From the NCBI GenBank assembly GCA_050486285.1, contig JBJHCZ010000010.1:11034-75033 (forward strand): 64,000 bases of DNA, given 5' to 3'. How positions within the stretch are numbered: the first letter of the stretch is position 1; each line of letters opens with the position of its first letter. Positions 1 to 64,000 of the stretch are shown piece by piece. The notes beneath the pieces were generated by a model. It had not been told where the DNA came from. It ran no database searches and was given only the letters and a program-made list of their open reading frames with translations. This DNA comes from Chromatiales bacterium. Lineage in GTDB: Bacteria; Pseudomonadota; Gammaproteobacteria; SZUA-140. The translations under genes were made by a program, and so were the position numbers.

Positions 1-331
1 TCCGGTCAACAAGCACGCGGGGGTCGCCCTGCGCGCGATCTACGGCATCGGGCCGACGCGCGCGCGTGAGATCTGCATCGCGTCGAACATCGATCCGGCG
101 GTCAAGATCAAGGAACTGACCGAAGGCGAACTCGAGACGCTGCGCGCGGAGATCGCCAAGATCAAGGTCGAGGGCGACCTGCGCCGCGAGATCTCGATGA
201 ACATCAAGCGTCTGATGGACCTCGGCTGCTATCGCGGTATTCGCCACCGCCGCGGTCTGCCGGTCCACGGCCAGCGCACCAAGACCAACGCCCGGACCCG
301 CAAGGGCCCGCGCAAGATGATCCGGAAATAA
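1..331 (+). CDS. rpsM: 30S ribosomal protein S13, C-terminal part (5' end lies outside the window)
   Basis: The frame from nt 2 reads [51 protein letters not shown]...[29 protein letters not shown] (stop 329-331). It is followed by rpsK-rpsD-rpoA-rplQ in the canonical alpha-operon order. Confidence 0.93.
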
Positions 332-365
332 GCTGTCCTGAAGTTCAGCAAAGGGTAGACAGAAC

Positions 366-755
366 ATGGCAAAGGGTACGACCAGGACCCGCAAGAAGAT
401 CAAGAAGAACGTCGTCGATGGCGTGGCTCACGTCCATGCGTCGTTCAATAACACCATCGTGACGATCACCGACATGCAGGGCAACACCCTGGCGTGGGCA
501 TCGGCCGGCGGCTCCGGTTTCAGGGGATCGCGCAAGAGCACCCCGTTCGCCGCCCAGGTCGCCGCCGAGAAGGCCAGCGAGAAGGTGAAGGAATTCGGCA
601 TGAAGAACGTCGAGGTGCTGGTCAAGGGCCCGGGTCCGGGCCGTGATTCCGCGGTGCGCGCGCTGCATGTCGCCGGTTTCAAGATCAGCAGCATCTCCGA
701 CGTGACGCCGATCCCGCACAACGGCTGCCGTCCCCCGAAGAAAAGACGTGTTTGA
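366..755 (+). CDS. rpsK: 30S ribosomal protein S11
   Basis: 129-aa ORF: [36 protein letters not shown]...[14 protein letters not shown], a canonical S11 sequence in operon context. Confidence 0.97.
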
Positions 756-769
756 ACAGAGGTTAGAGC

Positions 770-1396
770 GTGGCTAAATATACCGATGCGAAGTGCCGAC
801 TGTGTCGCCGCCAGGGAGAGAAACTCTTCCTCAAGGGTGAGAAATGCTTCAGCGCCAAGTGCGCGATCGAGAAGCGCGGTTTCCCCCCGGGCCAGCACGG
901 CAAGCGGCGTACGCGCCTGACCGACTACGCGGTGCAGCTGCGCGAGAAGCAGAAGGTGCGCCGCATCTACGGCGTGCTCGAGAAGCAGTTCCGCCGTTAT
1001 TACCAGGAGGCCTCGCGTCGCAAGGGTTCGAGCGGCGAGAACCTGCTGCAGTTGCTCGAGAGCCGTCTCGACAACGTGCTGTACCGCATGGGCGTCGGCG
1101 CCTCGCGTTCGGAGTCGCGCCAGCTCGTCCGCCATAACGCGGTCACCGTCAACGGCAGGAAGGTCAACATCCCGAGCTACCAGGTCCAGGCGAACGATGT
1201 CATCGCCGTGACCGGTGACGCAGGCAAGCAACTGCGCATCCAGGCCTCGATGCAGTTCTCGCAGCAGCAGGGCGGCTGCGAGTGGATCGATGTCGATGCC
1301 GACAAGTTGCAGGCGGTGTTCAAGGGAGCGCCGGAGCGCTCCGATCTGCCGGCCGAGATCAACGAGCACCTGATCGTCGAGCTTTATTCGAAGTAA
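770..1396 (+). CDS. rpsD: 30S ribosomal protein S4
   Basis: 208-aa ORF with GTG start: [25 protein letters not shown]...[10 protein letters not shown], typical S4, in operon context. Confidence 0.96.
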
Positions 1397-1451
1397 GCCC
1401 CCGTTGCGGGTGGTTTGCTGCTTGAAAACATTTTCTTAGGAGAGCCACTGG

Positions 1452-2477
1452 ATGAAGAGCTCAGCCACCGAGTTTCTGAAGCCCCGCGTGGTAGACGTTC
1501 AGGTGATCAACGAGCGCCACGCGAGGATTACGCTGGAGCCGCTCGAGCGCGGCTTCGGCCATACCCTGGGCAACAGCCTGCGCCGCATCATGCTGTCGTC
1601 GATGCCGGGCGTCGCCGTGACCGAGGTCGAGATCGACGGCGTGCTGCATGAGTACACGACGATCGAAGGCGTGCAGGAGGATGTCATCGACATCCTGCTC
1701 AACGTCAAGGGCATTGCGATCCGCATGGACGGCCGCGAGGAAGCGACGCTGACCCTGAAGAAGAAGGGCAAGGGCGCCGTGCTCGCGCGCGACATCGAGC
1801 TGGTCAGCGACGTCGAGATCATCAATCCCGATCACGTCATCGCCCACCTCACCGAGGTCGGAGAGCTCAGCATGACGCTGAAGATCGAGCGCGGCCGCGG
1901 TTATCAGCCCGCCTCGATCCGCAGCGAGATCACCGAGGGCGCCGCCAGCCGACCGATCGGCCGACTGCAACTCGATGCCTCGTTCAGCCCCGTGCGCAGG
2001 GTCAGCTACGTCGTCGACACCGCCCGCGTCGAGCAGCGCACCGACCTCGACAAGCTGATCATCGACCTCGAGACCGACGGCAGCGTCGACCCTGAGGAGA
2101 CGATCCGTCGCGCCGCGCGCATCCTCAAGAACCAGCTGACGGTGTTCATCGATCTCGAGAGCCCGGAGCAGGAAGAGCCGGTCGCCTTGCCCGAGGAGAT
2201 CGATCCGATCCTGCTGCGTCCGGTCGACGATCTCGAGCTGACGGTGCGTTCCGCGAACTGCCTCAAGGCCGAGAATATCTATTACATCGGCGACCTGATC
2301 CAGCGCACCGAGGTCGAGCTGCTGAAGACGCCGAACCTCGGCAAGAAGTCGCTGACCGAGATCAAGGACGTCCTTGCCTCCCACGGTCTGTCGCTCGGGC
2401 TGCGCCTCGAGAACTGGCCGCCGGCCGGCCTCAAGAGCAGGGACAGGGAAAACGAACAGGAAGTGGCGTCCGTCTAG
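1452..2477 (+). CDS. rpoA: DNA-directed RNA polymerase subunit alpha
   Basis: 341-aa ORF: [47 protein letters not shown] at the N-terminus and a C-terminal-domain motif [45 protein letters not shown]. Confidence 0.97.
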
Positions 2478-2518
2478 GTCGCCTTCCCCGCCAGCCGCGG
2501 GCAATCCGGAGCACAACG

Positions 2519-2914
2519 ATGCGTCATCGCAAGAGTGGCAGAAAACTGAGTCGCACCAGCAGTCATCGCAAGGCGATGTACCGCAATATGGCGGTTTCCC
2601 TGGTGCAGCACGAGATCATTCGCACGACCCTGCCGAAGGCCAAGGAACTGCGGCGCGTCGTCGAGCCGCTGATCACGATGGCGAAGAACGACGGCGCGAG
2701 CAGGCGCCGGACGGCCTTCGACCGCATCCGCGATCGCGCTGCCGTGACCAAGCTGTTCGATGAACTCGGCCCGCGTTATCGCGACCGTCCCGGCGGCTAC
2801 CTGCGTATCCTCAAGTGCGGCTTCCGTCCCGGCGACAGCGCGCCGATGGCCTACGTCGAACTGGTGAGTCGTCCCGAACCGGCCGCGGCCGGGGCGCAAC
2901 AGCGCGCCGAGTGA
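2519..2914 (+). CDS. rplQ: 50S ribosomal protein L17
   Basis: 131-aa ORF: [53 protein letters not shown], canonical L17, last gene of the alpha operon. Confidence 0.97.
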
Positions 2915-2916
2915 CG

Positions 2917-2949
2917 AAAAAAACCGGGCCTGAGCCCGGTTTTTTTTTT
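2917..2949 (+). terminator. Rho-independent terminator after rplQ, with potential to act in both directions
   Basis: Stem ACCGGGC (2923-2929) / GCCCGGT (2934-2940), loop CTGA. An A7 run precedes it and a T-run follows to 2949. It begins 3 nt after the rplQ stop. Confidence 0.9.
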
Positions 2950-3109
2950 GCGCCTTTGCGCAGGCGCAAGTGCGCGATTCACCGACCGAACTTGTATTGA
3001 AAGCGCAGACTGCATACCATCGATCAGAATTCGACGGTGGCATGGTGATGATCGTGCTTTTTACGCATTTCGGTTCCGCGGGGCCTTATCCCGGGCAGGG
3101 GGCGCAGGC

Positions 3110-4213
3110 GTGAACAACATCCTGCGTCGCTGGGTCCGCAAGTACTTCTCCGATCCCGAGGGCGTGATCCTCGGCGTGCTGCTGCTGGCCGGCTTCGCGA
3201 TCGTAATCTTCATGGGCAATATGCTGATGCCGGTGCTCGCGAGCATCGTCGTCGCCTATCTGCTCGAAGGGCTCGCCGGCATGCTGGAAAGGCGCGGCGT
3301 GCCGAGATTTGCCGCGGTCATGATGGTGTTCCTGCCGTTCCTCGCCTTCCTGACCTTCCTGCTGCTCGGTCTGCTGCCGCTGCTGACGACCCAGCTGACC
3401 GAACTGGTGCAGCTGCTGCCGAGCATGATCGCGCGCGGCCAGCAGTTGCTGCTGCGCCTGCCTGAGCAGTATCCGAACTTCGTCTCCGAGGCGCAGATCC
3501 AGGAGATCATGCAGCAGATCCGGGCCTCGGTCGGCACCATCGGCCAGAACCTCGTCTCGCTGTCGGTCGCGACCATCACCAGCGCGGTCACGCTGATCGT
3601 CTACCTGGTGCTGCTGCCGGTGCTGGTCTTTTTCTTCCTCAAGGACAAGCGGCTGATCATCGACTGGATCGCCGGCTACATGCCGCGCGAGCGCGGCCTG
3701 GCGACGCGGGTCTGGCAGGAGATGGAGCAGCAGATAGGCAATTACGTGCGCGGCAAATTCGTCGAGATCCTGATCGTCGGCGCGGTCTCGTATCTCGTGT
3801 TTGCGCTGCTCGGCCTCAATTTCGCGATGTTGCTCGGCGCCCTGGTCGGTCTGTCGGTGATCATCCCCTACGTCGGGGCGATCGTCGTCACTTTCCCGAT
3901 CGCGATCATCGCCTATTTCCAGTGGGGCTGGGGCGAGGAACTCGCCTGGGTCATGATCGCCTATGCGATCATCCAGGCCCTCGATGCGAACGTGCTGGTG
4001 CCGATGCTGTTTTCCGAGGCGGTCAACCTGCACCCGGTCGCGATCATCATTGCGGTGCTGGTGTTCGGCGGCATCTGGGGCTTCTGGGGCGTTTTCTTCG
4101 CGATCCCGCTGGCGACGCTGGTCAAGGCGGTGATCAATGCCTGGCCGCGCGCGCTGGAAGAGGAAGCGGCGGCGCCTCCCGATCCCGCCGCGCCCGAAGT
4201 CAAAGGGCCTTGA
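3110..4213 (+). CDS. AI-2E family (PerM/YhhT-like, UPF0118) membrane transporter
   Basis: Multi-pass membrane ORF (VNNILRRWVRKYFSDPEGVILGVLLLAGFAIVIFMG...FGGIWGFWGVFFAIPLATLVKAVINAW). The track ORF starts at 2948 inside the rplQ terminator, so in-frame GTG 3110 is the first plausible start. The start remains uncertain. Confidence 0.8.
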   Translation: MNNILRRWVRKYFSDPEGVILGVLLLAGFAIVIFMGNMLMPVLASIVVAYLLEGLAGMLERRGVPRFAAVMMVFLPFLAFLTFLLLGLLPLLTTQLTELVQLLPSMIARGQQLLLRLPEQYPNFVSEAQIQEIMQQIRASVGTIGQNLVSLSVATITSAVTLIVYLVLLPVLVFFFLKDKRLIIDWIAGYMPRERGLATRVWQEMEQQIGNYVRGKFVEILIVGAVSYLVFALLGLNFAMLLGALVGLSVIIPYVGAIVVTFPIAIIAYFQWGWGEELAWVMIAYAIIQALDANVLVPMLFSEAVNLHPVAIIIAVLVFGGIWGFWGVFFAIPLATLVKAVINAWPRALEEEAAAPPDPAAPEVKGP

Positions 4214-4667
4214 CCGCCTCCAGCACCTCGTCGGCGTGTCCCTCGACCTTGACCTTGCGCCATTCGCGGCGCAGGACGCCATCGGCATCGATCAGAAAGG
4301 TGCTGCGCTCGATGCCGCGCACCTGCTTGCCGTACATGTTCTTCATCCGGATCACGTCGAACAACTTGCACAGCTTCTCGTCGTCGTCCGACAGCAGGTC
4401 GAACGGGAAGCCCTGCTTTTCGCAGAACGATTCATGCGAGCGGACGCTGTCGCGCGACACGCCGAGGATCACGGTCTTCGCGCGTTTGAACGCGGCATGG
4501 CGGTCGCGGAAGTCCTGTCCCTCGAGGGTGCAGCCCGGGGTGTTGTCCTTCGGATAGAAATACAGGACGACGTGCTTGCCCCGCAGGTCCGACAGGCGGA
4601 TGGTCTTGTCGCCGGTCGCGGCGGCCTCGAAATCGGGGACGGGCTTGTCGAGCGCGATCTTTGCCAT
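4200..4667 (-). CDS. bcp: thiol peroxidase Bcp (peroxiredoxin)
   Basis: 155-aa ORF with VLYFYPKDNTPGCTLEG (peroxidatic Cys motif) and a Bcp-like overall sequence. Its 3' end overlaps the convergent AI-2E gene by 14 nt. Confidence 0.93.
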   Translation of the reverse strand: MAKIALDKPVPDFEAAATGDKTIRLSDLRGKHVVLYFYPKDNTPGCTLEGQDFRDRHAAFKRAKTVILGVSRDSVRSHESFCEKQGFPFDLLSDDDEKLCKLFDVIRMKNMYGKQVRGIERSTFLIDADGVLRREWRKVKVEGHADEVLEAVKAL

Positions 4668-4688
4668 GCGGGTCTCTTCCTCCGTTTC

Positions 4689-4905
4689 GCAGCGATGATG
4701 GCCGTGCCGGGGCGTTCAGGAATATTCAGTGCAGCGGGATCAGGGTCCGGGCCGGTGATGTCTTTTCAGGACCGCCATGAACCCATCCCTGGAGGCTGCC
4801 GCCGAGACATCCTGTCTCGGCGGCTCCTGAAAAGACATCACCGGCCCGGACCCTCCTGATGTCGCGTGCGATTCCTGAACGCCCCGGCACGGCCATCATA
4901 GCCGC
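4689..4905. repeat. composite nested palindrome of about 215 bp in the bcp/dapA divergent spacer
   Basis: Perfect arms 4695-4723/4871-4899 (29 bp), perfect arms 4742-4771/4825-4854 (30 bp), and an inner hairpin 4798-4808/4814-4824 (11 bp, loop ATCCT). All were read directly from the sequence. Confidence 0.95.
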
Positions 4906-4923
4906 GAATGAGGGATGCGCCAA

Positions 4924-4952
4924 TTGTCATCGCGACAGGCGGAAAGTAATAT
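4924..4952 (+). promoter_or_regulatory. putative sigma70 promoter of dapA
   Basis: TTGTCA (4924-4929), 17-nt spacer, TAATAT (4947-4952). GGAG lies about 8 nt upstream of ATG 4981. Prediction from sequence only. Confidence 0.45.
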
Positions 4953-4980
4953 GGGGGTCCAACCGGAAGTGGAGAAATCA

Positions 4981-5856
4981 ATGTTCCGCGGCAGCATGGT
5001 CGCCCTGGTGACCCCGATGGCGGAAGACGGGTCGCTGGATTTCGATGCATTGGGCAGGCTGGTCGAATTCCACATCGAAAACGGCACCAATGCGCTCGTC
5101 GCCGTCGGCACCACCGGGGAATCGGCAACGCTCAACGAGGCCGAGCATTGCGAGGTGATTCGCCGGATCGTCGACATGGTCCGCGGACGCATTCCGGTGA
5201 TTGCCGGCACCGGCGCGAACTCGACCCGCGAGGCGATCGACCTGACACGCTGTGCGATGGAGGGCGGCGCCGACGCCTGCCTGCTGGTTACCCCGTACTA
5301 CAACAAGCCGACCCAGGAAGGCCTGTATCTGCATCACAAGGCCGTCGCCGACGCCGTCCCGATCCCCCAGATCCTGTACAATGTCCCTGGCCGGACTGCC
5401 TGCGACCTGCTGCCGGAGACCGTCGAACGGCTGTCCCTCGTCCCCAATATCGTCGGCCTCAAGGAGGCGACCGGGGACCTTGGGCGACTTTCCGCCCTGC
5501 TCGACGGCTGCGGCGATCGCCTGGATTTCTTCAGCGGCGATGACGCCACCGGCCGTGAATTCATGCTGGCGGGCGGCAAGGGCGTGATCTCGGTGACGGC
5601 CAATGTCGTGCCGGCGGCGATGCGCAGCCTGTGCGACGCGGCGCTTGCCGGGGATCGCGAGCAGGCCGCGGCGATCGACAGCCGACTCGCGGCGCTGCAC
5701 CGTGACCTGTTCGTCGAATCGAATCCGATACCGGTAAAATGGGCGCTGTACGAGATGGGACTGATTCCGGCCGGCATACGCCTGCCGCTGACGCCGCTGT
5801 CGCTGCGGTATCGCGACACGGTAAGGCGCGCGCTCAGGGAAGGAGGGGCGCTGTGA
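4981..5856 (+). CDS. dapA: 4-hydroxy-tetrahydrodipicolinate synthase
   Basis: [51 protein letters not shown]... is typical DapA. ATG 4981 gives the usual length of about 291 aa. The track ORF extends upstream to 4915. Confidence 0.95.
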
Positions 5857-6098
5857 TTCCACGCTGGACGGCGCCCGTGGCGCTGGCGGTGGGATGCCTG
5901 GTGATGCTGGCGGCCTGCGCGAGCAAGCCCGATACCCGCTATCGCGACAGCGTCGACGGGCCGCCGCTGACGATCCCGGCCGGTCTCGATACCCCGGTCG
6001 CGTCGCGGGCGATGGAGATCCCGGCCGCGCGCGCCGGGATGACGGACGGGATCGACGACGACATCGAAAAGCCGCCGAGCTTGAGGCAGGGCCGCTAG
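5853..6098 (+). CDS. small lipoprotein, BamC (NlpB) N-terminal-segment-like
   Basis: GTG 5853 overlaps the dapA stop (GTGA), with SD GGAGG at 5842-5846. Signal peptide plus lipobox: [22 protein letters not shown]. It occupies the bamC position between dapA and purC and shows motif similarity to the BamC N-terminus (see findings). Confidence 0.6.
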
Positions 6099-6129
6099 GA
6101 GGCTGCGCAGCGAGACCAAGCGGATCAAT

Positions 6130-6202
6130 GGGGTCAGAGTCGTTTGATCACCGGGATCATCAAATCCGACTGATGCAATCTCGATCAAACGACTCTGACC
6201 CC
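6130..6202. repeat. hairpin with a perfect 20-bp stem
   Basis: GGGGTCAGAGTCGTTTGATC (6130-6149) is perfectly complementary to GATCAAACGACTCTGACCCC (6183-6202), with a 33-nt loop. A second small hairpin CCAGCAgccTGCTGG follows at 6209-6223. Confidence 0.9.
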
Positions 6203-6286
6203 GCCGGGCCAGCAGCCTGCTGGCGCGCGAGGGTGCCCGGGGCGCACAATATCAACCGGTAACGAGAAGGTTCGAGCGGGGGAGTC

Positions 6287-7003
6287 ATGCAAGTCGAACA
6301 GGAACTGTATTCAGGCAAGGCGAAGTCGGTATACACCACCGCGGATCCCGATCTGCTGGTGCTGCGGTTTCGCGACGACACCTCGGCGTTCGACGGCCGC
6401 AAGATCGAGAAGCTCGCCCACAAGGGCGCCGTCAACAATCGCACCAATGCCTTCATCATGCAGGAGATCGAGAAGGCCGGCATTCCGACCCATTTCGTCC
6501 GCCTGCTGTCCGACACCGACTCGCTGGTCAAGCGCCTCGACATGATCCCGGTCGAGTGCGTGGTGCGCAACATCACCGCCGGGAGCATCTGCAAGCGGCT
6601 CGGCGTCGCGGAGAACTTGGACCTCGATCCGCCGACCTTCGAATTCTTCCTCAAGAACGACGAACTCCACGACCCGATGGTCAATGAATACCACATCCGT
6701 TCCTTCGGCTGGGCGACCGACGACGAGATCGCGACGATGAAGCGCCTGACCTTCGAGGTCAACGACGTGCTGAAGCAACTGTTCCTGAACGTCGGCATCC
6801 TGCTCGTCGATTACAAGCTCGAGTTCGGTCGTCACCACGGCGAGGTGCTGCTCGGCGACGAGTTCACCGCCGACGGCTGCCGCCTGTGGGACGCGGAGAC
6901 CCGTGAAAAGCTCGACAAGGACCGCTTCCGCCAGGGGCTCGGCGGCGTCGTCGAGGCCTACCAGGCCGTCGCCAGGCGACTCGGCGTCCCGCTGGACGCA
7001 TGA
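6287..7003 (+). CDS. purC: phosphoribosylaminoimidazole-succinocarboxamide (SAICAR) synthase
   Basis: 238-aa ORF: [45 protein letters not shown]...[12 protein letters not shown], typical PurC. Confidence 0.95.
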
Positions 7004-7051
7004 CCCGGGCCGCCCTCCCGGGGACCACCGAATGATGCATCGCGACCTCTC

Positions 7052-10000
7052 ATGCTCCGTCTGAACGGCGGACCTGCGCACTCCCGTTTTCGCCTCGACA
7101 AGCTGGCCGGCGCCCTGCGGGAGCGGGTGCCGGCGGTCGGGGCAATCGCGTCCGCATGGGTGCATTTCGTCGATGTCGAGCGCACGCTCGGCCCCGATGA
7201 GCACGCGGTGCTCGAGCGTCTGCTGCGTTATGGGCCGGCGGACGCGCCTCCCGCGATCGCGGGGCAAGGCTTGCTGGTGGTGCCGCGCATCGGCACGATC
7301 TCGCCGTGGGCGAGCAAGGCGACCGATATCGCGCATATCTGCGGACTCGACGCGGTGCGCCGCATCGAGCGCGGTGTTGCCTGGACGATCGCCCGCGCCG
7401 ACGGCGGCGCCTTCGGCGCGGACGAGCTGGCGCTGATCACGCCGTTGTTGCATGACCGCATGACCGAGACCGTGCTCCATGCGGCGGAGGAGGCGGAAGG
7501 CCTGTTCCGCCAGGCCAAGCCGCAACCGCTGCGCGTGGTGGATGTGCTGACCGGCGGCCGCGACGCGCTGGTCGCGATCGACGCCGAACTCGGTCTCGCA
7601 CTCAGCGCGGACGAGATCGATTACCTGCTGGAGAGCTTCACCGGCCTCGGCCGCAATCCGACCGACGTCGAGTTGATGATGTTCGCGCAGGCCAATTCCG
7701 AGCATTGCCGCCACAAGATCTTCAACGCCGACTGGATCATCGACGGCCACGCCCAGGAGCAGAGCCTGTTCGGGATGGTTCGCACGACCGCGCGGCGTGC
7801 GCCGGACGGCCTGCATTCCGCCTATCGCGACAACGCGGCGGTGATCGCCGGTTCGCGCGGTCGCCGCTTCTTCCCCGATGCCGCGAGCGGCGAGTATCGC
7901 GGGGTCGACGAAGACATCCTGATCAACATCAAGGTCGAGACCCACAATCACCCGACCGCGATCTCGCCGTTCCCGGGCGCGGCGACTGGCGCCGGCGGCG
8001 AGATTCGCGACGAAGGGGCAACCGGACGCGGCGCCCGGCCCAAGGCCGGTCTGTGCGGCTTCTCGGTCTCGAACCTGCGCATCCCCGGCGCGCCGCGACC
8101 CTGGGAGACCGATCACGGCAAGCCGGGGCGCATCGTCACCGCGCTGGAGATCATGCTCGAGGGCCCGATCGGCGCCGCCGCGTTCAACAACGAGTTCGGG
8201 CGTCCGAACCTGGCCGGATACTTCCGCACCTACGAGGAACAGGTGCCGGGCCCCGGCGGTCGCCAGTTGCGCGGCTATCACAAGCCGATCATGATCGCCG
8301 GCGGCCTCGGCAACATCCGCGCCGACCATGTCGCCAAGCTGGACCTGCCGCCGACCGCGCAGCTGGTCGTGCTCGGCGGTCCGGCCTTGCTGATCGGCCT
8401 CGGCGGCGGCGCCGCGTCGTCGATGAACAGCGGGGCCAGCAGCGAGGCGCTCGATTTCGCGTCGGTGCAGCGCGGCAATCCCGAGATGCAGCGCCGTTGC
8501 CAGGAGGTCATCGACCGCTGCTGGCAGCTCGGCGACGACAATCCGGTCCTGTCGATCCACGACGTCGGCGCCGGCGGACTCTCCAATGCGTTGCCCGAAC
8601 TGGTGCACGACAGCGCGCGCGGCGCGAATATCGAGTTGCGCACCATCCCGTCGGACGACCCGCATATGTCGCCGATGCAGATCTGGTGCAACGAGGCCCA
8701 GGAGCGCTATGTGCTGGCGATCGCGCAGGAGGACATCGAGCGCTTCCAGGCGATCTGCGAGCGCGAGCGCTGTCCGTTCGCGATCGTCGGCGAGGTCACC
8801 GCCGAGGAACACCTGAAGGTCGGCGACGGCCTGTTCGACAACCTCGCGGTCGACATGCCGATGCCGCTGCTGTTCGGCAAGGCGCCGAAGACGCTGCGTG
8901 ACGTCCATCACCAAAGCTTCGCGCGCTCTGAATTCGATCCCGGCGGCATGTCCCTGCGCGAGGCCGCCGAACGCGTGCTGCAACTGCCGGCGGTCGCCGA
9001 CAAGTCCTTTCTGATCACGATCGGCGATCGCAGCGTCACCGGCCTCGTCGCCCGCGACCAGATGGTCGGCCCCTGGCAGGTGCCGGTCGCCGACGTCGCC
9101 GTGACCCTCGCCGACTACGACGGTTACCGCGGCGAGGCGATGGCGATGGGCGAGCGTGCGCCGGTCGCCTTGCTGCACCCGGCGGCGTCCGGCCGCATGG
9201 CGATCGGCGAGGCGCTGACCAATATCGCCGCCGCGCGCATCGGCGCCCTCGGCGACATCAAGCTGTCGGCGAACTGGATGGCGGCTGCCGGTCATCCGGG
9301 CGAGGACGCCGCGCTGTTCGACACCGTGCGCGCGGTGGCGCTGGAATTGTGTCCGGCCCTCGGCATCGCGATCCCGGTCGGCAAGGATTCGCTGTCGATG
9401 AAGACCCGCTGGCGCGAGGGCGACGAGGCGCGCGAGATGACCGCCCCCTTGTCGCTGATCGTCAGCGCCTTCGCGCCGGTACTCGACGCGCGCATGACGC
9501 TGACTCCCGAATTGCGCAGCGACGCCGGCGACAGCGACCTGATCCTGATCGACCTCGGCAAGGGGCGCAACCGGCTCGGTGGCTCGGCGCTGGCGCAGGT
9601 CTGCAAGCAGCTCGGCCATCACGCCCCGGATCTCGACGACCCGGCGATGCTGGCCGCATTTTTCGGCGCGATACAGGAGCTGAACCAGGAGGGCCTGCTG
9701 CTCGCCTACCACGACCGTTCGGACGGCGGGCTGTACGCAACCCTGTGCGAAATGGCCTTCGCCGGCCGAATCGGCGTCGATATCGACATCGCCGGCCTCG
9801 GCGACGACCCCTTCGCCGTGCTGTTCAGCGAGGAACTCGGCGCGGTGATCCAGGTACGCCACCGCGATACCGACGACGTGCTCGAATGGCTGCGCCGCGC
9901 CGGTCTCGGCCATGCCAGCCATGTCATCGGCACGCTGAACGATGACGACCGCATCACCCTCCGCCGCGACCGCCGCGAGCTGCTGGCCGATCGCCGGGCA

Positions 10001-10951
10001 GACCTGCACAGGCGCTGGTCCGAGACCAGCTACCGGATGCAGGCGCTGCGCGACAACCCGGAGACCGCCCGCGAGGAATATGACCGCCTGCTCGACGAGG
10101 CCGACGGCGGCCTGCACGCGGCGCTGACCTTCGATCCCGACGAGCCGGTGGTGGCGCCGCAACTGCTGCGCGGGGCCCGCCCGAGGATCGCGATCCTGCG
10201 CGAGCAGGGCGTCAACGGCCAGCAGGAGATGGCCGCCGCCTTCGACCGCGCCGGCTTCAGCGCGATCGACGTGCATATGAGCGATCTCGCGAGCGGGCGC
10301 CGTCGCCTCGACGACTTCGACGGCATCGCCGCCTGCGGCGGCTTCTCCTATGGCGACGTCCTCGGCGCCGGCGAGGGCTGGGCCAAGTCGATCCTGTTCA
10401 ATCCCGCGCTGCGCGACGCCTTCGCGGGGTTTTTCGCCCGCCCCGACAGCTTCGGCCTCGGGGTCTGCAACGGCTGCCAGATGATGGCGAACCTGCGCGA
10501 GCTGATCCCCGGCGCCGCGGCCTGGCCGCATTTCGTCCGCAATGCCTCGGAGCAGTTCGAGGCGCGGCTTTCGATGGTCGAGGTGCTGCCCTCGCCGTCG
10601 TTGTTCTTCGACGGCATGGCCGGCTCCAGGCTGCCTGTTATCGTGTCGCACGGCGAGGGCCGCGTCGAGCCACGGCATGGCCACGGGGAAGACGCGCTGC
10701 GCGCTGCCGGCCTCGCCGCGCTGCGCTACGTCGATCACGACGGCCGCCCGGCGGCGCGCTACCCGGCCAATCCGAACGGCTCGCCCGGCGCCCTCACCGC
10801 ATTCACGACCGGAGACGGCCGTTTCACGATCATGATGCCGCATCCGGAGCGGGTCTTCCGCAGCGTCCAGTTTTCGTGGCATCCGCCCGGTTGGGGCGAG
10901 GACAGCCCGTGGATGCGGCTGTTCCGCAATGCGCGGACCTGGCTCGGTTAG
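7052..10951 (+). CDS. purL: phosphoribosylformylglycinamidine synthase, single-chain large form
   Basis: 1299-aa ORF with [40 protein letters not shown] and a C-terminal glutaminase domain (GVCNGCQMM). Confidence 0.97.
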
Positions 10952-11011
10952 CGAGAAATTCCGTCAAGTGTCTGTATTTTAATAGTTTTATTTAATTTCG
11001 CGAAAGGCCGC

Positions 11012-12100
11012 GTGGCGGATTCGGTGTTTCCTGATACCGCTGGCGGGCGTTTTGCTATAATGCGCGCTATGACACGGATTTCCCGTTATTTTCCTGTAGT
11101 CGCCGCGTTCTGCGCGCCGCTGATGCTGGCCGCTGCAGTAGCCGCCTGGGGCTACGGACAGCAGCGCCCGGCCATCGACGCGCTGCTGGACTTCGAGACC
11201 GGCGCATGGCTGGCGGGGACGTCGCCGCTGCGTCTGGAACAGGTTCAGGTTCGCGATGCGCGTGAACTCCGCCGGCTGTTCGCCGATCTGGATTATGCCT
11301 GGCCCCCGGCGCCCGGTCCGTCGATCCCCCGCATCGCCGTCGATCCCCTGCCCGAGGATTTCACCTGGCCCAGCAACATCGAGCACAAGAAGCGCATGTT
11401 TTTCAAGGTGCTGATGCCGCTGGCGCTCGCCGAGAACGCACGCGTGCTGCGCCAGCGCGAGGCGCTGGAGGCCGCGATCTCCGTGTTCGCGCGCGGTGAA
11501 GCAATCGATGAGGACCACCCCGCCTGGCAGCGGATCGCCGTCATGGCCCGCGACTACCAGCTCGACGGCGAGCCGGGCGATCCCGCGCTGCACGCGGCCC
11601 TGCGTCTGCGGGTCGATGTGGTGCCGGTCGAGCTGATGCTGGCGCAGGCGGCGAACGAGAGCGGCTGGGGGGATTCCCGCTTCGCGCGCGAGGGCAACAA
11701 CCTGTTCGGGCTATGGACCTACCAGCCCGGGAACGGCATCGTGCCGGCGTCCCGGCCGGAAGGGGAGACCTACGCAGTGCGTCGCTACGACACCCTGCGC
11801 GAGTCGGTGCGCTCACACATCTTCAACCTGAACATCGGCCATGCCTATGAGGATCTGCGGGCGATGCGCGCCGCGATGCGCGAGAGCGGCGAGGAACTCG
11901 ACGCCATGGCCCTCGCCGGCGGCCTCGAGCGTTATTCGATCCGCGGCCAGGAGTACATCGACGAGATCCGCGCGATCATCCGTTTCAACGACCTCACCAC
12001 CGCGGCCCGCGCGCAGTTGCGTGAGGCGCCGCGCGCCGTCAGGACGGCCTCCGCCGCGCATCCGGTCAATCTGCAGATAGCCTCAACCAGGGCTGACTGA
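11012..12100 (+). CDS. Bax-like protein with a mannosyl-glycoprotein endo-beta-N-acetylglucosaminidase domain
   Basis: LMLAQAANESGWGDSRFAREGNNLFGLW plus the downstream region resembles E. coli Bax and the FlgJ C-terminal glucosaminidase domain. The real start is probably ATG 11060 or 11069 (MTRISRYFPVVAAFCAPLMLAAAVAAWG signal-anchor). An extended -10 TGcTATAAT lies at 11053-11061. Confidence 0.75.
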   Translation: MADSVFPDTAGGRFAIMRAMTRISRYFPVVAAFCAPLMLAAAVAAWGYGQQRPAIDALLDFETGAWLAGTSPLRLEQVQVRDARELRRLFADLDYAWPPAPGPSIPRIAVDPLPEDFTWPSNIEHKKRMFFKVLMPLALAENARVLRQREALEAAISVFARGEAIDEDHPAWQRIAVMARDYQLDGEPGDPALHAALRLRVDVVPVELMLAQAANESGWGDSRFAREGNNLFGLWTYQPGNGIVPASRPEGETYAVRRYDTLRESVRSHIFNLNIGHAYEDLRAMRAAMRESGEELDAMALAGGLERYSIRGQEYIDEIRAIIRFNDLTTAARAQLREAPRAVRTASAAHPVNLQIASTRAD

Positions 12101-13124
12101 ACCAGTAGAACCGTCCCGCCTCCGGGGACGGCGCCGTGCAATTGTAGCGGCTGCGCCCGCGCGGCAAGGGCTCGGGGGCGCGGGTCGCGAAGGTCCGCGT
12201 CTCTCCCTCCACGCCTTCCACCGGTATTTTGCCGACCCGGCTCGCGAAACAGGCCAGTTCGCCGAGGCGCGCGTCGCTCTCGCCCAGGCGCATGACCAGG
12301 CGCGGCGCCGCGCGGGCATCGGTGACGACCGGATCCCAGGGCTCGTATTCGATGACCGGCAAGGCCCGGCTCGCGGCCTTGGAGCGGAATTCGCCGATCC
12401 CGGCAAAGGCCTCGGCCATCGGGAAACGCGGCAGCGCGCGGCGGTCGGACAGGGCGCCGATCGCGCCGGAATGCTGGCCGAAGGCGACATAACCGAGGTC
12501 GCGGACGAGGTCGGCAAGCGCGCGGTCGTACTCCCCGAACGGATACGCGAACAGCATCGGCGCCGAGCCGAGCTGCTCGATCAGGCGGGCCTGCGCCCGC
12601 TCGATGTCAGCGCTGACCCGGGCACGCCACGCGCGCTCGCTCTCGCCGGCCGCGCGGCGGACGAGATGGTCGTGGGTCGCCGTATGATTCGCGAAGGTGA
12701 CGCCGGCATCGTGCATCTCGCGTACCTGGTCCCAGTTCATGTAAGCGGCGAGCCCCTGATCGACCGGATCGGTCGCGATGAACACGGTGAACGGCCAGCC
12801 GCGCGCCCTGAGCCGCGGCCAGGCCTCGGTATGGATCGACAGGTAGGCGTCGTCGATCGTGATCGCGACCGTGCGGTCGGGAATCGGCTCGCCGGCCTCG
12901 AGGCGCGCGACGATCCATTCGAGCGAACGCACGGTATAGCCGGCCTCGGCCAGGTGCTGGAGATGGGCCTCGAACTGTTCGAGGCGGACGTTGGTGCTCG
13001 GAAAACCGGATTCACCGAAACGGTGGTACATGAAGGCGACCGCGTCGGCGTCCGCGTCGGCACTGTAGCCAAAAGACGACAGCAGCAGGGCCGCGGCGAG
13101 CCCGAATACCTTCCATGATCTCAT
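12066..13124 (-). CDS. polysaccharide deacetylase (NodB-homology) family protein, secreted
   Basis: Begins at ATG 13124 (MRSWKVFGLAAALLLSSFGYSADA signal peptide). Contains FMYHRF...TIDDAY...FANHTATHDHL motifs. The track ORF (to 13739) is an upstream over-extension. The 3' end overlaps the convergent Bax-like gene by 35 nt. Confidence 0.85.
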   Translation of the reverse strand: MRSWKVFGLAAALLLSSFGYSADADADAVAFMYHRFGESGFPSTNVRLEQFEAHLQHLAEAGYTVRSLEWIVARLEAGEPIPDRTVAITIDDAYLSIHTEAWPRLRARGWPFTVFIATDPVDQGLAAYMNWDQVREMHDAGVTFANHTATHDHLVRRAAGESERAWRARVSADIERAQARLIEQLGSAPMLFAYPFGEYDRALADLVRDLGYVAFGQHSGAIGALSDRRALPRFPMAEAFAGIGEFRSKAASRALPVIEYEPWDPVVTDARAAPRLVMRLGESDARLGELACFASRVGKIPVEGVEGETRTFATRAPEPLPRGRSRYNCTAPSPEAGRFYWFSQPWLRLSAD

Positions 13125-13250
13125 TGAATGCTCCGGGGTTTTCAAGTGGACGGCGGGTATCGGCTTGATTCGCTGAAATATCGTGGCAGACAGCCATACA
13201 CGTTTGTTACCATAGCACCGGTCCATTTCAACGGCAAAAGGCAACATCCG

Positions 13251-13937
13251 ATGAGCATCGCACGACTCGGCACAGCCATTGCGCTGACGGCCGCACTGAC
13301 GACGGTCTGGCCCGCGCTGGTCGCGGCGCAGACCCTGAATACCGACAAGGAGAAGTTCAGCTACACCGTGGGCTTCCAGATCGGCCAGAGCCTGAAGGAA
13401 GATGGTCTCGATATCGACGTCGGCGCGCTGAGCCAGGCAATCCGCGACGTCATGGCCGGCACCGAGCCGCGCCTGTCGATGGAAGCGATGCAGGCCGCGG
13501 TCCAGGCCTTCCAGATGCAGCAGATGGAGGCACGTGAAATGAGCGCCCGTGACAATCTCCGCGCCGGCCAGGCATTCCTCGCCGAGAATCGTTCGAAGGC
13601 GGGCGTCGTCGAAACCCGCAGCGGATTGCAGTACCAGGTCATCCAGGAAGGCAACGGCAAGCAGCCGTCCGATACCGATACCGTCAGGGTCCATTACCGC
13701 GGTACGCTGATCGACGGCACCGAGTTCGACAGCTCCCATCGTCGCGGCGAGCCGGCGACCTTCCCGGTCAACGCGGTCATCCCCGGCTGGCGCGAAGTGT
13801 TGCCGCTGATGAAGGCAGGATCGAAGTGGAAGGTGTACATCCCCGCAGATCTCGCCTATGGCGAGCGCGGCGCCGGTCCGAACATCGGTCCCAACGAAAC
13901 CCTGGTGTTCGATATCGAACTGCTGGCGGTCGAGTAG
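13251..13937 (+). CDS. FKBP-type peptidyl-prolyl cis-trans isomerase (Mip/FkpA-like), periplasmic
   Basis: MSIARLGTAIALTAALTTVWPALVAAQ signal peptide, a dimerisation helix region, and a C-terminal FKBP domain (VRVHYRGTLIDGTEFDSS...IPGWREVLPLMKAGSKWKVYIPADLAYGERG). ATG 13251 chosen; the track ORF starts at 13128. Confidence 0.92.
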   Translation: MSIARLGTAIALTAALTTVWPALVAAQTLNTDKEKFSYTVGFQIGQSLKEDGLDIDVGALSQAIRDVMAGTEPRLSMEAMQAAVQAFQMQQMEAREMSARDNLRAGQAFLAENRSKAGVVETRSGLQYQVIQEGNGKQPSDTDTVRVHYRGTLIDGTEFDSSHRRGEPATFPVNAVIPGWREVLPLMKAGSKWKVYIPADLAYGERGAGPNIGPNETLVFDIELLAVE

Positions 13938-13946
13938 GCTAACCGC

Positions 13947-15290
13947 TCAGCGCGGCATCGCCAGCGGCAGTCCGTCGCCGCCGGTATCATTTCTCCTGAC
14001 ACGATTGCGGCCGCCGGTCTTCGCGAGATACATCGCGCGATCGGCGGCCTCGATCAACTGCCTCGGAGTGAGGATCTTGTCCGAGGTCGTCGCCACCCCG
14101 ATACTCAGCGTCAGTTGCAGTTTTTCGCCCTCATCCGTCAGCAGGGGATGGCTGGCGATCTGCTTGCGGATGCGCTCGGCCAGGATCATCGCTTCCTCGA
14201 TCGGCGTCTCGGGCAGCAGCGCCGCGAGTTCGTCGCCGCCGTAGCGGGCGACGACATCCCCCTTGCGGCTGATCGCATTGATCACCGTGGCGGCCATCTG
14301 CAAGGCCGCGTCCCCGGCGAGATGACCGTATGAGTCGTTTATTTCCTTGAACTTGTCGATGTCTATCAGCAGCATCGACAGCGGATGCAGATAGCGTTGC
14401 GCGCGATGCAGCTCTTCTTCGAGTAATCGTTCGAATTCCCGCCGGTTGTAAAGATTGGTCAGGCCGTCGCGGATCGCCAGGTTCGCCAGCTTGACCTGGT
14501 CCTGTTCCAGGCGTCCGGCCATCTCGTTGATGCCTCGCGCCAGCTCGCCGAGTTCGTTTTGCGCGTCATGCGCGATGCGGTGGGACAACTCGCCGCGACC
14601 ATAACGGGCGATGCCCTCGTTCAGCAGGCGCAGGGGACGCAGCACATGGCGCGCGAGCGTCAGGCTGGCGATCGAGAAGATCAGCAGGGCGCAGCTGAAG
14701 CACAGGAACATTACGATAGCCATCGACCGGTGCCAACCGGAGACGATCCGCCGGTATTCCTCGATTCCCCTGATACGGAGGTTCTGGGATTCGAACAGCA
14801 TGCTGGTAACGGTGGTGGTGTGGTTCTGGAACATATCGCTGGCGTAAATCAGGTCTCCGCTATCGACCGGTGACTGGTTCTTGATCGTGAAGATCGCGCG
14901 CGCGACATTGAGGGCCGCCTTCCATTCGTCACGGGCATTCACGAGCAGCTTGTGCTGCTCTTCAGACAGGGTCGTCTCACGGAGGATGTCCTCGAAGGCG
15001 GTTTCGACGTCGTCGGCGCGTTGCTCGAACAGGTCCGATTCGTGCGGATTGCCCCAGGCGAGATAGTTATAGATCGGCTCGACGGTGGACAGCGTACCGT
15101 CGCGCAGCGCGACGAGTTGGCGGAGTTCCACCAGTTCGCGGTCGGCGAGTTCATTGTAATGGGTGATCGTCGTCTTCAGGGCCAGCCACGACGTCACCAG
15201 CAAAAACAGGATCAGCAGCAGCATCCCGGTCAGATAGACGGTGAAATGCCCGCGCAGGGAGAGCGACCTGTGGCGAAGTGAATTCACCAT
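13947..15290 (-). CDS. membrane sensor diguanylate cyclase (HAMP plus GGDEF domain; the motif reads GGDEL)
   Basis: 447-aa ORF with an N-terminal TM and periplasmic-type sensor region, a second TM, HAMP (LRPLRLLNEGIARYGRGEL...), then DGLTNLYNRREFE...RKGDVVARYGGDELAALL with an RxxD I-site. Confidence 0.9.
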   Translation of the reverse strand: MVNSLRHRSLSLRGHFTVYLTGMLLLILFLLVTSWLALKTTITHYNELADRELVELRQLVALRDGTLSTVEPIYNYLAWGNPHESDLFEQRADDVETAFEDILRETTLSEEQHKLLVNARDEWKAALNVARAIFTIKNQSPVDSGDLIYASDMFQNHTTTVTSMLFESQNLRIRGIEEYRRIVSGWHRSMAIVMFLCFSCALLIFSIASLTLARHVLRPLRLLNEGIARYGRGELSHRIAHDAQNELGELARGINEMAGRLEQDQVKLANLAIRDGLTNLYNRREFERLLEEELHRAQRYLHPLSMLLIDIDKFKEINDSYGHLAGDAALQMAATVINAISRKGDVVARYGGDELAALLPETPIEEAMILAERIRKQIASHPLLTDEGEKLQLTLSIGVATTSDKILTPRQLIEAADRAMYLAKTGGRNRVRRNDTGGDGLPLAMPR

Positions 15291-15403
15291 CTCATTGAAT
15301 TCCTGACATTAATATCCCGGACCGTCTGGTGGATGCACCCCCTACATATCGGTCCCCGGGCGGGAAATCTTAGGGGCCTGGCCGGGACGGCCTATCCCCG
15401 GCC

Positions 15404-15877
15404 TCAGGCCGTGAGCAGGGTCAGGTGGTAGCAGGCCAGCGCGGCGTACAGCGCGAGGACGACATGAAGGACGTCTCCGCCGCGCAGACGGAAGAAGCGG
15501 AAGCGGCGGTGGGCGACGATGAATAATACGCAGATCGCGGTGATCGCCAGCTTGACCGCAACGAACAGCGTCGCGTCGATGGCGATCAGTGCGTCCATGA
15601 CCGGATTGAGCTCGATCGCGCCGCGCTGGAGCAGGAGCAGCGTGAACAGGGCATCGGCGGAGGAGAGCAGCAGGATCGCGATCGTGACGGCGGCGGTGAC
15701 CGGCTCGACGATGTCGAGGTAACGGTCCGTGCCGGCCTCGTCCATCCGGCGGAATGCCAGGCGGCGGCCCCGATACAGGCTGTGCAGCAGCGTACGCGGC
15801 GAGTTGCGGCGTCGATCCGGCGCATCGCGCCGGTTGCTGGCTGCGGTCACGGAGGCCAATGCCGGCGTTACGGCCAC
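15404..15877 (-). CDS. DUF5658-type small membrane protein
   Basis: Arg-rich N-terminus ([15 protein letters not shown]...GRRLAFRR) followed by three hydrophobic helices and an ELNPVM motif. GTG 15877 has GGAGG 7 nt upstream. The track's ATG 15943 is an alternative start. Confidence 0.6.
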
Positions 15878-15960
15878 GAGCGATCCTCCCCTGTGGTATA
15901 TCCGATGCTGGATGGGACCATTATAATGCCAGACTTTTGTCACAGCCCGGAATCTTCGCG

Positions 15961-17538
15961 ATGCCCCTGAACCCCGAAACGGCCCGCCGCCGCACCTTTG
16001 CGATCATCTCGCACCCGGACGCCGGCAAGACCACGCTGACCGAGAAGCTGCTGCTGTTCGGCGGCGCAATCCAGCTCGCCGGCGCGGTCAAGGGGCGCAA
16101 GGCCGCGCGCCACGCGACCTCGGACTGGATGGCGCTGGAACAGCAGCGCGGGATCTCGGTGACGACCTCGGTGCTGCAGTTCCCGTATCACGACGCCGTC
16201 ATCAACCTGCTCGACACCCCCGGCCACCAGGATTTCTCCGAGGACACCTACCGCGTGCTGACCGCGGTCGATTCGGCGCTGATGGTCATCGACAGCGCGA
16301 AGGGCGTCGAGGAACGCACGATCAAACTGATGGAGGTATGCCGCTTGCGCGACACGCCGATCATCACCTTCATCAACAAGCTCGACCGCGAGGGGCGGCC
16401 GCCGGTCGATCTGATCGACGAGATCGAGGCGGTGCTGAAGATGCCGTGCGCGCCGGTGACCTGGCCGATCGGCATGGGCAAGGGCTTCAAGGGCGTGTTC
16501 GACCTGCTCCATGACCGCGTGCAGCTGTTCAGCCCGACCCACGGCGGCCGCATCAAGAGCGGCGAGATCATCGAGGGCATCGGCAATCCGCGCCTCGACG
16601 AACTGCTCGGCACGGTCGCGGCCGAACTGCGCGAGGAAGTCGAGCTGGTGCGCGGCGCCAGCCAGGCCTTCGATCTCGACGCCTATCGCAGGGGCCGCCA
16701 GACCCCGGTGTTCTTCGGTTCGGCGATCAACAACTTCGGCATCCGCGAACTGCTCGACGCCTTCGTCGGCTGGGCGCCGGGTCCGCTGTCGCGGCCGACC
16801 GTGACGCGGATCGTCACGCCGGACGAGGACAAGTTCACCGGTTTTGTATTCAAGATCCAGGCGAATATGGATCCGGCGCACCGCGACCGCATCGCCTTCC
16901 TGCGTATCTGTTCGGGAAAATACACGCGCGGCATGAAGGTCTGGCATACGCGGCTCAAGCGCCAGGTGCAGATCCCGAACGCGATCACCTTCATGGCCTC
17001 GGAACGCGAACACGCCGACGAGGCCTGGCCCGGCGACATCATCGGCATCCACAACCACGGCACCATCGTCATCGGCGATACCTTCACCCAGGGCGAGGAC
17101 CTGAAGTTCACCGGCATCCCGGACTTCGCGCCGGAGCTGTTCCGTCGCGTCGTACTGCGCGACCCGATGAAGATGAAGGCGCTGCAGAAGGGTGTCGACC
17201 AGTTGTCGGAGGAGGGCGCGACCCGCGTGTTCCGCCCGCTGCTCGGCAACGACATCGTCATCGGCGCCGTCGGGGTCTTGCAGTTCGACGTCGTCGCGTA
17301 CCGGCTCAAGCACGAGTATTCGGTCGACTGCGCCTACGACAACGTCCAGGTCGCGACCGCGCGCTGGGTCAACTGCAAGGATGAAAAGAAACTCACCGAA
17401 TTCCGCAACAAGCTCCCCGAGCATCTCGCGCTCGACAGCGGCGGGGCGCTGGTCTATCTCGCGCCGACGCGCGTCAACCTGCAACTGACGATGGAGCGCT
17501 GGCCGGAGATCGAGTTTCGGGCGACGCGGGAGCATTGA
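15961..17538 (+). CDS. prfC: peptide chain release factor 3
   Basis: [74 protein letters not shown], canonical RF3 GTPase. ATG 15961; the track ORF over-extends to 15754. Confidence 0.96.
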
Positions 17539-17942
17539 TGCCTGTGTCGCGCCCAGCTTTTGCAGGCCCGCGATACTGATCCACGCGCGGTGCGAACAAT
17601 GCTATACGGAATCGGGATGGCATCGGCGAGCTGACGTTACACCGAGGTTCCATCTCGCCGTCACGGCGCGCCTTCATGGAGTATCCAGCGATGTCTCGGG
17701 GCCGAAATCGGCCGGATGAATGGCTGCGCGCGCAGCAGGTGTCAGCGTGTGAAAGCAGATTTAATACCTTGTTTTACAAGTGCGATTGAATATTGGTTCC
17801 CGGAATCGTTATTCGCGAACGGTGCGGTTGTTACCCGGCATGACGGAATTCCGTCTTCATCCATGAGAGTCTTGAAGGTATCCTAGCGAAAAGGACAGGG
17901 GCGGGGGAAGGCTGGTCTGTGCTACACGGCATCGGCCTATCT

Positions 17943-17971
17943 TTGATATTCCCGCATCCACCTAATATTAA
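17943..17971 (+). promoter_or_regulatory. putative sigma70 promoter in front of the 345-aa ORF
   Basis: TTGATA (17943-17948), 17-nt spacer, TATTAA (17966-17971), directly abutting the GTTGGGC core at 17973. Sequence prediction only. Confidence 0.3.
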
Positions 17972-18012
17972 TGTTGGGCACCGTAAACCCTAGTCCAAGG
18001 TAGAGGGAACGA

Positions 18013-19050
18013 ATGTCATCGGACGACGAAATGAATCTCCTAATGGAGCAGCACCAAAAGGCTATGGCCGAGCGCGCTCGTTCTGAACTCGAAAGATCAT
18101 CCCATTTGATAGAGAGATTTACAGAAATAGCGGCGATCAGAGGAGTTTCCCTCTCTCCAGATTCATTTAGCTATATTCCAAAGATTGGAATCGTTGCCTC
18201 AGCCCCGGGACTTGCCAAGGACCTTTTGGGATTTGCCGCGACAGAAAGAGATGGCCTGTTCGCATACGACGATATCGCGGCGCGCTTTCCGCCGAGTCAG
18301 TTCAGAGAAGGTTACTTCATTGGGCATGACTACATGCTTATGGCTCACCCGTACTATAGGCGCGGAATGCACCCACTGAATAACTGGGCGCCAAGATTTA
18401 TTAGCCTTTTCTGGGGGTTGGATTCGCGGAGTATCAAGAAATTCATCGCCATTGATGAGGACCGCGTACGAATCAACGTCGACAACTCTGCCTATGTAGA
18501 ATTGGATACTTGGTATGGCGCGCCATTCAACGAAGACATCAGCAGGATAAAAGAAGGGACAGTAAAGCTAAGGCCGCCCGCCGATCTTGATGCGCGCTAT
18601 GTAGACCTATTGTTCGACCAGGCTTACTGCCTTGACATCAAATGGGGCGAAGCGAGGGAAATCAAGACATTCCAGGCGCTTGAGATCAAGACGCACGACG
18701 CCAATCTCTTCATCGATGGAAAAACGCTATTCCCCGCACGTTATCTGCACGCGGAATTCGACTTGTTAAGAGGCACGTTCAGGCATTTTGATGGGGCGAT
18801 CCAGCTATTTACTGAAGATGAATATCTTCGCCGCCGCGACGCTGATTTCAACTTTCCATCAAAGAACATTGAACACATTAAGGCAAGGTCAAGGAAAGTC
18901 TTCAAGCTCAACGGCGCAATACCTGTCAAGACTTGGGTAGAGCTCTGTTGCCACTTTTTCACTGGGAACCCCCTTACCTTCGAGTATTTCAATGGTTCTT
19001 ATCCGGAGCACATCACCGACATCGTTGATAAGGTAAGGGCGCGTTCCTGA
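18013..19050 (+). CDS. hypothetical protein, 345 aa, no family recognised (cassette ORFan)
   Basis: Long uninterrupted ORF in an AT-richer region where spurious ORFs are unlikely. GAGGGA lies upstream of ATG 18013. No signal peptide or TM segment, and no motif I can name. Confidence 0.75.
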   Translation: MSSDDEMNLLMEQHQKAMAERARSELERSSHLIERFTEIAAIRGVSLSPDSFSYIPKIGIVASAPGLAKDLLGFAATERDGLFAYDDIAARFPPSQFREGYFIGHDYMLMAHPYYRRGMHPLNNWAPRFISLFWGLDSRSIKKFIAIDEDRVRINVDNSAYVELDTWYGAPFNEDISRIKEGTVKLRPPADLDARYVDLLFDQAYCLDIKWGEAREIKTFQALEIKTHDANLFIDGKTLFPARYLHAEFDLLRGTFRHFDGAIQLFTEDEYLRRRDADFNFPSKNIEHIKARSRKVFKLNGAIPVKTWVELCCHFFTGNPLTFEYFNGSYPEHITDIVDKVRARS

Positions 19051-19062
19051 TGACTCATCGGT

Positions 19063-19129
19063 GCCCAACACATCATTCCACCGGACCTGCCGCCTATCCG
19101 CGGCGCGCCGGAGAATTCAGACGTTGGGC
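19063..19129 (+). other. attC-like recombination site 1 (67 bp)
   Basis: R'' GCCCAAC 19063-19069 and R' GTTGGGC 19123-19129 (perfect 7-bp complement). Unpaired spacers ACATCA / TTCAGAC. L-box-like TTCCACCGG / CCGGAGAA with bulged bases. Terminal stem GCCGC/GCGGC. Confidence 0.5.
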
Positions 19130-19142
19130 AGAATAGTCACGC

Positions 19143-19171
19143 TTGACGATAATCACGCTACGCGATACTAT
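19143..19171 (+). promoter_or_regulatory. putative higBA promoter, possibly giving a leaderless transcript
   Basis: TTGACG (19143-19148), 17-nt spacer, TACTAT (19166-19171). The higB ATG at 19177 lies only 5 nt after the -10 and has no SD. A direct repeat TCACGCT (19137-19143 and 19153-19159) flanks the -35 and may be an operator. Confidence 0.45.
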
Positions 19172-19176
19172 TTGGT

Positions 19177-19455
19177 ATGATTAGATCGTTTAAGTGCTCT
19201 GACACAGAATCTTTGTCTAGAGGAATTCGCGTAAGGCGGTTTGTGAATATTGCGGCAGTGGCTCGACGAAAATTGCGGCAGATGGAGATCGCTAGCCGGT
19301 TGGATGATCTGAAGGTCCCGCCCGGGAACCGACTAGAGGCCCTTAAGGGCAAGCGTTCTGGCCAGTACAGCATCCGAATAAACGATCAATGGCGCGTCTG
19401 TTTCCGATGGTCGGAGGCGGGAGCGGAAGAAGTTGAGATCGTAGATTACCACTGA
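19177..19455 (+). CDS. higB: HigB-family toxin (plasmid maintenance system killer protein, RelE/ParE superfamily)
   Basis: 92 aa: MIRSFKCSDTESL...PPGNRLEALKGKRSGQYSIRINDQWRVCFRWSEAGAEEVEIVDYH, a typical HigB pattern ending in DYH. Confidence 0.9.
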   Translation: MIRSFKCSDTESLSRGIRVRRFVNIAAVARRKLRQMEIASRLDDLKVPPGNRLEALKGKRSGQYSIRINDQWRVCFRWSEAGAEEVEIVDYH

Positions 19456-19466
19456 GGTAAATAATT

Positions 19467-19805
19467 ATGAGAAAACTTGAGCCCGTTACACCTGGCGAGC
19501 TTCTGTCAGAGGAGTTTCTCAAGCCAATGGCACTGAGCCAGTATCGACTGGCCAAAGAAATTGATGTGCCTGCGCAGCGTATCAGTGAGATTGTTGCAGG
19601 TAAACGAACGATCACTGCTGACACTGATTTGCGGTTATGCCGGTTCTTTGGTTTGTCTGCTGGTTATTGGCTACGAGCCCAGGCAGCCTTCGATACAGAG
19701 GTTGCGGAGCGTCAGATGGGGCCAGTGCTGAGAAGAATTAAGCCTTGGGTTGCAGATGCTGCCCAACAAGGCGCTCCAGCTGATGCCGCAAAGCGGCGCA
19801 GCTGA
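19467..19805 (+). CDS. higA: HigA-family antitoxin (XRE-type HTH)
   Basis: 112 aa: TPGELLSEEFLKPMALSQYRLAKEIDVPAQRISEIVAGKRTITADTDLRLCRFFGLSAGYWLRAQAAFD, a typical HigA/VapI antidote. It starts 12 nt after higB. Confidence 0.9.
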   Translation: MRKLEPVTPGELLSEEFLKPMALSQYRLAKEIDVPAQRISEIVAGKRTITADTDLRLCRFFGLSAGYWLRAQAAFDTEVAERQMGPVLRRIKPWVADAAQQGAPADAAKRRS

Positions 19806-19821
19806 CCGCTGGCGTTAGGGC
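19761..19821 (+). other. attC-like recombination site 2 (61 bp), overlapping the higA 3' end
   Basis: R'' GCCCAAC 19761-19767 pairs with GTT(A)GGGC 19814-19821 (7 bp, one bulged A). Inner stems CAGCTG 19777-19782/19799-19804 and GCCGC 19785-19789/GCGGC 19793-19797 with loop AAA. Confidence 0.45.
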
Positions 19822-19867
19822 TACAAGAGAAAATACTTGGATACCATGGAAAAAGTAGGTTTCATAA

Positions 19868-20234
19868 TTAGGTGTCTGGCGAAACGACGACTTGGGCAGT
19901 CCGGCCGGCCAGCGGCCGCCCGGCTATTCCGGGGAGCACCGGATGCAGTGCCGGATCCTCGAACTCGATCCGCCCCGCAAGCTGGCCATCAGCTGGGGGA
20001 AGCAGCAGCGACGTTTCCTTCGAGCTGGAGCCGAAGGGCGCGAGGGTACGGCTCACCGTCACCCATCGGCGCCTGCCCGATCGCGCGACCCTGCTGAACG
20101 TCAGCGCCGGCTGGCACGCGCACCTGGACGTTCTGGTCGCCTGTACGACAGATCAGGCGCCGGAGGAATCGTTCTGGGAAAGCTGGAGCCGCCTCAAGCA
20201 GGAATACGGCGGGCGCCAGCCTCAATCGCCGTAG
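19868..20234 (+). pseudogene. SRPBCC (AHSA1/START-like) family gene remnant, 5'-truncated and frameshifted
   Basis: One frame reads ...GEHRMQCRILELDPPRKLAISWG. The next frame continues DVSFELEPKGARVRLTVTHRRLPDRATLLNVSAGWHAHLDVLVA...FWESWSRLKQEY. The frames switch near the G5 run at 19995-19999. About 35-45 N-terminal residues expected for the family are absent. Confidence 0.55.
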
Positions 20235-20608
20235 CGTACCTGTCGGCTGCCGAGTACGCTGCCGTCCTCGTCGACGACCTCGACGGTCCATTCGCCGTGC
20301 CAGTCGGGCAGCAATTGCTTGCTCGACCATACCCGCCAGCGCGGGCCGCCGACCCTGAACGCGACCTCGGCATGGGCTTCGCCGCCGTGCATCCAGCGGT
20401 GTCTGACGGTGCGGCCATCGAGATTACGCAACTCGGTGAAGAACGTGACTTCGGCGGAGTGGCCGGGGATCGGATCGAGCCGGTCGACCGGCTCGCGGTC
20501 GCTGATGCCGCTGGTGAACTGCGCGCGGGCGACATGGTCGGCCAGCGCTGAACCGGCGATCGCCGGGAGCGCCAGCGCCAACAGGCAGGGGAGCAGTATC
20601 CTGAACAT
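20222..20608 (-). CDS. DUF2914 domain-containing secreted protein
   Basis: 128 aa with signal peptide MFRILLPCLLALALPAIAGSALA, then EVTFFTELRNLDGRTVRHRWMHGG...RWRVWSSKQLLPDWHGEWTVEVVDEDGSVL, the DUF2914 pattern as I recall it. Confidence 0.75.
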   Translation of the reverse strand: MFRILLPCLLALALPAIAGSALADHVARAQFTSGISDREPVDRLDPIPGHSAEVTFFTELRNLDGRTVRHRWMHGGEAHAEVAFRVGGPRWRVWSSKQLLPDWHGEWTVEVVDEDGSVLGSRQVRYGD

Positions 20609-20645
20609 GGGCGTTACCTCCTCTGGTGATGGATGCCTTCCGGCA

Positions 20646-23485
<2,840 letters not shown>

Positions 23486-23486
<1 letters not shown>

Positions 23487-23941
23487 TACTTGTCCTGGAG
23501 CTTGTGCGATTGCGGCTCGTGGCCGCGCTCGCGGTAGAAACGAAAGCGTTCGCGCCCGGCCGCGCGGTCCGGCGCGGACGGCGCGACGATCTCGGCGATG
23601 CGCGGGAAGCGCGCGTAGAAATCCGGCACGCCGGCGCTGAGATTGATCAGCACATCGGCATCGGCGGGTGGCCTGTCGCCGGCGCCGATCAGCACCGGCG
23701 GCGGCTCGCCGGTCTCGCCGGCGCGGCCGTGCGGCACGAAGCTGCCGTCGCGAAAGGTCCACAGCAGCTCGTCGATGCCGGCGGCCTCGGCCTCGGAGCC
23801 GGCATGCAGGTAGACCGTGTGACCGAGTTTCCAGGCCTTTTCCGCCAGCCGGCAGGACAGCCGCTCGCGGGCGTTCGGGGACTCGTCGGAGAGGATGTAG
23901 AAATCGATCCGCATCGGCGCGGGATGCAGGTCAGCGTTCAT
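23486..23941 (-). CDS. holC: DNA polymerase III subunit chi
   Basis: [12 protein letters not shown]...[31 protein letters not shown] is typical chi, in valS-holC-pepA synteny. The stop overlaps the valS ATG (TAATG). The real start may be ATG 23914 (MRIDFYIL) rather than 23941. Confidence 0.88.
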
Positions 23942-25430
23942 CTCCGGCCTGGTCGATCAGGTACTGCGTCAGCAGCGGCACCGGCCGGCCGGTCGCGCCC
24001 TTCTCGGCGCCGCCGCGCCAGGCAACGCCGGCGATGTCGAGGTGCGCCCAGGGATATTTCTTCGTGAAGCGTGAGAGAAAACAGGCCGCGGTGATGGTGC
24101 CGCCTTCGCGGCCGCCGACGTTCGCCATATCGGCGAAATTGCTCTTGAGCTGATCCTGGTATTCCTCCCACAACGGCAGTTCCCAGGCGCGGTCGCCGCT
24201 GGTATTGCCGGCGGCGCGCAGGGCGTCGACGAGGGCCGCGTCGGTGCCGAGCAGGCCGCTCGCGTGCTTGCCGAGCGCGATCACGCAGGCGCCGGTCAGC
24301 GTCGCGATATCGACGACGGCCTGCGGTTCGAAGCGTTCGCAGTAGGTCAGCGCGTCGCACAGGATCAGCCGACCCTCGGCGTCGGTGTTCAGGATCTCGA
24401 TGGTCTGGCCGGACATGCTGGTGACGATGTCGCCGGGCTTGACCGCGTTGCCGTCCGGCAGGTTCTCGCAGGACGGGATCACGCCGACGACATTCAGCGG
24501 CAGGTCGAGCGCGGCGACCGCGGACATCGTGCCGATGACCGAGGCCGCGCCGCACATGTCGAATTTCATCTCGTCCATCGTCGCTGCGGGCTTGATCGAG
24601 ATGCCGCCCGAGTCGAAGGTGATGCCCTTGCCGACCAGGACATGGGGTCTCTCGGTCCTGGAACCGCCGTTCCAGCTCAGCACGATGAAGCGCGGCGGCT
24701 CGCGACTGCCGCGCGAGACCGCGAGCAGGGCGCCCATCTTGTGCGCACGGATCTGTTTCTCGTCGAGGACCTTGACGCCGAGCTTGCGCTGTCCGCGCGC
24801 GAGACGGCGCGCCTGTTCGGCCAGATATTCCGGTGTGCATATATTGCCGGGCAGGTTGCCGAGGTCGCGCGCAAGGGCGACGCCGCCGGCGACCGCCTCG
24901 CCGACGGCAACGGCGGCACGCCCTTCGGCGATCAGCGAGGGATCGGAGACGTTCAGATGCAGGCGGCCGAGCGGGGTCGCGTCATCATCCTTTTTGCTTT
25001 TGAGCCGGTCGAAGCGGTAGAGTCCCTCGCTGACCGTCTCGACGGTCTGGCGCAGCTTCCATGCCAGGTCGCGGTCGCGAACCTCGATCTCGGACAGGTA
25101 GCTGAAGGCCTCGCGAACACCGGCCTCGCGGAGGGCGGCGGTCATCGTCGCGAGGACCTTGCGATAGCCGCCGGCATCGAGTTCCTTCTCCTTGCCGCAG
25201 CCGACGAGGAGGACGCGTTTACCCGGCGCCCGCGGGACGCTGTGGAGCATCAGCGCGTGACCCGGGCGGGGTTTCATGTCGCCCTGCTTCAAAATGTTTA
25301 CAATATAGCCGCGCGAGGCACGGTCGAGGGCGGCGGCGGAGGGACTCAGTCGGCGCGATTCGAACACGCCGACGACGGTGCAGGCGGTGCGTTGACGGGT
25401 GGCGGGGGCGCTTTTGACCGGAAATTGCAT
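23931..25430 (-). CDS. pepA: leucyl aminopeptidase (M17)
   Basis: 499-aa ORF with VGKGITFDSGGISIKP, NTDAEGRLILCDALTY and GATGRPV motifs. Confidence 0.96.
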   Translation of the reverse strand: MQFPVKSAPATRQRTACTVVGVFESRRLSPSAAALDRASRGYIVNILKQGDMKPRPGHALMLHSVPRAPGKRVLLVGCGKEKELDAGGYRKVLATMTAALREAGVREAFSYLSEIEVRDRDLAWKLRQTVETVSEGLYRFDRLKSKKDDDATPLGRLHLNVSDPSLIAEGRAAVAVGEAVAGGVALARDLGNLPGNICTPEYLAEQARRLARGQRKLGVKVLDEKQIRAHKMGALLAVSRGSREPPRFIVLSWNGGSRTERPHVLVGKGITFDSGGISIKPAATMDEMKFDMCGAASVIGTMSAVAALDLPLNVVGVIPSCENLPDGNAVKPGDIVTSMSGQTIEILNTDAEGRLILCDALTYCERFEPQAVVDIATLTGACVIALGKHASGLLGTDAALVDALRAAGNTSGDRAWELPLWEEYQDQLKSNFADMANVGGREGGTITAACFLSRFTKKYPWAHLDIAGVAWRGGAEKGATGRPVPLLTQYLIDQAGDER

Positions 25431-25514
25431 GAGATCTCCCGTGATCGCGAAATATCCCGGAGAGTTTACCTTAAATGCCAGGCTTTTCCACCATGAGTCC
25501 CGGCGGGCGCCGCC

Positions 25515-26615
25515 TTGATCATTGATCGCTACGTCGCCAGGGAGATCCTGCTGACCCTGGTCGCGGTACTGTTCGTGCTGCTCGCGATCTTCATGAGCAA
25601 CCGCTTAGTGCGCTATCTCGCCGATGCCGGCGCGGGCAGCCTCTCCAACGATCTTGTGCTGGCGATGCTCGCGCTGAAGACGATCAGCACGCTGACGATC
25701 ATTCTGCCGATTGCATTCTTCATGGCGATCCTGCTGGCCTTCAGCCGGCTCTACAAGGACAGCGAGATGATCGCGATGGCCGCCTGCGGGATCAGCATGG
25801 GGCGGATCTATCGCGCGGTGATGGCGCTGGCGCTGGTCATTGCCGCGGCCGTCGGCGTCATCGCCTTCCAGGTCGCGCCCTGGGCGGAGGAGCGCATCCA
25901 CCAGTTGCGCGATGACTATCAGGCCCGCCCGGTCATCAGCGGTCTCACGCCCGGCCGCTTCACCGGCAGCGGCACCGGCGGCGTACTCTATTTCGAACGC
26001 CTGTCCGACGACGGACGCAGCATGGAACAGGTGTTCGTCCAGCACCAGGGCAGCGAACGCCAGGTGGTGCTGTCGTCGGCGCGCGCCTGGCGTCACCAGG
26101 ACGATCAGGGCAGTCTGTTCCTCGTCTTCGAGGATGGTTACCGCTACGAGGGCAGGCCCGGCGCGGCCGATTTCAGGATCATCGAGTTCCAACAACACGC
26201 GGTGCGCATGGAGCCGCGCGAGATTGCGCCGTCGTTCCGTCGCCAGCGCGCGCTGGCGACCGCGGACCTGGCCGTATCGACACGCAAGCCCGATATCGCC
26301 GAGTTGCAGTGGCGTATCTCGATGCCGCTGTCGGTGCTGGTGCTGGCGCTGCTCGCGGTGCCGCTCAGCCGCACCAATCCGCGCCAGGGCAAGTATGCAA
26401 AACTGTTCGTCGCGGTGCTGGTCTATCTGGTGTACAACAATCTGATGGGCATGGCCAACACCTGGGTCGCGCGCGGTACGATCCCCCCGCTGCTCGGCAT
26501 GTGGTGGGTGCATGCCGGCATGCTTGTCGGCGCCTGGCTGTTGCTGGTCCGGCAGTACGGCGTGAAGTGGTCGATCGAGGCGTTGTTCGGGCAACGTACC
26601 GGGGCGGCGCGATGA
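25515..26615 (+). CDS. lptF: LPS export ABC transporter permease LptF
   Basis: 366-aa membrane ORF (TTG start): IIDRYVAREILLTLVAVLFVLLAIFMSNRLVRYL. Divergent from pepA as in E. coli. Confidence 0.92.
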   Translation: MIIDRYVAREILLTLVAVLFVLLAIFMSNRLVRYLADAGAGSLSNDLVLAMLALKTISTLTIILPIAFFMAILLAFSRLYKDSEMIAMAACGISMGRIYRAVMALALVIAAAVGVIAFQVAPWAEERIHQLRDDYQARPVISGLTPGRFTGSGTGGVLYFERLSDDGRSMEQVFVQHQGSERQVVLSSARAWRHQDDQGSLFLVFEDGYRYEGRPGAADFRIIEFQQHAVRMEPREIAPSFRRQRALATADLAVSTRKPDIAELQWRISMPLSVLVLALLAVPLSRTNPRQGKYAKLFVAVLVYLVYNNLMGMANTWVARGTIPPLLGMWWVHAGMLVGAWLLLVRQYGVKWSIEALFGQRTGAAR

Positions 26616-27676
26616 AGCTGATCGATCTCCATATCGGCAAGGCCGTGGTCGGCGGGGCGTTGCTGGTCATGTGCGTGTTGCTCGCGCTGTTCATCTTCAT
26701 TGAATTCATTTCCGAACTCGATCGTATCGGGCAGCGTGACTACACCGCCTGGAAGGCGCTGCAGCATGTGCTGTTCAGCGTGCCGCGACTGACCTATGAG
26801 TTGATGCCGCTGTCGGCCCTGCTCGGCAGCCTGATCGGACTCGGGCTGCTCGCCAGCAACAACGAACTGACCGCGATGCGCGCCGCCGGTATCTCCGCGG
26901 CGAGGATCAGCATGGCGGCGGTCAAGGCCGGTCTGCTGCTGGTGCTGCTGTCGGCCTGGCTCGGCGAATGGGTCGTTGCGCCGGCCGAGGAGTATGCGAC
27001 GAAGGTCAGGATCGCCGCGCTCTCCGGCCAGGATGCGATGCATACGCGTGACGGTTTCTGGACCCGCGACGGCGAGACGGTCGTCAATGTCCGCGCGGTC
27101 TTGCACGACGGCGCCCTGGCGGGTGTCGATATCTACGAATTCGGCGAAGGCAGGCGCCTCGAGCGGATGTCGAGCGCGAAAAGCGCAGTCTGGCGCGATG
27201 GCCGATGGTGGCTGCGCGAGGTTTCGCGCAGCGAACTCGCGCCGCGTCATGTCCGCATGGAACACCTGCCGGAGCTTGCCTGGGATTCGCGCATCGATCC
27301 CGAACTGCTCGAGGTCATCGCGATCAAGCCGGGAAGCATGTCGATATCGGGGCTGTGGCATTACATCGCCTACCTCAAGGACAACAATCTCAACGCCGGC
27401 CGCTACGAGATCGATTTCTGGACCAAGGTCATCCTGCCGCTGGCCACCTGTGTGATGGTGTTCGCGGCGCTGCCGTTCGTATTCGGTCCGCTGCGTTCGG
27501 TCGGCGTCGGCCAGCGCATGCTGGTCGGCGTGCTGGTCGGTCTGGGTTTTTACCTGCTCAACCAGATGGTCGGTCATCTCGGCCTTGTTTATGGCCTGAA
27601 CCCGTTGGTGTGCGCGCTGCTGCCGACGCTGCTGTTGCTCGCGGGATCGCTCTACATGATGCGCCGCGTGGCCTGA
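26612..27676 (+). CDS. lptG: LPS export ABC transporter permease LptG
   Basis: MKLIDLHIGKAVVGGALLVMCVLLALFIFIEFISELDRIGQRDY. ATG 26612 overlaps the lptF stop (ATGA). About 354 aa. Confidence 0.93.
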   Translation: MKLIDLHIGKAVVGGALLVMCVLLALFIFIEFISELDRIGQRDYTAWKALQHVLFSVPRLTYELMPLSALLGSLIGLGLLASNNELTAMRAAGISAARISMAAVKAGLLLVLLSAWLGEWVVAPAEEYATKVRIAALSGQDAMHTRDGFWTRDGETVVNVRAVLHDGALAGVDIYEFGEGRRLERMSSAKSAVWRDGRWWLREVSRSELAPRHVRMEHLPELAWDSRIDPELLEVIAIKPGSMSISGLWHYIAYLKDNNLNAGRYEIDFWTKVILPLATCVMVFAALPFVFGPLRSVGVGQRMLVGVLVGLGFYLLNQMVGHLGLVYGLNPLVCALLPTLLLLAGSLYMMRRVA

Positions 27677-28650
27677 TGCGAGGACTGCAACGGCACGCGC
27701 TGTCCGTATTCGCGTTCGCCGTATTCGCCCCGGCGCTGGCCGGCGATACCGCGCCGGCGCCCGGTGACGATGGCGACGACGATCCCGGCGTCGTCATTCA
27801 GTCGATCGATGAGGGTCAGGAGGCGATCTCGCGCTCGGTGATGACCCTGTCGCGCCGCATGGACCGGATGTTCGGCACGGCAGAAGTCTTTCCCGACGAG
27901 GCCTATGATTCCCTGCTGCGGATCCGGCTGGTCCAGCGTTTCGATAAGGGCGGCGGCGGCGAGTTCGAGGTCAAGGCCGGCGGCAAGCTCAGCCTGCCCG
28001 GCACCGAGCAGCGTCTCAGCCTGATCATCCTCACCGACGACTACGAGGATCCGCTCGATCGCGAGCGCAGCACCGACCGTGAGTTCGGGACGACGACCAG
28101 GCAGTCGCTCGCGCTGCGCCTTTTCCGCCCGTCGGAGAAATGGAAGACCTCGTACTCGGTCGGATTGCGCACCGGCGATCCGATCGATATGCTGACGCGC
28201 GCCTCAGTCTGGCGCGAGTTCGAGCCGGGTCTGCTGCAGGTACGGCCGTCGCAATCGATCTTCTGGTACGACGAACGCGGTGCCGGCGGAACGACGGAAT
28301 TGCGGCTGCAACACCCGCTCGGCGCGACATTGCTGGCGCGCAGTCACAGCGGCGCAGCCTGGTTCAAGCGCGACGAACAGTTCTACTATGATCAAATATT
28401 CTCGTTGCTGCAGCCGGTCGGCAGGCGGCGCGACCTGTTGTGGCAGCTGGGCTTGCAGGCCGAAAGCGAGCCCAATAATCAGGTCACCCGTTACTACGCC
28501 GAAGTCCGCTGGCGCAGCGTCGTGCATCGCGACTGGCTGGTGTTCGAGCTCAGGCCGCAGGCAATGCGGGATCGCGAGAACCGTTTTCGCACGCAACTGT
28601 TCCTGTATGCGGGCTTCGAACTGCTGTTCGGGGATCCGCGCCAGTATTGA
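27676..28650 (+). CDS. hypothetical secreted protein, probable outer-membrane beta-barrel, translationally coupled to lptG
   Basis: ATG 27676 overlaps the lptG stop (TGATG). Signal peptide MRGLQRHALSVFAFAVFAPALAGD. Beta-strand-like alternating pattern and a C-terminal aromatic end ...LFGDPRQY. No family recognised. Confidence 0.7.
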   Translation: MRGLQRHALSVFAFAVFAPALAGDTAPAPGDDGDDDPGVVIQSIDEGQEAISRSVMTLSRRMDRMFGTAEVFPDEAYDSLLRIRLVQRFDKGGGGEFEVKAGGKLSLPGTEQRLSLIILTDDYEDPLDRERSTDREFGTTTRQSLALRLFRPSEKWKTSYSVGLRTGDPIDMLTRASVWREFEPGLLQVRPSQSIFWYDERGAGGTTELRLQHPLGATLLARSHSGAAWFKRDEQFYYDQIFSLLQPVGRRRDLLWQLGLQAESEPNNQVTRYYAEVRWRSVVHRDWLVFELRPQAMRDRENRFRTQLFLYAGFELLFGDPRQY

Positions 28651-28662
28651 CGCAGTGCGCAA

Positions 28663-29052
28663 TCAGGGCGACGACTTCTTCATATAATAGGCGCCGTTGC
28701 TGTAGGTGAGTCGTGACTTGTCGGGCGAGATCCCGAACTCGACTTCGACCGGTTTGTCGTTGACGACCAGCACCATCTGCAATTCGTCGCCGACGACCCG
28801 GTACTTGCCGGGGATGACCTGTTTGTTCTCGGTGTGTATCTGCACGCTGCCGTCGCGGCTGAACACCAGGTCGTCGCGGCTGTCGCGCTCGGGATTGAAG
28901 GTCAGCTCCCAGGCGCCGTGCAGCCATTGCTGCGCGGCCGGATCGCCGGCGCTGTCGCAGGCCGCGGCCAGCGCGGCGAGCAGCAACGCAGCGAATATCG
29001 CCCGCAGGCGCAGGGCTTGACGGGACATCATCGCGGGACGGGGGAGGCGCAT
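28663..29052 (-). CDS. hypothetical lipoprotein
   Basis: MRLPRPAMMSRQALRLRAIFAALLLAALAAAC (lipobox LAAAC), then about 95 residues of small-beta-protein character (WELTFNPERD...GKYRVVGDELQMVLVV...). Start is 29052 or 29031. Confidence 0.65.
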   Translation of the reverse strand: MRLPRPAMMSRQALRLRAIFAALLLAALAAACDSAGDPAAQQWLHGAWELTFNPERDSRDDLVFSRDGSVQIHTENKQVIPGKYRVVGDELQMVLVVNDKPVEVEFGISPDKSRLTYSNGAYYMKKSSP

Positions 29053-29107
29053 GGCGACATTGAAACACGCGCCGGTCGCGTCGCCAAGAGCCGCCGCCGG
29101 CGCGGCC

Positions 29108-29716
29108 TCAGAAATACCGTTTAATGCCGGCCGCGATGACATTGGAGCCGCCCTCGACGCCGTCGAACAGACCGTAGACGCCGGAACGATGATGGACCCG
29201 CACCGCGAGGCTCCAGTCGCTGACCTGCGGCGGCGAGAAGGTGAACTCGACGAGGATATAGTTCAGCAGGCGCGTCGCGCCGACATTGGTATCGCTGGCC
29301 TCCTCCAGCGGCGGCACGCGGGTCGCCCATGACAGGCCGTCGCCGATCGCCACCGTCGTGCGCAGGCGGTGATTCCACGGGAAGCGCTGCCAGCGCCAGA
29401 TCGCGAGCAGATTGAATTCACCGTGGGTCTGGCCGCGAAAATGGCGTCCGATCTGGCCCTCGATCTCCCATTGGTGGGACGGGCTGTCGAACGCGAACGC
29501 GCGGCTCAGCGCGGCGGCCGCGAACCACGAGTCCTCGAAGTCGATCGGCTTGCTGACCAGCACCGCGCCGAGGCGATCGTCGCTGTATCTGCCGGCATAG
29601 ACCGTCAGCGCGTAATCGTCTGCGATAGCGCGCACCGGCGCGGCGGCGGCCGCCGCGCCGGTGATCAGGGCCAGGAGGACGCATGCATGTCTCTGTCTTG
29701 ACGGCATCTCGGTCAA
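29108..29716 (-). CDS. outer-membrane beta-barrel protein, PagL (lipid A 3-O-deacylase)/acyloxyacyl hydrolase-like
   Basis: 202 aa with a signal peptide (...LITGAAAAAAPVRAIA) and C-terminal ...AAGIKRYF. VRVHHRSG resembles the PagL catalytic H-x-S segment (VRAIHYSNAG in P. aeruginosa, from memory). Confidence 0.5.
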   Translation of the reverse strand: MTEMPSRQRHACVLLALITGAAAAAAPVRAIADDYALTVYAGRYSDDRLGAVLVSKPIDFEDSWFAAAALSRAFAFDSPSHQWEIEGQIGRHFRGQTHGEFNLLAIWRWQRFPWNHRLRTTVAIGDGLSWATRVPPLEEASDTNVGATRLLNYILVEFTFSPPQVSDWSLAVRVHHRSGVYGLFDGVEGGSNVIAAGIKRYF

Positions 29717-29729
29717 CGGGTAGTTTCGG

Positions 29730-30107
29730 GTGACCAGGCCAGGGACGACTCACGCCGTGTCGCAGCAGATCACGATCGAAATCATCAGGACCGTCAAGAA
29801 GGCCCACGAGAACATCATGGTCGCCACCGGCGTGCTGATCGGCATCCTGCTGCTCGTCTACTTCTTCAGCTTCGCGCAGTTCTTCGACCGCGGCTACATG
29901 GGCGTCGTCTGGTTCCAGACGATCACCAGCGTCATCTTCGTCGCCGCGCTGTTCTTTCTCAAGCGCATCGCGTTCGCGATCATCAGGATGACCCACGGCC
30001 GTCGCGAGCCCTACCGGGCCTTCGTGTCGGCGATCGTCGCCTCGGATCTCGACAAGGACGAAAAGACCCTCGAGGAGGAATTCGGCGCGTCGGGGATGCA
30101 TGCCTGA
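29730..30107 (+). CDS. hypothetical membrane protein
   Basis: 125-aa ORF (GTG) with two clear hydrophobic helices (VATGVLIGILLLVYFFSFAQFF; VVWFQTITSVIFVAALFFL) and G/C-rich third codon positions. No family recognised. Start uncertain. Confidence 0.55.
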   Translation: MTRPGTTHAVSQQITIEIIRTVKKAHENIMVATGVLIGILLLVYFFSFAQFFDRGYMGVVWFQTITSVIFVAALFFLKRIAFAIIRMTHGRREPYRAFVSAIVASDLDKDEKTLEEEFGASGMHA

Positions 30108-30115
30108 GTCCCGCG

Positions 30116-30259
30116 ATGCCGATGGACAACCGCCAGAAGCTCGACCTCGTCGTTCGCATGCAGCGCCGGGCGCGGTTCCGCAGGGTTGCGGTCGGGGTCG
30201 TGATCGTCCTGCTGGCGGGGGTGGTGCTGGTGTACTCGCAGTACCGGCATGCCTTGTGA
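30116..30259 (+). CDS. possible 47-aa small membrane protein (below the ORF-track cutoff)
   Basis: MPMDNRQKLDLVVRMQRRARFRRVAVGVVIVLLAGVVLVYSQYRHAL*. Third codon positions are almost all G/C as in real genes here, with a basic N-terminus plus one TM. It starts 9 nt after the preceding ORF. Confidence 0.4.
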   Translation: MPMDNRQKLDLVVRMQRRARFRRVAVGVVIVLLAGVVLVYSQYRHAL

Positions 30260-30295
30260 GGCTTGCGTCGGGTTATTGCAAGTAATTGATTTTAT

Positions 30296-30371
30296 TGGCG
30301 CTCCCTAGGGGAATCGAACCCCTGTTCCCGCCGTGAGAGGGCGGTGTCCTAGGCCGCTAGACGAAGGGAGC
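30296..30371 (-). tRNA. tRNA-Glu (anticodon CUC)
   Basis: Reverse complement GCTCCCTTCGTCTAGCGGCCTAGGACACCGCCCTCTCACGGCGGGAACAGGGGTTCGATTCCCCTAGGGAGCGCCA. It has a 7-bp acceptor stem, anticodon loop CTCTCAC (CTC), a T-loop GGTTCGATTCC and an encoded CCA. It is very close to E. coli tRNA-Glu except for the anticodon. Confidence 0.95.
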
Positions 30372-30421
30372 GTACGGTAAACCGGCAGGCGCGACAGTAG
30401 GCTGTCCGCAAAATTTCGGCT

Positions 30422-30449
30422 ATTATACGGCTCTTCCGGGATTGTACAA
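30422..30449 (-). promoter_or_regulatory. putative sigma70 promoter of tRNA-Glu
   Basis: On the minus strand: TTGTAC (30449-30444), 16-nt spacer, TATAAT (30427-30422). It lies about 45-50 nt upstream of the mature tRNA 5' end. Confidence 0.5.
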
Positions 30450-31887
30450 GGGAATCCGCAGGCGTCGGCGCGCCGCTCAAGCCCTTGATAATAATTCAAG
30501 AATCTCTCAGGTAAGGATCCCCGACATTAGCACGCCGGTCGTTATCCCGCGTTCCGGGCACAATATCTCGCGCAAGGGCATCAGCGAGAACGCCCTGAAG
30601 GTCCTGCATCGTCTCAAGGAGGCCGGTTACGGCGCCTACCTCGTCGGCGGCTGCGTGCGCGACATGCTGCTCGGCCGTGAGCCGAAGGACTTCGATGTCT
30701 CGACCGACGCGAAACCGGAGGAGGTCAAGCAGGTCTTTCGCAACTGCCGTCTGATCGGCCGGCGCTTCCGCCTCGCCCATGTCCACTTCGGTCGCGAGAT
30801 CATCGAGGTCGCGACCTTCCGCGCCCGTCATGTCGGCGACGAGGACGAGGATGGCCGCCTGATCGAGAACGGGCGCATCATCCGCGACAATGTCTACGGC
30901 ACGATCGAGGAAGACGCCTGGCGGCGCGACTTCACGATCAACGCGCTCTATTACAACATCAGCGACTTCAGCGTCGTCGATTATGTCGGCGGCGTCGAGG
31001 ACATCCGCGACGGCGTGCTGCGCCTGATCGGCGATCCGGCGGTGCGCTTCCACGAGGATCCGGTGCGCATGCTGCGCGCGGTGCGTTTCGCGGTCAAGCT
31101 CGGTTTCCGCATCGATCCGGCGGTCGAGGCCGCGATCCATGAACATGCGGCGCTGCTGGGCGGGATCTCGCCGGCGCGTCTGTACGAGGAAGTACTGAAG
31201 CTGTTCCAGGGCGGCAGCGCGGAACAGACGATGGAGATGCTGCGACATTACCGGCTGTTCGAGCAGCTGTTCCCGGAGACGGAGCGCTGTCTCGACGACC
31301 CCGAGCAGGGCGATTTTCGCGCGCTGCTGACACGCGCGCTGGCGAATACCGACGCCCGCGTCGGCGAGGGCAAGCCGGTGACGCCGGCCTTTCTCTATGC
31401 CGCGCTGCTGTGGGGACCGATGCGCGCCGAGGCGCGGCGGTTGCAGGCGGCGGGGGCGCCGGAGATCTCCTCGCTGCAGCAGGCCTCGCGTGATGTCATG
31501 CAGGCGCAGAGCCAGCATGCGATCCTGCCGCGCCGGTTCGCGTCGCAGATGCGCGAGATCTGGATATTGCAGCCGCGCCTGCAGCGCAATTCCGGCAAGC
31601 GCGCCCTGCGCCTGTTGCAGCACCCGCGCTTTCGCGCCGCCTATGACTTCCTGCTGTTGCGCGCGGAGACCGGCGAGGACCTGGCCGACCTGGCCGAGTG
31701 GTGGACCAACTTCCAGCAGAGCGACGAGGCGCGCAGCGAACTGCTGGCGGCGCCGCGGGCGGACAACCGGGCGAGCGACGACGAGTCCGATACAAAATCG
31801 CCGGCGCGCCGTCGCCGTCGTCGGCGCCGCCGGGGCGGCAGCGCGCGCAAGGGGCAAGCGGCGGCGGAATCCGCCGGGGAGTCCTGA
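30442..31887 (+). CDS. pcnB: poly(A) polymerase I
   Basis: ISENALKVLHRLKEAGYGAYLVGGCVRDMLLGREPKDFDVSTDAKPEEV...RRDFTINALYY plus a basic C-terminal tail. The start is uncertain: TTG 30442 lies inside the tRNA promoter, and in-frame ATT 30526 with AGGA 8 nt upstream is an alternative (see findings). Confidence 0.9.
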   Translation: MYKGIRRRRRAAQALDNNSRISQVRIPDISTPVVIPRSGHNISRKGISENALKVLHRLKEAGYGAYLVGGCVRDMLLGREPKDFDVSTDAKPEEVKQVFRNCRLIGRRFRLAHVHFGREIIEVATFRARHVGDEDEDGRLIENGRIIRDNVYGTIEEDAWRRDFTINALYYNISDFSVVDYVGGVEDIRDGVLRLIGDPAVRFHEDPVRMLRAVRFAVKLGFRIDPAVEAAIHEHAALLGGISPARLYEEVLKLFQGGSAEQTMEMLRHYRLFEQLFPETERCLDDPEQGDFRALLTRALANTDARVGEGKPVTPAFLYAALLWGPMRAEARRLQAAGAPEISSLQQASRDVMQAQSQHAILPRRFASQMREIWILQPRLQRNSGKRALRLLQHPRFRAAYDFLLLRAETGEDLADLAEWWTNFQQSDEARSELLAAPRADNRASDDESDTKSPARRRRRRRRRGGSARKGQAAAESAGES

Positions 31888-31994
31888 GTCACGCGCTGGG
31901 CTATACTATCCTTTGACCAGGCCCCTGACCGGGCGGCGATCGCCGGGCCTATGTCTGATCCGGTTCCCGATCCAGTTTCCGAGGTCATCACGCA

Positions 31995-32543
31995 TTGAAT
32001 CCGGCATACAGCCATGACAGCAACCCGCAGGGCGCGGCGCGGCGCACGCAGGCCTGCATCGGCCTCGGCAGCAATCTCGAGCAGCCGGCGGCGCAGATCG
32101 CGCGCGCGTTCACCGCGCTCGGCCGCCTGCCGGACACCCGCCTGCTGGCGCGTTCCTCGCTGTATAGAAGCCGCCCGCTCGGCGAGCTCGATCAGCCCGA
32201 TTATCTGAACGCCGTCGCCGTGCTCGAGACCGGGCTGGATGCCCATGCGCTGCTCGATGCGTTGCAGGCGATCGAGGCGGCGCAGGGGCGGGTCCGCGAC
32301 GGCGGGCGCTGGGCCGCGCGCACGCTCGACCTCGACCTGCTGGTCTACGGCGATGAACGTCATGACGATGCGCGCCTGACGGTGCCGCATCCGGGCATGA
32401 CGCAGCGCGACTTCGTGCTCTATCCGCTGTTCGAGATCGCGCCGGGACTCACCATCCCCGGCATCGGCCCGTTGCGCGCCTGTCTCGCCGCCTGCCCGCT
32501 GCGCGGCATCGAGCGCGTCGCGGCGCGGGGGACCGGGACATGA
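31995..32543 (+). CDS. folK: 2-amino-4-hydroxy-6-hydroxymethyldihydropteridine diphosphokinase
   Basis: CIGLGSNLEQPAAQI...LYRSRPLGELDQPDYLNAVAVLET...RWAARTLDLDLLVYGD...LTVPHPGMTQRDFVLYPLFEIAP, typical HPPK, in pcnB-folK synteny. Start (TTG 31995) uncertain. Confidence 0.9.
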   Translation: MNPAYSHDSNPQGAARRTQACIGLGSNLEQPAAQIARAFTALGRLPDTRLLARSSLYRSRPLGELDQPDYLNAVAVLETGLDAHALLDALQAIEAAQGRVRDGGRWAARTLDLDLLVYGDERHDDARLTVPHPGMTQRDFVLYPLFEIAPGLTIPGIGPLRACLAACPLRGIERVAARGTGT

Positions 32544-33193
32544 GCGGCAGCCGCCGTCGCGAGTACATCGTCATCGAGGGGCCGATCGGCGTCGGCAAGA
32601 CCAGCCTCGCGCGCCGCCTTGCGCAGACCTTCGAATCGGAACTGCTGCTCGAGGGCGCGGCCGATAATCCTTTTCTCGAGCGGTTCTACCGCAGTCCGCG
32701 CGAGGCGGCGCTACCGACGCAGTTGTTCTTTCTGTTCCAGCGCGCCCGCCAGATGCAGGCGCTGCGCCAGGGCGACATCTTCAATCCGGTGCGGGTATCG
32801 GATTTCCTGATGGAGAAGGACCGGCTGTTCGCGAGCCTGACGCTCGATGACGAGGAGCTCAAGCTCTATGACCAGGTCTACGCGCAGATGACGATCGACG
32901 TGCCGGTGCCGGATCTCGTCGTCTACCTGCAGGCGCCGGCGGAGGTGCTGATGCGGCGCATACGCGGCCGCGGCATCGCCTACGAACAGCTGATCGACCA
33001 GGAATATCTCACGCGCATCGTCGATGCCTATGCGCGCCTGTTCCACTACTACGACGCATCGCCGCTGCTGATCGTCAACGCCACCGAGATCGATCTCGTC
33101 AACAACGAGCAGGACTACGAGGCGCTGGTCGATCGCATCTGCGGCATCCACAGCGGGCGACATTATTTCAATCCGATGTCGCTGGCGCTGTAG
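32540..33193 (+). CDS. deoxynucleoside kinase family protein
   Basis: 217 aa: YIVIEGPIGVGKTSLARRLAQ (P-loop), DNPFLERFY, VSDFLMEKDRLFA, RIRGRGIAYEQ. Overlaps the folK stop. Confidence 0.85.
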   Translation: MSGSRRREYIVIEGPIGVGKTSLARRLAQTFESELLLEGAADNPFLERFYRSPREAALPTQLFFLFQRARQMQALRQGDIFNPVRVSDFLMEKDRLFASLTLDDEELKLYDQVYAQMTIDVPVPDLVVYLQAPAEVLMRRIRGRGIAYEQLIDQEYLTRIVDAYARLFHYYDASPLLIVNATEIDLVNNEQDYEALVDRICGIHSGRHYFNPMSLAL

Positions 33194-33218
33194 CGTCGCG
33201 GCGCCGCGCGGTGAGGCC

Positions 33219-34037
33219 ATGAGCGCACATCCCCCCGAAGCCCCCGAGATCACGATCCGGACGCTGCGCGACATGAAGGCGCGTGGCGAGAAGTTCGCGT
33301 GCCTGACGGCCTATGATGCGAGCTTCGCGCAACTCCTCGAGGCGGCCGGGGTCGAGGTGCTGCTGGTCGGCGATTCGCTCGGCATGGTGATCCAGGGCCG
33401 CGAGACGACGTTACCGGTGTCGCTCGCCGACATGGTCTATCACACGCGCTGCGTCGCCCGCGGCCGCCGCCGCGCGCTGATCATGACCGACATGCCGTAC
33501 ATGAGCGCGTCGACGCCGGCGCGCGCGCTCGGCAATGCCGCGCGCCTGCTGCAGGAGGGCGGCGCGCATATCGTCAAGATCGAGGGCGGACGCGTCATCG
33601 AAGACGCCGTCGCGCGCCTCTCCAGCAACGGGATTCCGGTCTGCGCGCACCTCGGCCTGCTGCCGCAGTCGGTGCACAAGACCGGCGGGTATCGTGTGCA
33701 GGGCCGCGCGCCGGCCGATGCGGCCGGGCTGCTCGAGGACGCTAAGCGTCTGACCGCGGCCGGCGCCGATTGCGTGCTGCTCGAATGCGTGCCGGCCGCG
33801 CTCGCCGCCGAGGTCACTCGCAGCGTCGACGTCCCGGTGATCGGCATCGGCGCCGGCGCCGGTTGCGACGGTCAGGTGCTGGTCCTGTACGACATGCTCG
33901 GCATCACGCCGGGTCGGCGGCCGCGCTTCTCCCGCGACTTTCTCGCCGGCGCCGGCGGCGTCCCGGCCGCGATCGAGGCCTATGTCGGCGCGGTCAAACG
34001 CGGCGAGTTTCCGGCCGCCGAGCATACCTTCGCCTGA
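33219..34037 (+). CDS. panB: 3-methyl-2-oxobutanoate hydroxymethyltransferase
   Basis: 272 aa: KFACLTAYDASFAQLLEAAGVEVLLVGDSLGMVIQG...HIVKIEGG...LLECVP, typical PanB. Confidence 0.96.
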   Translation: MSAHPPEAPEITIRTLRDMKARGEKFACLTAYDASFAQLLEAAGVEVLLVGDSLGMVIQGRETTLPVSLADMVYHTRCVARGRRRALIMTDMPYMSASTPARALGNAARLLQEGGAHIVKIEGGRVIEDAVARLSSNGIPVCAHLGLLPQSVHKTGGYRVQGRAPADAAGLLEDAKRLTAAGADCVLLECVPAALAAEVTRSVDVPVIGIGAGAGCDGQVLVLYDMLGITPGRRPRFSRDFLAGAGGVPAAIEAYVGAVKRGEFPAAEHTFA

Positions 34038-34879
34038 TGCGAACGGCAGAGACGCGCCGCGAACTCGAGGCGGCCGTCCGCGACTGGCGGTCGCGCGGCG
34101 AGATCATCGCCTTCGTGCCGACGATGGGCAACCTGCATGACGGTCACCTGCGACTCGTCGATGCCGCGCGCGCGCGCGCCGGTCGCGTCGTCGTCAGCAT
34201 CTTCGTCAATCCGCTCCAGTTCAACGATCCCGGCGATCTCGCCCGCTATCCGCGCACGCCCGGCGAGGACAGCGCGCTGCTGCATGCGCGCGGCGTCGAC
34301 CTGCTGTATCTGCCGGAGGTCGGCGAGATCTACCCGCGCGGCGTCGATGCAGGTACCCGGATCGAGGTGCCGGGCCTGTCGGACATCCTCTGCGGCGTGC
34401 ATCGGCCGGGACATTTCACCGGCGTCGCGACCGTCGTCGCGACGTTGTTCAACAGCGTGCGGCCGGATCGCGCGTTGTTCGGCATGAAGGACTACCAGCA
34501 GCTGCTGGTGATCCGCCGCATGGTCGATGATCTGGCCTTCCCGGTCGAAATCATCGCGGTGGAGACGGCGCGCGAGGCGGACGGCCTGGCGCTGAGTTCC
34601 CGCAACCGGCATCTGTCGGCGGAAGAGCGCGCGAGGGCGCCGGAGCTGTATCGCGCGTTGACGATGCTGCGGGAGCGGCTGCGCGCGGGCACGCGCGATT
34701 ATCCGGCGCTCGAGGCGCTGGGTCGCGAGCGCCTTGAAATGGCGGGATTTCGCCCCGATTACCTCAGTATCCGGCGTCTCGATGATCTGGCGCCGCCCGG
34801 TCCGGACCCGGCCCCCCTGATCGTGCTGGCCGCCGCCTGGATCGGCGAGACGCGCCTGATCGACAATGTGCCGGTATGA
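34037..34879 (+). CDS. panC: pantoate--beta-alanine ligase
   Basis: MRTAETRRELEAAVRDWRSRGEIIAFVPTMGNLHDGHLRLVD...VSIFVNPLQF. ATG 34037 overlaps the panB stop (TGATG). Confidence 0.95.
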   Translation: MRTAETRRELEAAVRDWRSRGEIIAFVPTMGNLHDGHLRLVDAARARAGRVVVSIFVNPLQFNDPGDLARYPRTPGEDSALLHARGVDLLYLPEVGEIYPRGVDAGTRIEVPGLSDILCGVHRPGHFTGVATVVATLFNSVRPDRALFGMKDYQQLLVIRRMVDDLAFPVEIIAVETAREADGLALSSRNRHLSAEERARAPELYRALTMLRERLRAGTRDYPALEALGRERLEMAGFRPDYLSIRRLDDLAPPGPDPAPLIVLAAAWIGETRLIDNVPV

Positions 34880-34973
34880 AGGTCCGCGGAGATCCTCGGG
34901 TTTTTCTCCGGGTTCCGGGATGCTAGAATCGCGGTCTGCCGGAGATCGTCGGCGAAACGGGATGAGAGCCTGA

Positions 34974-35354
34974 ATGCAACGTACCTTACTGAAGGCCAAG
35001 CTGCACCGCGCGCGGGTGACCCATGCGGAGCTCGACTACGAGGGTTCGATGGCGATCGACGAGAACCTGCTCGAGGCGGCCGGCATCCTGGAGTTCGAGC
35101 AGATCCACGTCTACAACATCGCCAACGGCGAGCGTTTCGTGACCTACGCGATCCCGGCCCAGCGCGGCTCGGGCATCGTCTCGGTCAACGGCGCGGCCGC
35201 CCACAAGGCCAGCCCCGGCGACCGCGTCATCATCTGCATCTACGCGACCCTGAACCAGCAGGAAGCCGCGGCCCACAAGCCGACGCTGGTCTACGTCGAC
35301 GAAGACAACCGCATCACCCACCGTCGCAACCACATCCCCCGCCAGGTCGCCTGA
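34974..35354 (+). CDS. panD: aspartate 1-decarboxylase
   Basis: 126 aa: [55 protein letters not shown], including the GS self-cleavage site. Confidence 0.96.
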
Positions 35355-35499
35355 CCTGCTGTCGAAGCGGTCTCCCCCCGGGGCTTTCTGCAGCGAAGTC
35401 AAGCGCAGCCTCGCCGGAGCCCGAAGGGTGCCGCGCAGCGGCAGCGAGGCGAGCCATTCGCGGAGGAAAGCCCCGGGGGGAGACCGCTTCGACAGCAGG
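35355..35499. repeat. 145-bp hairpin with a perfect 34-bp stem that fills the whole panD/ppc convergent spacer
   Basis: CCTGCTGTCGAAGCGGTCTCCCCCCGGGGCTTTC (35355-35388) is perfectly complementary to 35466-35499. It begins 1 nt after the panD stop and ends 1 nt before the ppc stop codon. There is further pairing inside the 77-nt loop (GCCTCGC/GCGAGGC, GCGAA/TTCGC). Confidence 0.95.
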
Positions 35500-38364
35500 C
35501 TAACCGGTGTTGCGCATGCCGGCCGCGATCGCATTGATCGATCGCAGCAGCGGATCGAGCCAGGTGTTGCGCTCTTCTTCACTCAACTGCGGGTCGCGAT
35601 AGCGCTGCAGCAGCGTGATCTGGATGTGACTCAAGGGGTCGAGATAGGGATTGCGGCGGCTCAACGACAGCGCCAGCACCGGGTTTTCCTCGATCAGCCG
35701 CCGCGCGCCGGCAGCCTTCAGCGTCTGCTGCACGGTCCAGTGGTATTCGCTGTGGATGCGGCTGAAGATCTGCGTCGCCAGCCCGTGATCACTGCACAGC
35801 TCCGCGTATTCACGCGCGATGTTCATGTCGGCCTTGAACAGCGACATCTGGGTGTTGCTGAGCAGTGCGCGGAAGAACGGCCAGTGGCGGTGCATGTCGT
35901 GCAGGGCCTCGAGCCGGTTCGCGTCGCTGCCGGACCACGCGTGCAGCGCGGTGCCGATGCCGTACCATGCCGGGATCGTGTGGCGTGACTGCGCCCAGCC
36001 GAATACCCAGGGAATTGCGCGTATCGAACTCTTCGTGCGATCGGTCTTGCGCCGGTGGCTCGGACGCGAGCCGATGTTCAGCATGCCGATCTCGGTGACC
36101 GGCGTCGCCTCGTAGAAGTAATCGAGGAAGTTCGGCGTCTCGTCGACGAGGCCGCGATAGGCAGACTCGCCGGCCTCCGCGATCTCCTGCATCGCCGCCA
36201 GGTGGCGCGGGTCGACCCGCGGCGTCTCCGCGACCAGGCCCTTGCTGGCCTTCATCAGGCCGGTGATGCCGACGCCGAGTTCGTAGATCGCGGTCTCCTT
36301 GTGGCTGTACTTGTAGGAGACCATCTCGCCCTGTTCGGTGAACTTGATGCGGCCCTGCACGGTGCCGGGCGGCTGCGCGAGGATCGCCTCGTGGGTCGGG
36401 CCGCCGCCGCGGCCGATGGTGCCGCCGCGGCCGTGGAACAGGCAGCAGCCGACGCCGCGCTGCTCGGTCAGGTTCGCGATCGCGATCTGCGCCTTGTACA
36501 GCGACCAGGCCGATGCGAGGATGCCGCCGTCCTTGCAGGAATCGGAGTAGCCGAGCATGATCTCCTGCTGGTTGCCGGAGGCGCGCAGCAGATCCAGATA
36601 GATATTGCAGTCGAGCAGGTCGCTCATGACCGGCTCGATGCGATTCAGGTCGTCGATGGTCTCGAACAGCGGCGAGACGCGCAGGTGACAGTAGCGCTCG
36701 CCGTTGGGCGTGCGGCCGAGCAGTCCGGCCTGGCGCGCGAGGAAGATCACTTCCATGACGTGACTCGCGCTGTGCGTCATAGAGATCACATAGCTGCCGA
36801 AGGCGTCCCGGCTGATTTCGCGGTGCATCTTCGCCATGACCTCGAAGACGGCCAGCGTCTCGAGCGTCGGTTCCGACAGCAGCGAGGCATCGCGCGCGAG
36901 CGGCGCCTTCTCGACGAGATCGCACAGCAGCTCGAGGCGGCGGGTCTCGTCGAGTTCCAGGTAATTGATGCCGCCGGCGGACACCGACAGCAGCTCGGCG
37001 ACCGCCTCGGTGTGGCGCGAGGATTCCTGGCGCACATCGAGATGGGCGAGGAAGAAGCCGAAGGTCTCGACGAGGCGGATCAGGTCTTTCAGGCTGAGAT
37101 CGGCAACCGCGCCGTCGCCGTGCGAGACCAGCGATTCGCGGATCAGATAGAGCTCGTGCAGGAACTCGTCGGAAGAGCGGTAGGCGCCTTCCGGCATCGC
37201 CGACTTGCGGTCGCCCTGCAGCCGCCGGCGCTGGTGATCCAGCATCTGCTGCAACCGCCAGCGCATGATGTAGAGCTTGCGGCGATAGGGTTCGTGGCGG
37301 AAGCGGTCGGCGCCGTAATCGAGCGCATCCTCGGCGTAGCGGTCGTCGCGCCGCAGACTCGCCATGAAGGCATCGGTCGGCGTGCACAGCAGCTTGGATT
37401 GCGTCAGCTCGTGGCCGAGCGCGGTGACGCGCGGCAGGTATTCCTTCAGCGCCGCGACCGCATGCATGCGCACCGCCATCTCGGTGATCTCGGGCGTGAC
37501 GCCCGGGTTGCCGTCGCGGTCGCCGCCGACCCAGGAACCGAAGCGCAGGAAACTCGGCAGCGTGATCGCCTGGGCGGGTGGGAGTTGCGGGCCATAGACG
37601 CGGTCGATCGCGCGCTCGAACTCGCGGTACATCGCCGGCACGGCCTGGAACAGGCTGTCCTGGAAATAATAGATACAGTGGCGGATCTCGCCGGCGACGT
37701 TGGGCTTCTGCACCCGCACCTCGTCGGTCTTCCACAGCGTCTGGATCCAGATCTCGAGCAGATGGAGGATCTCGTCGCGTTCCTCGCGCGACAGCGTCGG
37801 GTCGTCGAGCTGCTGGCTGGTGACGAAGATCCTGCGCAGCGCCTCCATGATCGTATGCCGCTTGGCCTCGGTCGGATGCGCGGTGATGACCGGGTTGTAG
37901 TTCATGTGGTCGAGCACGGTCTGCAACTGGGCCGGACTGACGCCTTCGTTGCGGAACTCGATCAGCGCCTCGTCGAAGGAACCGGTCCAGAGACCGCCGC
38001 CTTCGGCACGGCGCTGGCGGCGGCGGAGCTGGTGCTGGTGCGCCTCCTCGGCGAGATTGACGAGGCTGAAGTAGGTGCTGAACGCGCGCACGACGTGGGT
38101 CATGATCTCGGGGTCGAGTCCGCGGATCAGGCGACCGAGGCGCAGGCGGAGACTCGGCGAGTCCTGCTTGTGCAGGCGGATGTAACCCTTGCGCAGCGTC
38201 TCGACGGCAACGAACACGCGACCGCCGGCCTGCGATCGCAGGACGTTGCCGAGGAGGTTGCCGAACAGCTTGACGCGCGCGCGCAGTTTCTTGTCGTTGG
38301 CGGCGGTGATCTTCTCCGCTTCGGAGAGTTTCGGCGCCGCCTTTCTGGCGCTGGCTTTTTTCAT
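35500..38364 (-). CDS. ppc: phosphoenolpyruvate carboxylase
   Basis: Begins MKKASARKAAPKLSEAEKITAANDKKLRARVKLFGNLLGNVL at ATG 38364. Contains VITAHPTEAKR, ...GYSDSCKDGG..., FHGRGGTIGRGGGP and the C-terminal ...AAGMRNTG signature. The track ORF over-extends to 39423. Confidence 0.96.
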   Translation of the reverse strand: MKKASARKAAPKLSEAEKITAANDKKLRARVKLFGNLLGNVLRSQAGGRVFVAVETLRKGYIRLHKQDSPSLRLRLGRLIRGLDPEIMTHVVRAFSTYFSLVNLAEEAHQHQLRRRQRRAEGGGLWTGSFDEALIEFRNEGVSPAQLQTVLDHMNYNPVITAHPTEAKRHTIMEALRRIFVTSQQLDDPTLSREERDEILHLLEIWIQTLWKTDEVRVQKPNVAGEIRHCIYYFQDSLFQAVPAMYREFERAIDRVYGPQLPPAQAITLPSFLRFGSWVGGDRDGNPGVTPEITEMAVRMHAVAALKEYLPRVTALGHELTQSKLLCTPTDAFMASLRRDDRYAEDALDYGADRFRHEPYRRKLYIMRWRLQQMLDHQRRRLQGDRKSAMPEGAYRSSDEFLHELYLIRESLVSHGDGAVADLSLKDLIRLVETFGFFLAHLDVRQESSRHTEAVAELLSVSAGGINYLELDETRRLELLCDLVEKAPLARDASLLSEPTLETLAVFEVMAKMHREISRDAFGSYVISMTHSASHVMEVIFLARQAGLLGRTPNGERYCHLRVSPLFETIDDLNRIEPVMSDLLDCNIYLDLLRASGNQQEIMLGYSDSCKDGGILASAWSLYKAQIAIANLTEQRGVGCCLFHGRGGTIGRGGGPTHEAILAQPPGTVQGRIKFTEQGEMVSYKYSHKETAIYELGVGITGLMKASKGLVAETPRVDPRHLAAMQEIAEAGESAYRGLVDETPNFLDYFYEATPVTEIGMLNIGSRPSHRRKTDRTKSSIRAIPWVFGWAQSRHTIPAWYGIGTALHAWSGSDANRLEALHDMHRHWPFFRALLSNTQMSLFKADMNIAREYAELCSDHGLATQIFSRIHSEYHWTVQQTLKAAGARRLIEENPVLALSLSRRNPYLDPLSHIQITLLQRYRDPQLSEEERNTWLDPLLRSINAIAAGMRNTG

Positions 38365-38384
38365 GACCGGGGAATTATAGCCGA

Positions 38385-39860
38385 TCAGCCGGCGTTTACC
38401 CCGTTCGCATGCGCGGCGGCCGTGCGGTAGAGTTCGAGATAGCGGCGGGCGCTCTGCCGCCAGCCGAAATCCTGCTGCATTCCCTGAAATATCAGTCGCT
38501 TCCACGCCTTCGGGTGGCGGTAGCAGGCAAGCGCCCGCTGCAAGGCCGCGCGCAGGTGTTCGGGATCGGGGTCGTTGAAGACATAACCGGTCGCGATGCC
38601 GCTTTCGAGCGCCCGGTCGTCGGCATCGATGACGGTGTCGGCGAGCCCGCCGGTGCGGCTGACGACCGGGACCGCGCCGTAGCGCAGGCTGTAGATCTGG
38701 TTGAGCCCGCAGGGCTCGAAGCGGGAAGGCATCACGAAGATGTCGGCACCGGCCTCGATCCGGTGGGCGAGGCCTTCGTCGTAGCCGATGTGCACGCCGA
38801 TGCGTTCCGGCCAGCGCTCGGCCGCCGCCAACAGGCGTTCCTCGAGCGCGCGGTCGCCGCTGCCGAGCACGACGAGTTGCGCCTGCTGTTCCATCAGCCA
38901 GGGCAGGAGGTCGAGCATCAGGTCGACGCCTTTCTGTTCGACCAGGCGGCCGATCATTCCTAACAGCGGAATCTTCCTGTTCTGGGGCAGTCCGAAGTCG
39001 GCCTGCAACGCGGTCTTGTTGGCGAGCTTGCCGGACAGCGTCCAGGCATTGTAGCGACGGGGCAGGTGAGGGTCGCGCGCCGGATTCCACTGGCGATAGT
39101 CGACGCCGTTGAGGATACCGACGAGGCGGTCGGCGCGATGGCGGAGCAGCGCATCGAGTCCGCAGCCGAAGGCGGGCGTCTGGATCTCGCTCGCATAGCG
39201 CGGGCTCACCGTGCTCAGCATGTCCGCGAACGCGATGCCGCCCTTGATGAACGACAGCTTGCCGTAGTATTCGAGTCCGTGCATCGACCACAGCGCTTCC
39301 GGCAGACCGAGACGGGCGTAGGTCTCGGCGGGGAACAGGCCCTGGTAGGACAGGTTGTGGATCGTGAACACCGTCGCCGGGCGCGCGGGCGCCAGGGACA
39401 ACAGCGCGGGGACCAGGCCGCACTGCCAGTCGTTGCCGTGCACGAGGTCGGGGCGCCAGTCGATGCCGGCGTCGCCGAGCGCGACGGCGGCGACCGCGCG
39501 CGCAAACAGCGCGAAGCGTTCGGCGTTATCGGGCCAGTCGCTACCCTGCGGCGTGCCGTAGGGGCCGCCGTCGCGATCGAAATGCCGCGGGGAATCGACC
39601 AGCCAGAACCTGACCGAGCTGCCTGGCAGGCGGGCCTCCAGCAGGCGCACGCCTTGCTCGCCGTCGAGGTTGAGGGTTGCGATCGGCTCGGCATCACGGA
39701 GCCGGCCGAGCGCTTCCCGGTACGCCGGCATGATGACGCGGACGTCGCGCCGCAGGTTCTTGAGCGCGACCGGCAGGCTGCCGGAGACGTCGGCGAGTCC
39801 GCCGGTCTTGATCAGCGGGTGGACTTCACTGCTTGCAAACAGTATTCGTTCAATACTCAT
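38385..39860 (-). CDS. glgA: glycogen synthase (ADP-glucose type)
   Basis: 491 aa: ILFASSEVHPLIKTGGLADVSGSLPVAL...HGNDWQCGLVPALL...MPSRFEPCGLNQIYSLRYGAVPVVSRTGGLADTV. Confidence 0.95.
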   Translation of the reverse strand: MSIERILFASSEVHPLIKTGGLADVSGSLPVALKNLRRDVRVIMPAYREALGRLRDAEPIATLNLDGEQGVRLLEARLPGSSVRFWLVDSPRHFDRDGGPYGTPQGSDWPDNAERFALFARAVAAVALGDAGIDWRPDLVHGNDWQCGLVPALLSLAPARPATVFTIHNLSYQGLFPAETYARLGLPEALWSMHGLEYYGKLSFIKGGIAFADMLSTVSPRYASEIQTPAFGCGLDALLRHRADRLVGILNGVDYRQWNPARDPHLPRRYNAWTLSGKLANKTALQADFGLPQNRKIPLLGMIGRLVEQKGVDLMLDLLPWLMEQQAQLVVLGSGDRALEERLLAAAERWPERIGVHIGYDEGLAHRIEAGADIFVMPSRFEPCGLNQIYSLRYGAVPVVSRTGGLADTVIDADDRALESGIATGYVFNDPDPEHLRAALQRALACYRHPKAWKRLIFQGMQQDFGWRQSARRYLELYRTAAAHANGVNAG

Positions 39861-40132
39861 CGATTCGACAGCCGGGGGGAGGGCAGGGCAGGCGCCGGAT
39901 TGTCCGCACCCGGCGCAGGCTTACTTAATAAAATGCTGCAAGCGTCGATATGCCCCATAGGCCGTTTCTATTATCCCCGGATTGCAGGTAACATACGAAC
40001 GCACTGGAATAAAGGCGTGGACGAATCGATCCGGGACGATCGCGAATATGGATTCAGTTATCCCATATATCGATAGAGAGTTCAATTGTCGGCGGAGTAC
40101 CGCCGGCATAATCAATCAGAGGTAGCGGATTC

Positions 40133-41053
40133 ATGAAAGTGGGAATGATAGGTCTCGGCAAGATGGGCGCCAACATGGTGCGCCGTCTGAGTCGCGCCGG
40201 CGTCGGTGTGGTCGGGCATGCACCGACCCCCGAGGTGCGTCAGGCGCTGGCCGAGGAAACCGGCATGTTCGCCGCGCCGACCGTCGTTGGCCTGATCAAG
40301 AAACTCGATTCGCCGCGCATCGTCTGGGTGATGGTGCCGAGCGGCGATGCGACCGAGCGCGTCATGAAGGATCTCGAGGGCCGTCTGTCTTCCGGTGACA
40401 TCGTCGTCGACGGCGGCAATTCCAATTACAAGGATACGCAACGTCGCGGCGCGATGCTGGCGCAGTCCGGCATCGGCCTCGTCGATGTCGGTACCTCCGG
40501 CGGCATCTGGGGGCTGGAGAACGGTTACTGCATGATGGTCGGCGGCGAGAAGGAGCATGTGAAGGTGGTGCAGCCGCTGCTCGAGGTGCTGGCGCCGGCC
40601 CCCGATCGCGGCTGGGGCCACGTCGGTCCGCGCGGCGCCGGGCACTTCACCAAGATGATCCATAACGGCATCGAGTACGGCGCGATGCAGGCCTATGCCG
40701 AAGGCTTCGCACTGCTGCACGGCAAGAAGGAGTTCTCGCTGGATCTGGCGAAGATCTCCGAGATGTGGCGCCATGGCTCGGTGATCCGCAGCTGGCTGCT
40801 CGACCTTACCGCCGATGCGCTGGCCAGGAACCAGAAGCTCGACGATGTGCCGCCTTTTGTCGCCGATTCCGGCGAGGGGCGCTGGACCGTCGTCGAGGCA
40901 GTGAGCCAGGGTGTACCGGTGCCGGTGATCAGCATGGCCCTGCAGATGCGCTTCGCGAGCCAGGACGACAACAGCTACACCAACCGCATGCTGGCGGTGA
41001 TGCGCAATGCCTTCGGCGGCCATGCGCTGGGCGGGGACGCGGACAAGGGCTGA
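40133..41053 (+). CDS. gnd: 6-phosphogluconate dehydrogenase, decarboxylating (short, about 300-aa form)
   Basis: [19 protein letters not shown]...[15 protein letters not shown]...[20 protein letters not shown]...[25 protein letters not shown]. Confidence 0.9.
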
Positions 41054-41061
41054 TCATCCGG

Positions 41062-42561
41062 ATGGATCCCTGTACGCTGGTGATCTTCGGTGCGACGGGT
41101 AACCTGACGCGGATCAAGCTCATGCCGGCGCTGTTCTCCCTCGAGGTCGAGGGCCGGCTGCCGGAGCGGATGAGGATCGTGTCCTTCGCCCGCCGCGAGT
41201 GGGAGCGCGAGCGCTGGCTCGACGAGGTCGCGGGGATGCTCGCCGAGAAGTTTCCGCATGGTCTCGACGAGGCCGCATTCGAGCGCTTCCGCGCGCGCCA
41301 GTATTATCTCCACGGCGATCTCGACGATCCTGAAGCCTTCGGACGCCTGCAATCCCTGCTCGGCGAGGACTCATTTCCGTCGAACATCATCTTCTACATG
41401 GCGATACCGCCGTCGGATTTCGGGCCCGTGACCGAGCGTCTGAGCGCGGCCGGGCTGCTGAAGGAATCCGGCGGCTGGCGTCGCGTCGTCATCGAGAAGC
41501 CGTTCGGTTACGATCTGCTGAGCGCACAGATCCTGCAACAGGGGTTGCTGCGCCACCTCGGCGAGGAGCAGATCTACCGGATCGACCATTATCTCGGCAA
41601 GGGCACGGTGCAGAATATCCTTGTGTTCCGTTTTGCGAACCTGTTGCTCGAGCCGTTATGGAACCGCAACTACGTCGATCACGTGCAGATCACGCATTCG
41701 GAGACCCGCGGCGTCGAAGGGCGCGCCGGTTACTACGAGGGCGCCGGCGCGCTGCGGGACATGTTGCAGAGCCACCTGATGCAGTTGCTGGCGCTGGTCG
41801 CGATGGAGCCGCCGGCGATGATGGACGCCGAGTCGTTGCGCGACGAGAAGGTCAAGGTGCTGAAATCGATACGTCCGATCACCCAGGGCGCGGTGCACGC
41901 ACATGCCTTTCGCGGTCAGTATGCCGCTGGCCAGACCGCCGGCAGAGCGACGCGCGGCTACCTCGAGGAGCCCGGCGTCGATCCGGCCAGCGTCACCGAG
42001 ACCTACGCCGCGCTCAAGCTCTACGTCGACAACTGGCGCTGGCGCGGGGTGCCGTTCTACCTGCGCACCGGCAAGTGCATGGCCGAGGCGGCATCGGCGA
42101 TCTGCATCCGCTTCAAGGAGCCGCCGCATCACCTGTTCCGCAACACCCACCTCGAGCGCATCCATCCCAACTGGCTGCTGATCGGCATCCAGCCGCACGA
42201 ATGCCTGAAGATGGAGATCCAGGTCAAGGTGCACGGGCTCGAGATGCGCACGCGAACGATCAGTCTCGACGCCAGCTATCGCTCGGCCGACGAGAAGGAG
42301 GCGGACGCCTACGAGGAACTGCTGCTCGACGTCATGACCGGCGATCATTCGCTGTTCCTGCGCTACGACGAGGTCGAGTGGGCCTGGCGCATCGTCGACC
42401 CGGTGCTCAAGGTGTGGTCGATGGAGCGCGAGTTCATCAATACCTATTCCGCCGGCAGCTGGGGCCCCCGCGGCACCTATCGCCTGTTCGACCGCGAGGA
42501 CCAGTTCTGGCGTCATACCCTGGCGCTGAACGGCAACGATGTCGGCTCGGAAGCCTACTGA
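41062..42561 (+). CDS. zwf: glucose-6-phosphate dehydrogenase
   Basis: [25 protein letters not shown]...[21 protein letters not shown]...EKPFG motifs. ATG 41062 lies 9 nt after the gnd stop. Confidence 0.95.
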
Positions 42562-42568
42562 GAGCATC

Positions 42569-44218
42569 ATGTCGGCATTGACCAGCTCGACGCAGTGGCG
42601 GGCGCTGCAGAAACATCACCGCCGGATTCGCACATTGCACATGCGCGAGCTGTTTGCCGCCGATCCCGGCCGCTTCGAGCGGTTCTCGCTGCGCTTCGGC
42701 GACATGCTCGTCGACTATTCCAAGAACCGGATCACCGACGAGACCGTCGGGCTGTTGCTGGAGCTCGCCGGGCACCGTGAGCTCGGGCGGCGCATCGGGG
42801 AGATGTTCGCGGGCGCCCGCATCAATTTCACCGAAGACCGCGCGGTGCTGCATACGGCGCTGCGCCGGCGCGGCGCCGAGCCGCTGATCATCGACGGCGC
42901 GGATGTGATGCCGGAAGTCCGCGGCGTGCTGACGCGGATGCGCGTGTTCAGCAACGCAGTGCGCAGCGGTGAGTGGAAGGGGTATACCGGCAAGGCGATC
43001 ACCGATGTCGTCAATATCGGCATCGGTGGTTCGGATCTCGGGCCGGTGATGGTGACGCGCGCGCTCCGGCCCTATGCGCAGCCGGGCCTGCGCGTGCATT
43101 TCGTGTCGAACGTCGACGGCAGCCACATCATCGAGACGCTGAAGCAGAAGCGCCCGGAGACGACACTGTTCATCATCGCGTCGAAGACCTTCACGACGCT
43201 CGAGACCCTGACCAATGCCCGCACCGCGCGCAACTGGTTCGTCGAGGCGACCGGCAACGAGGCCGCGATCGCCAGGCATTTCGTCGCGCTGTCGACCAAC
43301 GCCCGCGAGGTTCGCGCCTTCGGCATCGATACCGCGAACATGTTCGGGTTCTGGGACTGGGTCGGCGGACGTTATTCGCTGTGGAGCGCAATCGGCCTGC
43401 CGATTGCGATCGCGGTCGGCATGGACCGTTTCGAGGAACTGCTCGAAGGCGCGCAGGCGATGGACGAGCACTTCCGCACAGCGCCCTTTGAACGCAACAT
43501 ACCGGTGATCCTCGGCCTGCTCGGCGTCTGGTATCGCAACTTCTTCGATGCGCCGACCATGGCGGTGCTGCCCTACGACCAGTATCTCGACCGGCTGCCG
43601 GCCTATCTCCAGCAGGCCGACATGGAGAGCAACGGCAAGAGCGTCGATCGCGACGGGCACAAGGTCGATTACGAGACCGGGCCGGTGCTGTGGGGCGAGC
43701 CGGGCACCAACGGGCAGCATGCGTTTTACCAGTTGCTGCACCAGGGCACCCAGCTGGTGCCGGCGGACTTCATTGCCGCGGTCGAGTCACACAACCCGGT
43801 CGGCGGTCACCAGCGCATCCTGCTGGCGAACTTCTTCGCGCAGACCGAGGCGCTGATGCGCGGCAAGACCGAAGAGGAGGTCAGGCGCGAGCTCGAGGCC
43901 GCGGGGATGTCCGGCGACGCACTCGAACGGCTGCTGCCGCATCGCGTGTTCGACGGCAACCGGCCGACCACATCGATCCTCTACCGGCGCCTGACGCCGC
44001 GCACGCTCGGCGCGCTGGTCGCGATGTACGAGCACAGGATCTTCGTCCAGGGCGCGATCTGGAACATCAATTCATACGATCAGTGGGGCGTCGAACTCGG
44101 CAAGCAGCTCGCCGGGGCGATCCAGCCGCAACTGGCCGGCGCAGCGCCGGTCAGCGATCACGATGCCTCGACCAACGGCCTGATCAACTATTACAAGGCC
44201 CTCAATCGTCGAACCTGA
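42569..44218 (+). CDS. pgi: glucose-6-phosphate isomerase
   Basis: [17 protein letters not shown]...[11 protein letters not shown]...[16 protein letters not shown]...[12 protein letters not shown]...[21 protein letters not shown] 42569 gives about 549 aa. Confidence 0.96.
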
Positions 44219-44798
44219 CCCTGAGATCCTTCAGCAATCCGTCCGCGATTCCGTAGATCCAGCCGTGTACCGACAGCGCCTGCTCGCGGGCGATGGCCTG
44301 CTGCACGATCGTCGTCTGCCAGACCTTGCGGGTCTGCTCGCGCACGTTGAGTTCGCACATCAGGTCGAGTCGCTCGTTGGGGTCTGCGATCCCGTCGATG
44401 CGGCTGTGGTGGTGACGCCGGATGCGCTTGATATCCTTGATCCAGTTGTCGATCAGGCCATGCGGGCGGTCGTCCAGCGCGGCCTTGACGCCGCCGCAGC
44501 CGTAATGTCCGCAGACGATGATGTGCCTGACCTTCAGGATATCCACCGCGTATTGCAGTACTGAAAGGCAATTCAGGTCGGTGTGCATTACAATGTTCGC
44601 GACGTTGCGGTGCACGAACAGCTCCCCGGGCAGCAGGCCGACGATTTCGTTCGCCGGCACGCGGCTGTCGGCACAACCGATCCACAGGTACTGCGGGGAT
44701 TGCTGATGCACCAGCCGCGAGAAAAAATCGGGGTCTTCGTCGCTGGCGGCGGTGGCCCATTTCCTGTTGTTCTCGAACAAGTGTCGCAATGGGCTCAT
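44202..44798 (-). CDS. can: beta-class carbonic anhydrase
   Basis: 198 aa: LFENNRKWA...[20 protein letters not shown]...[10 protein letters not shown]...[13 protein letters not shown]. Convergent 17-nt overlap with pgi. Confidence 0.93.
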
Positions 44799-45624
44799 GA
44801 TGTCGAATCCGCCGGATGTTCCAGCAGGGGATTATAGCGATACGGCGCGTATCGCGCTCGGCATCGAATACCATGGCGGCGGATTCAGCGGCTGGCAGAT
44901 TCAGCCCGGCCGGCGCACCGTGCAGGACTGCGTCGAGCAGGCATTGTCGCGCGTCGCCGACGAGCCGGTGCGCGTGATCTGCGCCGGCCGCACCGACACC
45001 GGCGTACACGCGCTCGGGCAGGTCGTCCATTTCGAGACAATGGCCGCGCGCCCGCTGCGCGCCTGGGTCCTCGGCGGCAACGCTCATCTGCCAGCGGATG
45101 TCCGCCTGCTGTGGGCGGAATCCCCGGGCAACGATTTCCATGCGCGCTTCTCGGCCGAGCGTCGCCATTACCGCTACGTAATCTGCAACACGCCGATCCG
45201 TCCCGCAGTGCTGGCCGGTCGCGTCGCCTGGCACTACCGGCCGCTCGATATCGCGCCGATGCAGGTGGCTGCGCGCGATCTGCTCGGCGAGCATGACTTC
45301 TCGTCGTATCGTTCGTATGCCTGTCAGGCGAAGCATCCCGTACGCACCGTGCATCGCCTCGAGGTCAGTCGTCATGACCGCTTCGTGGTCATCGACATCG
45401 TCGCCAACGCCTTTCTGCATCACATGGTGCGCAACATCGCCGGGGTACTGATGGACATCGGCAGCGGCAGGCAGCCGCCGGGCTGGGCCGCCGACATCCT
45501 CGCGGCCCGCGACCGCGTCGCCGGCGGCGTCAATGCCCCGCCCGACGGCCTCTACTTCGTCAATGTCGAGTATCCGTCGCGATTCGGTCTCCCGCGCGTC
45601 CCCGCGGGTCCGCAGGTCTGGTGA
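44797..45624 (+). CDS. truA: tRNA pseudouridine(38-40) synthase
   Basis: [38 protein letters not shown]...ICAGRTDTGVHALGQVVHF. There is no alternative in-frame start downstream, so the start codon (44797 or 44800) overlaps or abuts the can start codon. Confidence 0.92.
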   Translation: MMSNPPDVPAGDYSDTARIALGIEYHGGGFSGWQIQPGRRTVQDCVEQALSRVADEPVRVICAGRTDTGVHALGQVVHFETMAARPLRAWVLGGNAHLPADVRLLWAESPGNDFHARFSAERRHYRYVICNTPIRPAVLAGRVAWHYRPLDIAPMQVAARDLLGEHDFSSYRSYACQAKHPVRTVHRLEVSRHDRFVVIDIVANAFLHHMVRNIAGVLMDIGSGRQPPGWAADILAARDRVAGGVNAPPDGLYFVNVEYPSRFGLPRVPAGPQVW

Positions 45625-45685
45625 GCGCGGCCGTTCGATTGTCTGGCGCAGCTTTCCCGTGTATCTTGTAGCAAGTACCCGGAAC

Positions 45686-46327
45686 ATGCGCACTCGTATC
45701 AAGATCTGCGGCATTACCCGCCCCGAAGACGCGGAAATCGCGGCCACCCTCGGCGCCGATGCCATCGGTCTCGTGTTTCATGACCCGAGCCCGCGCCAAG
45801 TCGACGCAGCGCAGGCGGCCTGCGTCGTCGCCGCGCTGCCGCCGTTCGTCGCTGCCGTCGCGTTGTTCGTCGACGCCCCCGCCGAACGCATCCGCCGCGT
45901 CCTGGACAGCGTGCGCATCGACCTGATCCAGTTTCATGGCGACGAGCCACCCGAAGTCTGCCGCGGTTTCGGGCGGTCGTATATCAAGGCGATCCGCATG
46001 CGTCCCGGCATCGACCTCGTTGCCGAGGCGCGCCGCTATCACGAGGCGTCGGCGCTGTTGCTCGACACCTACGTCAAGGGCGTCCCCGGCGGTACCGGCG
46101 CGACCTTTGACTGGCGGTCGTTGCCGCCGGATCTGGCTTGCCCGGTCATGCTGGCCGGCGGCCTCAAACCGGGCAACGTCGCCGAGGCAATCCGCGCCGT
46201 TCGCCCCTACGGCGTCGATGTCAGCGGCGGCGTCGAGGCCTCCGGCGGCATCAAGGACGAAGAGAAGCTGAAGGCATTCTTCGCCGCAGTCGCCACTGCC
46301 GACGCCGAACGGACGCATGAAGACTGA
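45686..46327 (+). CDS. trpF: phosphoribosylanthranilate isomerase
   Basis: [39 protein letters not shown]...IQFHGDE...GGTGATFDW...[11 protein letters not shown]. Confidence 0.94.
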
Positions 46328-46357
46328 TCGTTGGCACGAACAAATCAAAATCAGGAG

Positions 46358-46468
46358 CAGCAGTCGGTGGCCGTCTCCATGACGGGACCGTCCGCCGCAG
46401 GGATGCGGCGGAGAGCTACAGGGATGTATTCACGCGTGTCCCGTCATGGAGACGGCCACCGACTGCTG
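46358..46468. repeat. 111-bp hairpin with a perfect 31-bp stem in the trpF-trpB spacer
   Basis: CAGCAGTCGGTGGCCGTCTCCATGACGGGAC (46358-46388) is perfectly complementary to 46438-46468. An inner hairpin CCGCCGCA-ggga-TGCGGCGG lies at 46392-46411. Confidence 0.95.
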
Positions 46469-46506
46469 TCAGCATTGATCATCGACAAGATGCAATATCG
46501 AAAGAA

Positions 46507-47705
<1,199 letters not shown>

Positions 47706-47709
<4 letters not shown>

Positions 47710-48527
47710 GCCGGATCGAGGCCTGTTTCAAGCGGCTGAAGGCGGCGCGCAGGAAGGCGCTGGTACCGTATATCACCGCCGGCGATCCCGATCCCGCGAT
47801 CACCGTTCCGCTGATGCACGCGATGGTCGGGGCCGGCGCCGACATCGTCGAACTCGGTGTGCCGTTCTCGGACCCGATGGCGGACGGCCCGGTCATCCAG
47901 CGTGCGAGTGAGCGCGCGCTGCGTCATCACGTGAGCCTGCGCGGCGTACTCGACATGGTCGCGAGATTTCGCGAGCAGGACGCCGACACCCCGGTCGTGC
48001 TGATGGGCTATCTGAATCCGGTCGAGGCGATGGGCTACGCTGCGTTTGCGCAGGCCGCGGCCACGGCCGGCGTCGACGGCGTGCTGACCGTCGACCTGCC
48101 GCCGGAGGAGGGCGACGGCTTCATCGACGCCTTCGCGGCGGCGGGACTCGACCCGATCTTCCTGGTCGCGCCGACGACCACGTCGGCGCGCATGGACCGG
48201 ATATGTGCGGCCGGCAGGGGATTCCTCTATTATGTATCCCTCAAGGGCGTGACCGGCGCCGCGAATCTCGATATCGGCGCGGTCAGCGAACGGATCGCCG
48301 AGTTGCGACGCCATACCGGCCTGCCGGTCGGCGTCGGCTTCGGCATCGCCGATGCCGACAGCGCCGCGCGCGTCGCCAGGGTCGCGGACGCGGTGGTCGT
48401 CGGCAGCGCGCTGGTGCGCCTGATCGAGGACAATGCCGGCGCCGGTGCGGGGCCGCTGACCGCCGCGATCGTCGAGCGCCTCGGCGGCATGCGCGCCGCG
48501 ATCGACAAGGATTCCGACAAGTCATGA
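47706..48527 (+). CDS. trpA: tryptophan synthase alpha chain
   Basis: [68 protein letters not shown] 47706 overlaps the trpB stop (GTGA). Confidence 0.94.
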
Positions 48528-49390
48528 ACTGGTTTGAAAAACTGTTGCCATCGAAGATACGCACCGAGGGCGGTCGCAAGAAGTCGATCCCGGAAGGGCT
48601 GTGGACCAAGTGCAGCGCCTGCCAGCAGATCCTCTATCGCGCCGAACTCGAGCGTAATTTCCATGTCTGCCCGAAGTGCGGCTATCACGAGCGCATCGGC
48701 GCGCGCCTGCGTCTGGAGATGTTTCTCGATCCCGGTGATCGCGCCGAGATCGGCGCCGGGATCGAGCCGACCGATTTCCTGAAATTCCGCGATTCGAAGA
48801 AATACCGCGACCGCCTGACCCAGGCGCAGAAGGCCACCGGCGAGAAGGATGCGCTCGTCGTCATGAGCGGCAGGCTCAAGGCCATGCCGATCGTCGCCGC
48901 CGCGTTCGAATTCGGTTTCATGGGCGGTTCGATGGGTTCGGTCGTCGGCGAGCGCTTCGTGCGCGGGGTCAACCAGGCGATCGAGGACCGCTGCCCGCTG
49001 ATCTGCTTTTCCGCGAGCGGCGGCGCCCGCATGCAGGAGGCCCTGGTGTCGCTGCTGCAGATGTCGAAGACCAGCGCGGCGCTGGCGAAGCTGAACGAGG
49101 CCGGTATCCCGTATATCTCGGTGATGACCGATCCGACGATGGGTGGCGTCTCGGCCAGTCTGGCGATGCTTGGCGACATCAACGCCGCCGAGCCGAATGC
49201 GCTGATCGGCTTCGCCGGCCCGCGCGTCATCGAGCAGACCGTGCGCGAGAAGCTGCCGGAAGGCTTCCAGCGCAGCGAGTTTCTCGTCGAGCACGGCGCG
49301 ATCGACACCATCATCGACCGCCGCAACATGCGCGACAAGGTCCACAGCCTGCTCGCGATGCTGACCGGCGCGCCTGCCACCGCCAACTGA
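48524..49390 (+). CDS. accD: acetyl-CoA carboxylase carboxyltransferase subunit beta
   Basis: [55 protein letters not shown] (zinc ribbon) plus the CT domain. ATG 48524 overlaps the trpA stop (ATGA). Confidence 0.96.
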
Positions 49391-49416
49391 GCGCGACTCC
49401 CGCGCGGCACCTTCCG

Positions 49417-50706
49417 ATGCGTCACGACACCCTGGCCGGCTGGCTGGCGTGGCTGGAGCAACTGCATCCGCGCGCGATCGACCTCGGCCTCGAGCGCGTC
49501 GGCGCGGTCGGTCAGCGCCTCGGCGTCACGCGATTGCCATGCCCGGTCGTCACCGTCGCCGGCACCAACGGCAAGGGTTCGACGGTCGCGATGCTGGAGT
49601 CGATGCTGTCCGCCGCCGGTCATCGCGTCGCCTGCTATACCTCCCCGCACCTGCTGCGCTACAACGAACGCGTGCGCATCGACGGTCGCGAGGCCGACGA
49701 TGCCGCGCTGTGCGCCGCGTTTGCCCGCGTCGATGCGGCGCGCGGCGACACCAGCCTCAGCTATTTCGAGTTCGGCACGCTGGCCGCCCTCGACCTGTTC
49801 GCGCGCGCGGCGCCCGATGTCGCGGTCCTCGAGGTGGGGCTCGGCGGGCGCCTCGATGCCGTCAATATTATCGATCCCGATGTCGCCATCGTGACGTCGA
49901 TCGGTCTCGACCATGTCGAATGGCTCGGCGCCGACCGCGACGCGATCGGCGCCGAGAAGGCCGGCATATTCCGCGCGAAGCGGCCCGCGGTCTGCGCCGA
50001 TCCGGCGCCGCCGCAGGGTCTGCTGCGGGTCGCGGCCGAACGCGGCGCGCGGCTTCATTGCCTCGGCCGCGAGTTCGATGTGGAGCTTCCGGAAGCAGGC
50101 GCGGGATGGCGCTGGCACGGACCGGGCAGGCGCATCGACGCGCTGCCGCCGCCCGGACTCACCGGCGAGTATCAGTATCGCAATGCCGCCGGGGCCCTGA
50201 TGGCGCTCGCGCTGTTAGCCGCCTCGCTCGCGGTCGGCGACGACGCGGTGCGTACGGGGCTGGCGCGGACCCGCCTGCCCGGGCGATTCCAGCGCCTCCC
50301 GGGGGCGATCATCCGCGTACTCGACGTCGCGCACAACGTTGACGGTACGCGCGCGCTGGCGGCCAACCTTGCCGCCATGCCGGTCGCCGGCGCGACGCGC
50401 GCGGTGTTCGCGGCGCTGGGCGACAAGGATGTCGACGGTATGGTATCGTCGGTGTCCGATGTCGTCGACGAGTGGCATGTCGCAACGCTGCCGGTCGGCC
50501 GGGCCGCGCCCGCGGAGCGGCTGCGCTCAGCCGTCGCCGCATGCGCGGCGAGCGCGGCGGCGGTGCACCCCGATGTCGCCTCCGCCTACCGCGCGGCGCT
50601 CACGCGCTCGCGACCCGGCGACCGGGTCGTCGTCTTCGGATCCTTTTATACGGTCGGCGCAGTGCTCGAGGTCGAGCAGGGGGCGGATCTCCCGGCCGAG
50701 GCCTGA
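49417..50706 (+). CDS. folC: bifunctional folylpolyglutamate synthase/dihydrofolate synthase
   Basis: 429 aa: VTVAGTNGKGSTVAMLESML...YTSPHLLRYNERVRIDG...LEVGLGGRLDAVN, in accD-folC synteny. Confidence 0.94.
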   Translation: MRHDTLAGWLAWLEQLHPRAIDLGLERVGAVGQRLGVTRLPCPVVTVAGTNGKGSTVAMLESMLSAAGHRVACYTSPHLLRYNERVRIDGREADDAALCAAFARVDAARGDTSLSYFEFGTLAALDLFARAAPDVAVLEVGLGGRLDAVNIIDPDVAIVTSIGLDHVEWLGADRDAIGAEKAGIFRAKRPAVCADPAPPQGLLRVAAERGARLHCLGREFDVELPEAGAGWRWHGPGRRIDALPPPGLTGEYQYRNAAGALMALALLAASLAVGDDAVRTGLARTRLPGRFQRLPGAIIRVLDVAHNVDGTRALAANLAAMPVAGATRAVFAALGDKDVDGMVSSVSDVVDEWHVATLPVGRAAPAERLRSAVAACAASAAAVHPDVASAYRAALTRSRPGDRVVVFGSFYTVGAVLEVEQGADLPAEA

Positions 50707-50724
50707 TTCGAGAACATCATCCCG

Positions 50725-51330
50725 ATGAATGAACCCGCTGATACCCACGATCGCAGGCAGCGTCTCTGGCATCGGCTCGTCGGCGCGGCGGTGCTCGCGG
50801 CGCTGGCGGTGATCCTGGTGCCGATCCTGATCGACTTCCGCGAAGACGACGGGACAGCGATTACGCGCAGCAACATCCCCGAGCGGCCGGCAGGCTTCCG
50901 CGTCGAGGAGATCTCGCTGATGCCCCCGCTTGCGCCGCAGTCGGCGCCGGAATCGGTGTCTGCTGTGGTATCTGGCGTCGAATCCGGTTCCGGCGCCCCG
51001 CCAGAGTCCCGGCCCGAGTCCCCGCCGGCGCCCGCTGCGCCTGCAGGTGGCGCCGCGCCGCCCGCGCCGGCCTCTCCTGCCTCCGGCCCGCCGCTGCACG
51101 GCTTTGCGGTCCAGGTCGGCAGCTTCTCCAGCAGGGAGAACGCGACCGCGATGCGTGACCGCCTGCGCGGCCACGGTTTCAGCGCATTTATCGACCAGGC
51201 CTCGGTCGACGGCCGGGCCGTCTACCGGGTGCTGGTCGGCCCCGATGCCCGTCGTGAACACAGCGAGCGCCTGCGCGACCGGCTTGCCGGTGAGCAGAAC
51301 CTGCGCGGCGTCGTGGTTGCCTACGAATAG
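50725..51330 (+). CDS. SPOR domain-containing cell division protein (DedD-like)
   Basis: 201 aa with an N-terminal TM (LVGAAVLAALAVILVPILI), a Pro/Ala-rich linker, and a C-terminal SPOR domain (GFAVQVGSFSSRENATAMRDRLRGHGFSAFIDQASVDGRAVYRVLVGP). It occupies the dedD position in folC-dedD-cvpA-purF. Confidence 0.85.
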   Translation: MNEPADTHDRRQRLWHRLVGAAVLAALAVILVPILIDFREDDGTAITRSNIPERPAGFRVEEISLMPPLAPQSAPESVSAVVSGVESGSGAPPESRPESPPAPAAPAGGAAPPAPASPASGPPLHGFAVQVGSFSSRENATAMRDRLRGHGFSAFIDQASVDGRAVYRVLVGPDARREHSERLRDRLAGEQNLRGVVVAYE

Positions 51331-51380
51331 CGCACCGGACGGCGGACCCCAGTAATGATAAAATACCGGGCCTGACGGGC

Positions 51381-51908
51381 GTGACCTGGCTGGATTTCGT
51401 CATCCTTGCGCTGATCGCGCTGTCGGCGGTCTACGGTGCCTTTCGCGGCTTCGTCCGCGAGGTGCTGTCGCTGGTCGTCTGGGTGCTGTCCTTCTGGATC
51501 GCTTCCCGCCATACCTGGGACGCGGCGGTGTATCTGGAGGCATGGATCCCGCACCAGGACGCGCGGCTGGTCGCGACCTTCATCGCGCTGTTTTTCGCGG
51601 TGCTGGTCGTCGGCATGCTGATCAGCCGGCTGATCGTCAGGCTGGTGCGCGCCAGCGGCATCAGCGGCGATCGCAGCCTCGGGGTGCTGTTCGGCCTGCT
51701 GCGCGGCATCGTCATCGTCGTGTTGCTGGTGATGGTGACCGCGATCACGCCGCTGGCCGATGGCGAGGCATGGCGGCAATCGTGGCTGGTCGGTCATTTC
51801 GAGTCGCTCGCGGCGTGGTCGCTCGATGTGCTGAAGAGCGGTCTCGGCGAGCAGGGCCTGCTGCCGGAGCCCGGACGCAGGCGGGAATTTTCTGATGAGG
51901 GTGGATGA
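51381..51908 (+). CDS. cvpA: CvpA family (colicin V production) membrane protein
   Basis: 175 aa (GTG start): TWLDFVILALIALSAVYGAFRGFVREVLSLVVWVLSF, directly upstream of purF. Confidence 0.9.
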   Translation: MTWLDFVILALIALSAVYGAFRGFVREVLSLVVWVLSFWIASRHTWDAAVYLEAWIPHQDARLVATFIALFFAVLVVGMLISRLIVRLVRASGISGDRSLGVLFGLLRGIVIVVLLVMVTAITPLADGEAWRQSWLVGHFESLAAWSLDVLKSGLGEQGLLPEPGRRREFSDEGG

Positions 51909-53417
51909 ATGTGCGGAATCGTAGGCGCGGTCTGCCGCGGCAATGTCAACCAGTCTTTGTATGACGCGCTGACGGTGTTGCAGCATCGCGGTCAGGATGC
52001 GGCCGGCATCATGACCGCCGACGGCAACCGCCTGTACCTGCGCAAGGAGAACGGGCTGGTGCGCGATGTCTTCGACACTGCGCACATGCTGAACCTGCAG
52101 GGCAACTACGGCATCGGCCATGTCCGCTATCCGACCGCCGGCTGCGAGACCTCGTCGGAGGCCCAGCCGTTCTACGTCAATTCGCCCTACGGCATCGCGC
52201 TCGCCCACAACGGCAACCTGACCAACGCCGAGAAGCTCAAGGACGACCTGTTCCGCGAGGACAAGCGTCACATCAATACCGAGTCGGATTCCGAGGTGCT
52301 GCTCAATGTCTTCGCGCACGAGCTGCAGAAGAGCGGCAAGCTGCGCATCGACGAGAACGACATCTTCGACGCGGTCGCCGGCGTGCATCGGCGCTGCCGC
52401 GGCGGCTATGCCGCGGTCGCGATGATCACCGGCTACGGCGTGATAGGTTTCCGCGATCCCAACGGCATCCGCCCGGTCGTGTTCGGCAAGCGCGAGACCC
52501 CGGACGGCGTCGAGTACATGATCGCCTCGGAAAGCGTCGCCCTCGATGTGCTCGACTTCGAACTGGTGCGCGACATCGCGCCGGGCGAGGCGGTGTTCAT
52601 CACCCTCGACGGCAAGCTGCACAGTCGCCAGTGCGCCGACAATCCGGTACACACCCCGTGCATCTTCGAATATGTCTACCTCGCGCGGCCCGATTCGGTC
52701 ATCGACGATATCTATGTCTACAAGGCGCGGCTGCGCATGGGCGAGCGCCTGGCCGGCAAGATTCGCCGCGAGTTCCCGGATCATGACATCGATGTCGTGA
52801 TCCCGATCCCCGACACCAGCCGCACCGCGGCGCTCGCGCTCGCCAACGAACTTGGCGTGAACTATCGCGAAGGCTTCATCAAGAACCGCTATATCGGCCG
52901 AACCTTCATCATGCCGGGACAGCAGATGCGCAAGCGTTCGGTGCGGCAGAAACTCAACGCGATCGATCTCGAGTTCCGCGGCAAGAGCGTGTTGCTGGTC
53001 GATGACTCAATCGTGCGCGGCACGACCTCGCGGGAGATCATCCGCATGGCGCGCGACGCCGGCGCCCGCAAGGTCTATTTCGCGTCCGCGGCGCCGCCGG
53101 TGCGCTATCCGAACGTCTACGGCATCGACATGCCGGCGGCGAGCGAGCTGATCGCCCATAATCGCACCGTCGACGAGGTCGCCCGCGAGATCGGCGCCGA
53201 CCGCGTGATCTACCAGGACCTCGACGACCTGATCAAGGCCGTCGGCAAGGGCAACAAGGGTATTCGCCGCTTCGACACCTCATGTTTCAGCGGCGAATAT
53301 GTGACCGGCGACGTGACCCGTGACTATCTCGATTCGCTCGAGAGCCGGCGTAACGACGCCAGCCGCTCGCACCGCGCCGCCGGCGGCCGTCGCAGCGGCA
53401 ACGTCATCGCGCTGTAA
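51909..53417 (+). CDS. purF: amidophosphoribosyltransferase
   Basis: 502 aa: MCGIVGAV...[11 protein letters not shown]...[11 protein letters not shown]...[11 protein letters not shown]. Confidence 0.97.
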
Positions 53418-53449
53418 CGGCGCCCGTTCGCGGCTCCGGGGGAGACGGT

Positions 53450-54655
53450 ATGGCGGATGACAGGCCCGATGACAACGGTTTCGCGACCCGCGGCGTCCAT
53501 GCCGGACGGGTGCGCACGCCGGAAGGCGAGCAATCGGAGCCGATTTTCACGACCTCGAGCTTCGTATTCGACAGCGCCGAACAGGCCGCCGCGCGTTTCT
53601 CCGGGGCGGAGCCCGGCAACATCTACTCCCGATTTACCAACCCCACCGTCAACGCCTTCGAGCGTCGCCTCGCCTCGCTCGAGGGCGGTGAGCGCTGCGT
53701 CGCGACCTCGTCCGGGATGTCGGCGATCCTCGCCGTCGGGCTCGGCCTGCTCAAGGCCGGCGATCACGTCGTCTGCGCCCATGGCGTGTTCGGCAGCACC
53801 GCCTTGCTGTTTACCCAGCATTTCGCGCGCTTCGGCGTCGAGACCAGCTTCGTTCCGCTGACCTATCTGCCGGCCTGGGAGGCCTCGCTGCGGCCGTCGA
53901 CGCGGCTGCTGTTCGTCGAGACGCCGGCCAATCCGCTGGCGGAGATCGCCGATATCGCTGCGCTGGCGCGCATCGCGCACGATCACGGCGCGTTGCTGGT
54001 CGTCGACAACACAGTCTGCACTGCAGCGCTGCAACGACCGCTCGAGCACGGCGCCGACCTCGTCGTGCTGTCGGCGACGAAATACCTGGATGGCCAGGGT
54101 CGTTGCGTCGGCGGCGCGGTCGTCGGCAGCGAGGCGCTGGTCGGCAAGGAGGTCTACGGCGTATTGCGCACTGCGGGACCGTGCCTCAGTCCGTTCAATG
54201 CCTGGGTGTTCCTGAAGGGGCTCGAGACGCTCAGGATCAGGATGCAGGCGCACAGCGCCTCCGCCGGCGCGCTGGCCGGCTGGATCGCGGAACAGCCGGC
54301 GGTGCGCAGCGTGTACTACGCCGGCCTGCCGGATCATCCGCAGCGCGCGCTGGTCGGTCGCCAGCAGTCGGACGGCGGCGGCCTGCTCGCCTTTGAACTG
54401 CGCGGCGGCCGTGATGATGCCTGGCGCTTCATCAACGCGATGCGACTGATCTCGATCACCGCGAATCTCGGCGGCACCCGTTCGACGATCACCCATCCGG
54501 CAACGACGACCCATGGTCGTCTGACCCCGGAGGCGCGCGCCGCGGCCGGTATTCGCGACGGACTCGTGCGCGTATCGGTCGGCCTCGAGGAGGTCGAGGA
54601 TCTCAGGGAAGATCTGCAGCGCGGGTTCGCGGCGCTCGGGAAGGCGCGGAGCTGA
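53450..54655 (+). CDS. metZ: O-succinylhomoserine sulfhydrylase (PLP-dependent, Cys/Met metabolism family)
   Basis: 401 aa: TRGVHAG...PIFTTSSFVF...YSRFTNPTV...VLSATKYLDGQGR. purF-metZ adjacency as in pseudomonads. Confidence 0.88.
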   Translation: MADDRPDDNGFATRGVHAGRVRTPEGEQSEPIFTTSSFVFDSAEQAAARFSGAEPGNIYSRFTNPTVNAFERRLASLEGGERCVATSSGMSAILAVGLGLLKAGDHVVCAHGVFGSTALLFTQHFARFGVETSFVPLTYLPAWEASLRPSTRLLFVETPANPLAEIADIAALARIAHDHGALLVVDNTVCTAALQRPLEHGADLVVLSATKYLDGQGRCVGGAVVGSEALVGKEVYGVLRTAGPCLSPFNAWVFLKGLETLRIRMQAHSASAGALAGWIAEQPAVRSVYYAGLPDHPQRALVGRQQSDGGGLLAFELRGGRDDAWRFINAMRLISITANLGGTRSTITHPATTTHGRLTPEARAAAGIRDGLVRVSVGLEEVEDLREDLQRGFAALGKARS

Positions 54656-54658
54656 GCA

Positions 54659-55957
54659 ATGCCGGTCGGCCCCCCGTCAGCGGTGCGGCGGCCGACCCCT
54701 GAACCGACCCGCGACGCCCGCCGTCGCGATCTCCTCGACATCTATCGCCATGCCCTCGCCGCGGTATCCGGCCGTTCCCGCGTCCGACTCGCGCTCGCCG
54801 GCGAGGCCTTCGAGTGTCCGGTGCGACTGGTCGCGATCGGCAAGGCCGCGGGCGCGATGGCGCAGGGCGCCTTCGATGCGCTCGGTGACCGCATCGCGGC
54901 GGCGCTGATCGTCACCCGCCAGGGCCACGACACCGGTCCGGCCGACCTGCCCGCGCTGCGTATCGAGGCCGCGCATCCGGTTCCCGACACAAGCAGCCTC
55001 GCGGCCGGCGAGGCGCTGATCGATTTCGTCGATGCGACCCCGCCCGCAACTCCGTTGCTGTTTCTGATATCCGGCGGGACCTCGGCGCTGGTCGAGGTCC
55101 CGCGCGCCGGTATCCAACTCGAGACCCTGCAGGGGGCTTACCGCTGGCTGCTCGGTTCCGGACTGCCGATCGGCGCCGTCAATCGGGTCCGCGCGCGCCT
55201 GTCGCGGATCAAGGGCGGGCGACTCGCCGGCCGCCTGCGCGGGCAACGCGTTCTCCAGTTACTGATCTCCGATGTCCCGGGCGACGATCCGGCGACGATC
55301 GGCTCCGGGCTGCTGGTGCCGGCGCGCGACGAGGCGCTGTCGCCGGATATCGAGCGCTATCTGCCAGGCTGGTTGCGTGAACTCATCGCGAATGTCGATG
55401 CGCCGGTCACGACCGGCGCGGCGGTCGAGACGCGAATCGTCGCAACCGTGCGCGACGCCTGCGCGGCCGCGGCTGCCCGCGGACTCGCGCTCGGCTACCG
55501 GACCGTGATCGCGCGGACCCTCCTCGAAGGCGATGCAGCGGAAACCGGGCATGCGATCGCCGCGGCAGTGGCCGCCGCCGCTCCCGGCCTGCAGGTCCAC
55601 GGCGGCGAGACGGTCGTGAGTCTGCCGGAGGTGCCGGGCCGCGGCGGTCGCTGCCAGAGCCTTGCGCTGGCGGCGGCGATCGATATCGCCGGTCGCGACG
55701 ATCTTTACCTCCTGGCCGCCGGCACCGACGGCAGCGACGGGGCGGGCGGCGCCGCCGGCGCGCTGGTCGATGGTGGCACCGTCGCTCGCGGAATTGGCGC
55801 CCGGCTCGATCCCGGGGACTGCCTGCGAAGGGCCGATGCCGGCGCTTTTCTTGATCTTGCCGGCGACCTGATATATACCGGGCCGGGTAACACCAATGTC
55901 ATGGATCTCGTCCTCGGGCTCCGGGTCGCGACAACGCCGGAGACGGCGGATGTTTGA
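54659..55957 (+). CDS. glycerate 2-kinase / hydroxypyruvate reductase-like protein (DUF4147 plus MOFRL domains)
   Basis: 432 aa: VRLVAIGKAAGAMAQGA...LFLISGGTSALVE...RLSRIKGG...GGETVVSLP...GRGGRCQSLALAAAI...AAGTDGSDG...GPGNTNVMDL. Confidence 0.85.
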   Translation: MPVGPPSAVRRPTPEPTRDARRRDLLDIYRHALAAVSGRSRVRLALAGEAFECPVRLVAIGKAAGAMAQGAFDALGDRIAAALIVTRQGHDTGPADLPALRIEAAHPVPDTSSLAAGEALIDFVDATPPATPLLFLISGGTSALVEVPRAGIQLETLQGAYRWLLGSGLPIGAVNRVRARLSRIKGGRLAGRLRGQRVLQLLISDVPGDDPATIGSGLLVPARDEALSPDIERYLPGWLRELIANVDAPVTTGAAVETRIVATVRDACAAAAARGLALGYRTVIARTLLEGDAAETGHAIAAAVAAAAPGLQVHGGETVVSLPEVPGRGGRCQSLALAAAIDIAGRDDLYLLAAGTDGSDGAGGAAGALVDGGTVARGIGARLDPGDCLRRADAGAFLDLAGDLIYTGPGNTNVMDLVLGLRVATTPETADV

Positions 55958-56037
55958 CGGCATCGAAGCAGGGCTTCCGGGTCGGCGCCACGGAGAGGTC
56001 AAGCCGCCCGCAACAGGAACCGATAACCCTGAATGCC

Positions 56038-56559
56038 ATGCATCATTCAGCAGGCCTGTCGAAAACGAGGAGAGACGTGAAGCCCGGCGCGCGGAAGCCT
56101 TGGCCGTGCCTTGCCTCGGCATCGGCAACGATTGCGCTGGCGGTGCTGCTGTTGTCGTCGACCGCCGCCCTCGCCGACGGCGAGGTCGTCGTCATCGGCC
56201 ATCCCGGAATCGGCTTCTCCTCGCTCAGCGAACAGACGATCAGGGATCTCTATCTTGGCAAGACCGTGCAACTCGGCAACGGCACCCGCGTCGAGATCAT
56301 CGACCTGCCGGTCGGCCATCCGGTCCGGAACCGTTTCTATATCGACATCATCGGCAGGGACCCCGGACAGATGCGGGCCTACTGGGCCAAGCGCATCTTC
56401 ACCGGCAAGGGCACGCCGCCGGACACCCGTCCCGACGAGCGCTCGGTCGTGCGCTGGGTCGCGGCGGGTCAGGGGCGCATCGCCTATGTCAGCGCCGACA
56501 TGGTCGACGATTCAGTGAAGGTTCTGCTGCGGCAGCAGATGGACGGCGGTCGCCGCTAA
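56038..56559 (+). CDS. small periplasmic protein with a PstS-like (type-2 PBP) half-domain
   Basis: Signal peptide (...ATIALAVLLLSSTAALADG), then VVVIGHPGIGFSSLSEQTIRDLYLGKTVQLGNGTRVEIIDLPVGHPVRNRFY...YWAKRIFTGKGTPP...GRIAYVSADMVDDSVKVL. Start uncertain: ATG 56038 or the downstream GTG. Confidence 0.7.
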   Translation: MHHSAGLSKTRRDVKPGARKPWPCLASASATIALAVLLLSSTAALADGEVVVIGHPGIGFSSLSEQTIRDLYLGKTVQLGNGTRVEIIDLPVGHPVRNRFYIDIIGRDPGQMRAYWAKRIFTGKGTPPDTRPDERSVVRWVAAGQGRIAYVSADMVDDSVKVLLRQQMDGGRR

Positions 56560-56587
56560 TGCTCGAAGAGAGGATTCGGGGGTCAAC

Positions 56588-57733
56588 ATGAAATCGCTAA
56601 GGTTCCAACCCGGCTGGATGATGGCGGCAGCGCTGGCGCTCGGGGGCGGCAATGCCGCAGCGCTCGATGTCGGGGTCTTCGGGGACATGAGTCTGTCCCA
56701 CAGCAGCGCACCGTCGAGCGAACCCAGCTTCCGCCTCGGCAGCCTCGATCTCTATGCGGCGCAATATATCGACGACCGCACGCGGGCGCTGTTCGAGGTG
56801 CAGTTCCAGACCTTCGCCGGAGACTCGATGGACATCGAGATCCAGCGCTTCTGGATCATGCGCGAAGTCCACGATGCCTTTCATATCGGTCTCGGTCGTT
56901 TCCATACCCCGATCGGTTACTGGAACCGGCATTTCCACCACGGCATCCTGCTGCAGGACACGGTCAGCCGGCCGTTCATTCTCAGCTTCGAGGGCGGCGT
57001 CAACTCGATCATCCCGACGCACCTCATCGGCGCGCTCGCCGAGGGCGACCTGCCCTGGGGGTTGCGCTATGAAGCGGCCGTCGCCAACAGCAATACGATC
57101 AACTCGTCGCAAACGGCCAACCGCATCACGGTGCAGAACCGTGCCGACTTCAATTCGAACAAGACGCTGTTCGGGCGCGTGCATTACGGCCGCTTCGGCG
57201 CCCCGTTCAAGCCCGGCATCTTCTTCATGAAGAACGATGTGCTGGAGTCGGCATCGGCAACCACGCCTTTGTGTACGGATCCCTCGGAGAATTCCCCTCC
57301 ATGCAGCCTGGTGCCGCGCGGCAGCCCGCTGGTCAGGCAGATGCTGTACGGCATCGATTTCCGCTACGAGCGCGGGCGCTTCGATATCATGGCGGAATAT
57401 TACCGGATCGGGAACGAGGCTCAGCCCGGCGTCGGCGACGGGCGCAAGCACGATACCGATGCCTGGTTCGCGCAGTTCGGCTATCGCATCCTGGATCAGC
57501 TGAAGGCGACCTATCGCTATGAAGGACTCGAATTCGACGATCAGGACCCCTATTACCGCGACGCTCGACTGGTCGGCCGCGGCGGCATCGGAACGGAACG
57601 GCGCAACGTCTATGCCCTGCGCTATGATTTCAGCGAGTCGAATGCCCTCTTGCTGGAAGTCAGCCTCCGCAACCCGCAGATCGGCGAGCGTACGACGACC
57701 ACCCTGCTGAGCTGGGCCTTCGTGATGTATTGA
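56588..57733 (+). CDS. putative outer-membrane porin (beta-barrel)
   Basis: 381 aa with signal peptide MKSLRFQPGWMMAAALALGGGNAAA, alternating-strand pattern, and a C-terminal ...LLSWAFVMY aromatic end. It is possibly porin O/P-like, but the family is not established from sequence alone. Confidence 0.65.
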   Translation: MKSLRFQPGWMMAAALALGGGNAAALDVGVFGDMSLSHSSAPSSEPSFRLGSLDLYAAQYIDDRTRALFEVQFQTFAGDSMDIEIQRFWIMREVHDAFHIGLGRFHTPIGYWNRHFHHGILLQDTVSRPFILSFEGGVNSIIPTHLIGALAEGDLPWGLRYEAAVANSNTINSSQTANRITVQNRADFNSNKTLFGRVHYGRFGAPFKPGIFFMKNDVLESASATTPLCTDPSENSPPCSLVPRGSPLVRQMLYGIDFRYERGRFDIMAEYYRIGNEAQPGVGDGRKHDTDAWFAQFGYRILDQLKATYRYEGLEFDDQDPYYRDARLVGRGGIGTERRNVYALRYDFSESNALLLEVSLRNPQIGERTTTTLLSWAFVMY

Positions 57734-57736
57734 GGG

Positions 57737-60139
57737 TCAGGCGGCGGGCGTCTGCCCGCCTTCGAGATCGAGCACAACCTGGGTCATCGGAATCACGCTG
57801 TCCGCATTCAGGGAAATCGAATCGATGCCGTGTCCGACCAGCCAGCGCGTCAGGTCGGGATAGTCCGACGGCGCCTGTCCGCAGATCCCGATGTACTTGC
57901 CGCGCGCGCGGCAGGCCGTGATCGCCATCTCCATCAGCTTCAGCACCGCCTCGTCGCGCTCGTCGAAACCGGTGACGATGCCGGAATCGCGGTCGACGCC
58001 GAGCGTCAGCTGGGTCAGGTCGTTCGAGCCGATCGAGAAGCCGTCGAAATGGTCGAGGAAACGGTCGGCGAGCAGCGGGTTCGACGGGATCTCGCACATC
58101 ATGTAGACCTTGAGGCCGTTGTCGCCGCGCCTGAGGCCGTACTTCTCAAGCAGCGCGAGCACGTCCGTCCCTTCCTGCACGGTGCGCACGAACGGCACCA
58201 TCAGCGCGACGTTGTCGAGGCCGATGACCTCGCGGACGGTCTTCATCGCCGCGCATTCGAGTTCGAAACAGGCCGCGAACGATGCCGAGGAATAGCGGCC
58301 TGCGCCGCGCCAGCCGATCATCGGATTCTCCTCGTGCGGCTCGAAGCCGGCGCCGCCGATCAGCGAGGCGTATTCGTTCGACTTGAAATCGCTCAGGCGA
58401 ACGATGACCGGCTTCGGCCAGTAGGCCGCCGCGATCATGCCGACGCCCTCGGCGAGGCGCTGGATATAGTAGGCGCGGCGATCGGGATAGCCGGCAACGA
58501 TGCGGTCGATTTCGCCACGGGTCTTGTCGTCGAGACTGTCGTACTCGAGCAGCGCGCGCGGGTGTATGCGGATGCTGTTATTGATGATGAACTCGAGGCG
58601 GGCGAGCCCGACGCCGTCGTTCGGCAGCCTCGAACTCGCGAAGGCCTGCTCCGGATTGCCGACGTTCATCATGATCTTTGTGCGCGGCCGGCGGTCGCTG
58701 GACAGGTCGATGCGTTCTCTCTCGTACGCCTGCGCGCCTTCGTAGATATGGCCGGTGTCGCCCTCGGCGCAGGAGACGGTGATCTCGGCGCCGTTGGCGA
58801 TCAGTTGCGTCGCCTCGCCGCAGCCGACCACCGCCGGGATGCCGAGTTCGCGGGCGACGATCGCCGCGTGACAGGTGCGGCCGCCGCGATTGGTGACGAT
58901 CGCGGCGGCGATCTTCATGACCGGCTCCCAGTCGGGGTCGGTGATGTCGGTGACCAGGATCTCGCCGGGCTTCAGTTCACTCATCTGGGCGGCCTCGAAG
59001 ATCACCCGCGCGCGTCCGGTCGCGATGCGTCCGCCGACGCTCTTGCCCGAGACGATCACCTTACCGCGGGACTTCAGCCGGTAGGCCTCGTGGAAGCCGG
59101 CATCGGCGCGCGACTGCACGGTCTCCGGCCGCGCCTGCACGATGAAGAGTTCGCCGCTGCGGCCGTCCTTCGCCCACTCGATGTCCATCGGCATCGGACG
59201 GCCGGACTTCTCCGAATAATGCTTTTCGATGGCCACCGCCCAGCGGGCGAGGTCGAGGATCTCGTCATCATTCAGCGAGAAGCGCTCGCGTTCCTCGCGG
59301 CGCACGCGGACGTTGCGCGTGGAGATACCGGCGGCGGTATCGCCGGTGTAAATCATCTTGATCGCCTTTTCCCCGAGCTGGCGCTTGATGATCGGGCGGA
59401 ATCCACGCTCCAGCATCGGCTTGAAGACATAGAATTCGTCCGGATTGACCTTGCCCTGAACGATGTTCTCGCCGAGTCCGTAGGCCGAGGTGATGAAGAC
59501 GACGTCGCGGAATCCGGTTTCGGTATCGATCGTGAAGATCACCCCGGAGGCGCCGAGGTCGGCGCGCACCATCTTCTGGATGCCGATCGACAGCGCGACG
59601 TCCATATGCGCGAAACCATGATGCGCGCGATAGGAGATCGCGCGATCGGTGAACAGCGAGCCGAATACCTGGCGACAGGTCGTCAGCAGGTGGGGCACGC
59701 CGCGAATATTCAGATAGGTATCCTGCTGGCCGGCGAACGAGGCCGCCGGCAGGTCTTCGGCGGTCGCCGAACTGCGCACCGCGACGTCGGGGTTCGGCCC
59801 GTATTGCTCGCCGAGGGCGCGATAGGCCGTGACGATCTCCTCGGCGAGGTCCTCGGGCAGATCACTGTACATGATCCACTCGCGAATCAGCGCGCCGGTA
59901 TAGGCCAGCGCCTTGACGTCGGCGACATCGAGTCGCTTGAGCGCTGCGGTGATGCGCGCGGTCAGGTCGTTGTGCTCGAGGAAATGACGGTAGCCGTCGG
60001 CGGTGATTGCGAAGCCGTCGGGTATCCTGACGCCGTGCGCGGACAGCGCGTTGATCATCTCGCCGAGCGAGGCGTTCTTGCCGCCGACCAGCGCGATGTC
60101 GCCGATACCGATCGAGGAGAATGGACGAATGTATTGCAT
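57737..60139 (-). CDS. ppsA: phosphoenolpyruvate synthase
   Basis: 800 aa: MQYIRPFSSIGIGDIALVGGKNASLGEM...TNRGGRTCHAAIVARELGIPAVVG (phospho-His domain)...GSNDLTQL. Confidence 0.97.
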   Translation of the reverse strand: MQYIRPFSSIGIGDIALVGGKNASLGEMINALSAHGVRIPDGFAITADGYRHFLEHNDLTARITAALKRLDVADVKALAYTGALIREWIMYSDLPEDLAEEIVTAYRALGEQYGPNPDVAVRSSATAEDLPAASFAGQQDTYLNIRGVPHLLTTCRQVFGSLFTDRAISYRAHHGFAHMDVALSIGIQKMVRADLGASGVIFTIDTETGFRDVVFITSAYGLGENIVQGKVNPDEFYVFKPMLERGFRPIIKRQLGEKAIKMIYTGDTAAGISTRNVRVRREERERFSLNDDEILDLARWAVAIEKHYSEKSGRPMPMDIEWAKDGRSGELFIVQARPETVQSRADAGFHEAYRLKSRGKVIVSGKSVGGRIATGRARVIFEAAQMSELKPGEILVTDITDPDWEPVMKIAAAIVTNRGGRTCHAAIVARELGIPAVVGCGEATQLIANGAEITVSCAEGDTGHIYEGAQAYERERIDLSSDRRPRTKIMMNVGNPEQAFASSRLPNDGVGLARLEFIINNSIRIHPRALLEYDSLDDKTRGEIDRIVAGYPDRRAYYIQRLAEGVGMIAAAYWPKPVIVRLSDFKSNEYASLIGGAGFEPHEENPMIGWRGAGRYSSASFAACFELECAAMKTVREVIGLDNVALMVPFVRTVQEGTDVLALLEKYGLRRGDNGLKVYMMCEIPSNPLLADRFLDHFDGFSIGSNDLTQLTLGVDRDSGIVTGFDERDEAVLKLMEMAITACRARGKYIGICGQAPSDYPDLTRWLVGHGIDSISLNADSVIPMTQVVLDLEGGQTPAA

Positions 60140-60158
60140 GGCCGCGCAGCTGCCTTGC

Positions 60159-61796
<1,638 letters not shown>

Positions 61797-61893
61797 TCAG
61801 CGTTCATTCAAGCACAGATGGTCGATGAATGCGAGTATTCTATAATAAGCCGGCGCGCGTAGCGCATCACCCTATCCGACCGGGAGGAAGAGC

Positions 61894-63777
61894 TTGACGA
61901 TGTCCGTGGAAACGCACAGGGAAACGCTGCCGTTCCAGACCGAGGCCAGGCAGCTGCTGAGGCTGATGATCCACTCGCTGTATTCGAACAGCGAGATCTT
62001 TCTGCGCGAGCTGATCTCCAACGCCTCCGATGCCTGCGACAAGTTGCGCTTCGAGGCCCTGACCGACGACGCCCTGTTTGAAGGCGACAGCGCGCTCCGG
62101 GTCCGGGTCAGCTGCGACCCTGGGGCGCGCACGATCACGATCAGCGACAACGGCATCGGCATGAGCCGTCGCGAGGTCGCCGACAACATCGGCACGATCG
62201 CGGGGTCGGGTACCCGGCGCTTTCTCGAATCCCTGAGCGGCGACGAGGCCAGCGACGCGAAACTGATCGGACAGTTCGGCGTCGGTTTCTATTCCGCATT
62301 CATCGTCGCCGACCGCGTCGTGCTGACGACACGACGCGCCGGTCTCGGCGCCGAACACGGCGTGCGCTGGGAATCGGACGGCGCCGGCGAGTACACGCTG
62401 GAGACCGTCGAACGGGCCGCGCGTGGCACCGAAATCGTGCTGCACCTGCGCGAGGGCGATGACGAGTTTCTGGACAACCATCGCCTGCGGGCGGTCATTA
62501 CCCGTTACTCGGACAGCCTGTCGCTACCCGTCGAGATGCCGGTGGATGGTGAGACGGGGCCGGACTGGGAGCAGGTCAATCGTGCGTCGGCCTTGTGGGC
62601 GCGCGCGCGTACCGGCATCAGCGACCAGGAGTACAACGATTTCTTCCGCCATGTCGCCCATGACTTCGAGGACCCGCTGGCGCGCCTGCATGTCCAGGTC
62701 GAGGGCCGGCAGAGCTTTACGGCCCTGCTGTATATACCGAAGCGTGCGCCCTTCGACCTCTGGGACCGCGAACGCGGTCATGGCGCAAAGCTCTATGTCC
62801 GCCGGGTGTTCATCATGGACCATGCCGACGGACTGTTGCCGGGCTGGTTGCGGTTCGTGCGCGGCATCGTCGACTCCGACGACCTGCCGCTGAACGTGTC
62901 ACGCGAGATGCTGCAACAGAACCGCCAGATCGATGTGATGCGCGCGTCACTGGTCAAGAAGCTGCTCGGACTCCTGCAGGACATCGCCGACAATGAGCCT
63001 GACAAATATCTCGAATTCTGGCGCGAATTCGGCCGCGTCCTCAAGGAGGCGCCGGTCGAGGACCCGGCCGGCGCCGAACAGGTTGCGAAACTGCTGCGCT
63101 TCCCATCGACCTGCGATGACGGCTCTTCGCTCGCCTCCCTCGATGACTACATTGCCCGCATGAAGGAAGGGCAGGACCGGATCTGGTATATCACCGCTGA
63201 GTCGATGACCGCCGCGCTGCACAGTCCGCATCTTGAGATCTTCCGCAAGAAGGGTATTGAGGTGCTGCTGATGTGCGATCGCATCGACGAGTGGCTGCTT
63301 TCCGCGCTGACCAATTACGCCGGCAAGGTGCTGCAATCGGTTGCGCGCGGCGACCTCTCGCTGGATGCCGTCAAGGACGGCGAGGAAGAGACTGCCAGCC
63401 GTGAGGCCGCAGCGGCGCTCGGCGACATTGCCGCCCGGATCAAGAGAGTTCTCGAGGCGCGGGTCGTGGATGTGCGCCTCTCGCAACGGTTGACCGATTC
63501 TCCGTCCTGCCTCGTCGTCGACCAGGCCGACATGACGCTGAACCTGCGTCGCATGCTCGAGGCCGCCGGCCAGAAACTGCCGGCGGGGAAGCCCGTCCTC
63601 GAGATCAATCCGGGCCATCCACTGGTCGCGCGCCTCGCCGGCGAGAGTGACGAAGCCCGTTTCGCTGACTGGTCGCATGTCCTCTTTGATCAGGCGCTGC
63701 TCAGCGAGGGTGGCCAGCTTGACGATCCTGCAGCGTTCGTCAGGCGACTGAACGGGTTGCTGCTGGCGCAGTCCTGA
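61894..63777 (+). CDS. htpG: molecular chaperone HtpG (Hsp90)
   Basis: [40 protein letters not shown]...[11 protein letters not shown]. Start is TTG 61894 (6 nt after GGAGG) or ATG 61900. Confidence 0.96.
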
Positions 63778-63823
63778 GGACCCGGGTGGTCCGACCACAC
63801 GCACAATCACAGGAGAGCGATTC

Positions 63824-64000
63824 ATGAACGATGCCCCGGGCGGCAAGACCGGCATCCTGATCAGTAACCTCGGCACGCCGGACGCGCCTACGGCCACCGC
63901 GGTCAGGCGCTATCTTCGTGAATTCCTCTCCGACCGGCGCGTCGTTAACCTGCCGCCACTGCTATGGTGGCCGATCCTCAACGGCATTATCCTGACGGTG
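63824..64000 (+). CDS. hemH: ferrochelatase, N-terminal part (continues beyond the window)
   Basis: [59 protein letters not shown], a typical HemH N-terminus. Confidence 0.88.

Follow-up and report, generated by a model that had tools for sequence, protein, structure and literature searches.

Introduction

The locus described here most closely resembles the CALINs (PMC4889954; Neron et al. 2022), integron gene-cassette arrays recognised by at least two attC sites within 4 kb (the IntegronFinder default) and no intI nearby. CALINs with two cassettes make up 1362 of 2961, and 95% of CALINs do not stand beside a recognisable intI pseudogene (bioRxiv 10.1101/2022.09.11.507474). For its individual parts the nearest counterparts are the attC sites of class 1 integrons, the higBA cassettes of the Vibrio cholerae superintegron and the toxin-antitoxin (TA) cassettes of sedentary chromosomal integrons.

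We analysed a 64-kb stretch of DNA (the window) and propose, with a probability of roughly 0.93, that a true fragment of an integron gene-cassette array, a CALIN, makes up the low-GC island between prfC and valS. The island (17974-19872; 50.4% GC) is the sole clearly low-GC stretch in a window of 65.6% GC. It carries two complete cassettes and the stub of a third, its two attC sites are 632 bp apart with no intI nearby, and integrase is absent from the window. As in described CALINs, the two sites lie on the same strand, each closing a cassette with co-oriented genes, no integrase occurs in the 17.9 kb and 44 kb that flank them, and the array is small, like nearly half of those described. Unlike them, the array has a third and last cassette that is truncated and joined to a host-like pseudogene, and its sites were called with our own model, R1, rather than IntegronFinder. 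The window holds no complete integron, that is, intI with an adjacent attI and a Pc promoter upstream of the first cassette.

Results

The features of the island and its borders, in window coordinates, are as follows (the slash in G/TT marks the crossover).

17544..17972, no strand: left flank, non-coding, with no attC and no intI remnant
17973..17979, + strand: lone R' core GTTGGGC, the left junction, with cassette 1 starting at G/TTGGGC
17974..19123, + strand: cassette 1, 1150 bp, one ORF and attC 1
18013..19050, + strand: gene of a conserved 345-aa protein, 783 homologues at E<=1e-3
19063..19129, + strand: attC 1, 67 bp, R1 33.1 bits, E 3.1e-6
19124..19814, + strand: cassette 2, 691 bp, promoter-like sequence, higB, higA and attC 2
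19143..19171, + strand: sigma-70-like promoter TTGACG-17-TACTAT, 5 nt 5' of the higB ATG, a pattern match only
19177..19455, + strand: higB toxin gene, 92 aa, PF05015 HigB-like_toxin, 65 bits, E 9e-18
19467..19805, + strand: higA antitoxin gene, 112 aa, TIGR02607 antidote_HigA at 96.5 bits (cutoff 47.7), PF01381
19761..19821, + strand: attC 2, 60-61 bp, R1 30.8 bits, E 1.3e-5
19815..19874, + strand: cassette 3 stub, about 60 bp, the 5' end of an LprI-domain cassette with its ATG at 19846
19900..20234, + strand: AHSA1/SRPBCC pseudogene, frameshifted and lacking its 5' part, where a deletion ends the array on the right

The two attC sites

R1 is a covariance model built from nine class 1 integron attC sites only (aadB, aadA2, gcuF, blaVIM-2, aacA4, dfrA12, aac(6')-29a/b and arr-3, from plasmid integrons beside intI1). 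Run with filters off on both strands of the window (128 kb of searched strand), it returned only two significant matches, both full length and on the + strand, the next best reaching 12 bits (E~1); the E-values of R1 are rough. The matches fall at the coordinates and on the strand given in the original prediction, which had described two attC-like palindromes and named a covariance model and the extrahelical bases as checks; both checks, with R1 as the model, came out in its favour, as did the positions of its motifs (GCCCAAC at 19063-19069 and 19761-19767, GTTGGGC at 17973-17979 and 19123-19129, GTTAGGGC at 19814-19821). Its one misstep here was slight, attC 1 beginning 12 nt, not 13, after the stop codon at 19048-19050.

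In the R1 alignment both sites show 7-bp R boxes, spacers of 5 and 6 nt and one non-standard pair in each L box; on the L'' side, model position 16 is a bulged C, corresponding to G on the bottom strand. The left half of attC 1 reads R'' GCCCAAC, the 5-nt spacer ACATC and L'' ATTCCACCGG with the bulged C, followed by a variable stem; its right half reads L' CCGGAGAAT, the 6-nt spacer TCAGAC and R' GTTGGGC, the R boxes pairing 7/7. The corresponding elements of attC 2 are R'' GCCCAAC, AAGGC and L'' GCTCCAGCTG, again with a bulged C, then L' CAGCTGACC, GCTGGC and R' GTT(A)GGGC, whose pairing with R'' leaves one bulge. This R' (GTTAGGG, or GTT-A-GGGC) departs from GTTRRRY, and the bulged A is expected because the bases that follow G/TT belong to the third cassette. 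The bottom strand of attC 1 folds at -18.6 kcal/mol (z -2.8), while folds of 17940-18012 and 19826-19905 were no better than those of shuffled sequence. Over 36 R1 matches, all nine L-box pairs showed compensatory changes and 93.9% of cells were paired; the outer R-box pairs of the same alignment were looser, as expected for hybrid sites. The 21.6 kb of the nearest relative contained no R1 match.

The order of elements (RYYYAAC, 5 nt, L'' with bulged C, variable stem, L', 6 nt, GTTRRRY) and the length of 60-67 bp are those of class 1 integron attC sites of the aadA, aadB and aacA4 type, and the central GCCGC...GCGGCGCG stem of site 1 resembles those of aadB and aadA. In contrast, where resistance cassettes have GYCTAAC/GTTAGAY cores, those here are GCCCAAC/GTTGGGC, and the cassettes carry no resistance gene.

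The 7-mer cores are not over-represented, with two GCCCAAC and four GTTGGGC on the + strand of the 64 kb against about seven of each estimated from base composition, so it is their arrangement that is non-random: a strict RYYYAAC...GTTRRRY pair at 50-150 nt occurs once in the whole window. A scan with this strict pattern was set aside in favour of the covariance model, as it finds site 1 on both strands, leaving the orientation undeterminable, and misses site 2.

Cassette borders and homology breakpoints

When the island was compared with four homologous loci (L001, L059, L060 and L061), homology broke at 17973, 19122-19130 and 19816-19817, with different neighbours each time. At the level of sequence the coincidence of these breakpoints with the predicted cassette borders, to within 1-2 nt, confirms the borders. 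Cassette 1 matches L001 (9966-11118) at 79.6% nucleotide identity by blastn over precisely the cassette span, the homology running exactly from 17973 to 19130. Cassette 2 matches L060 (5340-6034) at 97.0%, L061 (561-1256) at 96.8% and L059 (6078-6795) at 98.9%, the identity running from the R' core of attC 1 to just past the GTT of attC 2; in all three loci a homologous attC match lies 3' of higA, and the flanking neighbours of the higBA cassette differ in each. The stub of cassette 3 (19802-19874) is 90.7% identical to L060 8093-8167, a segment made up of an attC R' core and the start of a 192-aa PF07007 LprI gene. Breakpoints at G/TT are thus seen when cassette 1 is compared with L001, cassette 2 with L059, L060 and L061, and the stub with L060. 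The cassette lengths of about 1150 and 690 bp given in the original prediction are right, the first measuring 1150 bp and the second 691 bp.

A signature of a cassette circle was also present: when the R'' flank of an attC is set against the R' flank of the site before it, 8/8 and 7/8 positions pair, compared with 5/8 and 2/8 for the same flanks in situ in the window; over 32 cassettes of these arrays the respective means are 5.5 and 3.75. Positions 17972-17983 are complementary (12/12) to 19059-19070, the R'' side of the attC belonging to cassette 1 itself.

Could the palindromes instead be terminators, REP-like elements or chance inverted repeats in an island that came by another route? Both fold into stable hairpins directly 3' of genes, as terminators do, and the frequency of the 7-mer cores by itself would agree with this. 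We consider it highly improbable, and indeed already contradicted: no T-run terminator was detected, the attC model matches are strand-specific, G/TT breakpoints recur in four independent contexts, and arrays of 4-13 such sites surround the same genes elsewhere. As the attC model matches, the borders at homology breakpoints and the window without intI together show, the earlier label of a "CALIN-type or decayed array" was right. According to established integron biology, each cassette would once have been circular, and the tyrosine recombinase IntI would have recognised the folded bottom strand of attC and inserted the cassette at G/TT. With no integrase nearby, we infer that the cassettes would now be frozen in place unless IntI were supplied in trans.

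The left end of the array and the search for integrase

The left border at 17973/17974 has the shape of the G/TT junction made by an integrase, with a GTT crossover and no attC preceding it. That a cassette begins at this lone core had been predicted and is upheld by the L001 homology, except that the ATG at 18013 follows after 33 nt rather than 34. The left flank changes from 62% GC (17539-17700) to 51% GC (17701-17972); it gave no blastn match to any fetched locus and no match in an exact 24-mer scan of metagenomes, and the consensus scan detected no promoter-like site within it. Searching by tblastn with IntI1 (a query verified as 100% identical to plasmid intI1) and with the integrase of L060 revealed no intI in the 64-kb window, in agreement with the original prediction, the left flank giving noise only; none was found in the homologue loci L001-L045 either.

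The right end of the array

The third cassette is truncated at about 19874-19878, and the pseudogene follows. One frame of the latter matches PF08327 positions 67-123 of 125 (31.4 bits); a weak match to positions 44-69 (14.7 bits, E 0.038) lies further upstream in a different frame, and positions 1-43 are missing. No integrase produced the right border, where both cassette 3 and the 5' part of AHSA1 were cut by a deletion or an illegitimate join. The sequence GACTTGGGCAG at 19889-19899, which lacks the G of GTT, had been put forward as a fourth related motif. We rejected it as an attC or attI remnant, since it has no model match, lies 15 nt past the end of the cassette 3 homology and is missing that G, and it is probably due to chance. 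What follows site 2 is instead the stub joined to the pseudogene.

The prfC-valS spot in relatives

The island is not fixed among relatives, where the spot holds other DNA or almost none. In L055 the stops of prfC and valS are 35 bp apart, and in L062 the window segment 17540-20219 is replaced by 750 bp with DUF3185 and DUF1328 genes; homology with the two loci stops at 17543 and 17539, respectively.

Discussion

How the array came to lie here can be read in two ways. It could be what is left of a chromosomal integron formerly located at this spot, or a fragment brought with its flanks from another genome, whose intI-attI platform and distal cassettes were then deleted; to this we give about an even chance. 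CALINs have been attributed to integrase loss or rearrangement (bioRxiv 10.1101/2022.09.11.507474), among the carriers of the same cassette there are integrons whose intI is damaged (L060), the right end, which cuts cassette 3 and AHSA1, is plainly a junction left by a deletion, and relatives lack the 2.68-kb block (17540-20219) in its entirety, together with the pseudogene. However, none of the 430 bp to the left of the crossover resembles intI, which in L060 starts about 75 bp from the inferred first crossover, the putative attI there being placed by reading the sequence. Against this reading, too, a recognisable intI pseudogene is missing beside the great majority of CALINs, the 95% cited above (bioRxiv 10.1101/2022.09.11.507474).

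According to the second, rather doubtful reading, an integrase supplied in trans put the first cassette into an attG site (consensus GWT), further cassettes entered at its attC and the distal end was later deleted. The left junction, ...AATG/TT, fits GWT and has neither attC nor intI upstream; attG insertions are efficient, and Loot et al. propose that SALINs and small CALINs arise from them (bioRxiv 10.1101/2022.09.11.507474); the two-cassette CALINs are numerous (1362/2961, same source). Yet an attI crossover would fit GTT as well, and the distal half of attG, whose presence would be proof, has been lost to deletion. In addition, the target was something other than ordinary host DNA, since the 272 bp that precede the junction look foreign (51% GC) and are missing from relatives. 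The bare G/TT left border without attC or intI is what the locus shares with attG-mediated insertion as described by Loot and colleagues (bioRxiv 10.1101/2022.09.11.507474), whereas the matching right attG half is absent here; the junction could be a natural example of such an insertion.

Cassette 2 carries a predicted type II toxin-antitoxin pair, higB lying directly 5' of the HTH gene higA with a gap of 11 nt, and the last ~15 codons of higA are encoded by attC 2. The consensus scan gave two promoter matches in the region, no more than in shuffled sequence (mean 2.0). As in the higBA cassettes of the V. cholerae superintegron, a toxin-first pair is accompanied by its own promoter-like sequence and an attC, but the host here is an uncultured high-GC gammaproteobacterium and only an array fragment is present. 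In L060 an integron integrase (TIGR02249, 352.6 bits, 59% identical to IntI1, 3'-truncated) is followed by at least 13 attC matches, the 97%-identical higBA cassette among them; no intact integrase context was found for the cassettes of the array. The higBA pair is probably an addiction module that hinders loss of the segment. L059 and L060, which carry the same cassette, are TA-rich arrays.

The 345-aa protein of cassette 1 had been labelled an ORFan, which is wrong; its 783 homologues form a large and widespread family (Proteobacteria, Bacteroidota and Acidobacteriota; up to 80% identity). None of Pfam, NCBIfam, PADLOC and PHROGs contains a match to the protein, and its AlphaFold2 model (18 sequences; pLDDT 64.8, pTM 0.66) has no PDB fold match at E<=0.001 by Foldseek. 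An attC-model or attC-like site adjoins a homologue in 6 of the 38 distinct contexts examined (L034, L035, L040, L041, L010 and L001). The neighbourhoods of the homologues include a type I restriction-modification system, TIR/SEFIR and FRG genes and the cargo of a Tn7-like element, and it is these that suggest a role in defence. We tentatively raise the thought, as one we would not bet on, that the protein may define an uncharacterised single-gene family of anti-phage defence (or other stress adaptation) carried in integron cassettes and defence islands.

The array is an ordinary CALIN of two cassettes and a bit, of a common and already described kind, and it adds one more small example to the thousands catalogued, nearly half of which have two cassettes. 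Its host is an uncultured high-GC gammaproteobacterium, and the prfC-valS spot differs in every relative examined. The occurrence of the higBA cassette in four different arrays at 97-99% identity shows recent cassette traffic in that community, and the 345-aa family is a reasonable candidate for a phage-resistance screen.

Two attC sites in the low-GC island

The covariance model R1 was built from nine established attC sites excised from cassette arrays adjoining intI1 (aadB, aadA2, gcuF, blaVIM-2, aacA4, dfrA12, aac(6')-29a, aac(6')-29b and arr-3), the IntI1 sequence used being 100% identical to annotated plasmid intI1 genes. Its structure is the textbook one (an R box, an L box carrying a single bulged base, and spacers of 5 and 6 nt), and the sequences of the window and its relatives contributed nothing to it. 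A search of both strands with every filter off returned two significant matches, each full-length:

19063-19129, + strand: site 1, 33.1 bits, E 3.1e-6
19761-19821, + strand: site 2, 30.8 bits, E 1.3e-5

Nothing else in the window exceeded 12 bits (E ~1). By this independent model the palindromes are attC sites, as the original prediction held. Both show the canonical anatomy of 7-nt cores, 5- and 6-nt spacers and an L''-side bulged C, which is a G on the recombinogenic bottom strand. In 36 model matches compensatory changes occur in 9/9 L-box pairs with 93.9% of cells paired, in an alignment fitted to the model and biased towards its structure; in the R box the outer four pairs hold less tightly, which fits the expectation for hybrid sites. 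A weak match (30486-30532, 12 bits, E ~1, 38% GC, outer cores only), lying about 115 nt from a tRNA-Glu (30296-30371), is most likely due to chance, and R1 found zero matches on 21.6 kb of the closest relative.

The units are cassettes

In cassette arrays the bases following G/TT of each R' are part of the next cassette, and therefore an R'' flank is expected to be more complementary to the preceding R' than to the R' of its own site. The repeat search paired 17972-17983, which holds a lone GTTGGGC core, with 19059-19070 (12/12 complementary) and 19123-19134 with 19756-19767 (11/12). By an 8-nt score the two window cassettes reached 8/8 and 7/8 with their own partner versus 5/8 and 2/8 in situ, the means over 32 cassettes of the compared arrays being 5.5 and 3.75.

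By blastn, window 17973-19130 is 79.6% identical to positions 9966-11118 of L001, a locus of another genome, in an alignment that begins exactly at the lone core and terminates at site 1's R' core. The higBA unit (19122-19816) is 98.9%, 97.0% and 96.8% identical to loci L059, L060 and L061, respectively. Since none of the pairs shows related sequence before CGTTGGGC or after GCGTT, the unit has different neighbours on each side in the contexts compared (four partners upstream, three distinct ones downstream), and it is bordered by the predicted G/TT points. These breakpoints bear out the predicted bounds, and the two units are attC-bounded cassettes.

At 19143-19171 there is a promoter-like TTGACG-17-TACTAT. 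The 5' half of site 2 doubles as the final ~15 codons of higA (AAQQGAPADAAKRRS, 19761-19805). As HigA keeps a length of 111-112 aa in nearly all of the 120 matches listed (77-100% identity), the attC-encoded tail moves with the gene.

In L060 an integron integrase (TIGR02249, 352.6 bits, cutoff 265; 59% identity to IntI1 across residues 15-265) lies immediately upstream of the array, 3'-truncated beside glmS and followed by at least 13 attC matches:

2993-3859 of L060: integrase
3860-13454 of L060: array

This integrase lacks the C-terminal ~70 residues, catalytic end included. The array is rich in toxin-antitoxin pairs (Phd/ParE, BrnTA, HicAB, Gp49/HI1420), and its GC content of 51.5%, against 68.5% for the host flank, mirrors the contrast seen in the window. 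L059, a contig of 9.6 kb, consists solely of small genes in one orientation and has at least 10 attC matches; it encodes an identical HigA and a DarT-NADAR (DarTG) pair (2372-4326) flanked by matches at 2294-2362 and 4330-4397.

Ends of the array and its origin

The island (17974-19872) is the sole clearly low-GC region within 64 kb, with 50.4% GC versus 65.6% for the window. Its flanks are:

ending at 17538: prfC, left flank
19900-20234: AHSA1/SRPBCC pseudogene, right flank, profile positions 1-43 absent, frameshift near position 67-69
beyond it, on the other strand: a DUF2914 gene, then valS

The pseudogene and the DUF2914 gene converge, the 3' end of the former overlapping the latter's stop.

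All predicted motifs were found at their coordinates, two offsets each being wrong by one. The fourth motif (19889-19899), previously misread, is GACTTGGGCAG. At the right end, 19802-19874 is 90.7% identical to L060 8093-8167, an R' core and the start of a cassette for a 192-aa LprI-domain protein. This homology stops at ~19874-19878 and the AHSA1 pseudogene follows, thus the right end is a deletion or illegitimate join through a third cassette. It is no recombination site. The fourth motif, once taken for a related one, falls outside the stretch homologous to the cassette and probably arose by coincidence.

The G/TT junction at the left has an integrase-type form and is preceded by no attC. 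The 430 bp before it were unmatched among the fetched loci and hold no intI remnant, and the final 24 bases had zero exact copies in the metagenome collection. As in the original observation, neither the 17.9 kb to one side nor the 44 kb to the other contain an integrase. CACCTAA-TATTAAT-GTTGGGC at the junction is loosely similar to the attI1 simple-site layout, which we take as a lead only.

We favour, at a probability of about one half, a decayed or imported array fragment. Arrays lacking an integrase (CALINs) number 2961 across 21,105 genomes, 1362 of them with two cassettes, and 95% lie away from intI pseudogenes (bioRxiv 10.1101/2022.09.11.507474). Insertion at a non-canonical genomic site (attG) followed by attC x attC additions is a less likely origin; attG insertion at GWT sites has been demonstrated (bioRxiv 10.1101/2022.09.11.507474). 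Some other origin takes the smaller remaining share. From established integron biology, the cassettes would have entered as circles via IntI acting on folded bottom strands and could now move only with an integrase acting in trans; higBA would stabilise the segment.

The host is an uncultured gammaproteobacterium whose nearest prfC is 91% identical. Four relatives were compared over 17539-20650:

L055 (nearest prfC): stops of prfC and valS separated by 35 bp
L062 (nucleotide identity 90.5% for the prfC 3' end and 80% for DUF2914): window 17540-20219 replaced by 750 bp that carry DUF3185 and DUF1328 genes
L056 and L057 (more distant): other genes after prfC

What follows prfC in the relatives is a gap of 35 bp before valS, a pair of small membrane-protein genes, or NMT1/RF-1-domain genes. 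The interval differs in each, and the whole 2.68-kb block was found in this genome alone among the relatives compared. Downstream of prfC the interval is hypervariable and looks like a hotspot for recombination or insertion.

The 345-aa cassette protein

The ORF of the first cassette is no ORFan: its homologues at E<=1e-3 number 783; annotation of the family was found in none of the libraries searched. Among 38 homologue contexts (36 loci from a scan with one genome per species and two from encoding-contig look-ups), R1 matches or an attC-like site adjoin the homologue on the same strand in six (L034, L035, L040, L041, L010 and L001). In L041 the attC behind the Acidovorax homologue (10936-11004) has outer parts (GCCTAACCCTTCCATCGAG...CTCATxTCAAACGTTAGA) nearly identical to those of the class 1 integron aacA4 attC, a likeness in sequence hinting that this environmental cassette and the clinical resistance cassette may share a common attC lineage. 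In neighbourhoods taken from L001, L005 and L007, family members occur as cargo of a Tn7-like element (TnsA/TnsB/TniB/TniQ), together with ThiF/Multi_ubiq and metallophosphatase genes, immediately 3' of a type I RM operon, and beside FRG and SEFIR/TIR genes. The gene is possibly a single-gene defence cassette.

Taken together, the original observation is confirmed and its interpretation as integron cassettes is supported. The array belongs to a known, common kind of element, and the unannotated 345-aa cassette protein is its most promising loose end.
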